Notes under the pieces: generated by a model | Databases searched by the model: none | What the model was told of the DNA's origin: nothing | The model's input: only the letters and a program-made list of their open reading frames with translations | Shown here: positions 1 to 64,000 of the stretch, piece by piece | Layout of the letters: every line of letters starts with the position of its first letter | Position numbering within the stretch: the stretch's first letter is position 1 | NCBI GenBank assembly: GCA_002011035.2 | Contig: MTLY02000001.1 | Location: 63,342-127,341 of the forward strand | Source: Candidatus Hecatella orcuttiae | GTDB lineage: Archaea > Thermoproteota > Bathyarchaeia > Hecatellales > Hecatellaceae | Reading direction: 5' to 3' | Length of the DNA: 64,000 bases | Made by a program: the position numbers and the translations under genes

Positions 1-209
1 GGAACAGAGGCTTGCTTCTCCCTCAGGTTCCCGTGGAGTGGGGCTGGGATGTGGAAGAGTTCCTGGCCCACGGCTGCCTAAAGGCTGGGCTTCCCCCGGA
101 TGCGTGGCTTCTATCCGGAACGAAAATCTACAAGTTTCAAGCCATCATCTTTGAAGAGGAGGAGCCGGGGGGAAAGGTTAGAAGGCGAACTCAGCCTAGC
201 GATGGGTGA
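1..209 (+). CDS. C-terminal fragment of an unidentified protein (gene starts upstream of the window)
   Basis: Frame 3 is open from the window edge to TGA at 207-209; track ORF 12..209 is its tail. No family recognised. Confidence 0.25.
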
Positions 210-226
210 AGGAAGTTCTCCGGAGA

Positions 227-1423
227 CTATCTGCGGGCGGCTTCGATGAGCCTGACGGCTTCCCTGACACCGTTGAACTTGCTTGCGTATTTTCTCAGCT
301 TCATGATGTTCTTTTTATAGTAACTGTAATTGTTCACTATTTTTTCCACAGCAGCCTTCAATTTAGTTGAGGTAACTTTCCCCTTGATGCGGATGGAGCA
401 GCCCATCTCCTGCATTTTCTTCGCATTCGCATCCTGCTCTACCTGGGTAGGTATGCATATGCTGGGTTTTCCGTACTTTATCACCTCAAAACATGTGTCA
501 TGGCCTCCGCTGAACAAGACCAGAAGCGCCCTCTCCATCCACTTCCCTCTTTCTTCCACCCAGCCTTTCACCAAGCAGTTTCCGACTTTCCTTTCAAAAC
601 TGCTTCCCGGCTCCCCTAGGCTTACCCTACTTTCGCAACTCATTCCGGAGAGAATGGGTATGATGGAGTCGGCTAGTTTGACCCTTGTACCCATGGGTCC
701 GCTTATCGACGCGTAGATGAATTCTCCAGAATCGGCCAAGGGCTCCAAGCTCATGTCGGAGAAACTGCCCACGTAGTGCACGTTATCAAACCGTTTTAGA
801 TTGCCTAGATTATACTGGCAGACAGTATAAGGCGGTGGGAGGTCTGGAATGACAATGCTGCTACTATTCGACATGTAGTTATCCGCAAGCCTTTGAACGG
901 GAAACGCCAAAAAATTGGCTAGGAAATGGTTCGGCTGGGTTATGTTTGTAATGAACACACATGGCATGCCTCTCCTCAAAGCCGCCCTTATAGTCGCCAA
1001 GTCCCCGTCTGACACGTAGAGGTCAGGCTTAACTTTGGGAATCTCATCCCTCAAAATATAATAATGACGTAAAAATTCTCCAAGCGCGCTAGGCTTCTTC
1101 CGGACTCCCCCCCCACTAGAGTCGAAATAAGGCAAAGGCAGAAAAACGTTTAAAAAAGAGGGCAGAACCTTCACGCCGCCAGCATCCTCATACCAAGAAA
1201 CCCCGGGAGCAAAGTAAACCTCTTCGAAATTTTTCCTCAGTAATTCGTAAGCGTAACCGCCGGCGAGAAAATACACTTCATGGCCTCTCTTCTCCAGTTC
1301 TTTTCCAATTTTAACTGTCCTAAACGCATGCCCTGTGCCGATGTTGCAGGAAGTGTAAAGTATCCTCATGGGTTTCCCGGTTTCTTGGCTGCTAATACGA
1401 TTAGTGATTGATCCGTATAACAT
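227..1423 (-). CDS. GT-B fold glycosyltransferase (GT1/GT28, MurG/MGT-like)
   Basis: 398-aa ORF. N-terminal MRILYTSCNIGTGHAFR loop and C-terminal FSGGHDTCFE..GKPSICIPTQVEQDANA resemble UDP-sugar GT-B transferases. Likely true start is Met19 (nt 1369). Confidence 0.7.
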   Translation of the reverse strand: MLYGSITNRISSQETGKPMRILYTSCNIGTGHAFRTVKIGKELEKRGHEVYFLAGGYAYELLRKNFEEVYFAPGVSWYEDAGGVKVLPSFLNVFLPLPYFDSSGGGVRKKPSALGEFLRHYYILRDEIPKVKPDLYVSDGDLATIRAALRRGMPCVFITNITQPNHFLANFLAFPVQRLADNYMSNSSSIVIPDLPPPYTVCQYNLGNLKRFDNVHYVGSFSDMSLEPLADSGEFIYASISGPMGTRVKLADSIIPILSGMSCESRVSLGEPGSSFERKVGNCLVKGWVEERGKWMERALLVLFSGGHDTCFEVIKYGKPSICIPTQVEQDANAKKMQEMGCSIRIKGKVTSTKLKAAVEKIVNNYSYYKKNIMKLRKYASKFNGVREAVRLIEAARR

Positions 1424-1442
1424 TCAAAACCTTTTAATACTT

Positions 1443-2636
1443 TTAAGCCTGAGCCTCCGCTTCACCCCTTCTAATTCCTTCGAAGGTAAGCGGGCATCGT
1501 GGAAAGACGGATTGGCTATTTTTTATCTTCGCTGCAAACACCGTTGCTGCTCCTCCTGTGACGAGTGCTAGGAATAGGAAGGCCGCCTCAAAGCTGGCTA
1601 CGTCCAGCAGATACCCCATGATTGTGGTGAGCAAAATTCGCCCTAAAAACCCGAGGAATAAAACTATTCCTAAAGTTGTGCCGCTGTGGATGGAAACGTC
1701 TATGGTTAGCTTGTTGGCTGAGGCGAAGGTGAAAGCGCTGAACCAAGCTATTAAAATCGAAAGGGTGAGCATTAGGTAAAATTGGTGGGATAAAGATAAG
1801 CCCCCCAAAGAAAGAGTGCAAACCATGAGGGACAACAGGATCAAAAGTCTGCAGCTTAAACGCTGAGCTGCGTAACCCCCTGATATTCTTGAAAAGGCAT
1901 TCACCAACACAACTATCGATCCGAACATGATGCTGGAGATTAGGGTCTTCTCCAAAATGAAATAGCTGGTTATCCATGTTCCTATGGCTAGTTCTAGCCC
2001 CAGCGAAGAAAATTGAACTGTTCCCAGCGATAAAATCCTAGGGTCTCCGGCTATCTTTAGATCCTTCATCGACAAAGCGGGACATCCGACAGTCTGAGGC
2101 GTTTCCCTCTGTGCGATTAAAAAACCTAAAGCTGGAGACAATGAGAGTAAGGGAAAAAGATTGACTATCTTCCAGTCCACGGCTAAGGTTATCGGAGACA
2201 CGACGAAGGCGGCGACGGTGCCGAAGCCGAAGAAGCCGCCGTACAGCCCTTGATTCTTGGCTTTTTCACCCTTTTCAGACCACACGGCGATGTAGTTGGC
2301 GGCGGCTACGAAATTAGAGCCAAGCACGGCTCCTAAAACAATTCTCAGCAGGAGGATATGCAAAAATTCCGTTGCGAAAAAAAGAGCGACTAAGATGGGG
2401 ATGCTCAAAGTTAAAGTAAGCTTCAGAGTCTTATTTGCACCCAGTTTATCCGACATGAAGCCGCTGGGAATTAAGGCTACTAGGCCGCCTAACATCAGCA
2501 GGGACATCAACAGGCTGATTTCGGTGAAAGAGACGTTGAAAACTCTGACAAGCTCAGGCAAAATCGGAGCTATGCTAAAGATAGCCAGCCCGGCGGAGAA
2601 GTTGGATAAGCATGCGACGAGTAAATGCTTATTCAT
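1443..2636 (-). CDS. MFS-type transporter
   Basis: 397-aa ORF that is almost entirely hydrophobic, with about 12 helices in two halves. Substrate unknown. Confidence 0.7.
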   Translation of the reverse strand: MNKHLLVACLSNFSAGLAIFSIAPILPELVRVFNVSFTEISLLMSLLMLGGLVALIPSGFMSDKLGANKTLKLTLTLSIPILVALFFATEFLHILLLRIVLGAVLGSNFVAAANYIAVWSEKGEKAKNQGLYGGFFGFGTVAAFVVSPITLAVDWKIVNLFPLLSLSPALGFLIAQRETPQTVGCPALSMKDLKIAGDPRILSLGTVQFSSLGLELAIGTWITSYFILEKTLISSIMFGSIVVLVNAFSRISGGYAAQRLSCRLLILLSLMVCTLSLGGLSLSHQFYLMLTLSILIAWFSAFTFASANKLTIDVSIHSGTTLGIVLFLGFLGRILLTTIMGYLLDVASFEAAFLFLALVTGGAATVFAAKIKNSQSVFPRCPLTFEGIRRGEAEAQA

Positions 2637-2848
2637 CGGAGTTCTCAGCCTCTCTCCTTCCGATAAATTCGCAGGATCGACAAACCGTCAAGTAACTCAT
2701 GGTTATTCACATTTTCCCAAACATATTTAATTCCTCTCATTTTCCTCCTTGCCTGTTAGGTTGGCATCGCCCTCCACTGCCGAGGGTTAATATTAGGTTT
2801 ATATAGACGTTCGCAAAACCCCCTCTCAAAGCGAAAAAGGTTGACGGT

Positions 2849-3223
2849 TTGGCTGAAAGGTATTTAAAGGCAGTTCAGAAAGTCCTCAACAAAGGCTCCG
2901 TTTACCTCAGACTCCACGGCTCCATATACAAGATAAGAAGCCTTGAAATCAAAGGCTCCGACGCCAAATTCGACTGCCGAAGCCTGCATAATGGGGAAAA
3001 TTACGAGATCAGCTTTAAAATTGAAAAGAAACTCATGACCGACCTCATCGGCTTCGGCCTCAGAGACAAGCCCAACAGTGTGTTCGTGATTTCCGAGGAT
3101 GCTGATAAGCCTATATGGTTTGAGACTTCGCTTCAAGAACTGATTGAGGAAGTGGAAAAACGAGCTCTGCGAAAAGACCTTCTAAAAGAATTAAGCACAT
3201 ACGCGGACATAGAAGAAACCTAA
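2849..3223 (+). CDS. hypothetical protein
   Basis: 124-aa ORF preceded by a TATA-like AGGTTTATATAG at 2794-2805. No recognisable domain. Confidence 0.4.
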   Translation: MAERYLKAVQKVLNKGSVYLRLHGSIYKIRSLEIKGSDAKFDCRSLHNGENYEISFKIEKKLMTDLIGFGLRDKPNSVFVISEDADKPIWFETSLQELIEEVEKRALRKDLLKELSTYADIEET

Positions 3224-3299
3224 CAGCCAATTTCCCGGGAGCCTGACACAGGCTTATCTTCCGGCAAATATCTCTTCGGGAAATCGTCCTCCCCGATTA

Positions 3300-3755
3300 T
3301 TACTCAAACCACCTAGGCAATCTGCCAAGCCAAAGGAAGACAGCTACTAAGACCAGCATGAGAAAGACTGCCATAACGGCGATGATTGAAAATTGGGCGC
3401 TTTGGACATCGCCCCCAGAGCCGAAGCCGAAAATGAGGGGAAAAGGCCAGATGAAAAAGAAACCTGAGCCCTCCGAGGGAACACCGCCTAGGACAACGGC
3501 CAAGAAGACTAAGGTCATGCCTGCAAAGATCGCCATAAAACCCAAAGTTAAGAGATAGGGCAAAAGCCCTAAGCTAGGAGGACTTCCTGAGCTGTAGGTT
3601 TCCGCCGTCTCCTCCCTTTCTGAGGAGGTAGGTCTGCATCCAAGGCAAGTCCAGTTCCAAGGGTTCACACACCGCTCGCAAACTTTTCGGCCGCATTCTT
3701 GGCAGACATAGCGGGCTCGACGGCGGAAGCAGACCTCGCAGTTTAGGGAGGTCAT
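3300..3755 (-). CDS. Cys-rich zinc-ribbon fused to a DUF131-like membrane domain
   Basis: Four CxxC pairs in the first 40 aa (CEVC, CQEC, CERC, CLGC). The hydrophobic C-terminal half carries WPFPLIFGFGSG, paralogous to GPFPIVFGSD in the adjacent 85-aa protein. Confidence 0.5.
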   Translation of the reverse strand: MTSLNCEVCFRRRARYVCQECGRKVCERCVNPWNWTCLGCRPTSSEREETAETYSSGSPPSLGLLPYLLTLGFMAIFAGMTLVFLAVVLGGVPSEGSGFFFIWPFPLIFGFGSGGDVQSAQFSIIAVMAVFLMLVLVAVFLWLGRLPRWFE

Positions 3756-3763
3756 CCAGCCGC

Positions 3764-4021
3764 TCAGCCTCCTCTGAGCAGAACTGGCATCACCGTGAAA
3801 ACCAGCGCAACCAGCATGAGGATTAGGGTGAGGTATATCAGCGTTTTCACCGTCTTAGTGTCGGAGCCGAAGACTATGGGGAAAGGTCCCAGCAGCACAA
3901 CGCCCCCCGTGGTTTTAGGTCGAGTCTTACCTAAGCCCAAGCCGGAGAGCAAAACGGCTAGAAAGACTAGGAGAAAGCCGACTGTGATCAGCAGAAAACC
4001 CAAGAACGCTAGGTCCGTCAT
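3764..4021 (-). CDS. small membrane protein, DUF131/TIGR00304-like
   Basis: 85-aa ORF with two to three hydrophobic helices and a GPFPIVFGSD motif. Located directly downstream of cdc48 on the same strand. Confidence 0.5.
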   Translation of the reverse strand: MTDLAFLGFLLITVGFLLVFLAVLLSGLGLGKTRPKTTGGVVLLGPFPIVFGSDTKTVKTLIYLTLILMLVALVFTVMPVLLRGG

Positions 4022-4113
4022 AGGCTTGTCGAATAGGAGGCACTCGGATTCGACTTATAACTCTTGCTGGATAGGCAGCTTCACGAGGTCTGCTTGGGGC
4101 TTTAACGTTTCTC

Positions 4114-6261
<2,148 letters not shown>

Positions 6262-6325
6262 TCACCTCCTTTACATAAGGGTTAGTAACTTTCTATTTTG
6301 GAAAGCTATATAGTTAATAGTTCGG

Positions 6326-6378
6326 GAGGTATATAAACTTTACTCTTAATATAGCTTCTTACCAAAAAGGTAAGTAAA
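6326..6378 (-). promoter_or_regulatory. 53-nt promoter/operator module, copy 1 (upstream of cdc48)
   Basis: Read on the minus strand it contains the palindrome CTTAC-N7-GTAAG (6358-6374) followed by AAAGTTTATATACC (BRE/TATA-like). It is 41/53 identical, ungapped, to copy 2 at 6810-6862. Confidence 0.55.
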
Positions 6379-6381
6379 AAT

Positions 6382-6777
6382 TTACCCGAATTCCAGCGTA
6401 AAATCCTTCATCCTGTCAATCTTCTTCAGAATAGCCGCCATTTCCCTCAGCTGGGCCAAAATTATCTTCCCTAAGGGCGATAGTTGGTAGCCTTCCGGCT
6501 CCCGGGCAATAGCCTCCGCCTTCAGCAAGTCATCTAAACACTGAGCTATGGTCTTCTGGCTGTAGCCTAGAGCCTGATGAAGCTCGGTGAAGGTTAAAGA
6601 CGGTTTCTCAGCTAGAAGCCGCATAACCCGGTAGCGGCTCTCGTTGGAGATGACCCTGAAAAGCTCGATCACGGGGTCGAGGTCTTTAGTAGCCACTAGT
6701 TTTACGTCGATTTCCTCGTCTATGATAACTTGCCCGTCTTTGGTGCTGAGTTTAAGCCGGCGGACTTTTATCCCCAT
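6382..6777 (-). CDS. winged-helix transcription regulator (ArsR/TrmB-like)
   Basis: 131 aa. The segment ISNESRYRVMRLLAEKPSLTFTELHQALGYSQKTIAQCLDDLLKAEAI is a typical wHTH. Confidence 0.7.
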   Translation of the reverse strand: MGIKVRRLKLSTKDGQVIIDEEIDVKLVATKDLDPVIELFRVISNESRYRVMRLLAEKPSLTFTELHQALGYSQKTIAQCLDDLLKAEAIAREPEGYQLSPLGKIILAQLREMAAILKKIDRMKDFTLEFG

Positions 6778-6809
6778 TGCTTGTCATCTCTGTTATTAAT
6801 AAATAGAGT

Positions 6810-6862
6810 GAGGCATATAAACTTTACTTAAAAGAAAGTAGCTTACCTTAAAAGTAAGTAAA
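6810..6862 (-). promoter_or_regulatory. 53-nt promoter/operator module, copy 2 (upstream of the wHTH regulator gene)
   Basis: Same architecture as copy 1: CTTAC-N7-GTAAG at 6842-6858, then AAAGTTTATATGCC about 37 nt upstream of the regulator ATG. Confidence 0.6.
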
Positions 6863-6879
6863 CAACCCTCGGCATGGAG

Positions 6880-7896
6880 TTAAAACTCACGCCGAACCAA
6901 AAGACCGGTCAAGGCGGCTAAATCCGCCCTAGCCTTAGTAGGCGGGAATCCCTCCAGCTCATCTAACGCCTCTCGGACGAGTTCTTCCGCTTTCCGTTGC
7001 GCATAGCTTGTAGAACCCAAGGACACGATTAACTCCCGAGCCTTAAGCAAGTCGGCTTCCGCCGGAGTCCCTTGCATCACTTGGAGGAAGAGAGCCCTCT
7101 GCTCCAGTTGAGCATGGTGAAGAGCGTGGATAATGGGCAGAGTCTTCTTCCCTTCCCTGAGATCGCTGCCCACAGGTTTACCCAGCTTCTCCTCTGAAGC
7201 CGTCAAGCCGAGGACGTCATCAACAATCTGGAAGGCTAAGCCTGCCAGCCGCGCGAAGCTTCCCAGCCTTTCGACTTGACTCTGAGAACCTCCGCCCACG
7301 ATGGCTCCAGCTTGGGCGGCTGTCTTGAAGAGGTAGGCAGTTTTCTTTTCCACCATCATAAAATACTGTTCCTCCGTGACTTCCTCCACCTTAGGGTAGG
7401 TCATGTCTAGCATCTGACCCTCACACAGCTGGATGGCAGCTTCAGTGAGAAGGGCGAAAACCTTAAGGGCCCGGCTTTCGGGAATTCCCCCCTTCCCAGC
7501 TTTTTCCAAGACCGCCTCGTAGACTTTGGCGAAAAGGAGGTCGCCGGCAATGATCCCCACCGGTTCCCCCCACCGTGCATGGACGGAAGCGACTCCCCGC
7601 CTTACAGGGTCTCTGTCAATGATGTCGTCGTGGATGAGGGTGAAAGTGTGCAGAAGCTCCACAGCCGCAGCGACGGGAAGTGCATTCTCCGCGTTTCCCC
7701 CAACTAGTTCACAGGTTTTAACCGCCAAGTAGGGTCGGAGCATTTTCCCTCCCGCGGATGGAAGATGTCGGGCTGCTTGGTAAAGGAGTTGGAGTTCCGG
7801 TTTTTCAACTGTCAACATTTCAGCTATGATCTTTCCTACCTTTCGGGAGACTTCTCCCAGGTCATCCGGCCAAGGGAGGCTTGAATTTGAAGCCAA
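6880..7896 (-). CDS. idsA: geranylgeranyl diphosphate (short-chain trans-prenyl) synthase
   Basis: 338 aa. Carries both Asp-rich motifs, LIHDDIIDRD and QIVDDVLG. TTG start. Confidence 0.9.
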   Translation of the reverse strand: MASNSSLPWPDDLGEVSRKVGKIIAEMLTVEKPELQLLYQAARHLPSAGGKMLRPYLAVKTCELVGGNAENALPVAAAVELLHTFTLIHDDIIDRDPVRRGVASVHARWGEPVGIIAGDLLFAKVYEAVLEKAGKGGIPESRALKVFALLTEAAIQLCEGQMLDMTYPKVEEVTEEQYFMMVEKKTAYLFKTAAQAGAIVGGGSQSQVERLGSFARLAGLAFQIVDDVLGLTASEEKLGKPVGSDLREGKKTLPIIHALHHAQLEQRALFLQVMQGTPAEADLLKARELIVSLGSTSYAQRKAEELVREALDELEGFPPTKARADLAALTGLLVRREF

Positions 7897-7934
7897 ACTG
7901 CATCCGGCCTCTTATTGCCTTGAAAACTAAATTC

Positions 7935-8987
7935 TTAGATAACTCCAGTATTTTTAGCTAATCTATGAGCAGCGTCTTTACTTAAACCCTTTTCTCCTAG
8001 GATGGTGTACCTTTGGGGTCTTATTTTATGAGCCATAGCCAATGCCTCCACCACATCCTGAGGGGAAACATGAAGCTCCTCCGCTGTGGTAGGCGCTCCT
8101 ACTTTTCGGAGGACATCCCTAACCATCTTCCACTTCAACTTGTGAAGATACGCCATCATGATGGTTCCCACCCCGCAGCGTTCACCGTGAAGAGCCCGGT
8201 CGGGAGCTATCATGTTTAAGGCGTGACTGAAGAGATGCTCGGAACCGCTGCAAGGCCTAGAGCTGCCTGCAATGCTCATGGCTACTCCGCAGCTGATGAG
8301 AGCCTCCACCACGATGCGCACTCCCTGTTGCGAGTTTTCGTGAATCAGGTCAGCGTTCTTGGACACCAAGCGGGCACTCATCAAAGCTAGGTTGGCAGCG
8401 TAGTCCCCATAATACTCGTTTTGAAGCTGGTGGGAAAGCCACCAGTCCTTGACCGCTGTATATTTCGCCATGATGTCCCCACATCCGCTGGCTGTGAGCC
8501 GGTAGGGAGAGCCGGCGATCACGGAGATGTCGGCTATGATGGCCATGGGCGCTTGGGCGCCGACGGAAAGAGGCTTCTCCAGTCCTTTAAGGGAGGCTTG
8601 GGGGCTGGCTATGCCGTCGTGGGAGGCAGCGGTAGGTATGCTGATGAACTGCACCTGGCTTTTCGCGGAGCTGAGCTTGGTGACGTCGATGATTTTTCCT
8701 CCCCCCACACCTAAAACCACTTGGGGTTTAGACTCTTTGATCTTCCTCTCAGCGGCTTCAACCCAGTGAACGGTAGGCTCAGGGACAATGAGTTCTTCCA
8801 CATCGAAACCCGCATCGGACAAGGAGTCAAGCACAGCCTCCGCCGCGGTGCTACGGGTTCGAGGCCCAGATATTACTAATCCCTTTTCGGAGAAGCCTAA
8901 GCTTCTGCAGGCTTCCCCCACCAAGCGGAGTAGGTTGTTTCCGACGATGACTCTCCTCGGCAGCTCCATGGAGTGAACAGGTTGCAC
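7935..8987 (-). CDS. egsA: sn-glycerol-1-phosphate dehydrogenase
   Basis: 350 aa. Has the GVGGGKIIDVTK nucleotide loop and the SGSEHLFSHAL metal site of the archaeal G1PDH/DHQS-like family. Lipid-gene context supports the call. Confidence 0.85.
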   Translation of the reverse strand: MQPVHSMELPRRVIVGNNLLRLVGEACRSLGFSEKGLVISGPRTRSTAAEAVLDSLSDAGFDVEELIVPEPTVHWVEAAERKIKESKPQVVLGVGGGKIIDVTKLSSAKSQVQFISIPTAASHDGIASPQASLKGLEKPLSVGAQAPMAIIADISVIAGSPYRLTASGCGDIMAKYTAVKDWWLSHQLQNEYYGDYAANLALMSARLVSKNADLIHENSQQGVRIVVEALISCGVAMSIAGSSRPCSGSEHLFSHALNMIAPDRALHGERCGVGTIMMAYLHKLKWKMVRDVLRKVGAPTTAEELHVSPQDVVEALAMAHKIRPQRYTILGEKGLSKDAAHRLAKNTGVI

Positions 8988-9021
8988 GGTGTTTTATCCC
9001 CTGAACCTTTGATTCAAATCT

Positions 9022-10200
9022 TTATCCGCTCAGTAAGGCTTCTCCAAGGCGGGCTGCGAACTCGGGATGGCTCTGCAGTTTCTTTCCAACCTTTTCGATG
9101 TTGAAGCCGCTGGCTAAGTTCACAATATCTTCTCCAGTCAAGATTTCAGCCAGCTGGTTTAACTCCGAGTCCCCCAGCTTCTCTATCAGTTTGAGGGAAA
9201 GGAGGCTGTTGGCTATGCGCCTACTCCAGTAGGCGTATCGGCGGGGGTATTCTTCCAGGTCCACGTCTCCCTGAACAGCCGCCCGCCCGGCTACCTCCCC
9301 CGCTATTTTTCCAGCCACGATGGAGGTGTGAATTCCCCCGCCAGTCAGGGGGATAACTTGCCCTGCAGCATCCCCGCAGAGGAGCACACCTTCCCCGTGG
9401 ACCACCCGGCCGATCTGTCCTCCCACTGGAACAGGGGCTGCTTGAATTTCCACAACTCTCGCCTTCTCAAACTTGGCGGGATGAGCTGCTATAAATTTGT
9501 CTAGGTAAGGTTTTGCAGGGGCTCCCCGGACTCCGATGCCCACGTTGGCCGAGCTCTCGCTTTTTGGAAAAATCCAAGCATAACCCAAGGGAGCGACTTC
9601 ATGGCCTACGTAGGTCTCCAAGACATGGGGGTCGTCTAAGCGGCAGTTAACCATCTTATATTGGACGCAGGGAATAACCTCGTATCCTTCTCTGCTGAAA
9701 AATTTCTTCGCCACCAAAGAAGTGACGCCGTCACATCCGACCAGCATCTTACACTTTATCTCTCCGGTTTCGCCGAGCCGCTTCACCTTCAAGCGGAAAA
9801 GCCCCTGATTTTTTTCGACGTCTAAAACCGTCGCCCCCACTAGGATTTCAGCTCCCTGCTGAACTGCTTGGCATGCCAGTTCTTGGAGGAAGAGCTTCTT
9901 CTCCAAAAGGAAGCCTTCGCTGAAGCCCAGCTCCTCGGAGTAAATTTCAACCTTTTTCTCTTCGTTGGGAGCGTAGACCATGATGCCTTTCACTCTGTTG
10001 CAGATGAAACGGGGTGAGGGGTCTATCTCGGCGTCTGCTAACGTAGAGCCTGAAACAGCTTCCCCGCAGACCTTTGCCCCTAGGCTCCGCTCCTTCTCTA
10101 GGAGGAGAACTTCAGCTCCTGTTTGAGCTGCTTTCCGCGCAGCCATCAGCCCAGCCGGACCTGCGCCTACCACCGCCACGTCGAAGGTTTCTTGGCTCAA
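9022..10200 (-). CDS. geranylgeranyl reductase (digeranylgeranylglycerophospholipid reductase family)
   Basis: 392 aa. FAD loop DVAVVGAGPAGL and a later LLCGDAAGQVIPLTGGGI motif. Confidence 0.9.
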   Translation of the reverse strand: MSQETFDVAVVGAGPAGLMAARKAAQTGAEVLLLEKERSLGAKVCGEAVSGSTLADAEIDPSPRFICNRVKGIMVYAPNEEKKVEIYSEELGFSEGFLLEKKLFLQELACQAVQQGAEILVGATVLDVEKNQGLFRLKVKRLGETGEIKCKMLVGCDGVTSLVAKKFFSREGYEVIPCVQYKMVNCRLDDPHVLETYVGHEVAPLGYAWIFPKSESSANVGIGVRGAPAKPYLDKFIAAHPAKFEKARVVEIQAAPVPVGGQIGRVVHGEGVLLCGDAAGQVIPLTGGGIHTSIVAGKIAGEVAGRAAVQGDVDLEEYPRRYAYWSRRIANSLLSLKLIEKLGDSELNQLAEILTGEDIVNLASGFNIEKVGKKLQSHPEFAARLGEALLSG

Positions 10201-10343
10201 AGAGACACCTGCTCAATAAAGTTATTTTTTAAGCAAAGCCAGATAAATACCTACTGTATGCCGGTTGGAATAGCCTACCTTGGCCGCTTTTTAAGTAAAG
10301 GTTTATTATAGGTTGGTTTGCATATAATGTTTTAACATCGCAT

Positions 10344-11963
10344 TTGGTGGTGCCTATCTCGACCGAGCTGACGGTTGAAGAAAGGGTGAAAGTGGATACA
10401 GGGCGGGAGGTCGGCGCTGAGGAGCTCCTTCGGAAAACCCAGAGCCTCTGCCCTGAGTGCCTCAAACTCATCCCCGCGGAAATCTACGCCAAAGAAGATA
10501 AGGTCTGGATAAGAAAGCAGTGCCCCGACCACGGGGAAGTCGTAGACCTCTACTGGGGCTCCTACTCCATGTACCAAAGAGCCCAGAAATACGAAAGAAG
10601 GGGCAAAGGTATCGAGAACCCCAAGATCTCCAAGGCTCACCCCGTTTGCCCGGTGGACTGCGGTCTTTGCAATATCCACCTCACCCACACTGCTTTGGCC
10701 AACATCGTGGTTACCAACCGATGCGACCTCACATGTTGGTATTGTTTCTTCTTCGCTGAGAAGGCTGGCTACGTCTACGAGCCCACCCTCGACCAGATAA
10801 GAGAGATGGCTAGGGCGTTAAGAAACGAGCGGCCGGTCCCCGCCAACGCTGTTCAGCTTACCGGAGGAGAACCCTGCCTTAGAGAAGATTTGGTGGACAT
10901 TATCAGAATATGTAAGGAGGAAGGTATCGATCATGTTCAGCTTAACACCGACGGAATAAGACTGGCCACCGACCCCCACCTCGCTTCCAAGGTGAGGAAG
11001 GCAGGCGTCAACACGGTCTATTTGAGCTTCGACGGAGTTACCCCTAAGACTAATCCGAAGAACCACTGGGAAATTCCCGCGATCCTAGATAACTGCAGAA
11101 AAGCGGGGCTGGGCATTGTCTTCGTGCCTACCGTGCTGAAAACGGTGAACGACCACGAAGTAGGAGCCATCATCCGGCATGCGGTGAAAAACATCGATGT
11201 CGTCCGGGGAGTTAACTTCCAGCCTGTCTCTTTGGTTGGCAGGATGACGGAGCGGGAGAGGGCTCAGTACAGGATTACAATACCCGATGTGATTCAGAGG
11301 ATCGAGGAGCAGATGGACGGGGAGATAGGCTCGGAGGACTTTTACACCGTGCCCTGCGTCACGGCTGTCAGCGACTTCGTGGAAGCCATAACCAAGAAGC
11401 CCAAATATGAGCTTGCCATCCACTTCGCCTGCGGCGCCGCCACCTACGTGTTCAAGGAAGGAGATCGGCTTATTCCTTTGCCGAGATTCGTCGATGTGGA
11501 AGGGCTCTTCGAGTATTTGAGGGAGAAAGCTGAGGAGATGAGGGCTGGGAAGAGTAAGTATCTGGTTTTGCCTAAGATGCTTTTCAAGCTGGGAAGCTTC
11601 ATCGACAAGGAAAAACAGCCCAAAGGCCTCAACCTCGCCAAGATTCTCTTCCAGATTTTCCTGAAGCATGACTATCGGGCGCTGGGGGTCTTCCACCACC
11701 GTTCCCTGTTCATCGGCCTGATGCATTTCCAAGACCTCTACAACTGGGACATTGAACGTGTTATGAAATGCGACATCCACTACGCTGTGCCCGACGGGAG
11801 GATCATACCCTTCTGCACCTTCAACGTTATACCCCAGTGGTACAGGGATAAAATCCAGAGAGAGTACGGAATTCCCGTCGAAGAATGGGAGAAAAAGACA
11901 GGTAGACGGCTGAGAGACGACCTCTACAAAAGGAAGATGCCCTCCGCGCCCATGGAAAGCTAG
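10344..11963 (+). CDS. radical SAM protein of the COG1964/MJ0619 type; candidate tetraether lipid synthase (Tes/GDGT-MAS)
   Basis: 539 aa, TTG start. N-terminal CPEC..CPDH rubredoxin-like site, then CPVDCGLC, then the radical SAM motif NRCDLTCWYC, plus a long C-terminal domain. Embedded in a lipid-gene cluster. Confidence 0.6.
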   Translation: MVVPISTELTVEERVKVDTGREVGAEELLRKTQSLCPECLKLIPAEIYAKEDKVWIRKQCPDHGEVVDLYWGSYSMYQRAQKYERRGKGIENPKISKAHPVCPVDCGLCNIHLTHTALANIVVTNRCDLTCWYCFFFAEKAGYVYEPTLDQIREMARALRNERPVPANAVQLTGGEPCLREDLVDIIRICKEEGIDHVQLNTDGIRLATDPHLASKVRKAGVNTVYLSFDGVTPKTNPKNHWEIPAILDNCRKAGLGIVFVPTVLKTVNDHEVGAIIRHAVKNIDVVRGVNFQPVSLVGRMTERERAQYRITIPDVIQRIEEQMDGEIGSEDFYTVPCVTAVSDFVEAITKKPKYELAIHFACGAATYVFKEGDRLIPLPRFVDVEGLFEYLREKAEEMRAGKSKYLVLPKMLFKLGSFIDKEKQPKGLNLAKILFQIFLKHDYRALGVFHHRSLFIGLMHFQDLYNWDIERVMKCDIHYAVPDGRIIPFCTFNVIPQWYRDKIQREYGIPVEEWEKKTGRRLRDDLYKRKMPSAPMES

Positions 11964-12015
11964 GCCGGCGGCAATGCGACGGCTGTCTTTATAAGGATGT
12001 CAAAGATATTGGAAA

Positions 12016-13398
12016 TTGAAGCCTGTTTCCGTTAACCTGCGGTCTGTGCCAGAGATGCCTGACCTGAGAAATTTTTTGAGGGAATCTGAAAAGATAGGAG
12101 ACGTTTTCAAGGTCTCCCGGGAGGTCTCCGTTAAGTTCGAGGCCTCCGCCCTCATAAAGAGGCTGGAAGCTGAGGCCATCGTCTATCTGGAAAAGATCAG
12201 GGAGTCAGATTTCCCGGTGGTGGCCGGAGTCTGCGGGAGAAGAGAGCGGGTCCTCAGAGCATTGGGCGCGGGGGAAGCGGAGTTTTACAGCCGTCTGCTG
12301 GGGGCGCTTCAATCCCCTGTAAAAGCTGAAAGGGGAGAAGACGGCCCCGTGAAGGAGGTGAAGGAGGCTCCTGACCTTCGAAGGCTTCCCATCCTCACCC
12401 ACTACGAGGGAGACGGGGGCCCCTATATTACCTCCGCGTTGGTTTCAGCCCGAAGCCTCGACGGCCGGGTGGAGAACGTCTCCATCCATAGGCTTCAAGT
12501 TTTGGATAACCGTCGCCTCGCCATAAGACTGGTGCCCCGGCATCTCTACCAGCTTCACCAGTCGGCTAAGGAGGCGCACAGGGCTTTGGATGTGGTCATC
12601 TCTATAGGGGTTCATCCCGCTCTCTCCCTAGCGGCCTCGTCCCCCGCTCCTTTTGGGGTGAGCGAATACGATGTGGCAAACGCCTTGCTGGGCGGAGGGC
12701 TTAAGCTGGTCAGGGGTGAGTCGGTGGAGGCCTACGCTCCAGCGGAGGCTGAGATAGTCTTGGAGGGTAGGCTGCTGCCTGGGGAGGAAGTGGAGGAAGG
12801 CCCTTTCGTGGACTTGACGGAAACCTATGATGCTGTCCGCCGGCAGCCGGTGGTGGAGGTTGTGAAGGTTTTCAGAAGGGAGAAACCCCTCTACCAAGCT
12901 CTCCAGCCCGGAGGCTGCGAGCATAGGCTTCTGATGGGCATGGCTCGGGAGGCTAAGATCTGGGAGGCGGTGAGAAACGTGGTTCCTGTGGTTAAGGCCG
13001 TCAACCTGACGGTGGGAGGATGCGGATGGCTTCACGCTGTCATAGCCGCGGAGAAACAGACAGACGGGGATGCCAAAAACATCATCCTCGCCGCCTTCGC
13101 CGCCCATCCCAGCCTGAAACATGTAACCGTAGTCGACCCTGACATCGACGTTCACAACCCTAGGGAGGTGGAGTGGGCTCTGGCTACCAGGTTTCAGGCC
13201 GATAAAGACTTAGTGGTGATTCCTCGGGCTCGAGGGTCAACTTTAGACCCTTCAGGAGACCAGAAGGAGGGCTTAACCGCCAAGATGGGGTTTGACGCTA
13301 CAGTCCCCCGAACCTTGCCCAAAGAAAAATTCTCCAAGGCAAAGATTCCGGGGGAAGAGGAAACTTGCCGCCGTTTTCTAGGGGAAGCTGGAAGGTGA
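12016..13398 (+). CDS. UbiD-family decarboxylase; candidate anhydromevalonate phosphate decarboxylase
   Basis: 460-aa ORF. ATG at 12055 gives the typical UbiD N-terminus MPDLRNFL. A GGPYITSALV..NVSIHRLQV core is present. Lies immediately upstream of the AcnX-type dehydratase subunits. Confidence 0.7.
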   Translation: MKPVSVNLRSVPEMPDLRNFLRESEKIGDVFKVSREVSVKFEASALIKRLEAEAIVYLEKIRESDFPVVAGVCGRRERVLRALGAGEAEFYSRLLGALQSPVKAERGEDGPVKEVKEAPDLRRLPILTHYEGDGGPYITSALVSARSLDGRVENVSIHRLQVLDNRRLAIRLVPRHLYQLHQSAKEAHRALDVVISIGVHPALSLAASSPAPFGVSEYDVANALLGGGLKLVRGESVEAYAPAEAEIVLEGRLLPGEEVEEGPFVDLTETYDAVRRQPVVEVVKVFRREKPLYQALQPGGCEHRLLMGMAREAKIWEAVRNVVPVVKAVNLTVGGCGWLHAVIAAEKQTDGDAKNIILAAFAAHPSLKHVTVVDPDIDVHNPREVEWALATRFQADKDLVVIPRARGSTLDPSGDQKEGLTAKMGFDATVPRTLPKEKFSKAKIPGEEETCRRFLGEAGR

Positions 13399-13435
13399 CT
13401 TATCCCTGTTCTTAACCAGAGAAGAAGAGCGTATT

Positions 13436-14611
13436 TTGAACGGGGAGAAAGGTGAGGCCGCGGCGACTTGCATGCGGCTTCTCGTCACCTTGGGGGAGCT
13501 TTTCGAGGCGGATAGGATGATCCCCATAACCAGCGCCCACGTTTCAGGAGTTTCCTATAAAAACATCGGCACCGCCGGCTTGGAGCTTCTGGAGGAACTG
13601 GCCGGAAAAGGGGCGAAGGTTCAGGTGAAGACCACCCTCAACCCGACGGGGATGGATTTTTTTAAATGGAGAGAAGTGGGTGTAAAAGAGGAATTCGCCC
13701 GCGAACAGCTGCGGATCGTTGAGGCCTTCCGAAAGATGGGCTTACTGGAGGAGTTAACCTGCATACCCTACGAGGCGGGTAACCGGCCTTCGGCTGGGGA
13801 GCATGTTGCCTGGGCTGAATCCTCCGCCCTAGCCTACGCTAACTCCGTCCTAGGCGCTCGGACTAACCGGGAAAGCGGCATCTCCGCTCTTGCCAGCGCT
13901 GCGGTAGGCCGGACGCCCTACTACGGCCTCCACCTAGACGAAAACAGGGCGCCCACTCTCCTTGTGCAAGCTCCCCCGGAGCTGGAAGATCCTTTGGAAT
14001 TCAGCGCCCTGGGATATTTCATCGGACAGAACTTCGGGAGAGCCGTCCCTCTTATTCGAGGGCTGAAAACCGTAAGGCCTGAAGGGTTGAAGGCCCTTGG
14101 AGCCGGGATGGCTGCCTCGGGGGCTGTGGCCCTCTACCACGTGGAAGGCCTGACTCCCGAAGCCCACCGTTTCTCGGAGAAGCCTCTGGGAGGCTGGGAG
14201 AGGCTGAGGGTGGATAGAAAAGACTTGGAGGAGACCCTTCGGAAGCTTTCCTGCGGGGCTGAGGGCGGTTATGACTGCGTTTTTCTCGGCTGTCCTCATT
14301 ACAGCCTCCGCCAGCTTGAAAGGCTTACCTCCAAAGTGAGGGGAAGAAGGCTGCGTCGAAGGCTTTGGGTTTGCACCTCCAGAAAAGTCTATGAGGAAGC
14401 TGAAAGGAGAGGCTATGTGGCTGCCATAGAGGAGGCGGGAGGAGTGGTGCTCAGGGACACCTGCATGATAGTTTCCCCCACTGAGGAGTTAGGCATAGAC
14501 ACCGTGCTCACCGACTCCTGCAAGGCAGCGCATTATTTTCCCAGCCTCTGCAGGGTTAAAGCCAGCCTTGGAACCTTGGACGCCTGCGTGGAGGCCGCTG
14601 TAAGGCGTTGA
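13436..14611 (+). CDS. AcnX/DUF521-type dehydratase large subunit; candidate phosphomevalonate dehydratase
   Basis: IPITSAHVSGVSYKNIG and overall AcnX-like sequence. Conserved-looking residues (LFLTREEERIL) continue in frame upstream of the TTG start, back to CTG 13406. Confidence 0.75.
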   Translation: MNGEKGEAAATCMRLLVTLGELFEADRMIPITSAHVSGVSYKNIGTAGLELLEELAGKGAKVQVKTTLNPTGMDFFKWREVGVKEEFAREQLRIVEAFRKMGLLEELTCIPYEAGNRPSAGEHVAWAESSALAYANSVLGARTNRESGISALASAAVGRTPYYGLHLDENRAPTLLVQAPPELEDPLEFSALGYFIGQNFGRAVPLIRGLKTVRPEGLKALGAGMAASGAVALYHVEGLTPEAHRFSEKPLGGWERLRVDRKDLEETLRKLSCGAEGGYDCVFLGCPHYSLRQLERLTSKVRGRRLRRRLWVCTSRKVYEEAERRGYVAAIEEAGGVVLRDTCMIVSPTEELGIDTVLTDSCKAAHYFPSLCRVKASLGTLDACVEAAVRR

Positions 14612-15024
14612 GAACCCTGACCCTTAGGGGGAGAAAGCTGGTAGGCGGCTTGGCTGAGGGAGTCGCCCTTGTGACCAAGCAGCCCATATCCTTCTTCGGA
14701 GGCGTAAAACCGGAAACAGGCTTGGTGGTGGAAAGAGGCCACGAGCTTCAAGGCAAAAGTATCAGGGGAAAAGTTTTAGTTTTTCCTCACGGTAAGGGTA
14801 GCACTGTGGGCTCCTACACGCTTTATGCCTTAGCCAAACAGGGCGCGGCCCCTAGGGCTATCGTCAACCTTGAAACCGAGCCCATCATAGCCGTGGGCTG
14901 CGCTTTGACGGGGATACCGTTAGTGGACAGGCTGAACAAGGACCCTTTGGAAGTCATTGACACGGGGGATTATGTGAAGATCCTCGAAGATGGCACCGTG
15001 GAGGTAAGAAAAAGCCTAGCGTAA
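14608..15024 (+). CDS. AcnX/DUF126-type dehydratase small subunit
   Basis: 138 aa with GKVLVFPHGKGSTVGSYTLYALAKQGAAPRAIV. Its start overlaps the large-subunit stop (TTGA), indicating translational coupling. Confidence 0.75.
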   Translation: MRTLTLRGRKLVGGLAEGVALVTKQPISFFGGVKPETGLVVERGHELQGKSIRGKVLVFPHGKGSTVGSYTLYALAKQGAAPRAIVNLETEPIIAVGCALTGIPLVDRLNKDPLEVIDTGDYVKILEDGTVEVRKSLA

Positions 15025-15094
15025 GCCCCCGGGGTGAAAGGCTATTCAACGTAACAAGTTAACCATTCTCAAGCTGGGCGGCTCGGTTATAACG

Positions 15095-15850
15095 GTGAAG
15101 GAGGAGAGATACACCCCCAACCAGGCTGCTATCTCTCGGCTTGTTGGAGAAATTAAGCAGGCTGAGGTTAAGCCGCTGATCCTAATCCACGGAGGAGGCA
15201 GCTACGGCCACCCCATCGCCAAGGACCACCAGATAAAGGGAGGCTACCGGGAGCCTTCTCAGCTTCAAGGTTTTGCCAAAACCCATCAAGCCATGGTCAC
15301 CCTCAACGGAATGGTTTTAGAGGCTCTTCTTCAGGAGGACATACCCTCCATGAGTCTTCCCCCCTCTGCTTTCCTGACCACGGACAGGGGGCGTATCCGC
15401 TTCTTGGAGCTGAGGCCCATCCTCAAACTTTTGGAGCTAGGCGTCCTCCCCGTGCTCTACGGCGATGCCGTCTTGGATTCAACCCTAGGCTTCACCATTC
15501 TATCCGGAGACCAGCTGGCCGCCCACCTCGCCATAAAGCTTAACGCAGGCCGAATCATCATGGGCATAGACGTGGACGGCATTTACTCGAGAAACCCGAA
15601 AACAGACCCCTCAGCGCAGCTTATCCCCCATCTCACCCTCCATGAGCTGAGGGAAGTTCTCAAGCACCTTCAGGAAGAGACAGTGGAGGAAGCCGATGTC
15701 ACAGGAAGCATGGCGGGGAAGATTCAGGAACTCATACCCGCCCTCAAACGGGGAGCCCAAGCCCTGATAGTAAATGCGGAAAAACCGGGCAACATCTACA
15801 AGGCTCTAAAACGGGAGCAAGTCCTAGGGACGACGCTTCAGGCAGTGTAG
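15095..15850 (+). CDS. ipk: isopentenyl phosphate kinase (amino-acid kinase fold)
   Basis: Motifs HGGGSYGH, DVDGIY and VTGSMAGKI. The nucleotide-binding LTILKLGGSVIT segment is encoded in frame upstream of the first canonical start, so the true start is probably near 15044-15059. Confidence 0.85.
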   Translation: MKEERYTPNQAAISRLVGEIKQAEVKPLILIHGGGSYGHPIAKDHQIKGGYREPSQLQGFAKTHQAMVTLNGMVLEALLQEDIPSMSLPPSAFLTTDRGRIRFLELRPILKLLELGVLPVLYGDAVLDSTLGFTILSGDQLAAHLAIKLNAGRIIMGIDVDGIYSRNPKTDPSAQLIPHLTLHELREVLKHLQEETVEEADVTGSMAGKIQELIPALKRGAQALIVNAEKPGNIYKALKREQVLGTTLQAV

Positions 15851-15903
15851 TGAAAAACCATGCCATATTTGTGCATATTTGTGCATGGCTTCCAGAAGCA
15901 AGC

Positions 15904-16902
15904 TTAGCCGACGCAGCCTTTTCCAACCCACGACCTCAGACCTCTCTCATCAGTCTCCACCAAATAGGTTTCTCCGTGGAGCCTCTGCAAAGCCTTAGCC
16001 ACGTTTTCAAGGTCTTCTCCTCGAGCTAAGGCGATCATGCAGCCGCCGCCTCCCCCACCTGTCAGCTTAGCTCCGAGGGCTCCGGCGTTTCTAGCCGCCT
16101 CGATGAAGAGCTCCAGCCTCTTGTGGGAGACTCCCACAGCTGAAAGCAGCTTCTGGTTTTCATCCATACACCTGCCCAGTTGAGGGAGGTCTCCTCTCCT
16201 GATGGCTTCAGCAGCCTGCAACGTCAGCCGCCTAGCAGCCTTCAAGTTTTTCCTCATCAAGGCTTCTCTTTCCTCCGCCAAACTGCTTACCTTTTTAACC
16301 AAGACCCCCGTAGACCGGCGGATGCCTGTGTTCCCAACGACCAAGCGAAGCGGCCTAGCTGCTTTCAAAAACTTAACCGGAGCGCCTTGCTGGAAAAAAA
16401 TGATGCCTCCGTGGATGCAGGTAGCTTGGTCTATTCCTGAAGGCCGGTAGTGGAGGAGGCGCTCGGAGAAATAGCTCAGCCTCAAGACTTCCTCCCTAGA
16501 CAGTTTTAACCCCACAAACCGGGCTACAGCTGCCACGGTGGACACAGCCATGGCGGCGGAGGAGCCCAGACCCACCTGTATGGGGATTCCCGATTCAACC
16601 TCCACATCCAAGTCTAACGGGGGACTGCCTGCGTAGTCTAAGACGGCTTCCGCAGCTATCTTTATGGGCCTCAGCAGTCTGCCGCCGGCTTTACCTCCCA
16701 CCTCCGCCTTGTACCTGCCACCGTGGAAGAGGCCGGCTGCTTTAAGGCCTCTGGAAGATACGTGAATCCCAGCCTCAACCCCTTTCCTCACCCGGGCTTC
16801 CGCATAGAGGTTGACGGCCATGCTTATGGCGGGGGCTCCGTGAACGCAGAAATGCTCCCCCAAAAGGATGGTTTTAGCCGGGGCCCTAGCGGCTGAAAAC
16901 AT
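15904..16902 (-). CDS. mvk: mevalonate kinase (GHMP family)
   Basis: 332 aa with KTILLGEH, GLGSSAAMAVS and KLTGGGGGGCMIAL motifs. Confidence 0.9.
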   Translation of the reverse strand: MFSAARAPAKTILLGEHFCVHGAPAISMAVNLYAEARVRKGVEAGIHVSSRGLKAAGLFHGGRYKAEVGGKAGGRLLRPIKIAAEAVLDYAGSPPLDLDVEVESGIPIQVGLGSSAAMAVSTVAAVARFVGLKLSREEVLRLSYFSERLLHYRPSGIDQATCIHGGIIFFQQGAPVKFLKAARPLRLVVGNTGIRRSTGVLVKKVSSLAEEREALMRKNLKAARRLTLQAAEAIRRGDLPQLGRCMDENQKLLSAVGVSHKRLELFIEAARNAGALGAKLTGGGGGGCMIALARGEDLENVAKALQRLHGETYLVETDERGLRSWVGKGCVG

Positions 16903-16944
16903 GGAATAAAATCAGGAATAAAAGATTTAAAGGCGTTGCTGAAC

Positions 16945-17301
16945 TCACATTCCGAGAACCTTTTTCACCACGTTGACTTCCTTGAGGCTGATGTTCCTCC
17001 ACTTAATCTTCCCCGTAAGGAGGTCGATGACGTTAACCCTCTTCTGGTCGATCATCTTCTGGAGAATTTCCTTACTGGTTTCCAAGTACATGTCCTCCGG
17101 GCAGTTTTCAGGGGAAACCGTCATCCGCAAACCGTCGACGGAAAGATGAAAAACGTAGACAGCGTCGTCCGTAACCTTCAGCACAATAGTCCTCCCTTCA
17201 TATTCCTTTAAAAGATCACGAAGCTGAGGCTCACTCTGCAGCCGCTTGTTAAACTTGATGATCCCGTTGTCAAAGCGTTCCTTAAACGACATGGGACTCA
17301 T
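16945..17301 (-). CDS. SCP2 (sterol carrier protein 2-like) domain protein
   Basis: 118 aa. Stand-alone SCP2-like pattern (..VLKVTDD..YVFHL..GL..) ending in LLTGKIKW. Confidence 0.55.
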   Translation of the reverse strand: MSPMSFKERFDNGIIKFNKRLQSEPQLRDLLKEYEGRTIVLKVTDDAVYVFHLSVDGLRMTVSPENCPEDMYLETSKEILQKMIDQKRVNVIDLLTGKIKWRNISLKEVNVVKKVLGM

Positions 17302-17413
17302 TAATTATGAAAAGACATTTAAAATTTACCCCAAAGTGTGATCCTTTGCTTCCATAAGCAGTTTTAAATACTATAAAAAGGGGAAATAATAGGTTAAAAG
17401 GAGTTTATGAATC

Positions 17414-17560
17414 ATGACAGAAGGATTCTGTATGAAATGCCGGAGAAAAGTGGAGATGGCGGACGCAAGAGAAGAAACATTGAAAAATAAGCGAAGAGCC
17501 TTGGTGGGCAGATGCCCCGCCTGCGGCACAAAAGTCGTAAAAATACTTAAAAAAGCCTAA
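17414..17560 (+). CDS. 48-aa zinc-ribbon protein (DUF5679-like), absent from the ORF track
   Basis: My translation is MTEGFCMKCRRKVEMADAREETLKNKRRALVGRCPACGTKVVKILKKA. It has CxxC..CxxC, a GGAG 8-11 nt upstream, and a TTTTAAATACTATAAAAAGG TATA-like element about 40 nt upstream. Confidence 0.55.
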   Translation: MTEGFCMKCRRKVEMADAREETLKNKRRALVGRCPACGTKVVKILKKA

Positions 17561-17880
17561 CCCATCTGAAAGCCCTAAACCAACTTAAACCCGGCCGGAT
17601 TCCAGCCACACGGCCTTTTTCTCAAAAAGGCTTAAAACCGTTAGAACTCCCTCCAAAGCATCCGGTGCTCTTCCCGCCAGTTTATCCGAAATTTGAAGCT
17701 TAAAGCGGGAAGGTTGCACTTTAAATTTTGAAGAAAGCAGTCTTGTATAGGCTGGTTTCTTTTTCCTCTAAAAACGTTTTAATCAGTTTAGGCTGAAACT
17801 TTTAATCGCATCTCGTTGAATACTATTCTCGAAGAAAAAAAAGCTGAGAGACTGGAGGAGCATTTCTTCGGCTGAGCGAC

Positions 17881-18738
17881 ATGGTGAAGCTGGCGGTTAA
17901 AAAATTTGGCGAAGTGCGCGAGGGAGAATTGAAATTCGCATTGGAGGTGCTTGATGAATGTTACAGGCGCCTGAAGCCTCATGCCCTCAGCCTCGTAGAC
18001 CTTTACGTTTTCGAAAAGTCCTCGGCCATGACCGCTTTCCTAGCTTGGGAAAGAGAACAGTTGAGAATAAAAACTTCCGATGTGAGCGAGCAGTTTTTCG
18101 CCGTCCATGATGCTTGGAGGGGGATACCGAGAATCGCCTTCAGCCTAGAAAAAATGCGGGTTATTCCGCAGCCTGTGGTTGTAGGCGGATTGAGACATGA
18201 AGCCGCTCACACTGTTCTTCACGGCTCCCCTGAGTATTACATCATACCCATCCCTGAACCTTTAAGGAAGATGGAAGTAAAATACGGACTCCATCCGCAG
18301 ATGACCGAGGAGCTACTTTACCTTATCTCCATGGCTGTCAAAGACTGCGAGGTCACAGAACTCCTCTACAGCCGAGGCTATCTGGAAGACCAAGTAGCCT
18401 ACAACAAGTTTTTTCTTTCCACCACCGGCGAAGATGAGCAAACATGGGAGCTTGCCAGAGCGGAACCCTCGACCGCAATCCTTTTCCTCACCTCCCTCCT
18501 TAAAACCGCTTGTTGCACTGCCCCCCTCCTAGGAAACAAGCGGCATGGGAAAGAACTTCAGCATGCTCTGCGCGAAAGCCTAGCTTTCCTACCCTTAGAA
18601 TTTAGCTCCAAAATCCCTACTCTCGCCGCCCGCGCGGCTGAGGGAAGAGAGGGGGACACTCACCGGAAGATACTGCTGTTCACTCAAGATGTCGTCAGTG
18701 AACTGATACGGCCTCTGTTCCACACCCAAGGCCATTAA
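17881..18738 (+). CDS. hypothetical protein with HExxH motif
   Basis: 285-aa ORF with GGLRHEAAHTVLHG (HExxH-x3-H). No family recognised. Confidence 0.4.
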   Translation: MVKLAVKKFGEVREGELKFALEVLDECYRRLKPHALSLVDLYVFEKSSAMTAFLAWEREQLRIKTSDVSEQFFAVHDAWRGIPRIAFSLEKMRVIPQPVVVGGLRHEAAHTVLHGSPEYYIIPIPEPLRKMEVKYGLHPQMTEELLYLISMAVKDCEVTELLYSRGYLEDQVAYNKFFLSTTGEDEQTWELARAEPSTAILFLTSLLKTACCTAPLLGNKRHGKELQHALRESLAFLPLEFSSKIPTLAARAAEGREGDTHRKILLFTQDVVSELIRPLFHTQGH

Positions 18739-18751
18739 ACCGGGGTGAGGC

Positions 18752-19672
18752 TCATCTTCTTTTAAGACCCTTCCATCCTCTCTGAACATCCTTCAACATG
18801 GCAGTGTAGTGGAAGATGACTTGCATCTCGGTTTCCAGCTGAGACTTATACCCATAGGGGCCGATGAAACCCAGCTTCTGCCCAGCCACAGCGTTCCCGA
18901 ACATGGCTGCCACAACGGGGTTACCGTACTTCATCAACCCGTAGATATAGCCGGCGGCGAAGGAGTCCCCTGCCCCCGTAGTGTCCACCACCCTCTCTAC
19001 AGGAACCGGGGGAATATGAGCGTGGTAGACGGCCTCTGTTTCGCTATAAACGACCAAAGCCCCTTGGCTTCCCAACGTTATGACCACCTGTTTGATTCCC
19101 TTTTCAATCCACCGCTCCGCCGCCTCCACCATTTCCTCTTCTCCGGCTAAGTTGACTCCCGCGGAATACGCAGCCTCTGTCTCGTTCATTTTGAGGATGT
19201 CGATGTGAGGAAGCCATTCTTCAATATCCGACCAAGCTTGGAGGACCCGGTTGTTTTCCGGGTCGATGGAGTTTGTGGGACCGTGGGCGTCGAAAAGAAT
19301 CAGGCCTGAAGACGCCTTCCTCAGTCTCTCCACAGTGTCTAAGGGAACCTCAAAATCGGTGACTGGAACGAAGATGAAGGCGTCGGATTCGATGAAAGGT
19401 TGAAGGTCTTCAAAGGATATAGGCTTCATCCTGTTAGTCTGCTTCTCTAACCTTTCGCTTTCTGAAATGTACTTCAGAAAGATTCTGTTCGTTCCTTCAG
19501 GCGTAGCCCTGAGCCCTGTTAGGTCAATGTGGCGGTGCAACCCCAGCAAGCGTCGGAGCAGAGGCATATCCTCTTCGCCTACGTTGGCGACAGGGTGGAT
19601 GGTGGAAGGAGGCTGGAGCAGGGAGGCTAAAGCTAGGGTAGGGTAAAGAACGCAGCCATACTGTTCTTTCAC
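18752..19672 (-). CDS. PfkB/ribokinase-family sugar or nucleoside kinase
   Basis: 306 aa with the C-terminal DTTGAGDSFAAGYIYG catalytic motif. Confidence 0.8.
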   Translation of the reverse strand: MKEQYGCVLYPTLALASLLQPPSTIHPVANVGEEDMPLLRRLLGLHRHIDLTGLRATPEGTNRIFLKYISESERLEKQTNRMKPISFEDLQPFIESDAFIFVPVTDFEVPLDTVERLRKASSGLILFDAHGPTNSIDPENNRVLQAWSDIEEWLPHIDILKMNETEAAYSAGVNLAGEEEMVEAAERWIEKGIKQVVITLGSQGALVVYSETEAVYHAHIPPVPVERVVDTTGAGDSFAAGYIYGLMKYGNPVVAAMFGNAVAGQKLGFIGPYGYKSQLETEMQVIFHYTAMLKDVQRGWKGLKRR

Positions 19673-19706
19673 AACCCCTAGATGGGTTTCAATATGGTCG
19701 TAGGGT

Positions 19707-21011
19707 ATGGGTCCCGCTACAACTACCTTAACTACCTTTAAGGCCTCCTCAAGGACGTTAGGTGGCTTTAATAACCAATATTTCTTTTCTTGGATATTAA
19801 AGGTAACGCGTTTCGGTGGAGAAACATTGTCCCTTGTAGGTTTCGCCTCAAACAGGGGATTCGGCCACTGGAGAAGGTTGAGAAACTACCTCACCCTACC
19901 TCCCCTTAAGGATAGAGCGGTGCTGATAGCGCCCATGACGCTGGCCAACCTTTCTTGGGAGGTAGTGAACTCCGTGGGCTACGTGGACGGAGGAGCAAGG
20001 ATGGTGCTGGAAGAAGATGGAAGCCTTCAGACCACGGTGAAATACGACTCTCACCTGCCCTATAAGCCGAGTGTGGAAGGCTATTACCTCATCCCTTGGG
20101 CGCATGCCTACTTGCACAGGGCTCGGATGCTGGTGGTGGACGCTCACAACGAACCTGAGATTGTCTACTGCGATGAGCTTTTCCCTCAGTCCGCCGACAT
20201 CGTCCGCCTCTGCCGGGAGCAAGGCCTGCGAAAGGTGGTCTTCACCCTAGAAACGCAGGTCTTTCGGAAATTACCTCTCCGATACCGGAGAGCTTTTGAA
20301 AAGGTAGACATCCTCCTCGTCCCCTACGAGAAAGAATTTTTCGCCGAATGTGTCTCCCTAGAGCCCTTTGAAGAGTTTGAAGATAAAATGTTCTATGCGG
20401 GAAGCGTGATCAATCCTTCAATCGTCAAAATACTCCGCACTCCCAAGACGAAGGCGAGGGAGATGTTGAAACTGCCAGCCGATAAAACCGTCATCTTTTG
20501 CACCTACGGAAAAGGGGAAGGCGCCCAGCGGATTGTAGAAGCTCTTGTGCAGATTGGAGACGACTTCGCAGCGAAGCATCCCGGCACCCATTTCATAGTG
20601 AGCGACCCCACAGGCAGATTCCGGCAGTCAATGCCCTCCCGGCCTTGGCTGGAATTCATAGGACTAGACTATCAAAAGGCTATGATGACCATGGCTGCCT
20701 GCGATTGCACCATCCAAGGGCTGGGAACAAGCACTCTGCTGGAGGGGTTGGTAGCAGGGAAGCCCATGGTAGCCATCAGCCTTGAAAGACCCTACGAAGA
20801 ACAGGAAGCGAAAGGCAGAGGCGTGGAAAAATTCGGACTAGGAGAGTATCTCCCCATCAGCCAAGTATCACCCCGCAGCATCTCCAACGCCCTCCAAAGA
20901 GTTTTAGAGGAGGGCTACGGAAAAAAATTGAGACAAGCACTCCCAAGAACCCTCGGCAACTTGAAGGGTGCAGAAAAAATAGCTGACCTTTTAGCCTCAA
21001 TCTTGTCGTAG
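19707..21011 (+). CDS. GT-B fold glycosyltransferase-like protein (start uncertain)
   Basis: C-terminal TIQGLGTSTLLEGLVAGKPMVAISL..EEQEAKG resembles MurG/GT1 donor-binding domains. The first ~50 aa of the track ORF look non-coding. Confidence 0.5.
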   Translation: MGPATTTLTTFKASSRTLGGFNNQYFFSWILKVTRFGGETLSLVGFASNRGFGHWRRLRNYLTLPPLKDRAVLIAPMTLANLSWEVVNSVGYVDGGARMVLEEDGSLQTTVKYDSHLPYKPSVEGYYLIPWAHAYLHRARMLVVDAHNEPEIVYCDELFPQSADIVRLCREQGLRKVVFTLETQVFRKLPLRYRRAFEKVDILLVPYEKEFFAECVSLEPFEEFEDKMFYAGSVINPSIVKILRTPKTKAREMLKLPADKTVIFCTYGKGEGAQRIVEALVQIGDDFAAKHPGTHFIVSDPTGRFRQSMPSRPWLEFIGLDYQKAMMTMAACDCTIQGLGTSTLLEGLVAGKPMVAISLERPYEEQEAKGRGVEKFGLGEYLPISQVSPRSISNALQRVLEEGYGKKLRQALPRTLGNLKGAEKIADLLASILS

Positions 21012-21083
21012 CTGAAGCTTTTTGAAATGGAACTTGGAAAGGGCTTCAATGGTAATATGACCCGAACCTGATTATATATAATA

Positions 21084-21575
21084 TTGGTGGCAGAGATGCC
21101 AAGGATGAAAATCTCCTACCTCACCAAGGGATATGAAGGGGAAAAGAAATCTCTCGAAATCTCAGCTGAACCGTACGAATTTATATTGACAACCCGAGGA
21201 TGCTGGGAAAACGTCATCGCCGATGAGGATGTCTTCGTTCAGAAGGGGGAAATCAAGTCCATTAGAATTAAGCCCCTCCAGTTGAAACCTGAGGAAATCG
21301 TGATCTCATGCCCCATCATGCGAAACGCCCTAGGCTGCATCCTCTCCGTGGGAGGCGAAGGCCCGCCCAGAAGGGTGGAGAAACCGCGTAGGTTCACCTT
21401 CGCCCTCTTCGCCGCTTACAGGGAAGGAGAAATTCAGAAAAACGAACTGCTGGGAGTAGTCAACATTCTCTCCACCGCCGTCAGCATCAGCGCCCTAGCT
21501 AGAACGCTTCTGAACATAAGATACTTCGTCACACACTTTACGAAGCCGCCGCAAAAGCCGCGCGGCTCAACGTAA
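21084..21575 (+). CDS. hypothetical protein
   Basis: 163-aa ORF preceded by ATTATATATAATATT. No domain recognised. Confidence 0.35.
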   Translation: MVAEMPRMKISYLTKGYEGEKKSLEISAEPYEFILTTRGCWENVIADEDVFVQKGEIKSIRIKPLQLKPEEIVISCPIMRNALGCILSVGGEGPPRRVEKPRRFTFALFAAYREGEIQKNELLGVVNILSTAVSISALARTLLNIRYFVTHFTKPPQKPRGST

Positions 21576-21749
21576 CAGAAAAGAAACAGCCAAAACCTAT
21601 CCACCGCCATCGGGCATGATGAAGATTTAATCAAAAGCCCCCATGAAGCAAAAGAATTCAGAAGCATCAGTGTAGCGACTTATGTTGGAGTTGGATGGAA
21701 AGTTTACTAAAATTGCGTATTAACATAATTTTCAAAACTGATAAACTTA

Positions 21750-21913
21750 TGGCGGGCCCGGAGGGATTTGAACCCTCGACCACTCCCCGAGGCGTCCGAG
21801 AAACAGGCCTCTACGGGTTTCACCCAGCGGCTAAGAGCTGCAGCCTGCCTAGGCAGTCCGCCGCTCCACCTTTTCAGGGCATTTCCTAGGAAGCCTGACT
21901 GAGCCACGGGCCC
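21750..21913 (-). tRNA. tRNA gene with multiple intervening sequences; tentative anticodon CUU (Lys); CCA encoded
   Basis: Read on the minus strand: acceptor GGGCCCG/CGGGCCC, discriminator G plus CCA, D stem GCTC/GAGC, T arm GAGGG-TTCAAAT-CCCTC. It is 164 nt long where about 77 nt is expected. A CTCTTAG loop is flanked by GGCGG/CCGCT. Confidence 0.75.
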
Positions 21914-22018
21914 TTCTAAAGTTAGAATGGCAACCCGTAAACTTTTAAGGTTTTTTCCCCAAGCTGCTGAAAACATTGCATACTCAAACAGCAGTTTGGC
22001 GGTCCTAGAACAGCCGTG

Positions 22019-22285
22019 TTATCCTCCGCCGGCAAAAGGCCTTATGGTTATCTGCTTCTCCTCGTTTCCTTTTAACTCTTCTTTAGGATTAACTATTCGA
22101 TCGTTTACGACGACAAAATACGGAAATACTCCTTCAGACGAAGAGTCTGGAAGGTTTAAGACTAAGCCTTTTTCCTTCGTGGCTTTCAGTATAGCCTCGA
22201 TTATCTTCGTTCCCTCCGGCACTTCAAGGGTTACGTATTGCTGGCTTCGTGCACTCAATCCGTAGGCTTTGATCGCAACTTTCAT
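22019..22285 (-). CDS. MoaD/ThiS/SAMP-type ubiquitin-like beta-grasp protein
   Basis: 88 aa ending in ...RPFAGGG (C-terminal Gly-Gly). Divergent from the molybdenum hydroxylase operon. Confidence 0.6.
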   Translation of the reverse strand: MKVAIKAYGLSARSQQYVTLEVPEGTKIIEAILKATKEKGLVLNLPDSSSEGVFPYFVVVNDRIVNPKEELKGNEEKQITIRPFAGGG

Positions 22286-22456
22286 AAACAGGGACTACCC
22301 CCTTTGTTTTTTTCATGGTGCTTCTCTTAAATTTTATGCTTTGACAATAAACATCACACTCATGTCTTTGTCAGAAAAGGCAGAGCCTTTACCTTTCTAC
22401 TGCTCTCTCAACTTCCTTTTACGTTAAGCCGTCTGAAAAATTTAAATAATGAAAAA

Positions 22457-22987
22457 ATGGAAACAAATAATAGGTTGGTGATACTATTGGCGACCATTAC
22501 AAAGAAAACCGTGAAATTAACGGTAAACGGCGTAGAATGCGAAGTAGAAGTTGACGTCAACGAGGTGTTAGCAAAAGTTCTGCGAGAAAAACTGGGATTA
22601 ACCGGTACAAAAATTGGCTGCGAAAGCGGAGAATGCGGAGCCTGCACAGTTCTAATAGATGGACAACCCAAGCTTTCATGCCTGATTCTCGCCATCGAAT
22701 GCGAAGGGAAAAAAATATTGACCGTAGAAGGTCTTTCAGACCCTGAAACTGGAAAGCTGCATCCCATCCAAGAAGCCTTCATAGAAAATTTTGGGTTTCA
22801 ATGCGGCTTCTGTACACCGGGATTTCTTATGGTGACTAAAGCTCTGCTGGATAAAAAAACTGGAGAAAAACTCACGGATGAGGAAATACGACTTGCCATT
22901 GCAGGAAATATCTGCAGGTGCGGTGATTACTACCATATTATCGAGTCGATCAAAGCGGCTGCAGAAAAAATGAAAAGATTTTCTTGA
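22457..22987 (+). CDS. [2Fe-2S]-binding small subunit of a molybdenum hydroxylase (CoxS/XdhC-type)
   Basis: Motifs CESGECGACTV and QCGFCTPG..CRCG. GTG at 22511 (MKLTVNG...) is the more typical start. Confidence 0.9.
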   Translation: METNNRLVILLATITKKTVKLTVNGVECEVEVDVNEVLAKVLREKLGLTGTKIGCESGECGACTVLIDGQPKLSCLILAIECEGKKILTVEGLSDPETGKLHPIQEAFIENFGFQCGFCTPGFLMVTKALLDKKTGEKLTDEEIRLAIAGNICRCGDYYHIIESIKAAAEKMKRFS

Positions 22988-23001
22988 GGAGGTGGCGGTA
23001 A

Positions 23002-25359
23002 TTGATTGAATGGAAAGTTTATCCGGCGAAAGGCGCGCAGGAATTTAAATGGATTGGAAAATCTATCCCTCGAAAAGAATCTTATGAGAAAGTTACAGGG
23101 GCTGCTAAATTTGTCGCTGACATGAAAGCTGACCTTTGCGCGAAAATCTTGAGGAGCCCCCATCCCCATGCGATAATAAAAAACATAGATACCAGTGAAG
23201 CTGAAAAGCTTCCCGGTGTAGCCGCCATAATCACCCACAAAGATGTACCAAAAAGGCTACTCCCTCGAAGCAGCGCTAGAGCTTGCTACATTTTGGAGGA
23301 TCATGTGCGTTACGTAGGCGATGAAGTGGCGGCGGTAGCGGCTGTAAGCGAGGAAGTGGCGGATGAAGCATTAGACCTGATAAAAGTTGAATACGAGGTC
23401 TTGCCCGCCGTGTTCGACCCGGAAGAAGCAGCTCGGGAAGACGCGCCGAAGTTGTATCCTGAAGGCAACGTCTACGGCCCTCTAGGCGGGACTATCGTGG
23501 AGAAGGGTATACGTGAACCTACAGTGCTTGAATGGGGAGACCTTGACAAAGGCTTTAAGGAAGCTGACGTAATAGTGGAAGATAAATTTGTGGTAAAACC
23601 GCAGATACACGCACCTTTAGAGCCTCATGTTTGTTTGGCTCAATGGGAAGGAGACCGGCTGACGCTCTGGGTCGCTACGCAGACGAAACATGAGATCATT
23701 GATAGCCTCTCCTACGTGTTCGAGATGCCGTCAAGCAAGATCAGAGTCATATCGAGGTATGTAGGAGGAGGGTTTGGGTCAAAATACATCGAAAGATACA
23801 TTCCCATTGCAGCCTTGCTGTCCAAAAAAGCAAAAGGTAAATCGGTAAAGCTGGTGTACACAAGGGAAGAGGAACAATGTCATACAAAGCGAGCAGGCCA
23901 GAAAATATACGTTAAGATCGGCGCCAAAAAGGACGGAACTTTCACTGCCATTCACTTCAAAACCTACTGCGATATCGGAGGCTACGGAAATTCTGTCAGT
24001 GGAAGTTGCCAATTTTGGGAAGAAGCGCCAGCTATTTCTTATAAAGCGGAAAATGCTCGATTTGAAGCTTGGGATGTGCATGTGAACTATTTCAGCACCC
24101 AGCCGTTCCGTTCGGTGCAGGTGCCAAGTACAAATTTCGCTTTAGAGCAAGTCATCGATCAGGTTGCTGAAAAACTTGGAAAAGACCCCGCGGAGATCAG
24201 GCTGAAAAACATGCCTGAAACGGGGGACGTTGTGCCTCCTAAACCCTACAAGAATCCCTTCTACCCCAGAGCCGCCTTGGATACCTATCCCTCCAAAAAA
24301 ATGCTACAAGAAGTCTTGAAAGAGATAGGATGGAAAGAGAAGTGGAAAGGTTGGGGGAAACCTGTAGCCGTAGAAGGATCGAAAAGGAGAGGAATAGGCC
24401 TAGCCTACTCGGCTGCTTGGGGAGGGTTTAACTACGATGGATTAATGACCATGACCGTCACCATGTATCCGGACGGTTCGCTTACGATCCTTTCAGGCAC
24501 CCAGGATCTAGGCACAGGTTCCAATACAACTTTGTGCATGATAGCCGCGGAACATCTTGGAATATCCTTGGAGGAGGTCAGCATAATCGCCGACGATACG
24601 GCTGTAGGGCAGTTTGACTACTATGAAGCCAGGTCAAGCCGGACGTTGACTATCGGGGGACACATGCTCCTACTCGCCATCGAAGACGCGAAACGGAAGA
24701 TTTGCGAGACAGTAGCCCCGAAACTTGAGGTGCCTCCGGAAAACTTAGAAGTCAAAGAGAAAAAAGTCTACGTTAAAAATGATCCTAAAAGAATGATTCC
24801 TCTCACAGAAGCCATCACTTCAACAGTGGTTGGCACTGCATCAGGTCCTCCGGGAAGCGAATTCCCTGAAATCGAGCCCGGGTTCAAATGGCGTAACCCT
24901 CTAGTTTCAGCGGCGGAAGTTGAAGTTGACGTTGAAACAGGAGAAGTTAAAATAGTAAAACTGGTTCCCAGCTACTGCCCAGGGAGAATGGTAAATCCCA
25001 AGATTGTGATAGGGCAATATTTGGGAGGAGCATTATGTCAAGGGGTAGGTATGGCTCTCTACGAGAATTTCAACTTCGACGAAAAGAACAACGTCTATGT
25101 CAGCAGAAACTTCTTAGACTATAAAATCCCGCGAGCGACAGAAATGTACGAAGTAAAACCTGTCATAATAGAGGAAGTCAAAGACCGGCCTCCACACGTA
25201 GGACCCCCCTACGGGGTGAGAGGTGTCGGAGAATGGGGAATAGGCGTCATTGTCCCTGTTATTGCCAATGCCATTTACAATGCTCTAGGCGTTAGGGTTA
25301 AACGCTGCCCGATGACAAGCGAGGTCGTTTTAGAGGCGCTGAGAGGGGGGAAAGAGTAG
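23002..25359 (+). CDS. molybdopterin-binding large subunit, xanthine dehydrogenase/aldehyde oxidoreductase family
   Basis: 785 aa. TTG start 8 nt after GAGGAGGTGG. Has the GGGFG motif (YVGGGFGSK) and overall CoxL/XDH-like sequence. The form-I CO-dehydrogenase loop was not seen. Confidence 0.9.
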   Translation: MIEWKVYPAKGAQEFKWIGKSIPRKESYEKVTGAAKFVADMKADLCAKILRSPHPHAIIKNIDTSEAEKLPGVAAIITHKDVPKRLLPRSSARACYILEDHVRYVGDEVAAVAAVSEEVADEALDLIKVEYEVLPAVFDPEEAAREDAPKLYPEGNVYGPLGGTIVEKGIREPTVLEWGDLDKGFKEADVIVEDKFVVKPQIHAPLEPHVCLAQWEGDRLTLWVATQTKHEIIDSLSYVFEMPSSKIRVISRYVGGGFGSKYIERYIPIAALLSKKAKGKSVKLVYTREEEQCHTKRAGQKIYVKIGAKKDGTFTAIHFKTYCDIGGYGNSVSGSCQFWEEAPAISYKAENARFEAWDVHVNYFSTQPFRSVQVPSTNFALEQVIDQVAEKLGKDPAEIRLKNMPETGDVVPPKPYKNPFYPRAALDTYPSKKMLQEVLKEIGWKEKWKGWGKPVAVEGSKRRGIGLAYSAAWGGFNYDGLMTMTVTMYPDGSLTILSGTQDLGTGSNTTLCMIAAEHLGISLEEVSIIADDTAVGQFDYYEARSSRTLTIGGHMLLLAIEDAKRKICETVAPKLEVPPENLEVKEKKVYVKNDPKRMIPLTEAITSTVVGTASGPPGSEFPEIEPGFKWRNPLVSAAEVEVDVETGEVKIVKLVPSYCPGRMVNPKIVIGQYLGGALCQGVGMALYENFNFDEKNNVYVSRNFLDYKIPRATEMYEVKPVIIEEVKDRPPHVGPPYGVRGVGEWGIGVIVPVIANAIYNALGVRVKRCPMTSEVVLEALRGGKE

Positions 25360-26244
25360 ATGCCATTTATAATGAAAAGGCCCTTGAAGAAATTCGAATA
25401 CGTGGCTCCTTCGAAGCTTGAGGACGCATTAGCTATCCTTGGAAAACTCGGCGAGAAAGCCGCGATATTGGCAGGAGGAACAGACCTTCTGGTATTCATG
25501 AAAGACAGGGCGATTATGCCCCAATGCATTATAAACATCAAAAACATAGCCGGGATGGATTATATAAAGGAGACAGAAGAAGGGGGATTGGCGATAGGCG
25601 CCCTCACCCCCATCATCAAAATAAACGAGTCCAAGCTGATCAAGCAGAAATATCCCTCGCTTCACGAATGTACCACAAAAGCATTTCACAGTTGGCAGAT
25701 CAGAAACATGGCTACAATAGGGGGAAACATTTGTCGAAGCTCCCCTGCTGCGGATGCTGTACCTCCCTTAATGACCTATGATGCGGAAGTGAAACTGGTC
25801 GGGCAAAAAAGTGAGCGGAGAGTATTGTTAGAAAAATTCTTCCTCGGCCCTAACAAAAACGTGCTAGATCGGGAAATTTTGACAGAGATAATAATACCCC
25901 CGCAGAAAGGAAACTGCGGAATGGCTTTCGAAAGCATGAAACGAGTCTCCGTGGACTTGTGCAAATTGAACTGCGCTGTGAAAATTGTGCTTGAGGGCAA
26001 TACATGCAAAGACATCAGAATAGCCCTCGGCGCCGTAGCTCCCACACCCATCAGAGCAAAAAAAGTTGAAGAAACCGTGAGAGATAAAGAAGTTACCGAC
26101 GAGCTCATCGAGAAAGCTTCTCAAAAAGTCGTCGAAGACATCTCCCCAATAACCGATGCTAGGTCAACCGCTGAATACCGGAAACAGGTTAGCGTGGTAA
26201 TGGTCAGAAGATTGATAAAGCAAGCAGTTCAACGTGCAAAATAA
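25360..26244 (+). CDS. FAD-binding medium subunit (CoxM/XdhB-type)
   Basis: 294 aa. ILAGGTDL and ATIGGNI motifs. The ATG directly abuts the upstream TAG. Confidence 0.9.
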   Translation: MPFIMKRPLKKFEYVAPSKLEDALAILGKLGEKAAILAGGTDLLVFMKDRAIMPQCIINIKNIAGMDYIKETEEGGLAIGALTPIIKINESKLIKQKYPSLHECTTKAFHSWQIRNMATIGGNICRSSPAADAVPPLMTYDAEVKLVGQKSERRVLLEKFFLGPNKNVLDREILTEIIIPPQKGNCGMAFESMKRVSVDLCKLNCAVKIVLEGNTCKDIRIALGAVAPTPIRAKKVEETVRDKEVTDELIEKASQKVVEDISPITDARSTAEYRKQVSVVMVRRLIKQAVQRAK

Positions 26245-26278
26245 TATCTCTAACCCAAAGTTAGGAAAAATTTAAATC

Positions 26279-26734
26279 GTGGATCACGCCTATCACTTCC
26301 GATGCAAAATGGGTAAAAGAATAGCCATAAATCCAAAAGGTGTTTGGGATCCTTCCCAAGGTCCAGATGCGAAAGTAAGCAAGTTTCCAGTTGGCTGGTC
26401 ACAGGTTGCCATAAAGGGAAACTTTATTTTCATATCAGGTCAAGTTGGAGCCAACGAGAAAGGCGAAATGCCCCTCGACCTTAAAAGCCAGATGGAGTTG
26501 ACCTACGAGAACATTGACAAATGCTTAAAGGCTGCAGGCGCCACATGGGATGACGTTGTTTTCATGACCATCTACGGAACGTCTCTTGACGTAGAGTTCT
26601 ACAACATCTGGCGTGAAGTCCAAGCGAAGTACATTTCCGGGCCGCCATTCCCAGCTTTAACAGGTGTAGGTTGCGCTCGCCTCACTTGGCCAAACCAGAA
26701 AGTTGAATTGGATGTAATAGCCATTAAGGATTAA
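26279..26734 (+). CDS. RidA/YjgF/L-PSP family protein
   Basis: 151-aa ORF, likely starting at Met11. The FISGQVG..., ...MTIY... pattern and C-terminal VELDVIA are typical of RidA. Confidence 0.75.
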   Translation: MDHAYHFRCKMGKRIAINPKGVWDPSQGPDAKVSKFPVGWSQVAIKGNFIFISGQVGANEKGEMPLDLKSQMELTYENIDKCLKAAGATWDDVVFMTIYGTSLDVEFYNIWREVQAKYISGPPFPALTGVGCARLTWPNQKVELDVIAIKD

Positions 26735-26743
26735 AGCTTCACC

Positions 26744-26765
26744 TTTTTTTTTTTTAAAAAAAAAA
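26744..26765. terminator. T12-A10 tract; candidate bidirectional oligo-T terminator between convergent genes
   Basis: 12 T (26744-26755) directly followed by 10 A (26756-26765). It sits 10 nt after the RidA stop and 18 nt after the stop of the minus-strand hydrolase gene. Confidence 0.55.
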
Positions 26766-26782
26766 GGGAAAAATTAACTGTT

Positions 26783-27907
26783 TTAATACGAAAGAATTCG
26801 CTTCGGGTTATCTATCATCATAGTGCGAATTTGCTTTTTAGATACCCCCATGTATCTCAGCCTAGGAACGATGTGTTTCAGTATATGCGCGTAGCCCCAG
26901 CCTCCATATTTCACCCTTTGAAGTTTTGTGAAAACATCTTGGGACATCATGAGCTGTTTTTCATAGCCTTGGTCGCATAGTTCTGCAATGGCCAGTAACC
27001 GCTCATTATCGCTGACGAATAAAGCTCCAGGCCACAGGCTGTTCCACCAGCTTTCATTGCCAATGGTGTCATATTCCAAGATTATTGGATATTTATCCAT
27101 GAGTTTTTTATGAAATTCAACGTTAACTTTGGATCTGTCATCACTACAAGTCAAGTCCATGTGACTCATATAGAACTTTTCTAGATTCGCTCCTTCCTTT
27201 TCTATCATCTTTATTATATTCTCCTGGTCAAAGACTTTCTTTTTCTTCTCCACGTCTAGAAGCGTTGGATGTATGGTGAAGGGCGCTCCCGTTTCTTTCT
27301 GAGCCCGAGCTGCCCCTCTGAATACTTTTTCCTCTTCTTCCGATATGGGGTAAAGAGTAGCGCATTTTATGACGCCTGCTTTTATTTCGGTTTCAACCGG
27401 ATAGCTTATGCCCTCCGTTAACTCCTTCACGATGAAGTCGCGCACTCCGTCAATGTCCATTTTCTTTACCAAAGGCGGGTGAGATAAACCGATGTAGAAG
27501 CCTGAAGGACAAATTATGTTGATGCCTGTAGCTTGGGAGATTTTCCTCAGGGCTAACGGATCCCTTCCTACTCCCGGGCAAGTCAACTCCACTAAGCTGT
27601 TGCCACCCCAGTGTTTGAATTCCATCAATTCCTCAATAGCTTCATCCACGTCAAGCATTGTCAAATTGTTGCAAGATACACCGGCATCCCGCAGAAGATC
27701 CCCCCGATTCGCCAAGGTTATCGGCGCGTCGACCAGCGCTCTTTTCCTTCCTTCATCAGGAGCCGTATGCCAAACTGTAAATGTGCAGATGAGATGCTCA
27801 TGGGGTAGTGTTAACTTCAACTCTTCCGGCGAAATAGGACCGTTAACAGTTTCCACCCTAGCCATGTGTCCACACCTCCAGATTTCCATGAGTAGCGAGG
27901 TTTCCAT
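26783..27907 (-). CDS. phosphotriesterase-like (PTE/PLL, amidohydrolase superfamily) hydrolase
   Basis: 374-aa ORF, likely starting at MARVETV. An N-terminal TLPHEHL (HxH) metal motif and a TIM-barrel-like length. Confidence 0.7.
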   Translation of the reverse strand: METSLLMEIWRCGHMARVETVNGPISPEELKLTLPHEHLICTFTVWHTAPDEGRKRALVDAPITLANRGDLLRDAGVSCNNLTMLDVDEAIEELMEFKHWGGNSLVELTCPGVGRDPLALRKISQATGINIICPSGFYIGLSHPPLVKKMDIDGVRDFIVKELTEGISYPVETEIKAGVIKCATLYPISEEEEKVFRGAARAQKETGAPFTIHPTLLDVEKKKKVFDQENIIKMIEKEGANLEKFYMSHMDLTCSDDRSKVNVEFHKKLMDKYPIILEYDTIGNESWWNSLWPGALFVSDNERLLAIAELCDQGYEKQLMMSQDVFTKLQRVKYGGWGYAHILKHIVPRLRYMGVSKKQIRTMMIDNPKRILSY

Positions 27908-28139
27908 CCCTCAACTTCAGGGAGCACAATTGAGTAATACCCTCCATTCAATTAATCAGCTTAGTTTGCATGTCGCTTAAAAATATTTTGCACACTCCAA
28001 TGAGAAGCCTTCCTGAGCCAACTTCGATGAAGATTTTTTAAAGGTTCTTTGGTGAATGTGAACTTCTCCCGTAACCTATTTAAAGTAGAACGGTGAATTT
28101 TTCAATCGCGTATTTCGTGACATCATCGGATGAAGCCCT

Positions 28140-29231
28140 ATGGCAACTGTCAAAGTATCGTTAGAGAACGTGACAAAAAAATTTGGAGATATTACCGCTG
28201 TTAACAGGATCAGTTTAGATGTGAAAGAAGGGGAATTTCTATGCTTACTCGGGCCTTCAGGTGCCGGTAAGACTACCACACTCAGACTCATAGCTGGTAC
28301 TGAAACGCATGACGAGGGAAATATATACATTGATGGAGTGCTTGTGAACGATCTTCCCCCTAAAGACCGAGACGTAGCCATGGTTTTTCAAACCTATGCT
28401 CTCTACCCGAATAAAACAGTCTTTGAAAACATAGCCTTCCCGTTGAAGGTAAGAGGGACGCCTAGGGACGAAGTTGAGAAGAAAGTTTTAGAAGTTGCAA
28501 AAACCTTGGGAATAGAAAAATTGCTCGATAGGCTTCCGGCATTGCTCAGTGGAGGTGAACGGCAGAGAGTTGCCATTGCTAGGGCGATAGTGAGAAGACC
28601 TAAAGTGTACTTGATGGATGAGCCCTTAACGAACTTAGATGCAAAACTTAGAGTTCTTATGAGGTCTGAGATTAAAAGAATGCAGCAGCAACTTCAGATA
28701 ACGGGGATTTATGCCACTCCAGATCTATTTGAAGCTATGAGCATAGGTGATAGGATCGCTGTTATGAGCAAGGGCTCTGTTCTCCAATGCGATAATGCGG
28801 AGAGTTTGTACAATAAACCCAAGCATATAATTGTTGCTGAAACCATGTGCAGTCCGCGAATTAACCTGATAAACTGCACTTTAAACGAGAAGAATGGAAA
28901 AATCATGCTCGACGCGGGAGATTTTGTCTACGATATGACAGAACTGAAAGATGTAGTCAGCAAATTTTTAGATAAGGATGTTGTCTTAGGGGTGCGACCT
29001 GAACACGTAAATATTTTGGATAAGAAAGTCAAAGAGGCCATCCCGGCTGAGGTGATCGGCATAGATCATATCAGGCCGGAAAATGTTGTTTATTTGAAGG
29101 TGGGGGGAACCGAGCTGATAAGTTTAGCCGACGAGGTTACGGCAAGTCGAATTAAAGATAAAGTATACTTTACCTTTGCCAATAAGCATATAATACTTTT
29201 CGACAGGAAAACTGGAAACTGCATCCTCTAA
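28140..29231 (+). CDS. ABC sugar-importer ATPase (MalK/UgpC-like), variant H-loop
   Basis: Walker A GPSGAGKTT, Q-loop, signature LSGGERQR and Walker B VYLMDEPL are all present. The H-loop reads IYATPDLFEA, with Pro where the conserved His normally sits. Confidence 0.9.
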   Translation: MATVKVSLENVTKKFGDITAVNRISLDVKEGEFLCLLGPSGAGKTTTLRLIAGTETHDEGNIYIDGVLVNDLPPKDRDVAMVFQTYALYPNKTVFENIAFPLKVRGTPRDEVEKKVLEVAKTLGIEKLLDRLPALLSGGERQRVAIARAIVRRPKVYLMDEPLTNLDAKLRVLMRSEIKRMQQQLQITGIYATPDLFEAMSIGDRIAVMSKGSVLQCDNAESLYNKPKHIIVAETMCSPRINLINCTLNEKNGKIMLDAGDFVYDMTELKDVVSKFLDKDVVLGVRPEHVNILDKKVKEAIPAEVIGIDHIRPENVVYLKVGGTELISLADEVTASRIKDKVYFTFANKHIILFDRKTGNCIL

Positions 29232-29244
29232 GGAAGCGAGAAAA

Positions 29245-30333
29245 ATGGTTTCTGTCCGTTTGGAAAAACTCACAAAAACCTTTGGGAAAACGATAGCGGT
29301 CAATGAGCTAGATTTGACTATAAAGGATGGGGAATTTTTATGTTTACTCGGGCCCTCAGGCTGCGGTAAAACAACGACGCTTAGAATGATCGCAGGTTTA
29401 GAAACACCGACGAAGGGAGAAATCTACATAGGAGACGTGCTTGTGAACGATCTTCCTTCTAAAGATCGAGATGTAGCTATGGTTTTCCAGTTTTACGCCA
29501 TCTATCCTGAAATGAAAGTTTTTGACCAGATTGCCTTCCCCTTGAAAATGTTGAAGAAACCAAAAGAAGAGATCGATAAAGCCGTTAAAGAGGTTGCTGA
29601 ACTTTTAGGAATAACTGATGTGCTTAACTTTCCTGTGGAACGCTTAACGATGGAGCAAAAGCAAAAAATTGAGCTGGGCAGGGCCATTGTAACCCAGCCT
29701 AAAGTTTACCTTTTCGACGAACCTCTCACAAACCTAGACACGAAAGTTAGAGCTCGTACAAGGATCGAATTGAAGAAACTTCAGCAAAGGTTGAAAACGA
29801 CGACTATATATGTCACCCATGACCAGCTCGAAGCTTTAACTTTAGCTGACAGAATCGCTGTGATGCACTTGGGCAGACTTCAACAATGCGATACTCCGGA
29901 TATGCTTTATAGGTATCCGAAAAACTTTTTCGTAGCAGGATTCATCGGCAGTCCGCCCATGGATTTCATAGACTGCACTCTAGTGGAGAAAGACGGTAGA
30001 TTCGTACTTGATGCGGGAATTTTCAGCTATGATGTAACCGAGTTCAAAGAAGACATCGAGAAGCTTACGAATAGCCGTGAATTCGTAATCGGAGTGAGGC
30101 CTGAGTTTTTGACGTTAAGTCTGACTAAAACCGCTAACAGCCTTGCAGAGGCCTACGTGGACATCATTGAACCTTTGGGGGCTAGAATGATAGTAAATCT
30201 GAAAGTTGGAAACTATACTCTAAAAGCAAATGTGCGTAAGATGCCTTTGACAAGCGGGGAGAAAGTATGGTTTGGATTCGATAAAGATAAGCTTAGATTA
30301 TTCGATAAAAAGACAGAACACTGCATCATCTAA
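29245..30333 (+). CDS. ABC sugar-importer ATPase (MalK/UgpC-like), degenerate signature motif
   Basis: Walker A GPSGCGKTT, Walker B VYLFDEPL and a canonical H-loop IYVTHDQLEA. The signature position reads LTMEQKQK instead of LSGGQ. Confidence 0.9.
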   Translation: MVSVRLEKLTKTFGKTIAVNELDLTIKDGEFLCLLGPSGCGKTTTLRMIAGLETPTKGEIYIGDVLVNDLPSKDRDVAMVFQFYAIYPEMKVFDQIAFPLKMLKKPKEEIDKAVKEVAELLGITDVLNFPVERLTMEQKQKIELGRAIVTQPKVYLFDEPLTNLDTKVRARTRIELKKLQQRLKTTTIYVTHDQLEALTLADRIAVMHLGRLQQCDTPDMLYRYPKNFFVAGFIGSPPMDFIDCTLVEKDGRFVLDAGIFSYDVTEFKEDIEKLTNSREFVIGVRPEFLTLSLTKTANSLAEAYVDIIEPLGARMIVNLKVGNYTLKANVRKMPLTSGEKVWFGFDKDKLRLFDKKTEHCII

Positions 30334-30390
30334 ATTTCTGCCGGCGCAGCACTATATTTTATTATTTTATCTTAGAGAAAAATTTTTCAT

Positions 30391-31245
30391 TTACTTGATA
30401 GCGCCGCTCATGATTCCTTTAATGATGTATTTTTGAAGTATAACGGCCAGGGCTATAACTGGGAGGCTTGAAAACACACCGGCAGCCATAACCCGGGGGA
30501 TAACCTGCTTCATCGGGCCCATGAACTCTAAAATAACCGGCTGAAGCATTTTGAAATCTCTCACACCGATGACGCTGGAGTACATAAGCTCATTCCATGA
30601 AATGATGAAACAGAAAACCGTAACGATCATGACGCCTGTGATGGACAGAGGCAGAACAACCCGAAACATGGTTCCAAACCTACTCAAACCATCAACCTGT
30701 CCAGCTTCCTCCAAGTCCATGTGAACTCCTCGAAATATTGAAGCAAGCATCCATGTCATCAGAGGAAGAATGAAGACGCTGTGAGCGAACACGACCCCCG
30801 GCAAGGTGTCTATCAAACCTAAAGCTCTCTCCACTGTTGCCACAGGTATCAGCAATGCAACTCCTGGTAGCATATAGAAGATCACGATGGCTTGGAGGAG
30901 GACCCTGTTCACTTTAAACCTGGTCCTGACAAGGGCGTAAGCTCCCAGTGAACCTGCTGTCATTACGAAACCCGCCGTTATCAAGGCTACTAAAGCGCTG
31001 TTCACAAGCCCTTCGGTGAAAGGCGGGTAGCTTAAGAGTTCACCGTAATGGAAGACTGTAAATTTAACGGGTTTAAACGGGAAGGGGGGAGGCCTGTAAA
31101 GGTCTATTTCCCGCTGTAAACTTGAAGTAACCATCCAGAAATATGGAAAAAGTATGGTGAAAACTAAGATGGCGAAGGCTGTGTATATTCCGATTTTCCC
31201 TGCGATTTTTCTTGCTTTGTTCGGTTTTGGTATTTGAACGTTCAT
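30391..31245 (-). CDS. carbohydrate ABC transporter permease (MalG-like)
   Basis: 284 aa, six hydrophobic helices, EAA-like loop (DLEEAGQVDGLSRFGTMFRVVLP). Confidence 0.85.
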   Translation of the reverse strand: MNVQIPKPNKARKIAGKIGIYTAFAILVFTILFPYFWMVTSSLQREIDLYRPPPFPFKPVKFTVFHYGELLSYPPFTEGLVNSALVALITAGFVMTAGSLGAYALVRTRFKVNRVLLQAIVIFYMLPGVALLIPVATVERALGLIDTLPGVVFAHSVFILPLMTWMLASIFRGVHMDLEEAGQVDGLSRFGTMFRVVLPLSITGVMIVTVFCFIISWNELMYSSVIGVRDFKMLQPVILEFMGPMKQVIPRVMAAGVFSSLPVIALAVILQKYIIKGIMSGAIK

Positions 31246-31257
31246 TTATGTTTCACC

Positions 31258-32136
31258 TCAAACAACCTTGTACCATCTGAGTGCGGTAAAAGCGAAAACT
31301 AGGCCTATCAAGGTTACTACATAGGCAAGTGTAGCTCCGTAGCCTGCATTCAAATACCAGAAGGTTGTGAGGTAAGAATAGAAAGTTAGCACATAACTTT
31401 CAGTCCCCGGGCCGCCTTTGGTGATGGAGATCACAATATCGAAACTGTAAAGTAAGGATAGAATGGCGTTTAAAATACAATTTATGACGAATATTCCCTT
31501 GATATGCGGCCATATGACATATTTGAACCTGGAAAGAACACCAGCCTTGTAGATTTTCACAGATTCAACAATTTCTTTTGGAACATTTTGAAGAGCTGAA
31601 AGAAATAAAAGCCCGTAGAGTGTAAAAACTTTCCAGCAGAAGAATAAAGCTAAAATATTTAATACCAGAAACGGAGTGCTGAAGAACGAAATTGCTGCGG
31701 GAATTAAGCCTAAGGTTTTCAACAGCCAATTGACAATACCGTAAGCTGAATTGAAGATCCACCAAAATATTAAGGATACAACTATCGGGGGGGTAGCCCA
31801 AGGTAGAAGAAGAAGGACTCTTCCGAAGGTGTTTCCCTTGAATTCTTGACTTAAAAGCAGGGCTGTACCTAAACCAGCTGGAACGGCTATTATGGTGGTT
31901 AAGCCGAAGAAATACAGAGTATGCCAAAGGGAGGTTATGAACACAGGGTCCGAAATCATATAAGCCCAATTACGCAAGCCTACAAAGGAATATTCTAGCG
32001 TCCTCAAACTTAAGTCCGTAAATGTGTAATAAAATGAAGCCCCAAGGGGATATAAAATAAAAATCGAAAGGAAAATAAAGAAGGGGGACAAGCAGAGAAG
32101 GGCGAATTTACTTTCTCTGCTTATCTTCAGAGCCAC
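31258..32136 (-). CDS. carbohydrate ABC transporter permease (MalF-like)
   Basis: 292-aa polytopic membrane protein. EAA-like loop (SALQNVPKEIVESVKIYKAGVLSRFKYVIWP). Confidence 0.85.
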   Translation of the reverse strand: MALKISRESKFALLCLSPFFIFLSIFILYPLGASFYYTFTDLSLRTLEYSFVGLRNWAYMISDPVFITSLWHTLYFFGLTTIIAVPAGLGTALLLSQEFKGNTFGRVLLLLPWATPPIVVSLIFWWIFNSAYGIVNWLLKTLGLIPAAISFFSTPFLVLNILALFFCWKVFTLYGLLFLSALQNVPKEIVESVKIYKAGVLSRFKYVIWPHIKGIFVINCILNAILSLLYSFDIVISITKGGPGTESYVLTFYSYLTTFWYLNAGYGATLAYVVTLIGLVFAFTALRWYKVV

Positions 32137-32163
32137 AGTTCGATTCTTCTCCTAGTGAGGCTT

Positions 32164-33783
32164 TTAGCCTCCCCTAAGCCAGTACAGCCAAGATAGCGAC
32201 TCCTCAGGGGAGTTTTCCTCAATCCACTTGAGGATGTCGTCGATCTTAGCTATCACTTCCCCGGTTATCAGTCCGTCGGTCCAGGCTTCAGGATATCCGC
32301 CACCGTACTTCTCATACTCCTCGTCGACTATTTCGTCGCATTTCTCAGCAGCATCACTCATAGCTTGCTCCGCTGTCTTTATGCCTTTGAGGGCGTTAGT
32401 TATTTCAATCTCCACAGTGTCAGTTATAGCCTGATACGCCGGTCTAATGTAGCGGCTGCATCTATACTTCGACTGCTCCAGCTGCTCCATGATGAACATG
32501 TTCCATGGGAAAACAGCGAACCTCTCGTCATAGAAGTATGACCATCTTGTCGGACATGGCTCCTCAAGATCCGGTGTCGGCCCATTATGCAATGTCATCT
32601 GCACTTGCGTCTCTTTGCTGTGAAGGAACTTTATAAAGTCCCACGCTGCCTCCTTGTGTTTAGCCATCACCGGAATTCCGTAACCTTCAGGAGCGTTCTC
32701 GGAGGCTGAACGCACAACTCCACTATGTCCTGGAACAAGCCAAGTTATGACTTCCTTCTTTGACAGCGGGTATCCCAGTTCATGGTACTTCGGCATTACA
32801 ATAGTGGTCACATGGGGATAGTACATCATGTAGGTGGCGTTTTCCAAGTACCACTCTTTTCCAGCTTGAATGCTGAATATCCATTCGATAGCAGCAGGGT
32901 TCATGTAGTTCCTATACAGCTCGATCATATCCTCTACAGCTCTAATAGATTCCTTGCTGTCCACATTGATCGTCCTACGGGAGTCATACTTCCAGAAGTC
33001 GCCCCCGTTGCAATGCAACCACACAAGGTAGTGGGTTAGAAGATATCCTTGCCTGAATCCTGCCGCATAGGGGTAATAGCCTTCCTTGCCTTTAAAGTGG
33101 TTCTTCAGCAATTCAAGCTGCTCCAACCATTCTTCAAACGTCGTAGGCCAGCTTAGCCCTACTTCCTTCAAATGGGTTAGGTTAGCGTTGAGGGTGAAAA
33201 CCTCGTACATTCTTGGCAGAGCGTAGTATCTGTCTTTATAGGTTACAGTTTCCCGGGCGTAGGGCACTATGTCCTTGTCTACTTCTGGAGGGATCTCTAT
33301 TCCCAGCTCGTCCAGAGGGGTGAAGAATTCCAGAAACTCTTGAAGCCAAGCTCCCCATTCATAGGTTACGTCGTAGGCATAGGTTCCAGCTGCGAAGGTT
33401 GTGGCTAGCTTATCATGCATGGTCACGAAGTCGTCCGTGAAAATGTTGATCTTTGTTCCAGTAACCTCTTCGTATCTGGATATGTTTTCCTCGTAATTGT
33501 AGTACCATCCACTGTGAGCAGACGTATAGAAGTTTAGCTCCGGAACCGATACAAGACCCCACTGATCAATAGGCGCCTTAAACGTATCCGCAACAACCGG
33601 AGTTGGAGTTGGTGTAGGGGTAGGGGTTGGTGTAGGCGTGGGTGTAGGCGCAGGCGCAGGCCTCATGGCTTGCCATGCAGCGTAGCCGCCCACGCCAGCG
33701 ACAACAGCAGCGGCGATGGCGGCGATGCCGTATTTCATCGCACTTCTACGAGACTGACTTGTCATTTCATTTTCACCTTCCAT
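32164..33783 (-). CDS. extracellular solute-binding protein (family 1, sugar-type) with RR signal/anchor and Pro-Thr linker
   Basis: 539 aa. N-terminus is [27 protein letters not shown] followed by PAPA(PT)8P. The remainder is SBP_bac_1-like. Confidence 0.8.
   Translation of the reverse strand: MEGENEMTSQSRRSAMKYGIAAIAAAVVAGVGGYAAWQAMRPAPAPTPTPTPTPTPTPTPTPVVADTFKAPIDQWGLVSVPELNFYTSAHSGWYYNYEENISRYEEVTGTKINIFTDDFVTMHDKLATTFAAGTYAYDVTYEWGAWLQEFLEFFTPLDELGIEIPPEVDKDIVPYARETVTYKDRYYALPRMYEVFTLNANLTHLKEVGLSWPTTFEEWLEQLELLKNHFKGKEGYYPYAAGFRQGYLLTHYLVWLHCNGGDFWKYDSRRTINVDSKESIRAVEDMIELYRNYMNPAAIEWIFSIQAGKEWYLENATYMMYYPHVTTIVMPKYHELGYPLSKKEVITWLVPGHSGVVRSASENAPEGYGIPVMAKHKEAAWDFIKFLHSKETQVQMTLHNGPTPDLEEPCPTRWSYFYDERFAVFPWNMFIMEQLEQSKYRCSRYIRPAYQAITDTVEIEITNALKGIKTAEQAMSDAAEKCDEIVDEEYEKYGGGYPEAWTDGLITGEVIAKIDDILKWIEENSPEESLSWLYWLRGG
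33598..33660 (-). repeat. coding (Pro-Thr/Pro-Ala) dipeptide repeat
   Basis: Imperfect GGTGTAGG-type hexanucleotide repeat on the plus strand, encoding [21 protein letters not shown]. Confidence 0.9.
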
Positions 33784-34048
33784 CCTTTTTATTTTAAAGA
33801 AAATTAATATAAAACTTTCGGTATAAAATCACACTCAATAACAAACCATGTTTAACAAGAACTTTATACTTCCCAGCAACAATTTCTGGTATTCTCAAGT
33901 AAAGATTTAAACATAAAACTAATATCTATGCTAAGATTTCTCTCCCCTACAGTCAAATTTAATCAGCAGTCAACTGGAAGGTTTCGCGCTGAAAACTAAA
34001 AGCCAATGTTTAGCGGTCAGGAAAAAAGACTGCGAGTTTGCCCTACGC

Positions 34049-35050
34049 TTGCTTAAGGAGCATGCTTTCCTGAAACGTGAGATGAAAATCTCCGTCGAAG
34101 GAGAACTGGCTTTTATTCCTATAAAAGAAGCTCCTCCTCGAAATCTTCTGAATAATGCTGGGCTAGGCTACGTGAATGTGGTGGAGAAAATCGTAGAAGC
34201 TGGGAAGACGATTCAGAATTTTACTAGTGCCTTAGAAAAAGTTATTCCTTCCAAATTAAAACCGTTGATTCCGCGATCCCTAGACATCATCGGCCATGTG
34301 GCCATCGTAGAGCTGCCGCCAGAGCTGGAACCCTACGCGGAAGCTTTGGGCAAGACAGTTATGGAGACCCACAGAAACGTCAAAACGGTCCTAGCTAAAA
34401 CATCCCAAGTAGACAGTCCTTTTCGGCTGAGAAAGTTCAAGCTCATTTCCGGCATAGATCAAACGGAAACCGTTCACCGAGAGTTTGGATGCCGTTTCGT
34501 CGTGGATGTAAGGAAAGTCTACTTCAGCCCTAGACTGAGCTTCGAACATGACAGAGTTTCAGCTCAGATAGGTGAAGGGGAAACCGTGGTTGATATGTTC
34601 GCAGGAGTAGGCCCTTTCTCAATTCTCACAGCTAAAAGAAGGAAGAAGGTCAAAGTCTACGCCATAGACGCCAATCCCGAAGCTTACAGTTATCTGCTGA
34701 GAAACATCGCCATTAACAAAGTTGATAGCAAGGTCACCGCTCTGCTTGGCGACATCCAAAGACTCTTGGAGAAAAACCTAAGGGGGGTGAAGGCTGACAG
34801 AGTCATAATGAACCTTCCCTCTGAAGCCTTTCGCTTTCTCCCTCAAGCTTTAACCTTGCTCAAGGCCGAGGGCATCGTCCACTATTATTGCTTTGCAAAG
34901 GAGCCGAACCCATTGGAGAAAGCGGAGGAAGAAGTGAAGAAAACTGTCGCCTTCTCCGGGTGGAAAGCGGATGTCCTTTATGCCCGGCGTGTCAAGCCTT
35001 CGGCTCCAAGAACATGGATGGTAGCCTTAGACCTCAGATTCACCCTCTAA
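34049..35050 (+). CDS. trm5: tRNA (guanine37-N1)-methyltransferase Trm5 (Met-10+ family)
   Basis: Motifs VVDMFAGVGPFSI, VIMNLP and VYFSPRL. Homology to the N-terminal D1 domain continues in frame upstream of the TTG start (..SQCLAVRKKDCEFALR), so the true start is probably near 33989. Confidence 0.85.
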   Translation: MLKEHAFLKREMKISVEGELAFIPIKEAPPRNLLNNAGLGYVNVVEKIVEAGKTIQNFTSALEKVIPSKLKPLIPRSLDIIGHVAIVELPPELEPYAEALGKTVMETHRNVKTVLAKTSQVDSPFRLRKFKLISGIDQTETVHREFGCRFVVDVRKVYFSPRLSFEHDRVSAQIGEGETVVDMFAGVGPFSILTAKRRKKVKVYAIDANPEAYSYLLRNIAINKVDSKVTALLGDIQRLLEKNLRGVKADRVIMNLPSEAFRFLPQALTLLKAEGIVHYYCFAKEPNPLEKAEEEVKKTVAFSGWKADVLYARRVKPSAPRTWMVALDLRFTL

Positions 35051-35480
35051 CTTCGACTGTCAGCTCGATGACGACGGAGACGTCAGCTCTCGACAGTTTG
35101 GCGACTAATTCTCTGGACAAATCCGCCGCCGCCTTATCCGCTCTAACCATGACCGTTCGTGGACAAATATAGTTGCTTTTTCTAACCACCAAATCGGTAG
35201 GATGCGAAAAAGACAGACGGGGATCTCCCCAGCCTCGGACGAGTTCCCTCTCCCCTTCAACCTTGACTGTTAAGGTGAGTTTGGCTTCGCTCTTCCGGGC
35301 TAGTTGTTTAAACTTTGAGCTGAGTTCAGCTGCTCCCTTGTTGGCACCCACGGCTATGATGCAGTCCCCTCGAAGGGAGAGACATTCTTCCTTGGTGACC
35401 TCTAGGGTTGTTCTGTGAGTTGCTCGGACAGCCTTATGGCCTCGCGCTGTGAAGACTTCCACTACTTTCATGAGAAACAA
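35040..35480 (-). CDS. DUF371 domain protein
   Basis: 146-aa ORF with ARGHKAVRATHRTTLEVTKEECLSLRGDCIIAV, as in the DUF371 family. Its 3' end overlaps the Trm5 3' end by 11 nt (convergent). Confidence 0.6.
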   Translation of the reverse strand: MFLMKVVEVFTARGHKAVRATHRTTLEVTKEECLSLRGDCIIAVGANKGAAELSSKFKQLARKSEAKLTLTVKVEGERELVRGWGDPRLSFSHPTDLVVRKSNYICPRTVMVRADKAAADLSRELVAKLSRADVSVVIELTVEVRG

Positions 35481-35816
35481 CCATTAACCTAGGCTTCTCT
35501 CTAACCTTTCCAACTTTATCCTCGCATCGAAAGGTTTTATTTTTTCATCTCGGAAGGTTTAGACGTTCACGAGCTAAAACTCTATATGTATCCTTCCCGA
35601 ATATTAATTCCATGGTGCTCATAAGCATTCGTGAAGTTTTCATCATTATCGCCGTAATTTTCGTACTCATCGTATTCCTGCCATGGCTTGCAAAGAAGAG
35701 AAAGGAAATGTAAGTGCGAAAAATATTTAACAGATTTTTCCGTTTAACGGCTGAAACTGCAGCGTCCCGTAGCTTGAATAAATCAACTTGCAGTAAAAAC
35801 CTTGAGTACGGATGCT

Positions 35817-36515
35817 TTACATACCCAAATAAGATTTTCTCACAAAATCCGAGTCTAGAAGGTTAGTGCCCTCCGCAACTATACTTCCGTTCTCAAGGAC
35901 GTAGGCTCTATCTGCCGAGGAAAGAGCCAACCGTACGTTTTGCTCAACCAGCAGTATCGTTAATCCTCGTTTCTTAAGCTCTTTTATCACATTATGAATT
36001 TTCTGCACCAATAGTGGTGCAAGACCTTGCGAGAATTCGTCGATAAGGAGGATGTTCGGATCAGCCATGAGACTTCTTGCAATGGCTAACATTTGCTGCT
36101 CGCCTCCGCTAAGTGTTCCTGCAAGTTGCATACTACGCTCTTTTAGCACAGGAAACAACTCGTAGACCATTTTCAAATTTTCATCCTTCTTTAACTTAGC
36201 ACGTTTCAGGTAGCAACCCATTTCCAAATTCTCCTTGACCGTCATAGCTGGGAAAAGCCGCCGCCCCTCAGGTATATGTCCAATACCAAGCGCTGCGATG
36301 GAGTGAGGCGGAAGTTCATCTATTCTTTTACCCATAAACGTTATCTTTCCCGTCTTCGGATGAAGTAAACCGGAGATAGTTCTCATCAGAGTTGTTTTTC
36401 CGGCTCCGTTTGAACCCACGACAGCTACGTATTCTCCTTCATCAATTTTTATGGAAACATCTCTCAGCGCTTGCGCGTCTCCATAATAAACACTGATCCT
36501 GTCTACTTCAAGCAT
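35817..36515 (-). CDS. livF: HAAT-family (Liv-type) ABC transporter ATPase, LivF-like
   Basis: 232 aa with GSNGAGKTT, LSGGEQQML and LLIDEFSQGL. Confidence 0.9.
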   Translation of the reverse strand: MLEVDRISVYYGDAQALRDVSIKIDEGEYVAVVGSNGAGKTTLMRTISGLLHPKTGKITFMGKRIDELPPHSIAALGIGHIPEGRRLFPAMTVKENLEMGCYLKRAKLKKDENLKMVYELFPVLKERSMQLAGTLSGGEQQMLAIARSLMADPNILLIDEFSQGLAPLLVQKIHNVIKELKKRGLTILLVEQNVRLALSSADRAYVLENGSIVAEGTNLLDSDFVRKSYLGM

Positions 36516-37233
36516 ACTCGCCCACCCCCAGATAGGCTTCTATAACCTTCTTGTCTTGAGATACTTCTTTAGGGGTGCCATCGGCTATAACTTCCCCTTG
36601 GTGTAACACTACAACCCTCTCTGAAACGGACATCACGGCTTTCATCACATGTTCCACCATGAGAACGGTGACACCTCTCTGCGCAATCTCACGGATGATC
36701 TTAAGACCTTCTTCAATTTCTGCAGGAGTCAACCCAGCTAATACCTCGTCGAGAAGCAGAAGTTTAGGATTGACAGCTAAGGCTCTGGCGAGCTCAAGGC
36801 GCTTCCTGTTCTGAAGGGTTAAACTGGCAGCGGGAACATGGGACAGCTTATAGAGACCAGTTAGCTTCAAGATATTTTGGCAGTAGGCTTCCAAGTCCTG
36901 ATCCCCCAGCCGGCGGCTGAATATTGCAGGAGTCATAACGTTATCCATCACTGTTAGGCTGTGGAATGGCTTCACTATCTGAAATGTCCGCCCGATTCCC
37001 ATTCGACAGATTTTAGTTGGCGTAAAGCTAGTGATGCGTTTTCCGTCAAATAATATCTCACCCGCATCGGGTTTATAAAAGCCGCAAATAACATTGAACA
37101 AGGTTGTCTTCCCAGAGCCGTTAGGCCCGATGAGGCCTATGATACCTCCTTTCTCGATGTTGAGGGTTACGCCTCTCAGGGCTGTTAATCCTCCAAACCT
37201 CTTGGACACGTTCCTCAGTTCAAGAAGACTCAC
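36508..37233 (-). CDS. livG: HAAT-family ABC transporter ATPase, LivG-like
   Basis: 241 aa with GPNGSGKTT and LLLLDEVLAGL. Overlaps livF by 8 nt. Confidence 0.9.
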   Translation of the reverse strand: MSLLELRNVSKRFGGLTALRGVTLNIEKGGIIGLIGPNGSGKTTLFNVICGFYKPDAGEILFDGKRITSFTPTKICRMGIGRTFQIVKPFHSLTVMDNVMTPAIFSRRLGDQDLEAYCQNILKLTGLYKLSHVPAASLTLQNRKRLELARALAVNPKLLLLDEVLAGLTPAEIEEGLKIIREIAQRGVTVLMVEHVMKAVMSVSERVVVLHQGEVIADGTPKEVSQDKKVIEAYLGVGEYA

Positions 37234-38215
37234 GTTTTAACAACCTCTGAATTTTCTTAAAGAAGATTGGAGCAGATGAACGTCCAGAGAGGGCCCCCAC
37301 AATGCCTTCAGGCATAAATCTGAAGACTACAACGAGCATGATGGCCATGAGAAGTAGGGAGCCTCTCATGAAGAAAGTTTTACCTATCTCTTCGAAGATC
37401 AGGACGAGTACAGCACCCACTATCGGTCCGGCGAAAGTGGAAGCCCCTCCTATAACTGCCATAACGATCACTTTGAATATCCAAGAGAATTCAAAGGCAC
37501 TGTAAGGATCAACAAAGACCTTATATTGAGCAAAAAAACCTCCAGCCAGCCCAGCTAGAAAGGCGTGGATCATGAAGGCTATGGTCCTGTAGAGGGTCGT
37601 GTTTATTCCCATCATTCTCGCTGCATCGTAATTATCGCGAACGGAAACAAAGGCTAAACCCAGCCTAGAATTGATAATTTTGTAAAATACAATAATCGCG
37701 CTGAAGCCCAAGATTAGGGCTCCAAAATAGTCAAAAGCTGGAGGGTAAGGATGCTCTACAAATATACCTGCTCCAGCATTTGTAACAGCGGGAAAACCGA
37801 GGATAAGTGTTCTGGCAATTTCCGCAACCGCCCATGTGCCCAAGGCGAAATACCAACCTCTTATATGCAGAAGAGGATAAGCTACGATCAACGCAAACAA
37901 AGCGGCCATGCAGCCCCCTAACAGAATGTTGAAAGGTATAACGATATCTATGTTATGAAAACTAAGCAGAGCCACCGTATAGCCACCCACGCCGAAGAAG
38001 CCGATGTGGCCGAAGGTGAATTCTCCAGCATATCCGCTGAGTATACTCCAGCTGATAGCCAGGACGATGTAAACCATGAGGAAAATGATGAGGCTTGAGA
38101 TGTATGCGCCTATTAGTCCGACCATGAACATGGCTGTGAGGATTGCGAAGCATATTATGGTCAAAACGTAAACGTTACCGAATCTACCTAGAGGGATGCT
38201 TCTGAACTTAGGCAT
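37220..38215 (-). CDS. livM: HAAT-family ABC permease, LivM-like
   Basis: 331-aa polytopic membrane protein. Overlaps neighbouring genes by 14 nt and 8 nt. Confidence 0.85.
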   Translation of the reverse strand: MPKFRSIPLGRFGNVYVLTIICFAILTAMFMVGLIGAYISSLIIFLMVYIVLAISWSILSGYAGEFTFGHIGFFGVGGYTVALLSFHNIDIVIPFNILLGGCMAALFALIVAYPLLHIRGWYFALGTWAVAEIARTLILGFPAVTNAGAGIFVEHPYPPAFDYFGALILGFSAIIVFYKIINSRLGLAFVSVRDNYDAARMMGINTTLYRTIAFMIHAFLAGLAGGFFAQYKVFVDPYSAFEFSWIFKVIVMAVIGGASTFAGPIVGAVLVLIFEEIGKTFFMRGSLLLMAIMLVVVFRFMPEGIVGALSGRSSAPIFFKKIQRLLKRESS

Positions 38216-39086
38216 AGACTTCCACTTTCCCTAGAATGCCTCTGGGTCTGAGAAGTAAAACTAGGAATAGAATTACGTAGACAACAGTATCCCGGAAAAC
38301 TCCGCCGAACACGTAAATTCCTATATTCTCAAGTAAACCGACAATTATTCCCGCTATAAAGGGGCCGGCGATGCTTCCCATACCTCCGAGAATGAGCACT
38401 ATAAAACCTCTGACTGTGAAAGCTATCCCCAACCCGGGGTTAAGGACATGGGTGAGAATCCAAAGCAACCCTGCCACGGATGCAAGGGCTGTGGAGAGGC
38501 CGAAAGTCAAGTAGGCCGTTTTCTCAAAGTTAACCCCCAGCATCATAGCCGCTTCTCTGTCTTGAGTGCAGGCTCTGATGGCTCTTCCAAGGCCTGTTCG
38601 GCTGAGGGTGAGATGGAGTAGAACAGCTACGGCAACCGCCATCAGCAAAGCCAGAACACGCATGAGATTGACCAGAACGCCCCCTACCATGAAATTTAGT
38701 GCAGTATAACTGGTTTCTATCGACCTGAGGTTAGGAGACCAGACGATGAATTCGGATTGCATGATTACAAGGGCTAGGCCGAAGGTGATGACCATGGAGG
38801 CGGAACTTTGAAGCTCAACTTTTCTGATAGACGGGCCCACAATGAACTTTTGAATAAACATTCCTGCCCCAAGGGTTAGAGGTACGATTATGACGAGAGA
38901 TAAAAGAGGGTCTAGGCCGAAAAGAGTGAACAGCCAAAAACTGATCATCGCTCCGAAAATCATGAGATCCCCATGGGTATAGTTGATGATCCTCATCACA
39001 CCGATTATCTGGCTTAGTCCTATGGCTATCAGCGAATAAATACTACCCTCAAGAATACCACTTATCAAAACTTCAGGAGGTATCAT
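38208..39086 (-). CDS. livH: HAAT-family ABC permease, LivH-like
   Basis: 292-aa polytopic membrane protein. Confidence 0.85.
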   Translation of the reverse strand: MIPPEVLISGILEGSIYSLIAIGLSQIIGVMRIINYTHGDLMIFGAMISFWLFTLFGLDPLLSLVIIVPLTLGAGMFIQKFIVGPSIRKVELQSSASMVITFGLALVIMQSEFIVWSPNLRSIETSYTALNFMVGGVLVNLMRVLALLMAVAVAVLLHLTLSRTGLGRAIRACTQDREAAMMLGVNFEKTAYLTFGLSTALASVAGLLWILTHVLNPGLGIAFTVRGFIVLILGGMGSIAGPFIAGIIVGLLENIGIYVFGGVFRDTVVYVILFLVLLLRPRGILGKVEVYA

Positions 39087-39130
39087 CCTCAGGACACCAA
39101 AAAATAAAAAAAATGGATGGACCGGCTATT

Positions 39131-40510
39131 TCAGCCTTTAGGAGTATACCGCGGTTTAGCATCGGCTATTTCCAGCGGCCAAACGATTTTCGGCCATCCA
39201 TCTTGGTATTGAGCCCACGAGAATCTCATCTTCGTATTAGTACCGTCTTCGGCCAACAGCACATCTCCTACAACCGTGGTGATGGTATGCTTCCTCACGA
39301 AAGATGCAAGTTCATCATCATCCAACGTTCCAGCTGCATTGATGTATCTCGCCGCTGCTTCTAGTTGGACGAAGGTTGTAGTGGCTCCGAAGGCTGAAGG
39401 AAGCGCGCCGAATTCGGCTTTATATCGCTCCCTAAACTTGTCGGCATATCCGCCATGGTATTCCTCAGACCACACAGCATATCCGTAGGTCATGACTCCT
39501 TCGGCTATTTCTGGGGTTACACCGCCCAGCTCAGGGTTTACGAACCATTCAGCATAAGTCCCTGCCTCGTTGGCGTAGAACAGGAGGTCCTTGGTCAGGT
39601 TCATCTCGACTATCAGCTTCTGAACGTCTACACCTGGACCGAACCAGGCTGAATGGTACCAAAGGTCTGGTTTGGCTGCCTTCACTTTTTCCAATAAAGG
39701 CGTGAACTCAGCGATGAACGGGTCGTAGAGCTCAACCAGCACAGGTTCTATTCCTAACCCTCTCCATACGTCAGGCCATTTAGTTGTGTACTCAACTCCA
39801 TAGGGGTTGTTTGCAAAGGTTATCGCTATGGTTTCGGGGTAGGCAGAGCCTTGGTACTCCCATTTATCCCAGTCCGCTATGAATCGGTGGAATCCATCAT
39901 TCCATCCACCGGCTATACCTCCTGTTTCGACTCCCGGATTGAAAAAGTACGTGGGGTCTTCGTCTGGAGGCAACGGTGCGACCACTGTCCAAAGGGCTTT
40001 ACCATGTTTTCTGGCTACAGCATAGGCTGGATGAGCCATGTAGGTGGCGTAGGGTCCTAGGAGAATGTCAACCTTGTCGCTTACTATAAGTCTCTCATAC
40101 AGAGATGTGGCTTTGGGAACCTCCCCCGCATCATCGTAGATCACCAGTTCTACAGGTCTGCCTAAAATTCCCCCATCCTCATTTATGAAGTCCCGTGCCG
40201 CCTCAACGCCTCGGAGGCACAACTCACCGTCCGGTGCAAGAAAACCCGTCAAAGGTAACGTAATACCTGCCTTCACAGGCTCAGGAGTAGGGGTAGGGGT
40301 CGGAGTGGGTGTAGGAGTTGGCGTGGGCGTAGGCGTAGGGGTCGGAGTCGGTGTCGGAGTGGGTGTAGGAGTTGGCGTGGGCGTAGGCGTAGGGGCTGGA
40401 GGTCTTGTGGTTTGCCAGGCGGCGTAGCCGCCCACACCAGCCACCACCACGGCCACAACAGCGGCAATACCGTATTTCAGAGCTTTCCTACGGGGTTCGG
40501 AAGCTGCCAT
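39131..40510 (-). CDS. Liv-type (type 1 periplasmic-binding fold) substrate-binding protein with RR signal/anchor and long Pro-Thr linker
   Basis: 459 aa. N-terminus is [27 protein letters not shown], then PPAP(TP)18, then a LivJ/K-like domain. Confidence 0.8.
40283..40402 (-). repeat. coding (Thr-Pro)n repeat with an internal 54-nt tandem duplication
   Basis: An exact 41-nt copy (cggagtgggtgtaggagttggcgtgggcgtaggcgtagggg) occurs at 40301-40341 and at 40355-40395. Confidence 0.9.
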
Positions 40511-40761
40511 GTTTAAACACCAACTTATCTTTATGTAAGTAACTATTTATAAAACTTTCCAAATAGAAAGATTTTTAATTAATTTTTCAAAAAATAAAAT
40601 TATATACGTGGCTGAGTTTTTTACATTCACGTTAATAAACCCTATTTTTCGAAATACAGTTTCCTATCTGGGTTTTTATTTAATTATTCAAATTTCCCAA
40701 TCTAGTAAAGGAGTAGCTATGCCGAAGATGATGCGAGACAGTCAAGTAAGTTGATGTTACG

Positions 40762-42204
40762 CTACCACCAGCCTTGTTTCTTGTACCATTCCTCTGCTTC
40801 TCGAAGTATTCTGTTAATCTCTTCATCTTGGTCTTTGGGCAGGGGGGTCGGCGTGTGAGTGGAGAGGATTTCTTTAACTCTAGTCTTCGCGTTCTCTAAG
40901 GCTGTCTTTTTTCCTCCCTGAACCCACTCTGGATATGATGTTCTATCTGCCACCTTTGGTATGAACAACTCCTTTTTCCACCATCTCCGCGTATGCTCCC
41001 TGTTAAGATAATGCCCGGGAATCGGTCCGACTTCCTCTATCAAGTTCACGGCTAACGTTTCTTCACTTACGTCCATACCTTCCAAAACACGCTTAACCAT
41101 GCCCATGACATCGTCGTCTAGCACCGCTATCACAGGATGCGCCGTAAGCTCCATGCTACCTCCGCCTAAAGCACATATCACATTAGCCCCGGAGAGGGCT
41201 GCTAAAAAAGTGGAGACAGCTCGCTCATACCCGCACTGGTAGTCTACAGCCTTTCCAGACCAGAAAAAGGCGTTTCCACACGGTATCCTATAGTGACGCC
41301 AGATCTGGTTGAAAGCCATACTGTGAAGGCAGATTTCCACGGCTCCGAAAAAAGGATGACCTCTCTGCATGTCGATGGGAAACGTGAAATCGTAAGGAAT
41401 TACCCCTATCCCCGGCCTGATGAGCTGCGCCAACACCAAAGCCGCCAACAACTCCGCATTGGTCATCACCGTCGCTCCGGCTAACGTCACCGGGCCGGAT
41501 CCCCCGTAGACAGCACCACTCCACAGTTCAACGGGAAACCCAACCTCGACGTAATCAAAAGCAGCCTCGACGGCATCGCTGTAATATGTTAAAGGCGGGG
41601 ACACGGTAACGATGCCGAGAAGCTGCTGGCCGGTGGCTTTCGCCATTTTTATGTTCCAAACCTGACATTTTTTGATTCCCCCCGCATCCATCGCCTTCGT
41701 AGAGTTTCTTATGCGGCTTGCGCACCCCATGGGCAGAGTCATGAGGGGGTGGACTCCCTGAAAGTTGTGGTGGGGGCCATAGCCCAGTATATGCACGTGT
41801 TCCAAGGCGTCGAGAACTTTAACGAAATCATCTTGATCCTGCAGGGTAGGCGTTTTAGGCTCCAAGGTGTCCAAGTCAAGGGTGTTCATTCCGCAGTTGG
41901 ACATCATGTATACGGTTGTGCCACCTATTCTCACCGTGTTCTTCGGGTCTCTCGCCTTGACAGCGAAGCTGCTGGGAGCTTTACGCAGGCATTCTTCAAC
42001 CAAGTAGTCGGGGATTTTCACCAGACGTTTTTGAAAGTCAACATGGCAGCCGCTGTCGGCGAACAGTTTCAAAGCTTTATCGTGCTCAAATCTGACCCCT
42101 GTTTCTTGGAGAATGTCTAAAGTTCCCCTGTGGATTGCCTCCACCTGCTCGTCGCTTAAAATTTCCAGCGGTTTTATGTTGAGGGGAAAACCGTTTAAAA
42201 CCAT
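40762..42204 (-). CDS. MttB-superfamily methyltransferase, non-pyrrolysine type (copy 1)
   Basis: 480-aa uninterrupted ORF with no in-frame TAG. Overall trimethylamine methyltransferase-family sequence, including the C-terminal ..ILSTHTPTPLP.. tail. Confidence 0.85.
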   Translation of the reverse strand: MVLNGFPLNIKPLEILSDEQVEAIHRGTLDILQETGVRFEHDKALKLFADSGCHVDFQKRLVKIPDYLVEECLRKAPSSFAVKARDPKNTVRIGGTTVYMMSNCGMNTLDLDTLEPKTPTLQDQDDFVKVLDALEHVHILGYGPHHNFQGVHPLMTLPMGCASRIRNSTKAMDAGGIKKCQVWNIKMAKATGQQLLGIVTVSPPLTYYSDAVEAAFDYVEVGFPVELWSGAVYGGSGPVTLAGATVMTNAELLAALVLAQLIRPGIGVIPYDFTFPIDMQRGHPFFGAVEICLHSMAFNQIWRHYRIPCGNAFFWSGKAVDYQCGYERAVSTFLAALSGANVICALGGGSMELTAHPVIAVLDDDVMGMVKRVLEGMDVSEETLAVNLIEEVGPIPGHYLNREHTRRWWKKELFIPKVADRTSYPEWVQGGKKTALENAKTRVKEILSTHTPTPLPKDQDEEINRILREAEEWYKKQGWW

Positions 42205-42217
42205 GCTTCCCTGACCC

Positions 42218-42871
42218 CTATTCTATTCCAGCCAGTTTTTTGGCCAGTTCCGCTGCACCAGGCGCTGTGGGGGCATATCCGTCCGCGCCTATGCCCTCAG
42301 CGAACTCTTGGGTCACAGCACCCCCGCCTACCATGACCTTCACCTTATCCCTGAGTCCTTCTCTTCGCAGAGCCTCTAGGACTTTTCCCTGCTCAGGGGT
42401 TGTTATCGTCATAAGACTTGACATAGCCAGAATGTCTGGGTTATACTTTCGAACAGCCTCTAAAAATTTCTCAGCTGGAATGTCGACGCCTAGGTCGATG
42501 ACCTCGAAGCCTGCGGCTGTGATCAGGGTGGACACCATTGTTTTCCCTATGTCGTGAATATCCCCGGCCACAGTTCCGATGACCACGGTGCCTTGAGTTT
42601 TCTGTTTTTTCCCTGCCTTCTTAATTTCCTCCTCGATGATGGGCACAGCGTTTTTCATAGCCTCCGCAGCCATCGACAGATCGATTATGAACAGCTCACC
42701 TCGACCGAAACCTTCACCTACTTTTCTGATGGCTTCGGTTAGCACATCTGCCACTGTGAGGGGGTCTATTTTCTTTTCCATGGCTTTCAAAGTTAAACTT
42801 CTTGCGTCTCCTGCGTTTCCCTCGAAAATCGCTTTCTTTAAGTTTTCTAGGATCTCGGTTTCTGCACTCAA
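42218..42871 (-). CDS. corrinoid (B12-binding) protein, MttC/MtbC-like (copy 1)
   Basis: 217 aa. N-terminal helical cap plus a Rossmann B12 domain with DxHxxG (GDIHDIGKTMV). Confidence 0.9.
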   Translation of the reverse strand: MSAETEILENLKKAIFEGNAGDARSLTLKAMEKKIDPLTVADVLTEAIRKVGEGFGRGELFIIDLSMAAEAMKNAVPIIEEEIKKAGKKQKTQGTVVIGTVAGDIHDIGKTMVSTLITAAGFEVIDLGVDIPAEKFLEAVRKYNPDILAMSSLMTITTPEQGKVLEALRREGLRDKVKVMVGGGAVTQEFAEGIGADGYAPTAPGAAELAKKLAGIE

Positions 42872-43132
42872 CTATTAGGTCACCTTTGCGTTTGACTTCA
42901 TTAAGTGCTAATAAGCTAATTAAAATATAATATTATTTTCCGTCACCGCCTGCAAGAAAAAAAGACTTCTACATTACAGATAAGCCTCCAATGACCGACG
43001 AGAAATAGGACGAATACGAAACAGAAAACATTGAAGGGTGCTTTCCATAAATTTTTAAAAAGTACCGCTTCCCTTGCCTATATTTATCTCTGAGATGGAT
43101 TTTGACGGAAGCCTTTCAGCTGAAGACTTAAG

Positions 43133-43495
43133 TCATCTGAGGAAAAATCTAACCAAGCTGAGGGCTTTTTTGTGGGAGTTGGCTACTATTTCTCCTAGAC
43201 GTTTAAATTTCGTTCCGTCGACGATGGACCCGGATACCTCGTACCTGTGAAAAGTGTAGGCTTCTTGCGGGTCCATTTCTCCCAGCAGTATTTTTGTAAA
43301 ATACTCTGGGTCGGACTTTATGGTTACATCAGGGTTTTCACTCTTCCCGTCGAAGAAGGCGATCTTCCCATCCTTGACCTGAACGAAAAAGCGTTCCCTG
43401 TCCCCTATTTCAAATTGGATGGTGGCGTCCCAAGATTCCATGAAATCTTTTGCTTCCTTGGTTCGATTAGCAAGCCATGTAAGCGCCTTGACCAT
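43133..43495 (-). CDS. SCP2 domain protein (second copy in window)
   Basis: 120-aa stand-alone SCP2-like protein (ATIQFEI..FFVQVKDGKI..GEMDPQEAY). Confidence 0.5.
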   Translation of the reverse strand: MVKALTWLANRTKEAKDFMESWDATIQFEIGDRERFFVQVKDGKIAFFDGKSENPDVTIKSDPEYFTKILLGEMDPQEAYTFHRYEVSGSIVDGTKFKRLGEIVANSHKKALSLVRFFLR

Positions 43496-43699
43496 CAGCT
43501 TGCTTTTAGCCAGTTTCTTTCCCTCGGGTTTCTTTAAAAATAAGTGGTGGGCGTGATATTTACTTTGCTGAAATGCTCCCTTGAACCCTGTGGGTTAGGC
43601 TTAAAATCCTATAAATCCTATAAAGGATTTCATAATCTAAACATGGGCGAGTTAATCTAGGCGAGAGGGAAAGAATAGGAGGAGGCTAGGGTTGGAGAT

Positions 43700-45781
43700 T
43701 TGAAATGCGTCGGGGTGGATGTGGGGGGAACCTTTACAGACCTTATTCTCATGGACGACGAGAAAGGTACCGTCTTCACCCACAAAGTCCCTTCTACCCC
43801 CCGCGACCCTTCCGTGGGAACGCTCAACGGCTTGCTGGAGCTGTGTAAAACGGCTGATGTTCAGCCTTCCGAGATCAGCCTATTCTTCCACGGGACAACC
43901 GAAGCCACAAACATTGTGATAGAGCACCGCGGCGCCAAAACCGGGATGATAACCACCAAGGGCTTCAGGGACATCGTTTACATAGGAAGACAGAAGAGAT
44001 ATCTCACCTACTCCGTCCAGATAGACCCGCCTTGGCAGAAGCACCCCTTAGTTCTGAGGAGATACCGACTTCCTGTGACCGAGAGGATAGGCGCTGACGG
44101 GAAAGTGCTTGTTCCCTTGGATGAAGAAGAAGTAGCAGAAGCCATTAGAAAGCTGAAGAAAGAAAAAGTCGTCTCCATAGCGGTGTGCTTTCTGAACTCT
44201 TACATCAACCCTGTTCACGAGGATAGAGTTCAACGGTTGATAGCGGAAATCTACCCAGAAGCCTACGTTTCACTAAGCCACGGCATCATCAACCAGTACA
44301 GGGAGTATGAGCGGTTTAACACCACCTGCCTCAACGCTTACATCGGCCCTGTTGTTGCCAAGTACATAAAAAACCTCAAACAGGCTCTGCGTTCTAGAGG
44401 TGTGGAGGCGGAACTGCTCCTAATGCAGTCTAGCGGAGGAACCGCTTCCACTGCGTGGGCGGTTGAGAAGCCTGTTACCCTTCTGACCTCCGGACCTGCA
44501 GCCGGGCTCATTGCCGGCACGAAATTCGGCCAGCTAGCCGGCTTCGAAAACATCATCACCTTGGATGTGGGAGGAACATCGGCGGACATCGGCGTTTCAC
44601 CCCGTGGAGTAATGAGGTACAAGTATCTGCTGGACACCAAGATCAGAGGCTACCATGCTATGCTGCCCACTTTGGACGTGGATACCATAGGCGCTGGAGG
44701 CGGCTCCGTCGCCCACGTGGAGCAGGGAGTCTACAAAGTCGGTCCCAGAAGCGCTGGAGCGAAGCCGGGTCCCGCATGTTATGGCCTAGGAGGCGTGGAG
44801 CCCACCGTCACCGACGCTCACATAGTGGCTGGGAGGCTTAACCCCGACTACATGCTTGGAGGAAGAGTGAAGGTCTATCCTCAACGGTCTAAAAAGGTCT
44901 TTGAAGAAAAAGTCTGCCATGTTCTCGGCTTGAAGTTAGAGGAGGCGGTTCTCGGGGCCATCAGGATAGTCAACCACAACATGACCTTAGCCATGGAGAT
45001 GAACAGTATAGGCCGAGGCTACGACCCCCGGGATTTCGCCCTTGTAGCCTTCGGGGGGGCAGGGCCTCTTCATGCCTGTGAAATTGCGCGGGAGCTGGCG
45101 ATTCCCCACATTGTCGTGCCTCCTCTGCCGGGAATAACCTCCGCCATAGGCTTGCTTTTGGCTGACGTTTCCTACGATTATTCCATGACCATAATGCAGG
45201 CTTCCAAAGGCTTAGACCCTGAAAAATTGGAAGAACATTTCACCGAGTTGGAGGAGAAAGCCTATCAGAGGCTGAGGGGCGACGGCTTTGCCGACGATAA
45301 AATCTCCATTCATAGAATTGCGGAATGCCGGTACAGAGGCCAGAGCTACGAGCTTCGAGTCCCCCTCCACACAGCCGGGGCGGCTGAAGAGACGTTGAAA
45401 AACTTGGTTCAGGAATTCCACCGAACTCACCATAGGGAGTACGGCGTAAGCTTCCCTGAAAGAGAAATTGAAATCGTTCACATTCATGTCCTTGGAGTTG
45501 GAAAGACATCTCCCTTCGTTTGGAAAAGGATAGAAAGAGGGACAGAGAAACCGGACAGCGCCCTGAAAGCAGAGAGGAAAGTCCTGTTCGAGGTTGACGG
45601 TGAACCTCAATGGGTGCAAACGCCTTGCTATGAAAGAGGAGACCTTAGGGCTGGAAATGTGGTTAAGGGCCCTGCGATAGTGGAGCAGCCGGACTCCACT
45701 ACGCTGATAGACTTCGGCTACAAGGCGGAGGTGGACGATTACGGAAACCTTATCATTAAGGCGGAGAGTGAAGAACACTGA
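43700..45781 (+). CDS. hydantoinase/oxoprolinase family, A (HyuA-like) subunit
   Basis: 693 aa. N-terminal VGVDVGGTFTD ATPase motif (ASKHA fold) and a second DVGGTSAD motif. Confidence 0.9.
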   Translation: MKCVGVDVGGTFTDLILMDDEKGTVFTHKVPSTPRDPSVGTLNGLLELCKTADVQPSEISLFFHGTTEATNIVIEHRGAKTGMITTKGFRDIVYIGRQKRYLTYSVQIDPPWQKHPLVLRRYRLPVTERIGADGKVLVPLDEEEVAEAIRKLKKEKVVSIAVCFLNSYINPVHEDRVQRLIAEIYPEAYVSLSHGIINQYREYERFNTTCLNAYIGPVVAKYIKNLKQALRSRGVEAELLLMQSSGGTASTAWAVEKPVTLLTSGPAAGLIAGTKFGQLAGFENIITLDVGGTSADIGVSPRGVMRYKYLLDTKIRGYHAMLPTLDVDTIGAGGGSVAHVEQGVYKVGPRSAGAKPGPACYGLGGVEPTVTDAHIVAGRLNPDYMLGGRVKVYPQRSKKVFEEKVCHVLGLKLEEAVLGAIRIVNHNMTLAMEMNSIGRGYDPRDFALVAFGGAGPLHACEIARELAIPHIVVPPLPGITSAIGLLLADVSYDYSMTIMQASKGLDPEKLEEHFTELEEKAYQRLRGDGFADDKISIHRIAECRYRGQSYELRVPLHTAGAAEETLKNLVQEFHRTHHREYGVSFPEREIEIVHIHVLGVGKTSPFVWKRIERGTEKPDSALKAERKVLFEVDGEPQWVQTPCYERGDLRAGNVVKGPAIVEQPDSTTLIDFGYKAEVDDYGNLIIKAESEEH

Positions 45782-45783
45782 CG

Positions 45784-47559
45784 GTGAAAAATCATAGTAA
45801 AATAGACCCTGTTACCCTCAGAGTTTTAGGCGGAGCCTTTGACACCATAGCCAAGGAGATGGCACTCCACCAGTATCGGATGGCCCACTGCACGCTGGTC
45901 ACGGAGTCGGAAGACTTGGGCTGCGGCCTCTTCATGCCTGATGGTAGACAGATAGCGGAGAGCGGAAACTCTCCTCTCCACTGTGGCTCCATCGGAGGCT
46001 ACATTCGAGGGGTCTTGAAGAAGCTGGAGGGAGATATCCAAGAAGGCGATGTGATAGCCCACAACAACCCCTACATGGGGGCATCCCACACCCCGGACGT
46101 GGGCATCATCATCCCCATCTTCCACGAAGACCGCCTGATAGGTTTTGCCGGCAGCACCTCCCACTGGGTGGACATAGGCGGCTCCCAGCCAGGCATCAAC
46201 TTGGACGCCTTGGACATGTGGGCGGAGGGTATCATCTTCAGCGGAGCCAAACTCTACGAGGCGGGAAAAAGAAACGAGCAGCTGTGGGAGTTCATATGGA
46301 ACAATGTCCGCACACCCCACGAGAACCGAGGGGACTGCCTCGCCCAGATAGCCGCTTGCCAGTTCGGGAAACGCCGATTTCTAGAGCTTGTCCGACGCTA
46401 CGGCTACGAGACTGTGATGGCTGCAGCGGAACGGTGGATGGACTACGCGGAGGAAGCCCTCCGCCTCAGAGTCAAAGCGGTTCCTCCGGGGGCTTACTTC
46501 GCCGAAGGATGGTTGGATGATGATGGAAAGAACAGGGGCAAACGCCTCAGGGTAGCGACTAAAGTCATCGTGAGCGAGGACGGAGGTCTCACCGTGGACC
46601 TCACAGGCTCAGCATCCGAGACGGAGACAGGTTTCAACTGCCCCTTCTACGGGGCTACCTGCGTGGGGGTCTACGCTGCTGTCAGGTCCATCTTCTTGGA
46701 CGAGTACACGTTGGAGGAGCCCGTTCCCCAGAACGAGGGAATCTTCCGGGCGGTTCGGGTGGTGGCTCCTTTGGGCTCTATGTTCAATCCCCGCTTCCCT
46801 AAGGGTACCTTCGCCCGGCTGACTCAGATCCAGAGGGTGGCGGACAACATTCTCAAGGCCTTAGCTCCCGTCCTCCCTGAACCTATGAGGAGCGCAGGCA
46901 CCTCCGCCCATATTCACTGGCTTTCCTACTCAGGCTTCCGGCCTGACACGGGGGACTACTGGGTGCACCTGGAGCCGGAGGCAGGCGGCTCTTTCGGAGG
47001 CAGGCATGGGAGGGATGGAAGCGACGCCACGGCTGTTCTTTGCACCAACACCCGAAATGTGCCCATAGAGCACATGGAGAAGATGTTCCCTCTCCGGTGT
47101 GAGCGATACGAACTCCGAGACGAGCCTCCCGCAGCCGGCAGATGGCGGTCGGGGCTGGGGATTGTTAGGGTCAACAGGGTTCTCGCCCCCACCATCGTGT
47201 CCTGCGAGGGAGATAGGCATTTTGATCCCCCTTGGGGCGTCTTAGGCGGAAAGCAAGGCCGCCCGGGCAGTTTAACGAAGATTGGACGTGGAGGGAAGCG
47301 GGAACCTTGGCCTTCCAAGTTCACCGGGTGGAGGCTGGAGGCTGGGGAAGCCTTGGAGATAAAGACTCCCGTTGGGGGAGGCTATGGGGACCCCTACCAG
47401 CGAGACCCTCAAAAAGTGCTGGACGACGTGTTAGACGGCTACATAAGCTTAGAAACAGCCAAATCCGACTACGGAGTGGTTATCAATCCCCAAACTATGC
47501 AGGTGGATACCAAAGCTTCTGAGAAGCTTCGGAAATCTTTCAAATTTAGCAAACAGTAA
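45784..47559 (+). CDS. hydantoinase/oxoprolinase family, B (HyuB-like) subunit
   Basis: 591 aa. N-terminal DPVTLRVLGGAFDTIAKEM is typical of HyuB. GTG start 3 nt after the HyuA stop. Confidence 0.9.
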   Translation: MKNHSKIDPVTLRVLGGAFDTIAKEMALHQYRMAHCTLVTESEDLGCGLFMPDGRQIAESGNSPLHCGSIGGYIRGVLKKLEGDIQEGDVIAHNNPYMGASHTPDVGIIIPIFHEDRLIGFAGSTSHWVDIGGSQPGINLDALDMWAEGIIFSGAKLYEAGKRNEQLWEFIWNNVRTPHENRGDCLAQIAACQFGKRRFLELVRRYGYETVMAAAERWMDYAEEALRLRVKAVPPGAYFAEGWLDDDGKNRGKRLRVATKVIVSEDGGLTVDLTGSASETETGFNCPFYGATCVGVYAAVRSIFLDEYTLEEPVPQNEGIFRAVRVVAPLGSMFNPRFPKGTFARLTQIQRVADNILKALAPVLPEPMRSAGTSAHIHWLSYSGFRPDTGDYWVHLEPEAGGSFGGRHGRDGSDATAVLCTNTRNVPIEHMEKMFPLRCERYELRDEPPAAGRWRSGLGIVRVNRVLAPTIVSCEGDRHFDPPWGVLGGKQGRPGSLTKIGRGGKREPWPSKFTGWRLEAGEALEIKTPVGGGYGDPYQRDPQKVLDDVLDGYISLETAKSDYGVVINPQTMQVDTKASEKLRKSFKFSKQ

Positions 47560-47675
47560 ACATGACCTCCAATCAAAAAGATAAACTACCGCCGATATAT
47601 CACCTGAGTTTATTGGTGGGTTCAGGGTCAAAAAGACAAGAACCCTTATCCAAAAAAAGTAATGTTGAGATGTTC

Positions 47676-48155
47676 TCATCTACGCGGCTTGATTCCCGTT
47701 GCCGATAGGTCTTTTTCAAATGCGGAGTCAGTCACGGCTACCTTTTTACCTGTGCTTTTTGAGTATATTGCTTGGGCGATGATCCCCCAAGGACATGTTA
47801 CGTCTTTAGGCTTCAACAGTTCATGCACTTTTCCGTCACGGTTAAGGGCACATCCTTCAATCTTTAACATATACTCTTCTTCAGACTGTTTCTCTATAAC
47901 GGATTTTTTGACAAGCCCCCGCATCATAAGCCGCTTCGCATAGTTTTCCATGACCTCGTCCACGTTTCGGCCTTCACTCAAAGAGACACCTATTTTTCTG
48001 TGGAGTTTATTTATAGTATCGATCACGGGATCAACAAAGATAGCGTCGCCTGTACGCAGAATGTCTCGAACTGATTTCTGGTAAGCGAAAAGTATAGAAT
48101 GTAAAAGCACAACCGCTTCTTCTAATGCAATTTTTTTGTGCTTTTTTATCCCCAA
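47676..48155 (-). CDS. hypothetical protein (possible V4R-like small-molecule-binding domain)
   Basis: 159-aa ORF. The C-terminal ..IEGCALN..VTCPWGIIAQAIY.. loosely resembles V4R domains. Weak call. Confidence 0.35.
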   Translation of the reverse strand: MGIKKHKKIALEEAVVLLHSILFAYQKSVRDILRTGDAIFVDPVIDTINKLHRKIGVSLSEGRNVDEVMENYAKRLMMRGLVKKSVIEKQSEEEYMLKIEGCALNRDGKVHELLKPKDVTCPWGIIAQAIYSKSTGKKVAVTDSAFEKDLSATGIKPRR

Positions 48156-48278
48156 ATCTTAAACCTCTATACTTAGATAAAAAGTGGCATATATATGTTT
48201 TCTAAAAAAATGATCATACGACGTAAAAAAGGCGGCTGAACATCCAGCCTATAAAGAAAAAGAAAGGCTGTTTTTCGC

Positions 48279-49499
48279 TCAGACGATGGTTATTTCTTCC
48301 ACAGGCCACTTGGAGAGAACTTCAACTCCGGAGGATGTGACAGCTACCATCTCCTCGATTCTCACACCTCCGTCTTTCCATGTTCCCTGCTGAGTTTCTA
48401 GGGCGAAGGTCATACCCTCCTTCAAGGTTACGGGAAACTCCCTAGACCATATTCTCGTTATGGTAGGCGGCTCATAGAGAGCTAACCCCAAGCCGTGACC
48501 CCACTCATTGGCAATAGCCTCCCATTCCGAGTCGTAGCCCCATTCTTTGGTGGCGTCAGGCCAGTCGCTCACTAAGTCGGCGGTAGTCGCTCCCGGCTTA
48601 ATTTTCCTGATGGCGGAGTATATCCATTCGTAGGCCTCCCGGTAGAACTCTTTTATCTTAGGCGACGGCTGCCCCAAGGAGAAAGTCCGATAATAGCATG
48701 TCTTGTATCCGTTGTAGCTGGCGCCTCCGATGTCGAAGGTCACCGTGTCCCCGGGGCGGATGATTCTGTCTGTGTAAAATTTGAAGTTAGGCCAAGCATT
48801 GGGACCGGAGCATACGGTGAAGCCTATGATATCATCCATCCCCATCTCATAGCCTACCTTATACCCTAAAGCCGTGAGGTGAAGCTCCGTTATCCCCGGC
48901 TTCAAAGCCCTCCGAACCTCCTCCAAAATGGCTTCGCAGATGGCAGCTGCTATCTTCAGACAATTCAATTCATCCTTGGTCTTTATGATGCGAGCGTCCA
49001 ACATAGCTTGTTGGCAGTCGGTGACCTCGATTCCTTCATTCTGCAGAGCCCTCACCGAAACGGCTTCAGGAACATCCAAACCGACTTTTTTCACACCTCG
49101 AGCAACCAATTCTTTCTTGATGTCAGCCGCCCATGTTCTGGCAATATGCTCAGTTAACGGTCCAGGCTGACCTCTCATCCAAGTGTAGGCATATTTCACC
49201 TCCGACAGCCACGAGCATTCAGCCTTTGTAATATGTCTGATGTCTCCATGCTCCCAAAGAACCGGGTCTTCATCCCGAACGAGAAGACAGTAACGCCAAC
49301 CCGGCACCCTTATCATCCATGGCGGCGTAATCGTGCTGGTAATATATCGCACGTTGGTTGAATCCATGCAAAGCATAGCCTCCAGCCCATGAGCCTTCAT
49401 GGAGGCTCTCGCCCTTTCCAAGCGTTCTCTCCTCATCCGCTCCACGTTAATGCCGTCTCTCCAATCGTAGGCAAATCTGCCGAACCTAATGTCAGACAT
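48279..49499 (-). CDS. M24-fold hydrolase with creatinase/prolidase N-domain (Xaa-Pro peptidase/creatinase-like)
   Basis: 406 aa. Creatinase_N-like N-terminus plus a pita-bread C-domain with FDIGG..GYKTCYYRTF, WGHGLGLALYEPP, FALETQ and RIEEMV. Confidence 0.8.
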   Translation of the reverse strand: MSDIRFGRFAYDWRDGINVERMRRERLERARASMKAHGLEAMLCMDSTNVRYITSTITPPWMIRVPGWRYCLLVRDEDPVLWEHGDIRHITKAECSWLSEVKYAYTWMRGQPGPLTEHIARTWAADIKKELVARGVKKVGLDVPEAVSVRALQNEGIEVTDCQQAMLDARIIKTKDELNCLKIAAAICEAILEEVRRALKPGITELHLTALGYKVGYEMGMDDIIGFTVCSGPNAWPNFKFYTDRIIRPGDTVTFDIGGASYNGYKTCYYRTFSLGQPSPKIKEFYREAYEWIYSAIRKIKPGATTADLVSDWPDATKEWGYDSEWEAIANEWGHGLGLALYEPPTITRIWSREFPVTLKEGMTFALETQQGTWKDGGVRIEEMVAVTSSGVEVLSKWPVEEITIV

Positions 49500-49690
49500 A
49501 TTTCACACCTCAAATTTACAGATGAATAAAAGTAGCTTCCCAGCATATATGAAAGTTTCGACGAGACTACGCTTAGGTTCACCATTCGATCCACCAGACT
49601 ATTCTGGCATGCGAGACCTCGCGGAACGCCGCAACTCCATCGGAATATTTAAAGTATCGGCAGTTCATCATAATGTATTGAGGTGAGACA

Positions 49691-50524
49691 TTGGAGCCAG
49701 CGAAACCAACGCCGCTAGTAAAGGAGCTAGTAGACCTAATCCGCAGCAGAACCGATGTCTCTTCCCTTCGGGTGGAAAGGGTGGTTGTCGGAGTTTTTTA
49801 CACAGGCGTTAAACTGAACACAGGCCACGGAGGTGTCGCCTTTACTCCTATCCATGAAATTCCCGACGCTGTCTGCTGCCCAAAATCCTTCGGTAAGATG
49901 CCTTCCTCAGGTCGGTTGACAGAGTTAAGCTTGGAGGAGGTTTTCGAGTACCCTTACAGCCGTAGTCCTTTGGTGAGCGCTGTAGGTGTCGCCGCCTTAA
50001 ACGCTGTGTCCCAGAAGATAATCTCTGAAAAATCTGCAAAATACGATATCGTTTACGATAAAGACGCCTTAGACTTGGCAGGGATAGGGCCTGAGGACAC
50101 TGTGGCCATGATAGGGGCTTTTACTCCCTACATCAAACGTCTGAAAGGCAACGTCAAAAACCTTTACGTGATCGAAAGAAATCCTAGGGCTTTATCAGGA
50201 TTCGACTTGCATGTACATCCCGAGGAAGCGTCAAAGGACTTGCTGCTCAAAGCCGACGTGGTGATAGTCTCCGGGGCTTCCATTGTAAACCAGACCATAG
50301 ACGGCATTCTAGGCTTGGCAAGTCAAGCAAGAGAGATAATATTATCCGGGCCCACTGCCAGCATGATGCCTGAACCCTTCTTCAAGCGAGGAGTCTCCGT
50401 TATGGGCGGAGTTAAAATCGACAACGCCGACCGAATGCTGGAGATAGTATCCCAAGCCGGCTCTGCTTATACGCTCTTCAAGGAATGCGCTGTTAAGATG
50501 GCGGTTAGAAAACCGTTGTCCTGA
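49691..50524 (+). CDS. DUF4213/DUF364 protein (Rossmann-like, putative metal-chelation family)
   Basis: 277 aa. N-terminal VVVGVFYTGVKLNTGHGGVAFT and a C-terminal Rossmann-like VAMIGAF...ADVVIVSGASIVN. Confidence 0.6.
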   Translation: MEPAKPTPLVKELVDLIRSRTDVSSLRVERVVVGVFYTGVKLNTGHGGVAFTPIHEIPDAVCCPKSFGKMPSSGRLTELSLEEVFEYPYSRSPLVSAVGVAALNAVSQKIISEKSAKYDIVYDKDALDLAGIGPEDTVAMIGAFTPYIKRLKGNVKNLYVIERNPRALSGFDLHVHPEEASKDLLLKADVVIVSGASIVNQTIDGILGLASQAREIILSGPTASMMPEPFFKRGVSVMGGVKIDNADRMLEIVSQAGSAYTLFKECAVKMAVRKPLS

Positions 50525-50586
50525 AGATCAGAGGGTCTTCGTATTCGCATATACCTCGGAAGCCGTGTTCAAGCGGAATCCAAGAC

Positions 50587-51312
50587 TTGGATGCAGAAAA
50601 TATGTTGACAGCACGGTTAACCTTATCTTTTCTTCTAGGGGTTCTCGCAGTGGGCAACCCCTGCGCGCTCCCTCTCTACCCCGGTTTTCTGGCGTATCTA
50701 GCCAACAAGAGTAAACATTTAGGAGAAAAGCGTTACGAGGTCTTCTTGGGAGTAATAGTCCTCTTCGGAGTTCTCTCCGCCATGCTCTTGATAGGAATGC
50801 TGGTCGCGGTTCTCGCAACCACTCTGAGCAACATACTGAGAGTTGCTGTGCCTCTTGTAAACATTATGCTTCTAATCCTCGGCATGACTCTCTTGCTAAA
50901 CATGAACATCGGACAGATGTTTCCCTCAGTTTCCGCTCCTATCTTCACCAACCCGTTTTCCACAGCTTATTTCTACGGTTTCCTCTTCGGCCCCATCGTC
51001 CTCCCCTGTAGCGCTCCATTGGTTCTTTCAGTGTTTCTTCTCTCTGCTACTCTTCATGATTTTGCAGCTAGGTTCCTCCTTTTCATAGCCTTCGGGCTCG
51101 GGATCGGCTTTCCTCTTTTCCTAATCTCCCTCATCAGCCAGAAGGCAGGAGGCGGCTGGCTTATCCGGCAGTTTACATTTCATTATCAATCGATAAACAA
51201 AATCGCAGGGTTCATTCTCATCGGGCTGGCTGTCTATAACATGTTGTATTCAGCGCAGTTTATTCAAATATTTTCAACTAAAGCCCTCAAAATCACCATA
51301 GGATGGTTATAA
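50587..51312 (+). CDS. ccdA: CcdA/DsbD-type thiol-disulfide transmembrane electron transporter
   Basis: 241 aa, six helices, with the NPCALPLYPGF and LPCSAPL Cys motifs typical of the DsbD transmembrane family. Confidence 0.7.
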   Translation: MDAENMLTARLTLSFLLGVLAVGNPCALPLYPGFLAYLANKSKHLGEKRYEVFLGVIVLFGVLSAMLLIGMLVAVLATTLSNILRVAVPLVNIMLLILGMTLLLNMNIGQMFPSVSAPIFTNPFSTAYFYGFLFGPIVLPCSAPLVLSVFLLSATLHDFAARFLLFIAFGLGIGFPLFLISLISQKAGGGWLIRQFTFHYQSINKIAGFILIGLAVYNMLYSAQFIQIFSTKALKITIGWL

Positions 51313-51332
51313 TTGAGAAGATTTCAAAGCGA

Positions 51333-52445
51333 TTAACATTTCCAATCTACTTTAGGTTCGCCACGCCTTATTGTAACATTGATTAAGCTGACAATTACTA
51401 TCAAAAGCCAAAGAGGCGAAAGGACAAAATAAAACAGTAGAAAACCTCCAAGATTAAACGTGTATTTTAACTTCCGCGCGAAAAGGTAGTAGATGATAGA
51501 AACCGCTACGAAACTGACAAGGATAGCTAAGCTACTTCTTATGAAAAGCGCAGAAATGAAAATAAAGAATAGAGGATGAATGAGGAAGCCGAATTTCGAT
51601 GCCAGAAGTAACAGAAATAGAGTTACGGACTTATGGTATAATAAGCTGGGGATCATAAAATTCATCACTAATAAGATCAGCGAAGGGAACACAACAATTA
51701 TCGCCGGTATCAAAACCTTAGGGTACCTGAGAATGATCCCCGCCAGATCCTTGTAGTATTGCCTGATCCAGAGGGCGGCGCCTAATCCCCACCGTTTTCT
51801 CTGATTATACCATTTCTTCCAAGTTGATGGCACTTTCGTGAACGCTTCCACCTTATCGGAGAATTTGTACTTACACCCTTGGAGAAACGCTCTTAAGGCT
51901 ATGTCCAGATCCTCTGAGATAACTCTGCGAAACCCTCCTAATTCTTCGAATGTTTTTCTTTTAATGGCGAAGGCAGAACCGTTTATTCCAACAGATTTAC
52001 CCAAGCTTCTGGAGAAAAACCAGTTAGCGGTATTGGTGGCTAAAAATTCATAATCCACAATCTTCGCTAGAAAAGAGTCTCTAAGGGCTTTTTTCTTAAT
52101 ATCCAGTAAATCAGCATTTTTCATTTCATCTACTATGGTTTTGAGAAAATTAGAGCTAGTATGCCCCAGCTTCATGTCACCGTCGAGGAAAAGGAGAATA
52201 TCTCCCGATGACCGCTTGACGGCTTCATTCAACGCGTTAACTTTACCCATCCGCTCGTTGGAGAGGATAAAATTAGTGGTCTTCGACCATTTTTCGGCAA
52301 GCATTAAACTTTTTTCTGTTGGCTCATCTATCACCACAAAAACCTCTTTGGAGTTGTAGGAGTCAGCGGTGATCCTTTCCAGCAAAGGTTCAAGCAGTTC
52401 CGACTCTTGGTAGACAGGTATGAAGACATCGACCTTCGGATTCAT
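51333..52445 (-). CDS. family 2 glycosyltransferase with C-terminal membrane domain
   Basis: 370 aa. DVFIPVYQE, LFLDGD (DxD) and QRKRWGLG (QxxRW-like) motifs, followed by four to five transmembrane helices. Confidence 0.8.
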   Translation of the reverse strand: MNPKVDVFIPVYQESELLEPLLERITADSYNSKEVFVVIDEPTEKSLMLAEKWSKTTNFILSNERMGKVNALNEAVKRSSGDILLFLDGDMKLGHTSSNFLKTIVDEMKNADLLDIKKKALRDSFLAKIVDYEFLATNTANWFFSRSLGKSVGINGSAFAIKRKTFEELGGFRRVISEDLDIALRAFLQGCKYKFSDKVEAFTKVPSTWKKWYNQRKRWGLGAALWIRQYYKDLAGIILRYPKVLIPAIIVVFPSLILLVMNFMIPSLLYHKSVTLFLLLLASKFGFLIHPLFFIFISALFIRSSLAILVSFVAVSIIYYLFARKLKYTFNLGGFLLFYFVLSPLWLLIVIVSLINVTIRRGEPKVDWKC

Positions 52446-52637
52446 CGGGGAACACTCATTGAAGGAAGAGGTAGTGAAAGCGAAATAGCCTATTCACTCC
52501 CTCTCCCAAGCTATTCTGGAATAATAGAAAATTCAGGGAATACTTAAGCTATCCGCCAAAATTGGGCCTTAACCCAGGCTGTCCTAGTTTAAAAGCGCCT
52601 AAAAACAAAATAGATAAGCGCTACGTGGGTAAAAGCG

Positions 52638-53735
52638 TTGGTCCTAGAAAAAGTCCAAGAAATACTGGATAAAGGGCTATGCCATTTATATTATGGCTTA
52701 TCCTTTCTCGCCGTATTAGCTCAAGAACTCTACAACTTGAAAGATCATAGGCAAATGAAAAGAGACTCTGCTTATAAAGAAGAGTACAAAGCAGTGAGAT
52801 TAGGGTTTAAACATAAACCCCAATTGGGCTTTTGCTCCTACCTACCGGATGTGCTCCATTACGGTGAAAAAATCATAAAACTCATCAGCAGCCTCAATGC
52901 AAGATGGCTTAGAACAGATTTCCCCTACTCTATGTTAGGCCGTGGAGAAAGCGGGGTTCTCCCCGTCGACGAGATCGTCGAGAAAGCTTATCGAGAAGGA
53001 ATCCAGCTTCTACCTATCCTAGGAACATGGACTGTAGGCAGACCGAAGCCGCCAAAAGATTCCAAGAATTTTCTGCAATATGTTGAAAAAATTGTCAGCA
53101 GATATAACGGCCGAATAGACAGCTACGAATTTTGGAACGAACCCAACTGCGTATGGTTTTGGAGAGACTCCGTGAACGGATTCTGTGAACTGATGGATTC
53201 AGCGGCTCGAAAGGTTAAGGAAGTTGATCCTAAAATTAAATTCGGGGTCAACATAGCTTGGCATTGGAGCCTCGGATGTTCTTGGGCGCTTAAATTCATT
53301 CGCGCTGTATCGAAAATAACCGGGTTAAGCCATGTTGACTTCATAGGGCTTCACGGATATCCCGGAACATGGGAAACGGGCAACGCGAATACATGGCGGA
53401 ACAGAATCCGGGAAACAAAAGAAACATTAAAAGCTCTAGGCCACGAGGATAAAGAAATATGGGTGACCGAATTTGGCTTTTACGCTTTCAAAAATAGATT
53501 GTTTTATCCCCATATTCCACGAAACCAAACTGAATATTTTCGAGAAGCTTTTAAAGCAATGGCGGAAGCGGAAGTTCCTGTTGCCATATGGTACTGTCTC
53601 CATGACCCTCTAACGTTTTCTAACTTTAACCTTCAAAGATTCACTTACCAAGAATTTGGATTTGGACTTTACACAAAAAATCTTAAACCAAAAGACCCTA
53701 TGGTAGTCGAGGTTATTCGAGAACTCGCGTCCTAG
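52638..53735 (+). CDS. clan GH-A (TIM-barrel, GH5/GH39-like) glycoside hydrolase
   Basis: 365-aa ORF. FWNEPN (acid/base Glu) and IWVTEFG (nucleophile Glu) motifs. Start uncertain. Confidence 0.6.
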   Translation: MVLEKVQEILDKGLCHLYYGLSFLAVLAQELYNLKDHRQMKRDSAYKEEYKAVRLGFKHKPQLGFCSYLPDVLHYGEKIIKLISSLNARWLRTDFPYSMLGRGESGVLPVDEIVEKAYREGIQLLPILGTWTVGRPKPPKDSKNFLQYVEKIVSRYNGRIDSYEFWNEPNCVWFWRDSVNGFCELMDSAARKVKEVDPKIKFGVNIAWHWSLGCSWALKFIRAVSKITGLSHVDFIGLHGYPGTWETGNANTWRNRIRETKETLKALGHEDKEIWVTEFGFYAFKNRLFYPHIPRNQTEYFREAFKAMAEAEVPVAIWYCLHDPLTFSNFNLQRFTYQEFGFGLYTKNLKPKDPMVVEVIRELAS

Positions 53736-55354
53736 CTGGCGGACTGAGCATATATAAAACCTGCGTTTCCACCTCCAAGTTCTACGTCGTATTTCAGAGG
53801 CTCCCTCTTCAGTTCATTCCAACGTATTTTAGAGCGACTTACCCAGCTGAACTTTCTGAGCAGACTCTTTGTGTAAATCCTCGTCCAGTCCAGTTGAACA
53901 TGGTCAGACCAGGCTTTGAAAATCCTTGGATCAATGTAGTTTTTCAGAGAAGTATTCAAATTATATTCTTTTGTAGCTTCCGCCATCTTCATGGCCAGCC
54001 GAAGCTTGGTAACCTTTTCCCTCCACCTTTCCAGCTGCTTCTCCGTTTTGGGATGCTGGGCTTCAGCCTTCGCCAACATCTCCCGCTTTTTTTCCATCGA
54101 TTTCTCCCATGTTGAGGGAGGAGTTCTTTTATGGTTTAAGGTTATAGCAGCCAAGAGGTTAGCGAGTCTAGCGTAGTAGATCCGGGTGGCTTCGTAGCCA
54201 TCGTTTAACTTGACGTTTCTGCTGAGATAGCCTCTGACTACGTCGGAGGCAATGAAAGTTCTGAAAACCTTAGCCGTTAAACCGGGCATAGCCTTGTTCA
54301 GAAAGCGATTCACTTGGGATGAACGTACCCCATCGAACACCTGATCACCCGGGCGCTTATCTTTCATCAATGATTTGAGGTTGTCGAGAAATTTCGGGTT
54401 TATCTTATTGACAGGGAGAGATTTATGCCATCGGACACTGTCTTTTCCGAGAAAATCAAACTCTACACTGCCACGGTTCAGGCGAATGTGCTCAACTCTG
54501 AGGGTTGACGCTCCGACGGTGTCCGCTTCATCCTCATCTTTCTCATCGCCAACCCTCATAGCTAAGGTGTCGATGAGGTAAGTCACCGTTGCTAATCTTC
54601 GCTCCTTCTCGTCGTGGGAAGATAGTTTTCTTTCTATGAAACGTCTGACCGAGTCTATCTTTGAAGAGAGACGTCGGGCTTTTTCGTACTTTTCTCTTTC
54701 CCTCTTCTGCTTCAGTGAAGACGTGTCAGAGAGCCAAACGTATTTCTCTTTACCCGAGAGTTTATCCACCCACTTAGCCAGCCACATGGAGTTGTGATCG
54801 TGCACAATGTCTTTCCATTCACCTTTCGGTATAGGGGCATCTTCTCCCAAGTTTAGGATGACATCTTGAGGGTAAATTCTAGGCTTCCACCTGCCTCGGA
54901 GGGGATGGTTGCCCCTTCCCATGAAGATGCCGGGGGGTTCCACCATCCAGTTGGCTACCTCTGTTTTCTTGCCGTTAACTTCAGCATAGCCGAACTTGGC
55001 TTTCAGCTCTTCTCTGCGCTTCTTTCTCTCAGCTGAGATTGCTTTTTTCTCCTCTTTACTCATGGTCAGCTTTCTGTTTTTCTCCTCGTCTACGTATCGG
55101 TAGAGCTCTGAAAAGTCAATGTCCTCAATGGTTATGCCGCGAAATTCGCGGCCGAGTTTTTCTGCGAAGTCGTGGACAAAATTCGCCGCGAATATTTCAT
55201 CTTTGACGTAGGGTGTATCTTTCTTTTTAGCCCAAGCGTAGGCCATTTCCTCCTGCTCAGGTGTGAGGGTGATTTTTTTGCCCTTGACGGTGATGGAGAA
55301 CGATTTCGGAATGTAGGGCTCGGGAAAAGCTACCCCGTTATGTTTTAAAGTCAC
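53732..55354 (-). CDS. eukaryote-type DNA topoisomerase IB
   Basis: 540 aa that aligns by eye along human TOP1. Matches are EPPGIFMGRGNHP, WKDIVHDHNSMWLAKW, TVGASTLRVEH, FLGKDSVRW, LTAKVFRTF, TLNHKR and SLKNYIDPRI (catalytic Tyr). Confidence 0.9.
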   Translation of the reverse strand: MTLKHNGVAFPEPYIPKSFSITVKGKKITLTPEQEEMAYAWAKKKDTPYVKDEIFAANFVHDFAEKLGREFRGITIEDIDFSELYRYVDEEKNRKLTMSKEEKKAISAERKKRREELKAKFGYAEVNGKKTEVANWMVEPPGIFMGRGNHPLRGRWKPRIYPQDVILNLGEDAPIPKGEWKDIVHDHNSMWLAKWVDKLSGKEKYVWLSDTSSLKQKREREKYEKARRLSSKIDSVRRFIERKLSSHDEKERRLATVTYLIDTLAMRVGDEKDEDEADTVGASTLRVEHIRLNRGSVEFDFLGKDSVRWHKSLPVNKINPKFLDNLKSLMKDKRPGDQVFDGVRSSQVNRFLNKAMPGLTAKVFRTFIASDVVRGYLSRNVKLNDGYEATRIYYARLANLLAAITLNHKRTPPSTWEKSMEKKREMLAKAEAQHPKTEKQLERWREKVTKLRLAMKMAEATKEYNLNTSLKNYIDPRIFKAWSDHVQLDWTRIYTKSLLRKFSWVSRSKIRWNELKREPLKYDVELGGGNAGFIYAQSAS

Positions 55355-55579
55355 CCACTTTCTCGCCGTTTTCCCCAGTCCACCTTCGCTTCCTTGCGCA
55401 GTAATATAGGCTCAAATGTTATCAACCTCTTTATTAGATTTAGCTCGAGCATGTCCTAAAGCAAATTCATGCCCACTAAGCCATGCATACAGCAGATGGA
55501 AACTTTACATACAGAAAAGTACGGGTGGATAAGAAGGCTGAATACTTTTTTTTACAGTAACACAAATTCGCTTCTGGAG

Positions 55580-55683
55580 TGGCGGGCCCGAGGGGATTTG
55601 AACCCCTGATCTTCGGCTCCGGAGGCTTTCGCCCTCTTTACAGGAGAGAGGTCAACGTCCTATCCAAGCTGGACCACGGGCCC
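55580..55683 (-). tRNA. tRNA-Arg (anticodon CCG) with a 26-nt intron in the 5' half of the anticodon stem; CCA encoded
   Basis: Removing ACCTCTCTCCTGTAAAGAGGGCGAAA gives GGGCCCG-TG-GTCC-AGCTTGGATA-GGAC-G-TTGGC-CTCCGGA-GCCGA-AGATC-AGGGG-TTCAAAT-CCCCT-CGGGCCC-G-CCA, a complete cloverleaf. Confidence 0.8.
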
Positions 55684-55802
55684 TCCAAAATAAAAATGGC
55701 GCGGAGATAACTATAAGAAGATTCCTGAAACCTCCCCGAATTTTCCGGATTTAAACTTTGAGGATGAGGATTTTCGGTGAAGCTGATTTTTCATTGATCC
55801 AT

Positions 55803-56637
55803 TTAGGCTTTTCTTGTACGTAGAAAGCTGGTTATTACCTTAGCGGCTTCCTCCGGCTTTTCGAAGAAAATGGCATGTCCGCAGTTCTTTATCACCTTTA
55901 GTCGTGCTTGACGTATTTTTTCGCTGATGACTTTGCCTCCTCCACCTTTAGGTCCTTGCTCTAAGGGGATTATGAGATCGGCTTCGCCGGCTAGCACAAG
56001 CGTCGGCGCGTCTATACGGTGAAGTTGATCTATGATATTGAAGTTTGCCATGGCCTTGCAGGAGGATTTAAAGATTTCTGGAGTATTGTTCTCAGCAAAG
56101 ATCTTCTTTACTAGCTTTAACGCCTGAGGAGCCTCGTTGCTGTCGAGAAATCTTCAGGACAAAGCTTGAAGGGATGTAAGTTCAGATAGAGTTTCCAAGT
56201 TTACTCCCATTTTCTCCGCTACATCTCCCCAAACTTTGAATAACAGTTTTGTAGCTTCATCCATTTTGCATGCAGAGCAACTTATGATCAGCTTCTCAAG
56301 TTTTTCAGGGTACTTTAAGGCAAATTGCATAGCGACCATTCCTCCCATAGAAGCCCTGTGAACGTGGGTTCTAGGAATATTCAGAGCCTCCAGTAGGCCC
56401 TTAAGATCGTCGGCCCAAAGTTCTATGGAATATTCTTGCAAAGGTCTATCTGAAAGGCCGAACCCTCTCATGTCGTAATTCAATAATCTTAAACTTTTTT
56501 CGCAGCAAAGGAGTAATGGCTGCGAAGTGTTCATGGCCTAAGCCTAATCCATGAACTTGAACGAGGGTTTCTCCTTTTCCTTCGAACTCATACCATAAGT
56601 TAACCTCGTGCACTTTAATTTTCGGCATACGAATCAC
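55803..56637 (-). pseudogene. alpha/beta-fold hydrolase, disrupted by one frameshift and one in-frame TGA
   Basis: Three track ORFs (56446..56637, 56154..56534, 55803..56051) together form one alpha/beta hydrolase. The frame changes near 56470-56480. An in-frame TGA lies at 56154-56156. The nucleophile elbow reads RASMG rather than GxSxG. Confidence 0.7.
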
Positions 56638-56736
56638 CTTCAGCCATCTGAAACTTTATGCAACTTAATTTCTATTATCCAAGAGAAAAACCTTTATTCT
56701 AAAAACTGTTATGAAGCGTGAAGTAGGTGGGGTTTC

Positions 56737-58143
56737 ATGGCCTCAATCTTAGAAGCAGATGTCACTGTTCTTGGTGGAGGCCCGGGAGGTTATGTGGCAG
56801 CTATCCGTGCGGCTCAACTGGGCGGAAAAATTGTTCTAGTAGAAAGGGACAGAGTAGGAGGCACGTGTCTAAATAGAGGATGCATCCCAACTAAGGTTCT
56901 GATGACCTCCGCCGAAATAATATACATGTTGAAGAAAGCAAAAGATTTCGGAATAACTGTTCCTCAGCCTTCCATAAATCTTCTCGCCTTACAAAAACAG
57001 AAAGAACACGTGGTGGGGACGTTGGTGAGAGGTGTGGAGGCTCTTCTCAGACATAACGGCGTCACGCTTCTTCGAGGTTTTGGAAAACTTCTCAGCTGCG
57101 AAGAGCTTGAGGTCGTGGGATCCAACGGCTCCGCCATTAGAGTGAAATCCAAAAAATTCATCTTAGCTCCCGGTTCCCGTGCTCCAGATCCTAGAAGTCT
57201 AGGTTTTGAGGGAGAGGGCGTTCTCAACACTGATGAGGCATTGGAGTTGGAGGACGTGCCTCGAAGCTTGTTGGTGGTGGGAGCCGGGCCTTCCGGCTTG
57301 GAGTTTGCTTGTATTTTCAGGCACCTAGGCTCGGAAGTCACCGTGGTGGAAATGATGCCTCAAATCTTACCAGGGGAGGATGGCGAAGCTGCATCCCTGC
57401 ACAGGCAAACGTTGGAGAGGGAGGGAACTAAAATTTACACCGAAACCAAACTTAAGGAAATCCGCGAAACAGGGAACGGGCTCTCTATGAAAGCCGTGTT
57501 GATGACAGGCGATGGTGAGAAAGAGGTAGAAGCAGAGATAGTCATAGTAGCTTTCGGAAGAGTTGCCAACTTGGAAGGCATAGGCTTGGAGAAAGCTGGA
57601 GTAAAAGTTGAAAAAGGCAAAATCACCGTGGTAAACGACAAGATGGAGACCACGTCTCCCGGGATCTACGCTGTGGGAGACGCCATCGGCAGCCTCTACG
57701 CCCATCAAGCCTACGCCGAGGGAATTGTCGCTGCCGAGAATGCCATGGGCAAGGAGTCTCACATGGACGGCAAGACTGTTCCCCGCTGCGTCTTCACAAT
57801 TCCGGAATTGGCAGCTGTAGGCATGACTGAAGAGCAGGCAAGGAACTCAGGTGTGAAAATCAAGGTGGGAAGGTTTCCATTCGCCTATAATGGCAGAGCC
57901 CTCACCTTGGGGAAGCCAGAGGGGCAGGTGAAGGTTATAACAGAGGAAGATACTGGAAAAATCTTAGGCGTTCACATTATTGGCCCTCATGCTACAGAAC
58001 TGATAGCTGAGGCAGCTTTAGCTGTGAAATTAAACTGCACCATGGACGGATTAGCTGAGACCATTCACGCCCATCCGACACTGTCCGAGGCTTTTAAGGA
58101 GGCAGTACTGGACGCGGGAGGGAAGGTTCTTCACAAAATTTGA
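56737..58143 (+). CDS. lpdA: dihydrolipoyl dehydrogenase (E3)
   Basis: 468 aa. GGGPGGY FAD loop, redox-active GGTCLNRGCIPTK, and the C-terminal HAHPTLSE interface motif. Confidence 0.95.
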   Translation: MASILEADVTVLGGGPGGYVAAIRAAQLGGKIVLVERDRVGGTCLNRGCIPTKVLMTSAEIIYMLKKAKDFGITVPQPSINLLALQKQKEHVVGTLVRGVEALLRHNGVTLLRGFGKLLSCEELEVVGSNGSAIRVKSKKFILAPGSRAPDPRSLGFEGEGVLNTDEALELEDVPRSLLVVGAGPSGLEFACIFRHLGSEVTVVEMMPQILPGEDGEAASLHRQTLEREGTKIYTETKLKEIRETGNGLSMKAVLMTGDGEKEVEAEIVIVAFGRVANLEGIGLEKAGVKVEKGKITVVNDKMETTSPGIYAVGDAIGSLYAHQAYAEGIVAAENAMGKESHMDGKTVPRCVFTIPELAAVGMTEEQARNSGVKIKVGRFPFAYNGRALTLGKPEGQVKVITEEDTGKILGVHIIGPHATELIAEAALAVKLNCTMDGLAETIHAHPTLSEAFKEAVLDAGGKVLHKI

Positions 58144-58225
58144 ACCGGCTTTCGAATAGGCCTAGGTGGGAAAGCTTAATTGTTCTTCCCCGCTTTAAAT
58201 AGGGCGTGCTGGAAGGAGAGAGCTT

Positions 58226-59422
58226 ATGCCTGCTAGGGTTCTCATGCCGAAGCTAGGTTTGACGATGAAAGAAGGCACTGTCGTTAAATGGCTTAAAAAA
58301 GAAGGGGACACCGTTGAAAAAGATGAACCTCTTGTTGAGATCGAAACAGAAAAGATATCCCACACTATCCAAGCTCCAGCATCAGGAGTGTTGCTAAAAA
58401 TCCTAGCCCCCTCTAGGACTATTGTTCCCATCGGCCGAACGATTGGGTTTGTAGGCGAAATTGGAGAGCCGTTGCCCCCTGTGGAGGAGGCTCCCCCTGC
58501 ACCTGAGAAGCCTACTGTTGAAGCCAAGCCATTGGCGCCGTCGACTCCACCGTCTCATCCGACGGGCGCTCCCCCTAAGGCTTCGCCTAGGGCTAAGCTG
58601 TTGGCTAAGGAGAAAGGAGTAAATCTAGCTGAAGTGGTGGGCTCCGGTCCGGGAGGAGTAATCTTAGAGAAAGATGTGCTCAAGCATCTTGAAGAGGTTA
58701 GGTATAGAACCCAAGCCGGGTTAAAGGTAAAGCAGATAATTCCCATGTCGGAGAAGAGGAGGGTTATCGCAAAAAGGATGACTTCCAGTCTCCAAACCAT
58801 GGCCCAGCTTACCATCACCATGGAGGCTGACGCTACGGCTCTTCAGACTTTCAGAAAGAAAATGGTGGAAGAAGCTGAAAAAACAGGAGTCCGCATAACC
58901 TACACGGACATATTGGTCAAAGTCGCTGCAAAGACTTTGGAGGAATTTCCCCTCTTCAACGCAGTGTTGGAAGACTGGGAGATAAAACTCATTGAAGAAA
59001 TAAACGTCAACGTAGCTGTGGCAACGGAAGCAGGGCTTACAGTTCCTGTCATTAAAGATGCGGACAAGAAATCTTTGACAGAGGTCTCCCTGAACTTGAG
59101 AAGTCTTGTGGAGAGGGCTAAACAGGGAACTCTAACTGTGGAAGATGTGAGCGGGGGGACCTTCACCATCACAAATTTGGGCATGTTTGAAGTCGACGTC
59201 TTCACTCCCATCATCAACCCGCCGCAGACAGCTATCCTAGCCGTGGGGAGGATTGTGGAAAAACCTGTGGTGTCCGGAGGAGCTATCGTAGCCAAGCCTA
59301 TGACGACTTTGAGCCTTACCTTTGATCATAGAGTGATCGATGGAGACGTAGCCGCGCGGTTTCTCCAGAGAATAAAAGAAATACTTCAGAATGAAAACAT
59401 GTTGACCGAGATTTGTAGATAA
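58226..59422 (+). CDS. dihydrolipoamide acyltransferase (E2)
   Basis: 398 aa. Lipoyl domain (VEIETEKISHTIQAP), Ala/Pro linker, subunit-binding domain (SPRAKLLAKEKGVNL) and catalytic domain with DHRVIDG. Confidence 0.95.
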   Translation: MPARVLMPKLGLTMKEGTVVKWLKKEGDTVEKDEPLVEIETEKISHTIQAPASGVLLKILAPSRTIVPIGRTIGFVGEIGEPLPPVEEAPPAPEKPTVEAKPLAPSTPPSHPTGAPPKASPRAKLLAKEKGVNLAEVVGSGPGGVILEKDVLKHLEEVRYRTQAGLKVKQIIPMSEKRRVIAKRMTSSLQTMAQLTITMEADATALQTFRKKMVEEAEKTGVRITYTDILVKVAAKTLEEFPLFNAVLEDWEIKLIEEINVNVAVATEAGLTVPVIKDADKKSLTEVSLNLRSLVERAKQGTLTVEDVSGGTFTITNLGMFEVDVFTPIINPPQTAILAVGRIVEKPVVSGGAIVAKPMTTLSLTFDHRVIDGDVAARFLQRIKEILQNENMLTEICR

Positions 59423-59516
59423 ATGGCAGACAGCTTTTTTCCCTGCTTGTATACTAAAAACCGAATTCAAGCGCCTATCTCCTGTAATTGCAGCGGATCA
59501 TTTTCGCTTATGCCTA

Positions 59517-60524
59517 TTACTTTCCCACGACTTCCCTTACAGTTCGGATTAGGCTTTGGGTACTCGGTATAATGGTGCTCTCAAGGATGGGGCTGAAAGG
59601 TATGGGTATGTTGGGTGTTGCAATCCGCTTGATAGGAGCCTCCAGCTCAAAAAAGGCTTCATCGGCCACGAGGGCAGCCACCTCCGAGGCGAAGCCGCAT
59701 CTTTCTCGGTCTTCGTCCATGATTATCAGACGACGAGTTTTCCTTACAGATTTGAGAATGGCCTCCTTGTCTAGAGGGACCAAAGTTCTGGGGTCGATAA
59801 CCTCCAAGCTGATTCCTTCCTGAACCAGTTTTTCAGCTGCCTCCAGAGCTTTGTGAACCATCAAGCTCACGGCTACAACCGTGACATCTTTTCCTTCCCT
59901 TTTAATGTCCGCTACCCCAAGAGGTATAGTATAAGCTTCTTCCGGAACAGGCTGCCTCCCAGCTGTGGGAAGCCTATAGGTTTCTGATACGCCTAAGGAT
60001 TTATGCTCCAAAAATATCACCGGGTTGTCATCCCGTATGGCTGAGATAAGTAAACCTTTAGCATCGTAGGGTGTAGACGGGACCACGACCTTCAACCCTG
60101 GAGTGTGCGCAAACATAGAGTAAAGGCATTGAGAGTGATGAGCGGCTGCCGAGACCCCTGCGCCTATGGACGCTCTGATCGTTAAGGGAACTTTAACTTG
60201 CCCACCGAAGATATAACGAGTTTGAGCTATCTGGTTGAGGATCTGGTCCATAGCTAACCCGATGAAGTCAGCAAACATTAAATCCACTACAGGTCTCAGC
60301 CCCGTGATCGCAGCGCCGAAGGCGATGCCGGTGAAGGCTGCCTCCGAAATGGGGGTATCCCTCACTCTCTCGGGGCCGAACTTTTCCAGTAGGCCATGAG
60401 TGGCGAAGAAAGCGCCTCCATAGAGGGCTATATCTTCACCCATAATGAAGACGGTTGGATCTCGTTCCATTTCAAGCTTTAAGCCGTCGTTTACAGCCTC
60501 ATGAAGGGATAACTGTCTCACCAT
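59517..60524 (-). CDS. 2-oxoacid dehydrogenase E1 component, beta subunit
   Basis: 335-aa transketolase-like Pyr and C-terminal domains (FIMGEDIALYGG..RVRDTPISEA). Confidence 0.9.
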   Translation of the reverse strand: MVRQLSLHEAVNDGLKLEMERDPTVFIMGEDIALYGGAFFATHGLLEKFGPERVRDTPISEAAFTGIAFGAAITGLRPVVDLMFADFIGLAMDQILNQIAQTRYIFGGQVKVPLTIRASIGAGVSAAAHHSQCLYSMFAHTPGLKVVVPSTPYDAKGLLISAIRDDNPVIFLEHKSLGVSETYRLPTAGRQPVPEEAYTIPLGVADIKREGKDVTVVAVSLMVHKALEAAEKLVQEGISLEVIDPRTLVPLDKEAILKSVRKTRRLIIMDEDRERCGFASEVAALVADEAFFELEAPIKRIATPNIPIPFSPILESTIIPSTQSLIRTVREVVGK

Positions 60525-60536
60525 CTACCAGTCACC

Positions 60537-61538
60537 TCAATAGAAATCCTCCACAAAAATATCCTTGAAAGCGTCTTTAGGCAGTGGGTCCGGGCTTTCC
60601 TCAGCGAATTGCACAGCCTCTTCAACAATTTTCTTAGCTTTCGAACTGATGTCCTCGGCTTCTTTTTCAGTTAAGACGCCTGCCTCCATTAGCTTTTTCT
60701 TAAAGTTTAGTATCGGATCCTTTACAAGCCAACGTTCCAACTCTTCTTTGCTTCTGTACATGAGAGGGTCTCCCTCAAAATGCCCTCTGTACCTATATGT
60801 CTTACATTCTATCAGTGTTGGGCCTAGTTTCTCTCGAGCCCTCTGGACTGCTTCTTCTGCAGCCTTGTAGACGGCTAAGACATCCATGCCGTCAACTGTA
60901 AGGCCGGGGATATCGTAGCCTAGAGCTCTCTTGGACAGGTCTTCGATGGAACAACTGTACTGCGACTGTATCTTCGTAGGTCTTGTGGGAAGGGAGGTAG
61001 CGTACAAATTGTTTTCCACAACAAATATTACCGGAAGCTTCCAAACAGCAGCTATGTTAAAGCACTCCTGAACCACCCCCTGATTTATGGCTCCGTCTCC
61101 AAAAAAAGCTACAGCCACCTGGTCCGTGTTTCTGATCCTAGCGGAGAGAGCGGCTCCCACAGCCCAAGGGACGCTGGCTCCGACCACAGCACTTGCCCCC
61201 AGAACGCCCACCTCCAATTCAGCGAGATGCATAGAACCTCCCTTACCTTTGCAGCAACCTGTAGCTTTACCATAAAGCTCAGCCGTCATCTTTTTCATAT
61301 CGCAGTCTTTGGCAATACAGTGCCCATGCGCTCTATGAGTGCTCGATATATAGTCACTTTTCTTAAGGTTCGCGCATACACCCACGGCTATTGCCTCCTC
61401 TCCAATGTAGAGGTGGACAAAGCCCGGAAGCTTGCCGGCAGCGAATATTTCGCCTATTTTTTCCTCATAAACTCTTATCAGGACCATTTTCTCATAGAGG
61501 CCGATGAGTTTCTCTTCAGGCAGAGAAAATGAGGACAA
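60537..61538 (-). CDS. 2-oxoacid dehydrogenase E1 component, alpha subunit (TPP-binding)
   Basis: 333 aa. TPP motif GDGAINQG...NN (FFGDGAINQGVV..VVENNLYA). TTG start. Confidence 0.9.
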   Translation of the reverse strand: MSSFSLPEEKLIGLYEKMVLIRVYEEKIGEIFAAGKLPGFVHLYIGEEAIAVGVCANLKKSDYISSTHRAHGHCIAKDCDMKKMTAELYGKATGCCKGKGGSMHLAELEVGVLGASAVVGASVPWAVGAALSARIRNTDQVAVAFFGDGAINQGVVQECFNIAAVWKLPVIFVVENNLYATSLPTRPTKIQSQYSCSIEDLSKRALGYDIPGLTVDGMDVLAVYKAAEEAVQRAREKLGPTLIECKTYRYRGHFEGDPLMYRSKEELERWLVKDPILNFKKKLMEAGVLTEKEAEDISSKAKKIVEEAVQFAEESPDPLPKDAFKDIFVEDFY

Positions 61539-61660
61539 ATTCTAATCTTCCCTCCAAAATTCAAAAACCATCCTTTAGAACTTATTGAATATTATTTATT
61601 AATATTTTTAATTTCTAACCATTTATCTGCTGAGTTAAATTTTCATCAAAAACGGATCTC

Positions 61661-63103
61661 TCACACTTTTATTTGGTACTTTTTTTGTAGTTCCGCTATT
61701 TTTTGTTCCACTTCTCTCGGAAGGGGTTCAGGTTTATGGGTGCTTAAAATTTCTTCTACTTTCTCATGGGCTCTCTGAGTAAAAGATTTTGATCCCAGTT
61801 CCATCCATTTTTCTCGTCGATGTTTTTCGAAAATGCCGTCTTTTCTAGGTCGATGTTCTTTCGCGTACCAGTTTAAGGTATGCCGCTGATCGAGGAAATG
61901 TCCTACCCGTCTTTTTCCGTCAATCTTCCTGCAGACTTTTTCGATCACTTCTACGGCTAAAGTGTCTGAATTTACTTCAATTCCGTCCAGTATGCGCTGA
62001 GTAGCTGTCACCATGTCATCTAAGAGAAGCAATAATTCGTTGTTGAAAGCGCGGGAGGAGTCTAGCCCATGGGTTACAACCAGTCTGCTTCCGCCCAACA
62101 TCTGAGTTAGAAGCAGAAAGCCAAGCTCATAGCTTTCCTGTAAGTCCAGCAGTTTGGAGTCAGGTATGACAGGTGTCACGATGGGTATTCCTAGGTACTC
62201 TTCTATCTGACCGATGGCGCATGCGTAAAGAAAGTTTCCATGAGACGCGAAATTGACGGCGCCTGTTTTCTGGTCGAAGGTTTCATGCACATCAACCCAT
62301 ATGATGGGCATTCCCCTGTTCAACAACTGCAGAACGACAGCCCCGCTCAGAAACTCAGCCATCTTCTGGGCGATGTCTCCGGCGACCGTCACCGGACCTG
62401 TGTCTCCCATGGGAGCCTCAGTGGATATGGCGGGAATAATTCCCCACCTAGCGGTCGCCTTGAGCATAGCGCATCCTTCTTTATTCCAGATGAGAGGTGA
62501 GATGCAACAGTAGTTGACCGTCAGCAGTGGCCTCCTTTTCAGCTCATCCTCACCGCCAGCCATCTCCACGGCCAGCTGGTAGGTCGGCTCGACGGATTTG
62601 GGTTCAAAATTGATGACGCATACGGGTTTTGTGGTGTTGCGGATGCCTAATATGAAATCGCCGAACATGTACATGTCTTCGAATTCAGGTATCATGGAAA
62701 GCATCCAAACGCCGTTTACTGTGCTGAGGTGGTCGCAGAGTCTGACAAATCGCGCCACATCATCTTTCGTCGGAGTTCTGTAAGTGTTGGATACGCAGTC
62801 AAAATAATTGTAAGAAACTAAAGGGATAATGTATGGGTATTTCTGCCTTCCAACTTGCATGTCACAAGACGGATTCCTGCCACATAAGGTGACTTCTTTC
62901 GGTGTGGAATTTAAACAGTCTCTAACCAGCCACTCCGGAAAATACACTATCCTGTTGGAGTCTACATCGCAGCCGTTATTCGCGAGAAGCTTTATGATTC
63001 CCTCATCTTCTATGTTAACCCCCACCTTTTTAAGCAGATATAAGGCGGTGGTGTAGATGGTGTCTAATTCTTCTTTTCCAAGAACCTTAAGTCTCGGCTT
63101 CAC
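61661..63103 (-). CDS. MttB-superfamily methyltransferase, non-pyrrolysine type (copy 2)
   Basis: 480-aa uninterrupted ORF. Clearly a paralogue of copy 1 but divergent from it. C-terminal ..ILSTHKPEPLP.. tail. Confidence 0.85.
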   Translation of the reverse strand: MKPRLKVLGKEELDTIYTTALYLLKKVGVNIEDEGIIKLLANNGCDVDSNRIVYFPEWLVRDCLNSTPKEVTLCGRNPSCDMQVGRQKYPYIIPLVSYNYFDCVSNTYRTPTKDDVARFVRLCDHLSTVNGVWMLSMIPEFEDMYMFGDFILGIRNTTKPVCVINFEPKSVEPTYQLAVEMAGGEDELKRRPLLTVNYCCISPLIWNKEGCAMLKATARWGIIPAISTEAPMGDTGPVTVAGDIAQKMAEFLSGAVVLQLLNRGMPIIWVDVHETFDQKTGAVNFASHGNFLYACAIGQIEEYLGIPIVTPVIPDSKLLDLQESYELGFLLLTQMLGGSRLVVTHGLDSSRAFNNELLLLLDDMVTATQRILDGIEVNSDTLAVEVIEKVCRKIDGKRRVGHFLDQRHTLNWYAKEHRPRKDGIFEKHRREKWMELGSKSFTQRAHEKVEEILSTHKPEPLPREVEQKIAELQKKYQIKV

Positions 63104-63106
63104 CTT

Positions 63107-63766
63107 CTACCGTCTCCCAGCCTCGCAGATTTCTCTTATTATTCTTACTCCCTCAGAGGCGTCCACAGCGTAGAAGTCGCACCCAATTTCCTCTGCCCAC
63201 TCTCTGTCCGTTGCTCCGCCTCCTATGATGGTTTTGACCTTCTCTCTAATTCCTGTCTCCTTCAATTTTTCTTCGATTATTTTTTGCTGAGGTCTTGAAG
63301 TTGTCAGAAGAGCTGAAGAAGCAACTATGTCGGCGTTAACTTCAGCAGCCTTTCTGGCGAAATTTTCAGCCGGCTGATCTATTCCGATGTCGTGGACTTC
63401 AAACCCTGAAGCCTCCAGTAGAGCTTTGACAATGTCTTTTCCTATGTTGTGAATGTCTCCTTTCACGGTTCCTATAACTATCACTCCTTTAGGTTTACCT
63501 GCCTCCGTTTTTGATTCCAGTATTTTCCGCTTAACTATTTCAACTCCTGCGATGCAGGCATTAGCCGCCAACATCAGCTCTGTCAAGAATATTTTTTCTT
63601 CACCGAAGAGGTTGCCGACCTCTGTGATGGCTTTAGCCAGCCCTTTGTTCATGACTTCTAGGGGGCTAAGTCCGCTTTCCAAAGCTTCCTTGACGAGTTT
63701 GGCCACGGCTTCTTCATCGTAGTCTAGAATGGCTTTTCGTATGGATTCAAAAAAATTAACAGCCAT
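63107..63766 (-). CDS. corrinoid (B12-binding) protein (copy 2)
   Basis: 219 aa with DxHxxG (GDIHNIGKDIV). Separated by 3 nt from the downstream MttB-like gene. Confidence 0.9.
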   Translation of the reverse strand: MAVNFFESIRKAILDYDEEAVAKLVKEALESGLSPLEVMNKGLAKAITEVGNLFGEEKIFLTELMLAANACIAGVEIVKRKILESKTEAGKPKGVIVIGTVKGDIHNIGKDIVKALLEASGFEVHDIGIDQPAENFARKAAEVNADIVASSALLTTSRPQQKIIEEKLKETGIREKVKTIIGGGATDREWAEEIGCDFYAVDASEGVRIIREICEAGRR

Positions 63767-63801
63767 ATTTCATTTACCTGTCCAAGATTATTGCGTGAAG
63801 A

Positions 63802-64000
63802 TCAGCCGGTTTCGCCGCCTGCGAAGGGCCCATAACCCAGCGTGATACCTCCGTCGATAACCAGTATCGCTCCTGTCATGTAGGTGGAGTCGTCTGAGGC
63901 GAGATAGACGGCGAGTTTGGCTATTTCCTCAGGTTTTCCGAATCTTCTCATGGGATTGGCTTTTATGAGTTTCTGGAGAAGTTCCTCCGGTACGGATTCC
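63802..64000 (-). CDS. short-chain dehydrogenase/reductase (SDR), C-terminal fragment
   Basis: My minus-strand translation is ..NPMRRFGKPEEIAKLAVYLASDDSTYMTGAILVIDGGITLGYGPFAGGETG, followed by a stop at 63802-63804. This is a typical SDR C-terminus. The gene continues beyond the window. Confidence 0.7.
   Translation of the reverse strand, partial: ESVPEELLQKLIKANPMRRFGKPEEIAKLAVYLASDDSTYMTGAILVIDGGITLGYGPFAGGETG

Follow-up and report, generated by a model that had tools for sequence, protein, structure and literature searches.

The window analysed here, that is, the whole stretch of 64,000 nucleotides, carries on its reverse strand a gene encoding a 540-residue protein, referred to below as TopIB. 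The coding sequence, the segments of the protein it specifies and one upstream element are as follows.

53732..55354 (-): TopIB coding sequence, 540 codons plus a TAG stop, with a GTG start codon at 55354-55352 (from the ORF list and its translation)
54731..55351 (-): CAP region, residues 2-208, Pfam Topoisom_I_N (PF02919), E 2.9e-68, confidently modelled
54035..54724 (-): catalytic core (CAT), residues 211-440, Pfam Topoisom_I (PF01028), E 1.3e-72
53819..54019 (-): end of the linker and C-terminal domain, residues 446-512, Pfam Topo_C_assoc (PF14370), E 1.2e-19
53936-53938 (-): codon of the catalytic Tyr473, within Topo_C_assoc, aligned to human Y723 and CsTOP1 Y477
53735..53818 (-): lineage-specific C-terminal tail, residues 513-540, without a eukaryotic counterpart
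55402..55409 (-): TATA-like CTATATTA, read from the sequence and possibly an archaeal promoter element; it precedes the TopIB start codon by 48-55 nt

The called GTG start lies in an open frame of 559 codons with no in-frame start upstream of it, and homologues align from residue 2; the start call is therefore sound.

Domain organization, catalytic residues and predicted fold

Three Pfam TOP1 domains occur in the protein in the eukaryote-type order, each far above its gathering score (Topoisom_I_N, 230 bits; Topoisom_I, 244 bits; Topo_C_assoc, 70 bits; cut-offs 25, 23.7 and 25.1, respectively). A search of the protein against NCBIfam gave no match. The best match among solved structures is the archaeal CsTOP1 of Caldiarchaeum subterraneum (PDB 6z01), at E 1.9e-190 across residues 2-524. 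Human TOP1 (Topo70 chain) matches at E 1e-93 across residues 3-505, with residue 3 pairing with position 18 of the human chain, which bears out the collinearity with the human core and C-terminal domains proposed in the initial annotation.

Alignment to the human and CsTOP1 motifs places the catalytic pentad at R286, K304, R365, H408 and Y473; in human TOP1 these residues are numbered R488, K532, R590, H632 and Y723 (PMC4824112). The first four reside in the CAT domain, together with the beginning of a short coiled-coil linker. The five motifs, originally picked out by eye, all align to human catalytic motifs, and all five residues are unchanged in 49 of the 49 archaeal homologues aligned.

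An AlphaFold2 model built on the homologue alignment (pLDDT 90.6, pTM 0.84) displays the bilobed CAP/CAT clamp with its coiled-coil linker and C-terminal domain. Foldseek matches the model best to 6z03 and 6z01 (E 1e-55) and then to human TOP1 (1k4t, E 1e-42). The clamp is modelled in its closed form, with a TM score of 0.79 against DNA-bound human TOP1 and 0.55 against open apo CsTOP1. Sequence and model together point to a bona fide, full-length topoisomerase IB of the long (eukaryote/archaeal) type. The protein belongs to the archaeal TopIB subgroup, since a charged N-terminal domain is missing, the linker is shortened and the sequence falls inside the archaeal clade. It is not a member of the short bacterial/poxviral group: at 540 residues with a Topoisom_I_N domain, it matches that group in the core only.

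The spacing from the catalytic His to the catalytic Tyr is 65 residues in TopIB versus 91 in human TOP1 (H632 to Y723), or 26 residues shorter, and a shorter linker is a published trait of archaeal TopIBs (PMC8748870, PMC4824112). Homology to eukaryotic TOP1 reaches about residue 505-512 (505 in the human alignment, 512 in Topo_C_assoc), and residues up to 524 can be aligned with CsTOP1. The initial annotation had assigned no counterpart to some 45 residues beyond the catalytic Tyr region. This was overstated, as Topo_C_assoc spans residues 446-512; what stands is that residues from about 513 to 540 have no eukaryotic counterpart. Across these roughly 28 residues recognisable conservation is limited to the closest relatives (two or three, including P0003 and L007). 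Order in the model extends to about residue 520, and residues 526-540 have pLDDT values below 50. The final 15 or so residues are thus predicted to be disordered, as in CsTOP1, whose poorly conserved residues 525-539 are not seen in the crystal (PMC8748870). The C. subterraneum enzyme, as CsTopIB, has been described as having 'a small additional C-terminal domain' (PMC4824112).

Comparison with the nearest known enzymes

The closest characterized relative, CsTOP1 (6Z01, 6Z03; PMC4824112, PMC8748870), resembles TopIB in length (539 versus 540 residues), in possessing the same three domains and the same pentad, in lacking a charged N-terminal domain, in its short linker and in carrying an extra C-terminal extension with a disordered end. 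The two proteins differ in that they share only about 55-57% identity, in tail sequences that are unrelated past about residue 524 and in their hosts, Bathyarchaeia here and Aigarchaeota/Caldarchaeales there.

Human nuclear TOP1 (Topo70; 1A36, 1K4T) is collinear with TopIB over the core and C-terminal domains, has the same catalytic motifs and forms the same closed clamp. It is 33-36% identical and differs in its charged N-terminal domain of about 200 residues, its longer linker and its lack of the additional tail of about 28 residues. The short TopIBs of D. radiodurans (2F4Q) and variola virus (2H7F) have the catalytic-core fold and chemistry in common with TopIB; unlike it, they possess neither a Topoisom_I_N domain nor the linker, and their matches are weak and core-restricted (E 1e-4 to 3e-6, TMq about 0.3).

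The host genome and its TopIB gene

A 7.6-kb stretch of contig MTLX02000005.1 (GCA_002009985.2, JdFR-10) is 100% identical to the window at the nucleotide level. JdFR-10 is a 'Candidatus Bathyarchaeota archaeon' MAG from the warm, subseafloor basement fluids of the Juan de Fuca Ridge flank, for which PMC5340873 gives about 60-65 C. The host of the gene is accordingly a member of the Bathyarchaeia and not of the Thaumarchaeota. The host genome comprises 1.75 Mb in three contigs, is about 97% complete and holds TopIB as a single copy. The gene lies mid-contig, flanked by genes for a GH39-like hydrolase, a GT2 glycosyltransferase, a split alpha/beta hydrolase and a dihydrolipoamide dehydrogenase; the genes adjoining it include no mobile-element genes. 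Its flanks, previously said to look native and archaeal, are indeed ordinary archaeal genes. The synonymous-codon score of TopIB stands at the 48th percentile among 977 long ORFs, and its GC content of 0.473 at the 13th percentile.

Phylogenetic placement

More than 8000 homologues of TopIB were found. The closest named one belongs to a Bathyarchaeota MAG (70-71% identity), followed by those of Nitrososphaerota and Caldarchaeales (53-61%), and eukaryotic TOP1s are 36-43% identical to the query. Two trees were built with IQ-TREE under LG+C20 with SH-aLRT support; they leave out the short bacterial/poxviral TopIBs, which are too divergent, as well as the Asgard and bacterial long forms. In both trees the archaeal TopIB clade is monophyletic (SH-aLRT 99-100) and stands apart from the eukaryotes (100) and from two viral copies. 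The phylogeny called for by the initial annotation hence places the query inside the archaeal clade and gives it no eukaryotic or viral origin. Domains, structure matches, codon usage, trees and fold all support a eukaryote-type TopIB in an archaeal context.

Bathyarchaeia copies fall into separate parts of the trees. The main Bathyarchaeia clade spans 20 families (support 100, stem 0.5) and includes genome G011, from the query's own family. The query forms a separate clade with P0003, G035/L007 and P0005 (support 100) at an unresolved base, and family f26 together with soil 'Bathyarchaeota' MAGs constitutes a third lineage, among the Nitrososphaerota. The query is not in the main Bathyarchaeia clade, to whose members it is 46-56% identical; a sister relationship to that clade as a whole is compatible with the data. 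The TopoIBs published from MCG/Bathyarchaeota (fosmid 26B6, PMC3930316; MCG SAGs, PMC4571567) share with TopIB the host class and the long-form architecture, and were placed as an archaeal branch beside Thaumarchaeota and Aigarchaeota.

Alternative explanations

Given its eukaryotic domain architecture and the existence of two giant-virus-sized contigs with a long TopIB, one could propose that a eukaryote or giant virus recently donated the gene, or that it is a contaminant of the bin. We attach almost vanishing probability to this reading. Copies from eukaryotes and viruses share only 36-43% identity with the query and lie outside the archaeal clade, its codon usage is typical of the genome, it is located in the interior of a contig with ordinary archaeal genes around it, and independent assemblies yielded the identical sequence. 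A viral origin was considered separately and rejected: the viral-contig scan returned just the two giant-virus-sized contigs, both distant at 37-38% identity. The trees, together with typical codon usage and single copy number, therefore exclude contamination and any recent transfer from eukaryotes or viruses, the outcome that the initial annotation had named as fatal to its reading and against which phylogeny, codon usage and flanks all speak. Also very improbable is a TopIB-like protein that has lost catalysis or been re-purposed, for instance as a recombinase-like or purely DNA-binding protein. The additional C-terminal tail might be taken to favor such a role; the five catalytic residues and their surrounding motifs are nevertheless invariant, a complete clamp fold is predicted at high confidence, and tyrosine recombinases match the model at Foldseek E >0.01 only.

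An older exchange between archaea deserves more weight, though we consider it doubtful. The ancestor of host-family genera g1 and g6 may have acquired a Nitrososphaerota-like archaeal copy, which would have replaced or re-supplied a Bathyarchaeia-type TopIB. Consistent with such a xenologue, the query clade falls outside the main Bathyarchaeia clade (support 100), in which the family-mate G011 is included; an AU test rejects the union of the query clade and G011 as one clade (dlnL 210, p-AU 2e-55), a grouping chosen after the tree had been seen. The query is likewise more similar to Nitrososphaerota copies (53-61%) than to those of its own class (46-56%), and the genes flanking the G011 copy share 57-70% identity with their orthologues in G000, against only 51% for its TopIB. 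Beyond TopIB itself, no neighboring genes are common to the window and either G035 or G011; this agrees with acquisition, but absent synteny is in itself neither for nor against orthology. On the other side, the query clade is nested in no sampled donor group, its codon usage is native, and the asymmetry in identities can be put down to the main clade's long stem (0.5). In the best tree the query clade and the main clade are sisters (weak support of 35), an arrangement that fits vertical descent if the host family branches deep, and the transferred copy could equally be that of G011. Because the query clade does not group with G011 and synteny is not conserved, strictly vertical descent within the host family is not established; deep vertical descent is plausible, since this family is the sole family of its order in the sample.

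Proposed activity of TopIB

What the analysis establishes for TopIB covers its sequence, domains, catalytic residues, fold, phylogenetic placement, composition and genomic context, and the gene inventory of its host. We hold it very probable that the gene encodes an active, ATP-independent archaeal long-form TopIB 'swivelase' and is a resident chromosomal gene of JdFR-10, acting beside Topo VI and one Topo IA. Judging from its homologues, the enzyme would clamp duplex DNA between its CAP and CAT lobes, and Tyr473, helped by R286, K304, R365 and H408, would cut one strand to form a transient 3'-phosphotyrosyl link. Controlled rotation of the free end would then release positive or negative supercoils without ATP, after which the nick would be resealed.

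Catalytic activity we infer by analogy with CsTopIB, for which ATP- and Mg-independent relaxation via a 3'-phosphotyrosyl intermediate was demonstrated and which relaxes supercoils of both signs, is thermostable and resists camptothecin (PMC4824112). By the same analogy TopIB is likely to be thermostable and probably camptothecin-resistant. Alignment with human TOP1 reveals conservation of the Arg in GRGNHP, the Asp in FLGKDS and the Asn preceding the catalytic Tyr. These three we take to be camptothecin-contact positions.

Topoisomerase inventory and reverse gyrase

An inventory of topoisomerases, suggested along with the initial identification, found one copy of Topo IA in the host genome (TIGR01057 topA_arch, 723 bits) and adjacent genes for Topo VI B and A. 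In this MAG of about 97% completeness, gyrase A was not found and nothing scored above cut-off for reverse gyrase. The host genome thus contains both type I families, in contrast to the first thaumarchaeal genomes, which lack Topo IA (PMC2621148), and it differs from C. subterraneum, in which reverse gyrase is present.

TopIB is common in the host class, occurring in 218 of 301 sampled genomes (72%) and in 108 of the 151 of high quality; several families have a long-linker form. Across the class TopIB shows a strong anticorrelation with reverse gyrase. TopIB is found in 7 of 43 genomes with reverse gyrase and in 211 of 258 without it (301 sampled), or in 4 of 19 and 73 of 89 genera, respectively, counts that are descriptive only because related genomes are not independent. 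Exclusive splits recur inside families f1, f7, f8 and f11, and the two genes occur together in f3, f10, f34 and G044. Within the host family, three genera have TopIB and no reverse gyrase, and four have reverse gyrase and no TopIB; the sister genera of g1 and g6 that possess reverse gyrase have no TopIB. A 2021 review reports this dichotomy in two species of Thaumarchaeota and does not mention Bathyarchaeota.

Relation to earlier work and implications

TopIB has been reported from Thaumarchaeota (PMC2621148, 2008), from MCG/Bathyarchaeota (PMC3930316, 2013; PMC4571567, 2015) and, as TOP1, from Asgard archaea (PMC8748870), and an archaeal enzyme was assayed in 2016 (PMC4824112) and crystallised in 2022 (PMC8748870). 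The identification made here is correct but already known, and the gene is no new kind of system. The statement in the initial annotation that it is restricted to some TACK lineages is dated, given the Asgard TOP1 (PMC8748870). As a taxonomic marker TopIB points to the TACK/Thermoproteota neighborhood and to nothing finer, since gene tree and taxonomy disagree within the host family.

The added value is modest and consists of the commonness of TopIB in the class, its anticorrelation with reverse gyrase and its multiple lineages. At least three TopIB lineages within the Bathyarchaeia call for caution in using the gene as a clean vertical marker. Perhaps, and we advance this only tentatively, TopIB and reverse gyrase are largely alternative in the Bathyarchaeia, with the JdFR-10-type TopIB of genera g1 and g6 a separate deep lineage retained or re-acquired where reverse gyrase is lacking. 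Were this pattern real and causal, gain and loss of TopIB would follow shifts over a thermal boundary, with exchange of a 'eukaryotic signature' gene between lineages. Archaeal long-form TopIB bears on the origin of eukaryotic TOP1 and is of interest as a thermostable model enzyme.

Gene neighborhood and annotation of the TopIB gene

Two features flank the TopIB gene in the window, namely:

52638-53735, (+) strand, a GH39-like gene, convergent with the TopIB gene
55803-56534, (-) strand, a split alpha/beta hydrolase, whose two ORFs encode 126 and 82 aa

The 3' ends of the TopIB and GH39-like genes overlap by 4 bp (53732-53735). The two hydrolase ORFs match positions 29-114 and 194-245 of the Pfam Abhydrolase_1 profile, with the middle absent, and this locus is probably a disrupted gene.

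A search of the NCBIfam models with the query TopIB protein yields no match (P0001). Several clear TopIB orthologues (P0019, P0020, P0023, P0054, and P0057) are named 'hypothetical protein' in their NCBI records, a naming that may reflect the missing NCBIfam model.

Variant TopIB architectures and further carriers of long TopIB

A form of approximately 600 aa occurs in five Bathyarchaeia families (L100, L101, L102, L104, and L108; families f8, f10, f11, f14, and f29), and these homologues form one clade with a support of 100. Because about 89 K/R/E-rich residues are inserted within its coiled-coil linker, this form possesses a longer linker than human TOP1. Other archaeal TopIBs (P0121-P0124 and P0127) carry additional domains, namely intein/LAGLIDADG domains (PF14528, PF14890) in four proteins of 949-988 aa and a fused aminotransferase class V domain (PF00266) in one 972-aa protein.

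Long TopIBs are also encoded in MAGs labelled Candidatus Aenigmatarchaeota (DPANN; L010, L026, L033, L034, and L042), with 53-56% identity to the query. Their placement in the tree as a tight clade among Nitrososphaerota sequences suggests mislabelled bins or transfer. Two giant-virus-sized IMG/VR contigs, one of 131 kb and the other of 388 kb, likewise encode long TopIBs (L090 and L091). These share 37-38% identity with the query and fall outside the archaeal clade on long branches, at a position that is unreliable.

Distribution and inheritance of TopIB in the Bathyarchaeia

Across 301 whole genomes sampled from the class (G000-G300), TopIB shows a strong negative correlation with reverse gyrase: it is present in 7 of 43 reverse-gyrase-positive genomes versus 211 of 258 reverse-gyrase-negative genomes, counts that are descriptive given that related genomes are not independent. 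Within the host family (f1), the two enzymes are mutually exclusive by genus (three genera versus four).

The TopIB tree resolves at least three distinct lineages within this single GTDB class, as illustrated by L098/L118 and L007, from two members of the host family (G011 and G035, respectively), and by L093-L095 of family f26. Two of these lineages occur in the host family itself, the AU test rejecting a single clade of the query clade and G011 (p = 2e-55). The coexistence of several TopIB lineages in one class, two of them in one family, argues that TopIB does not provide a clean marker of vertical descent in the Bathyarchaeia.
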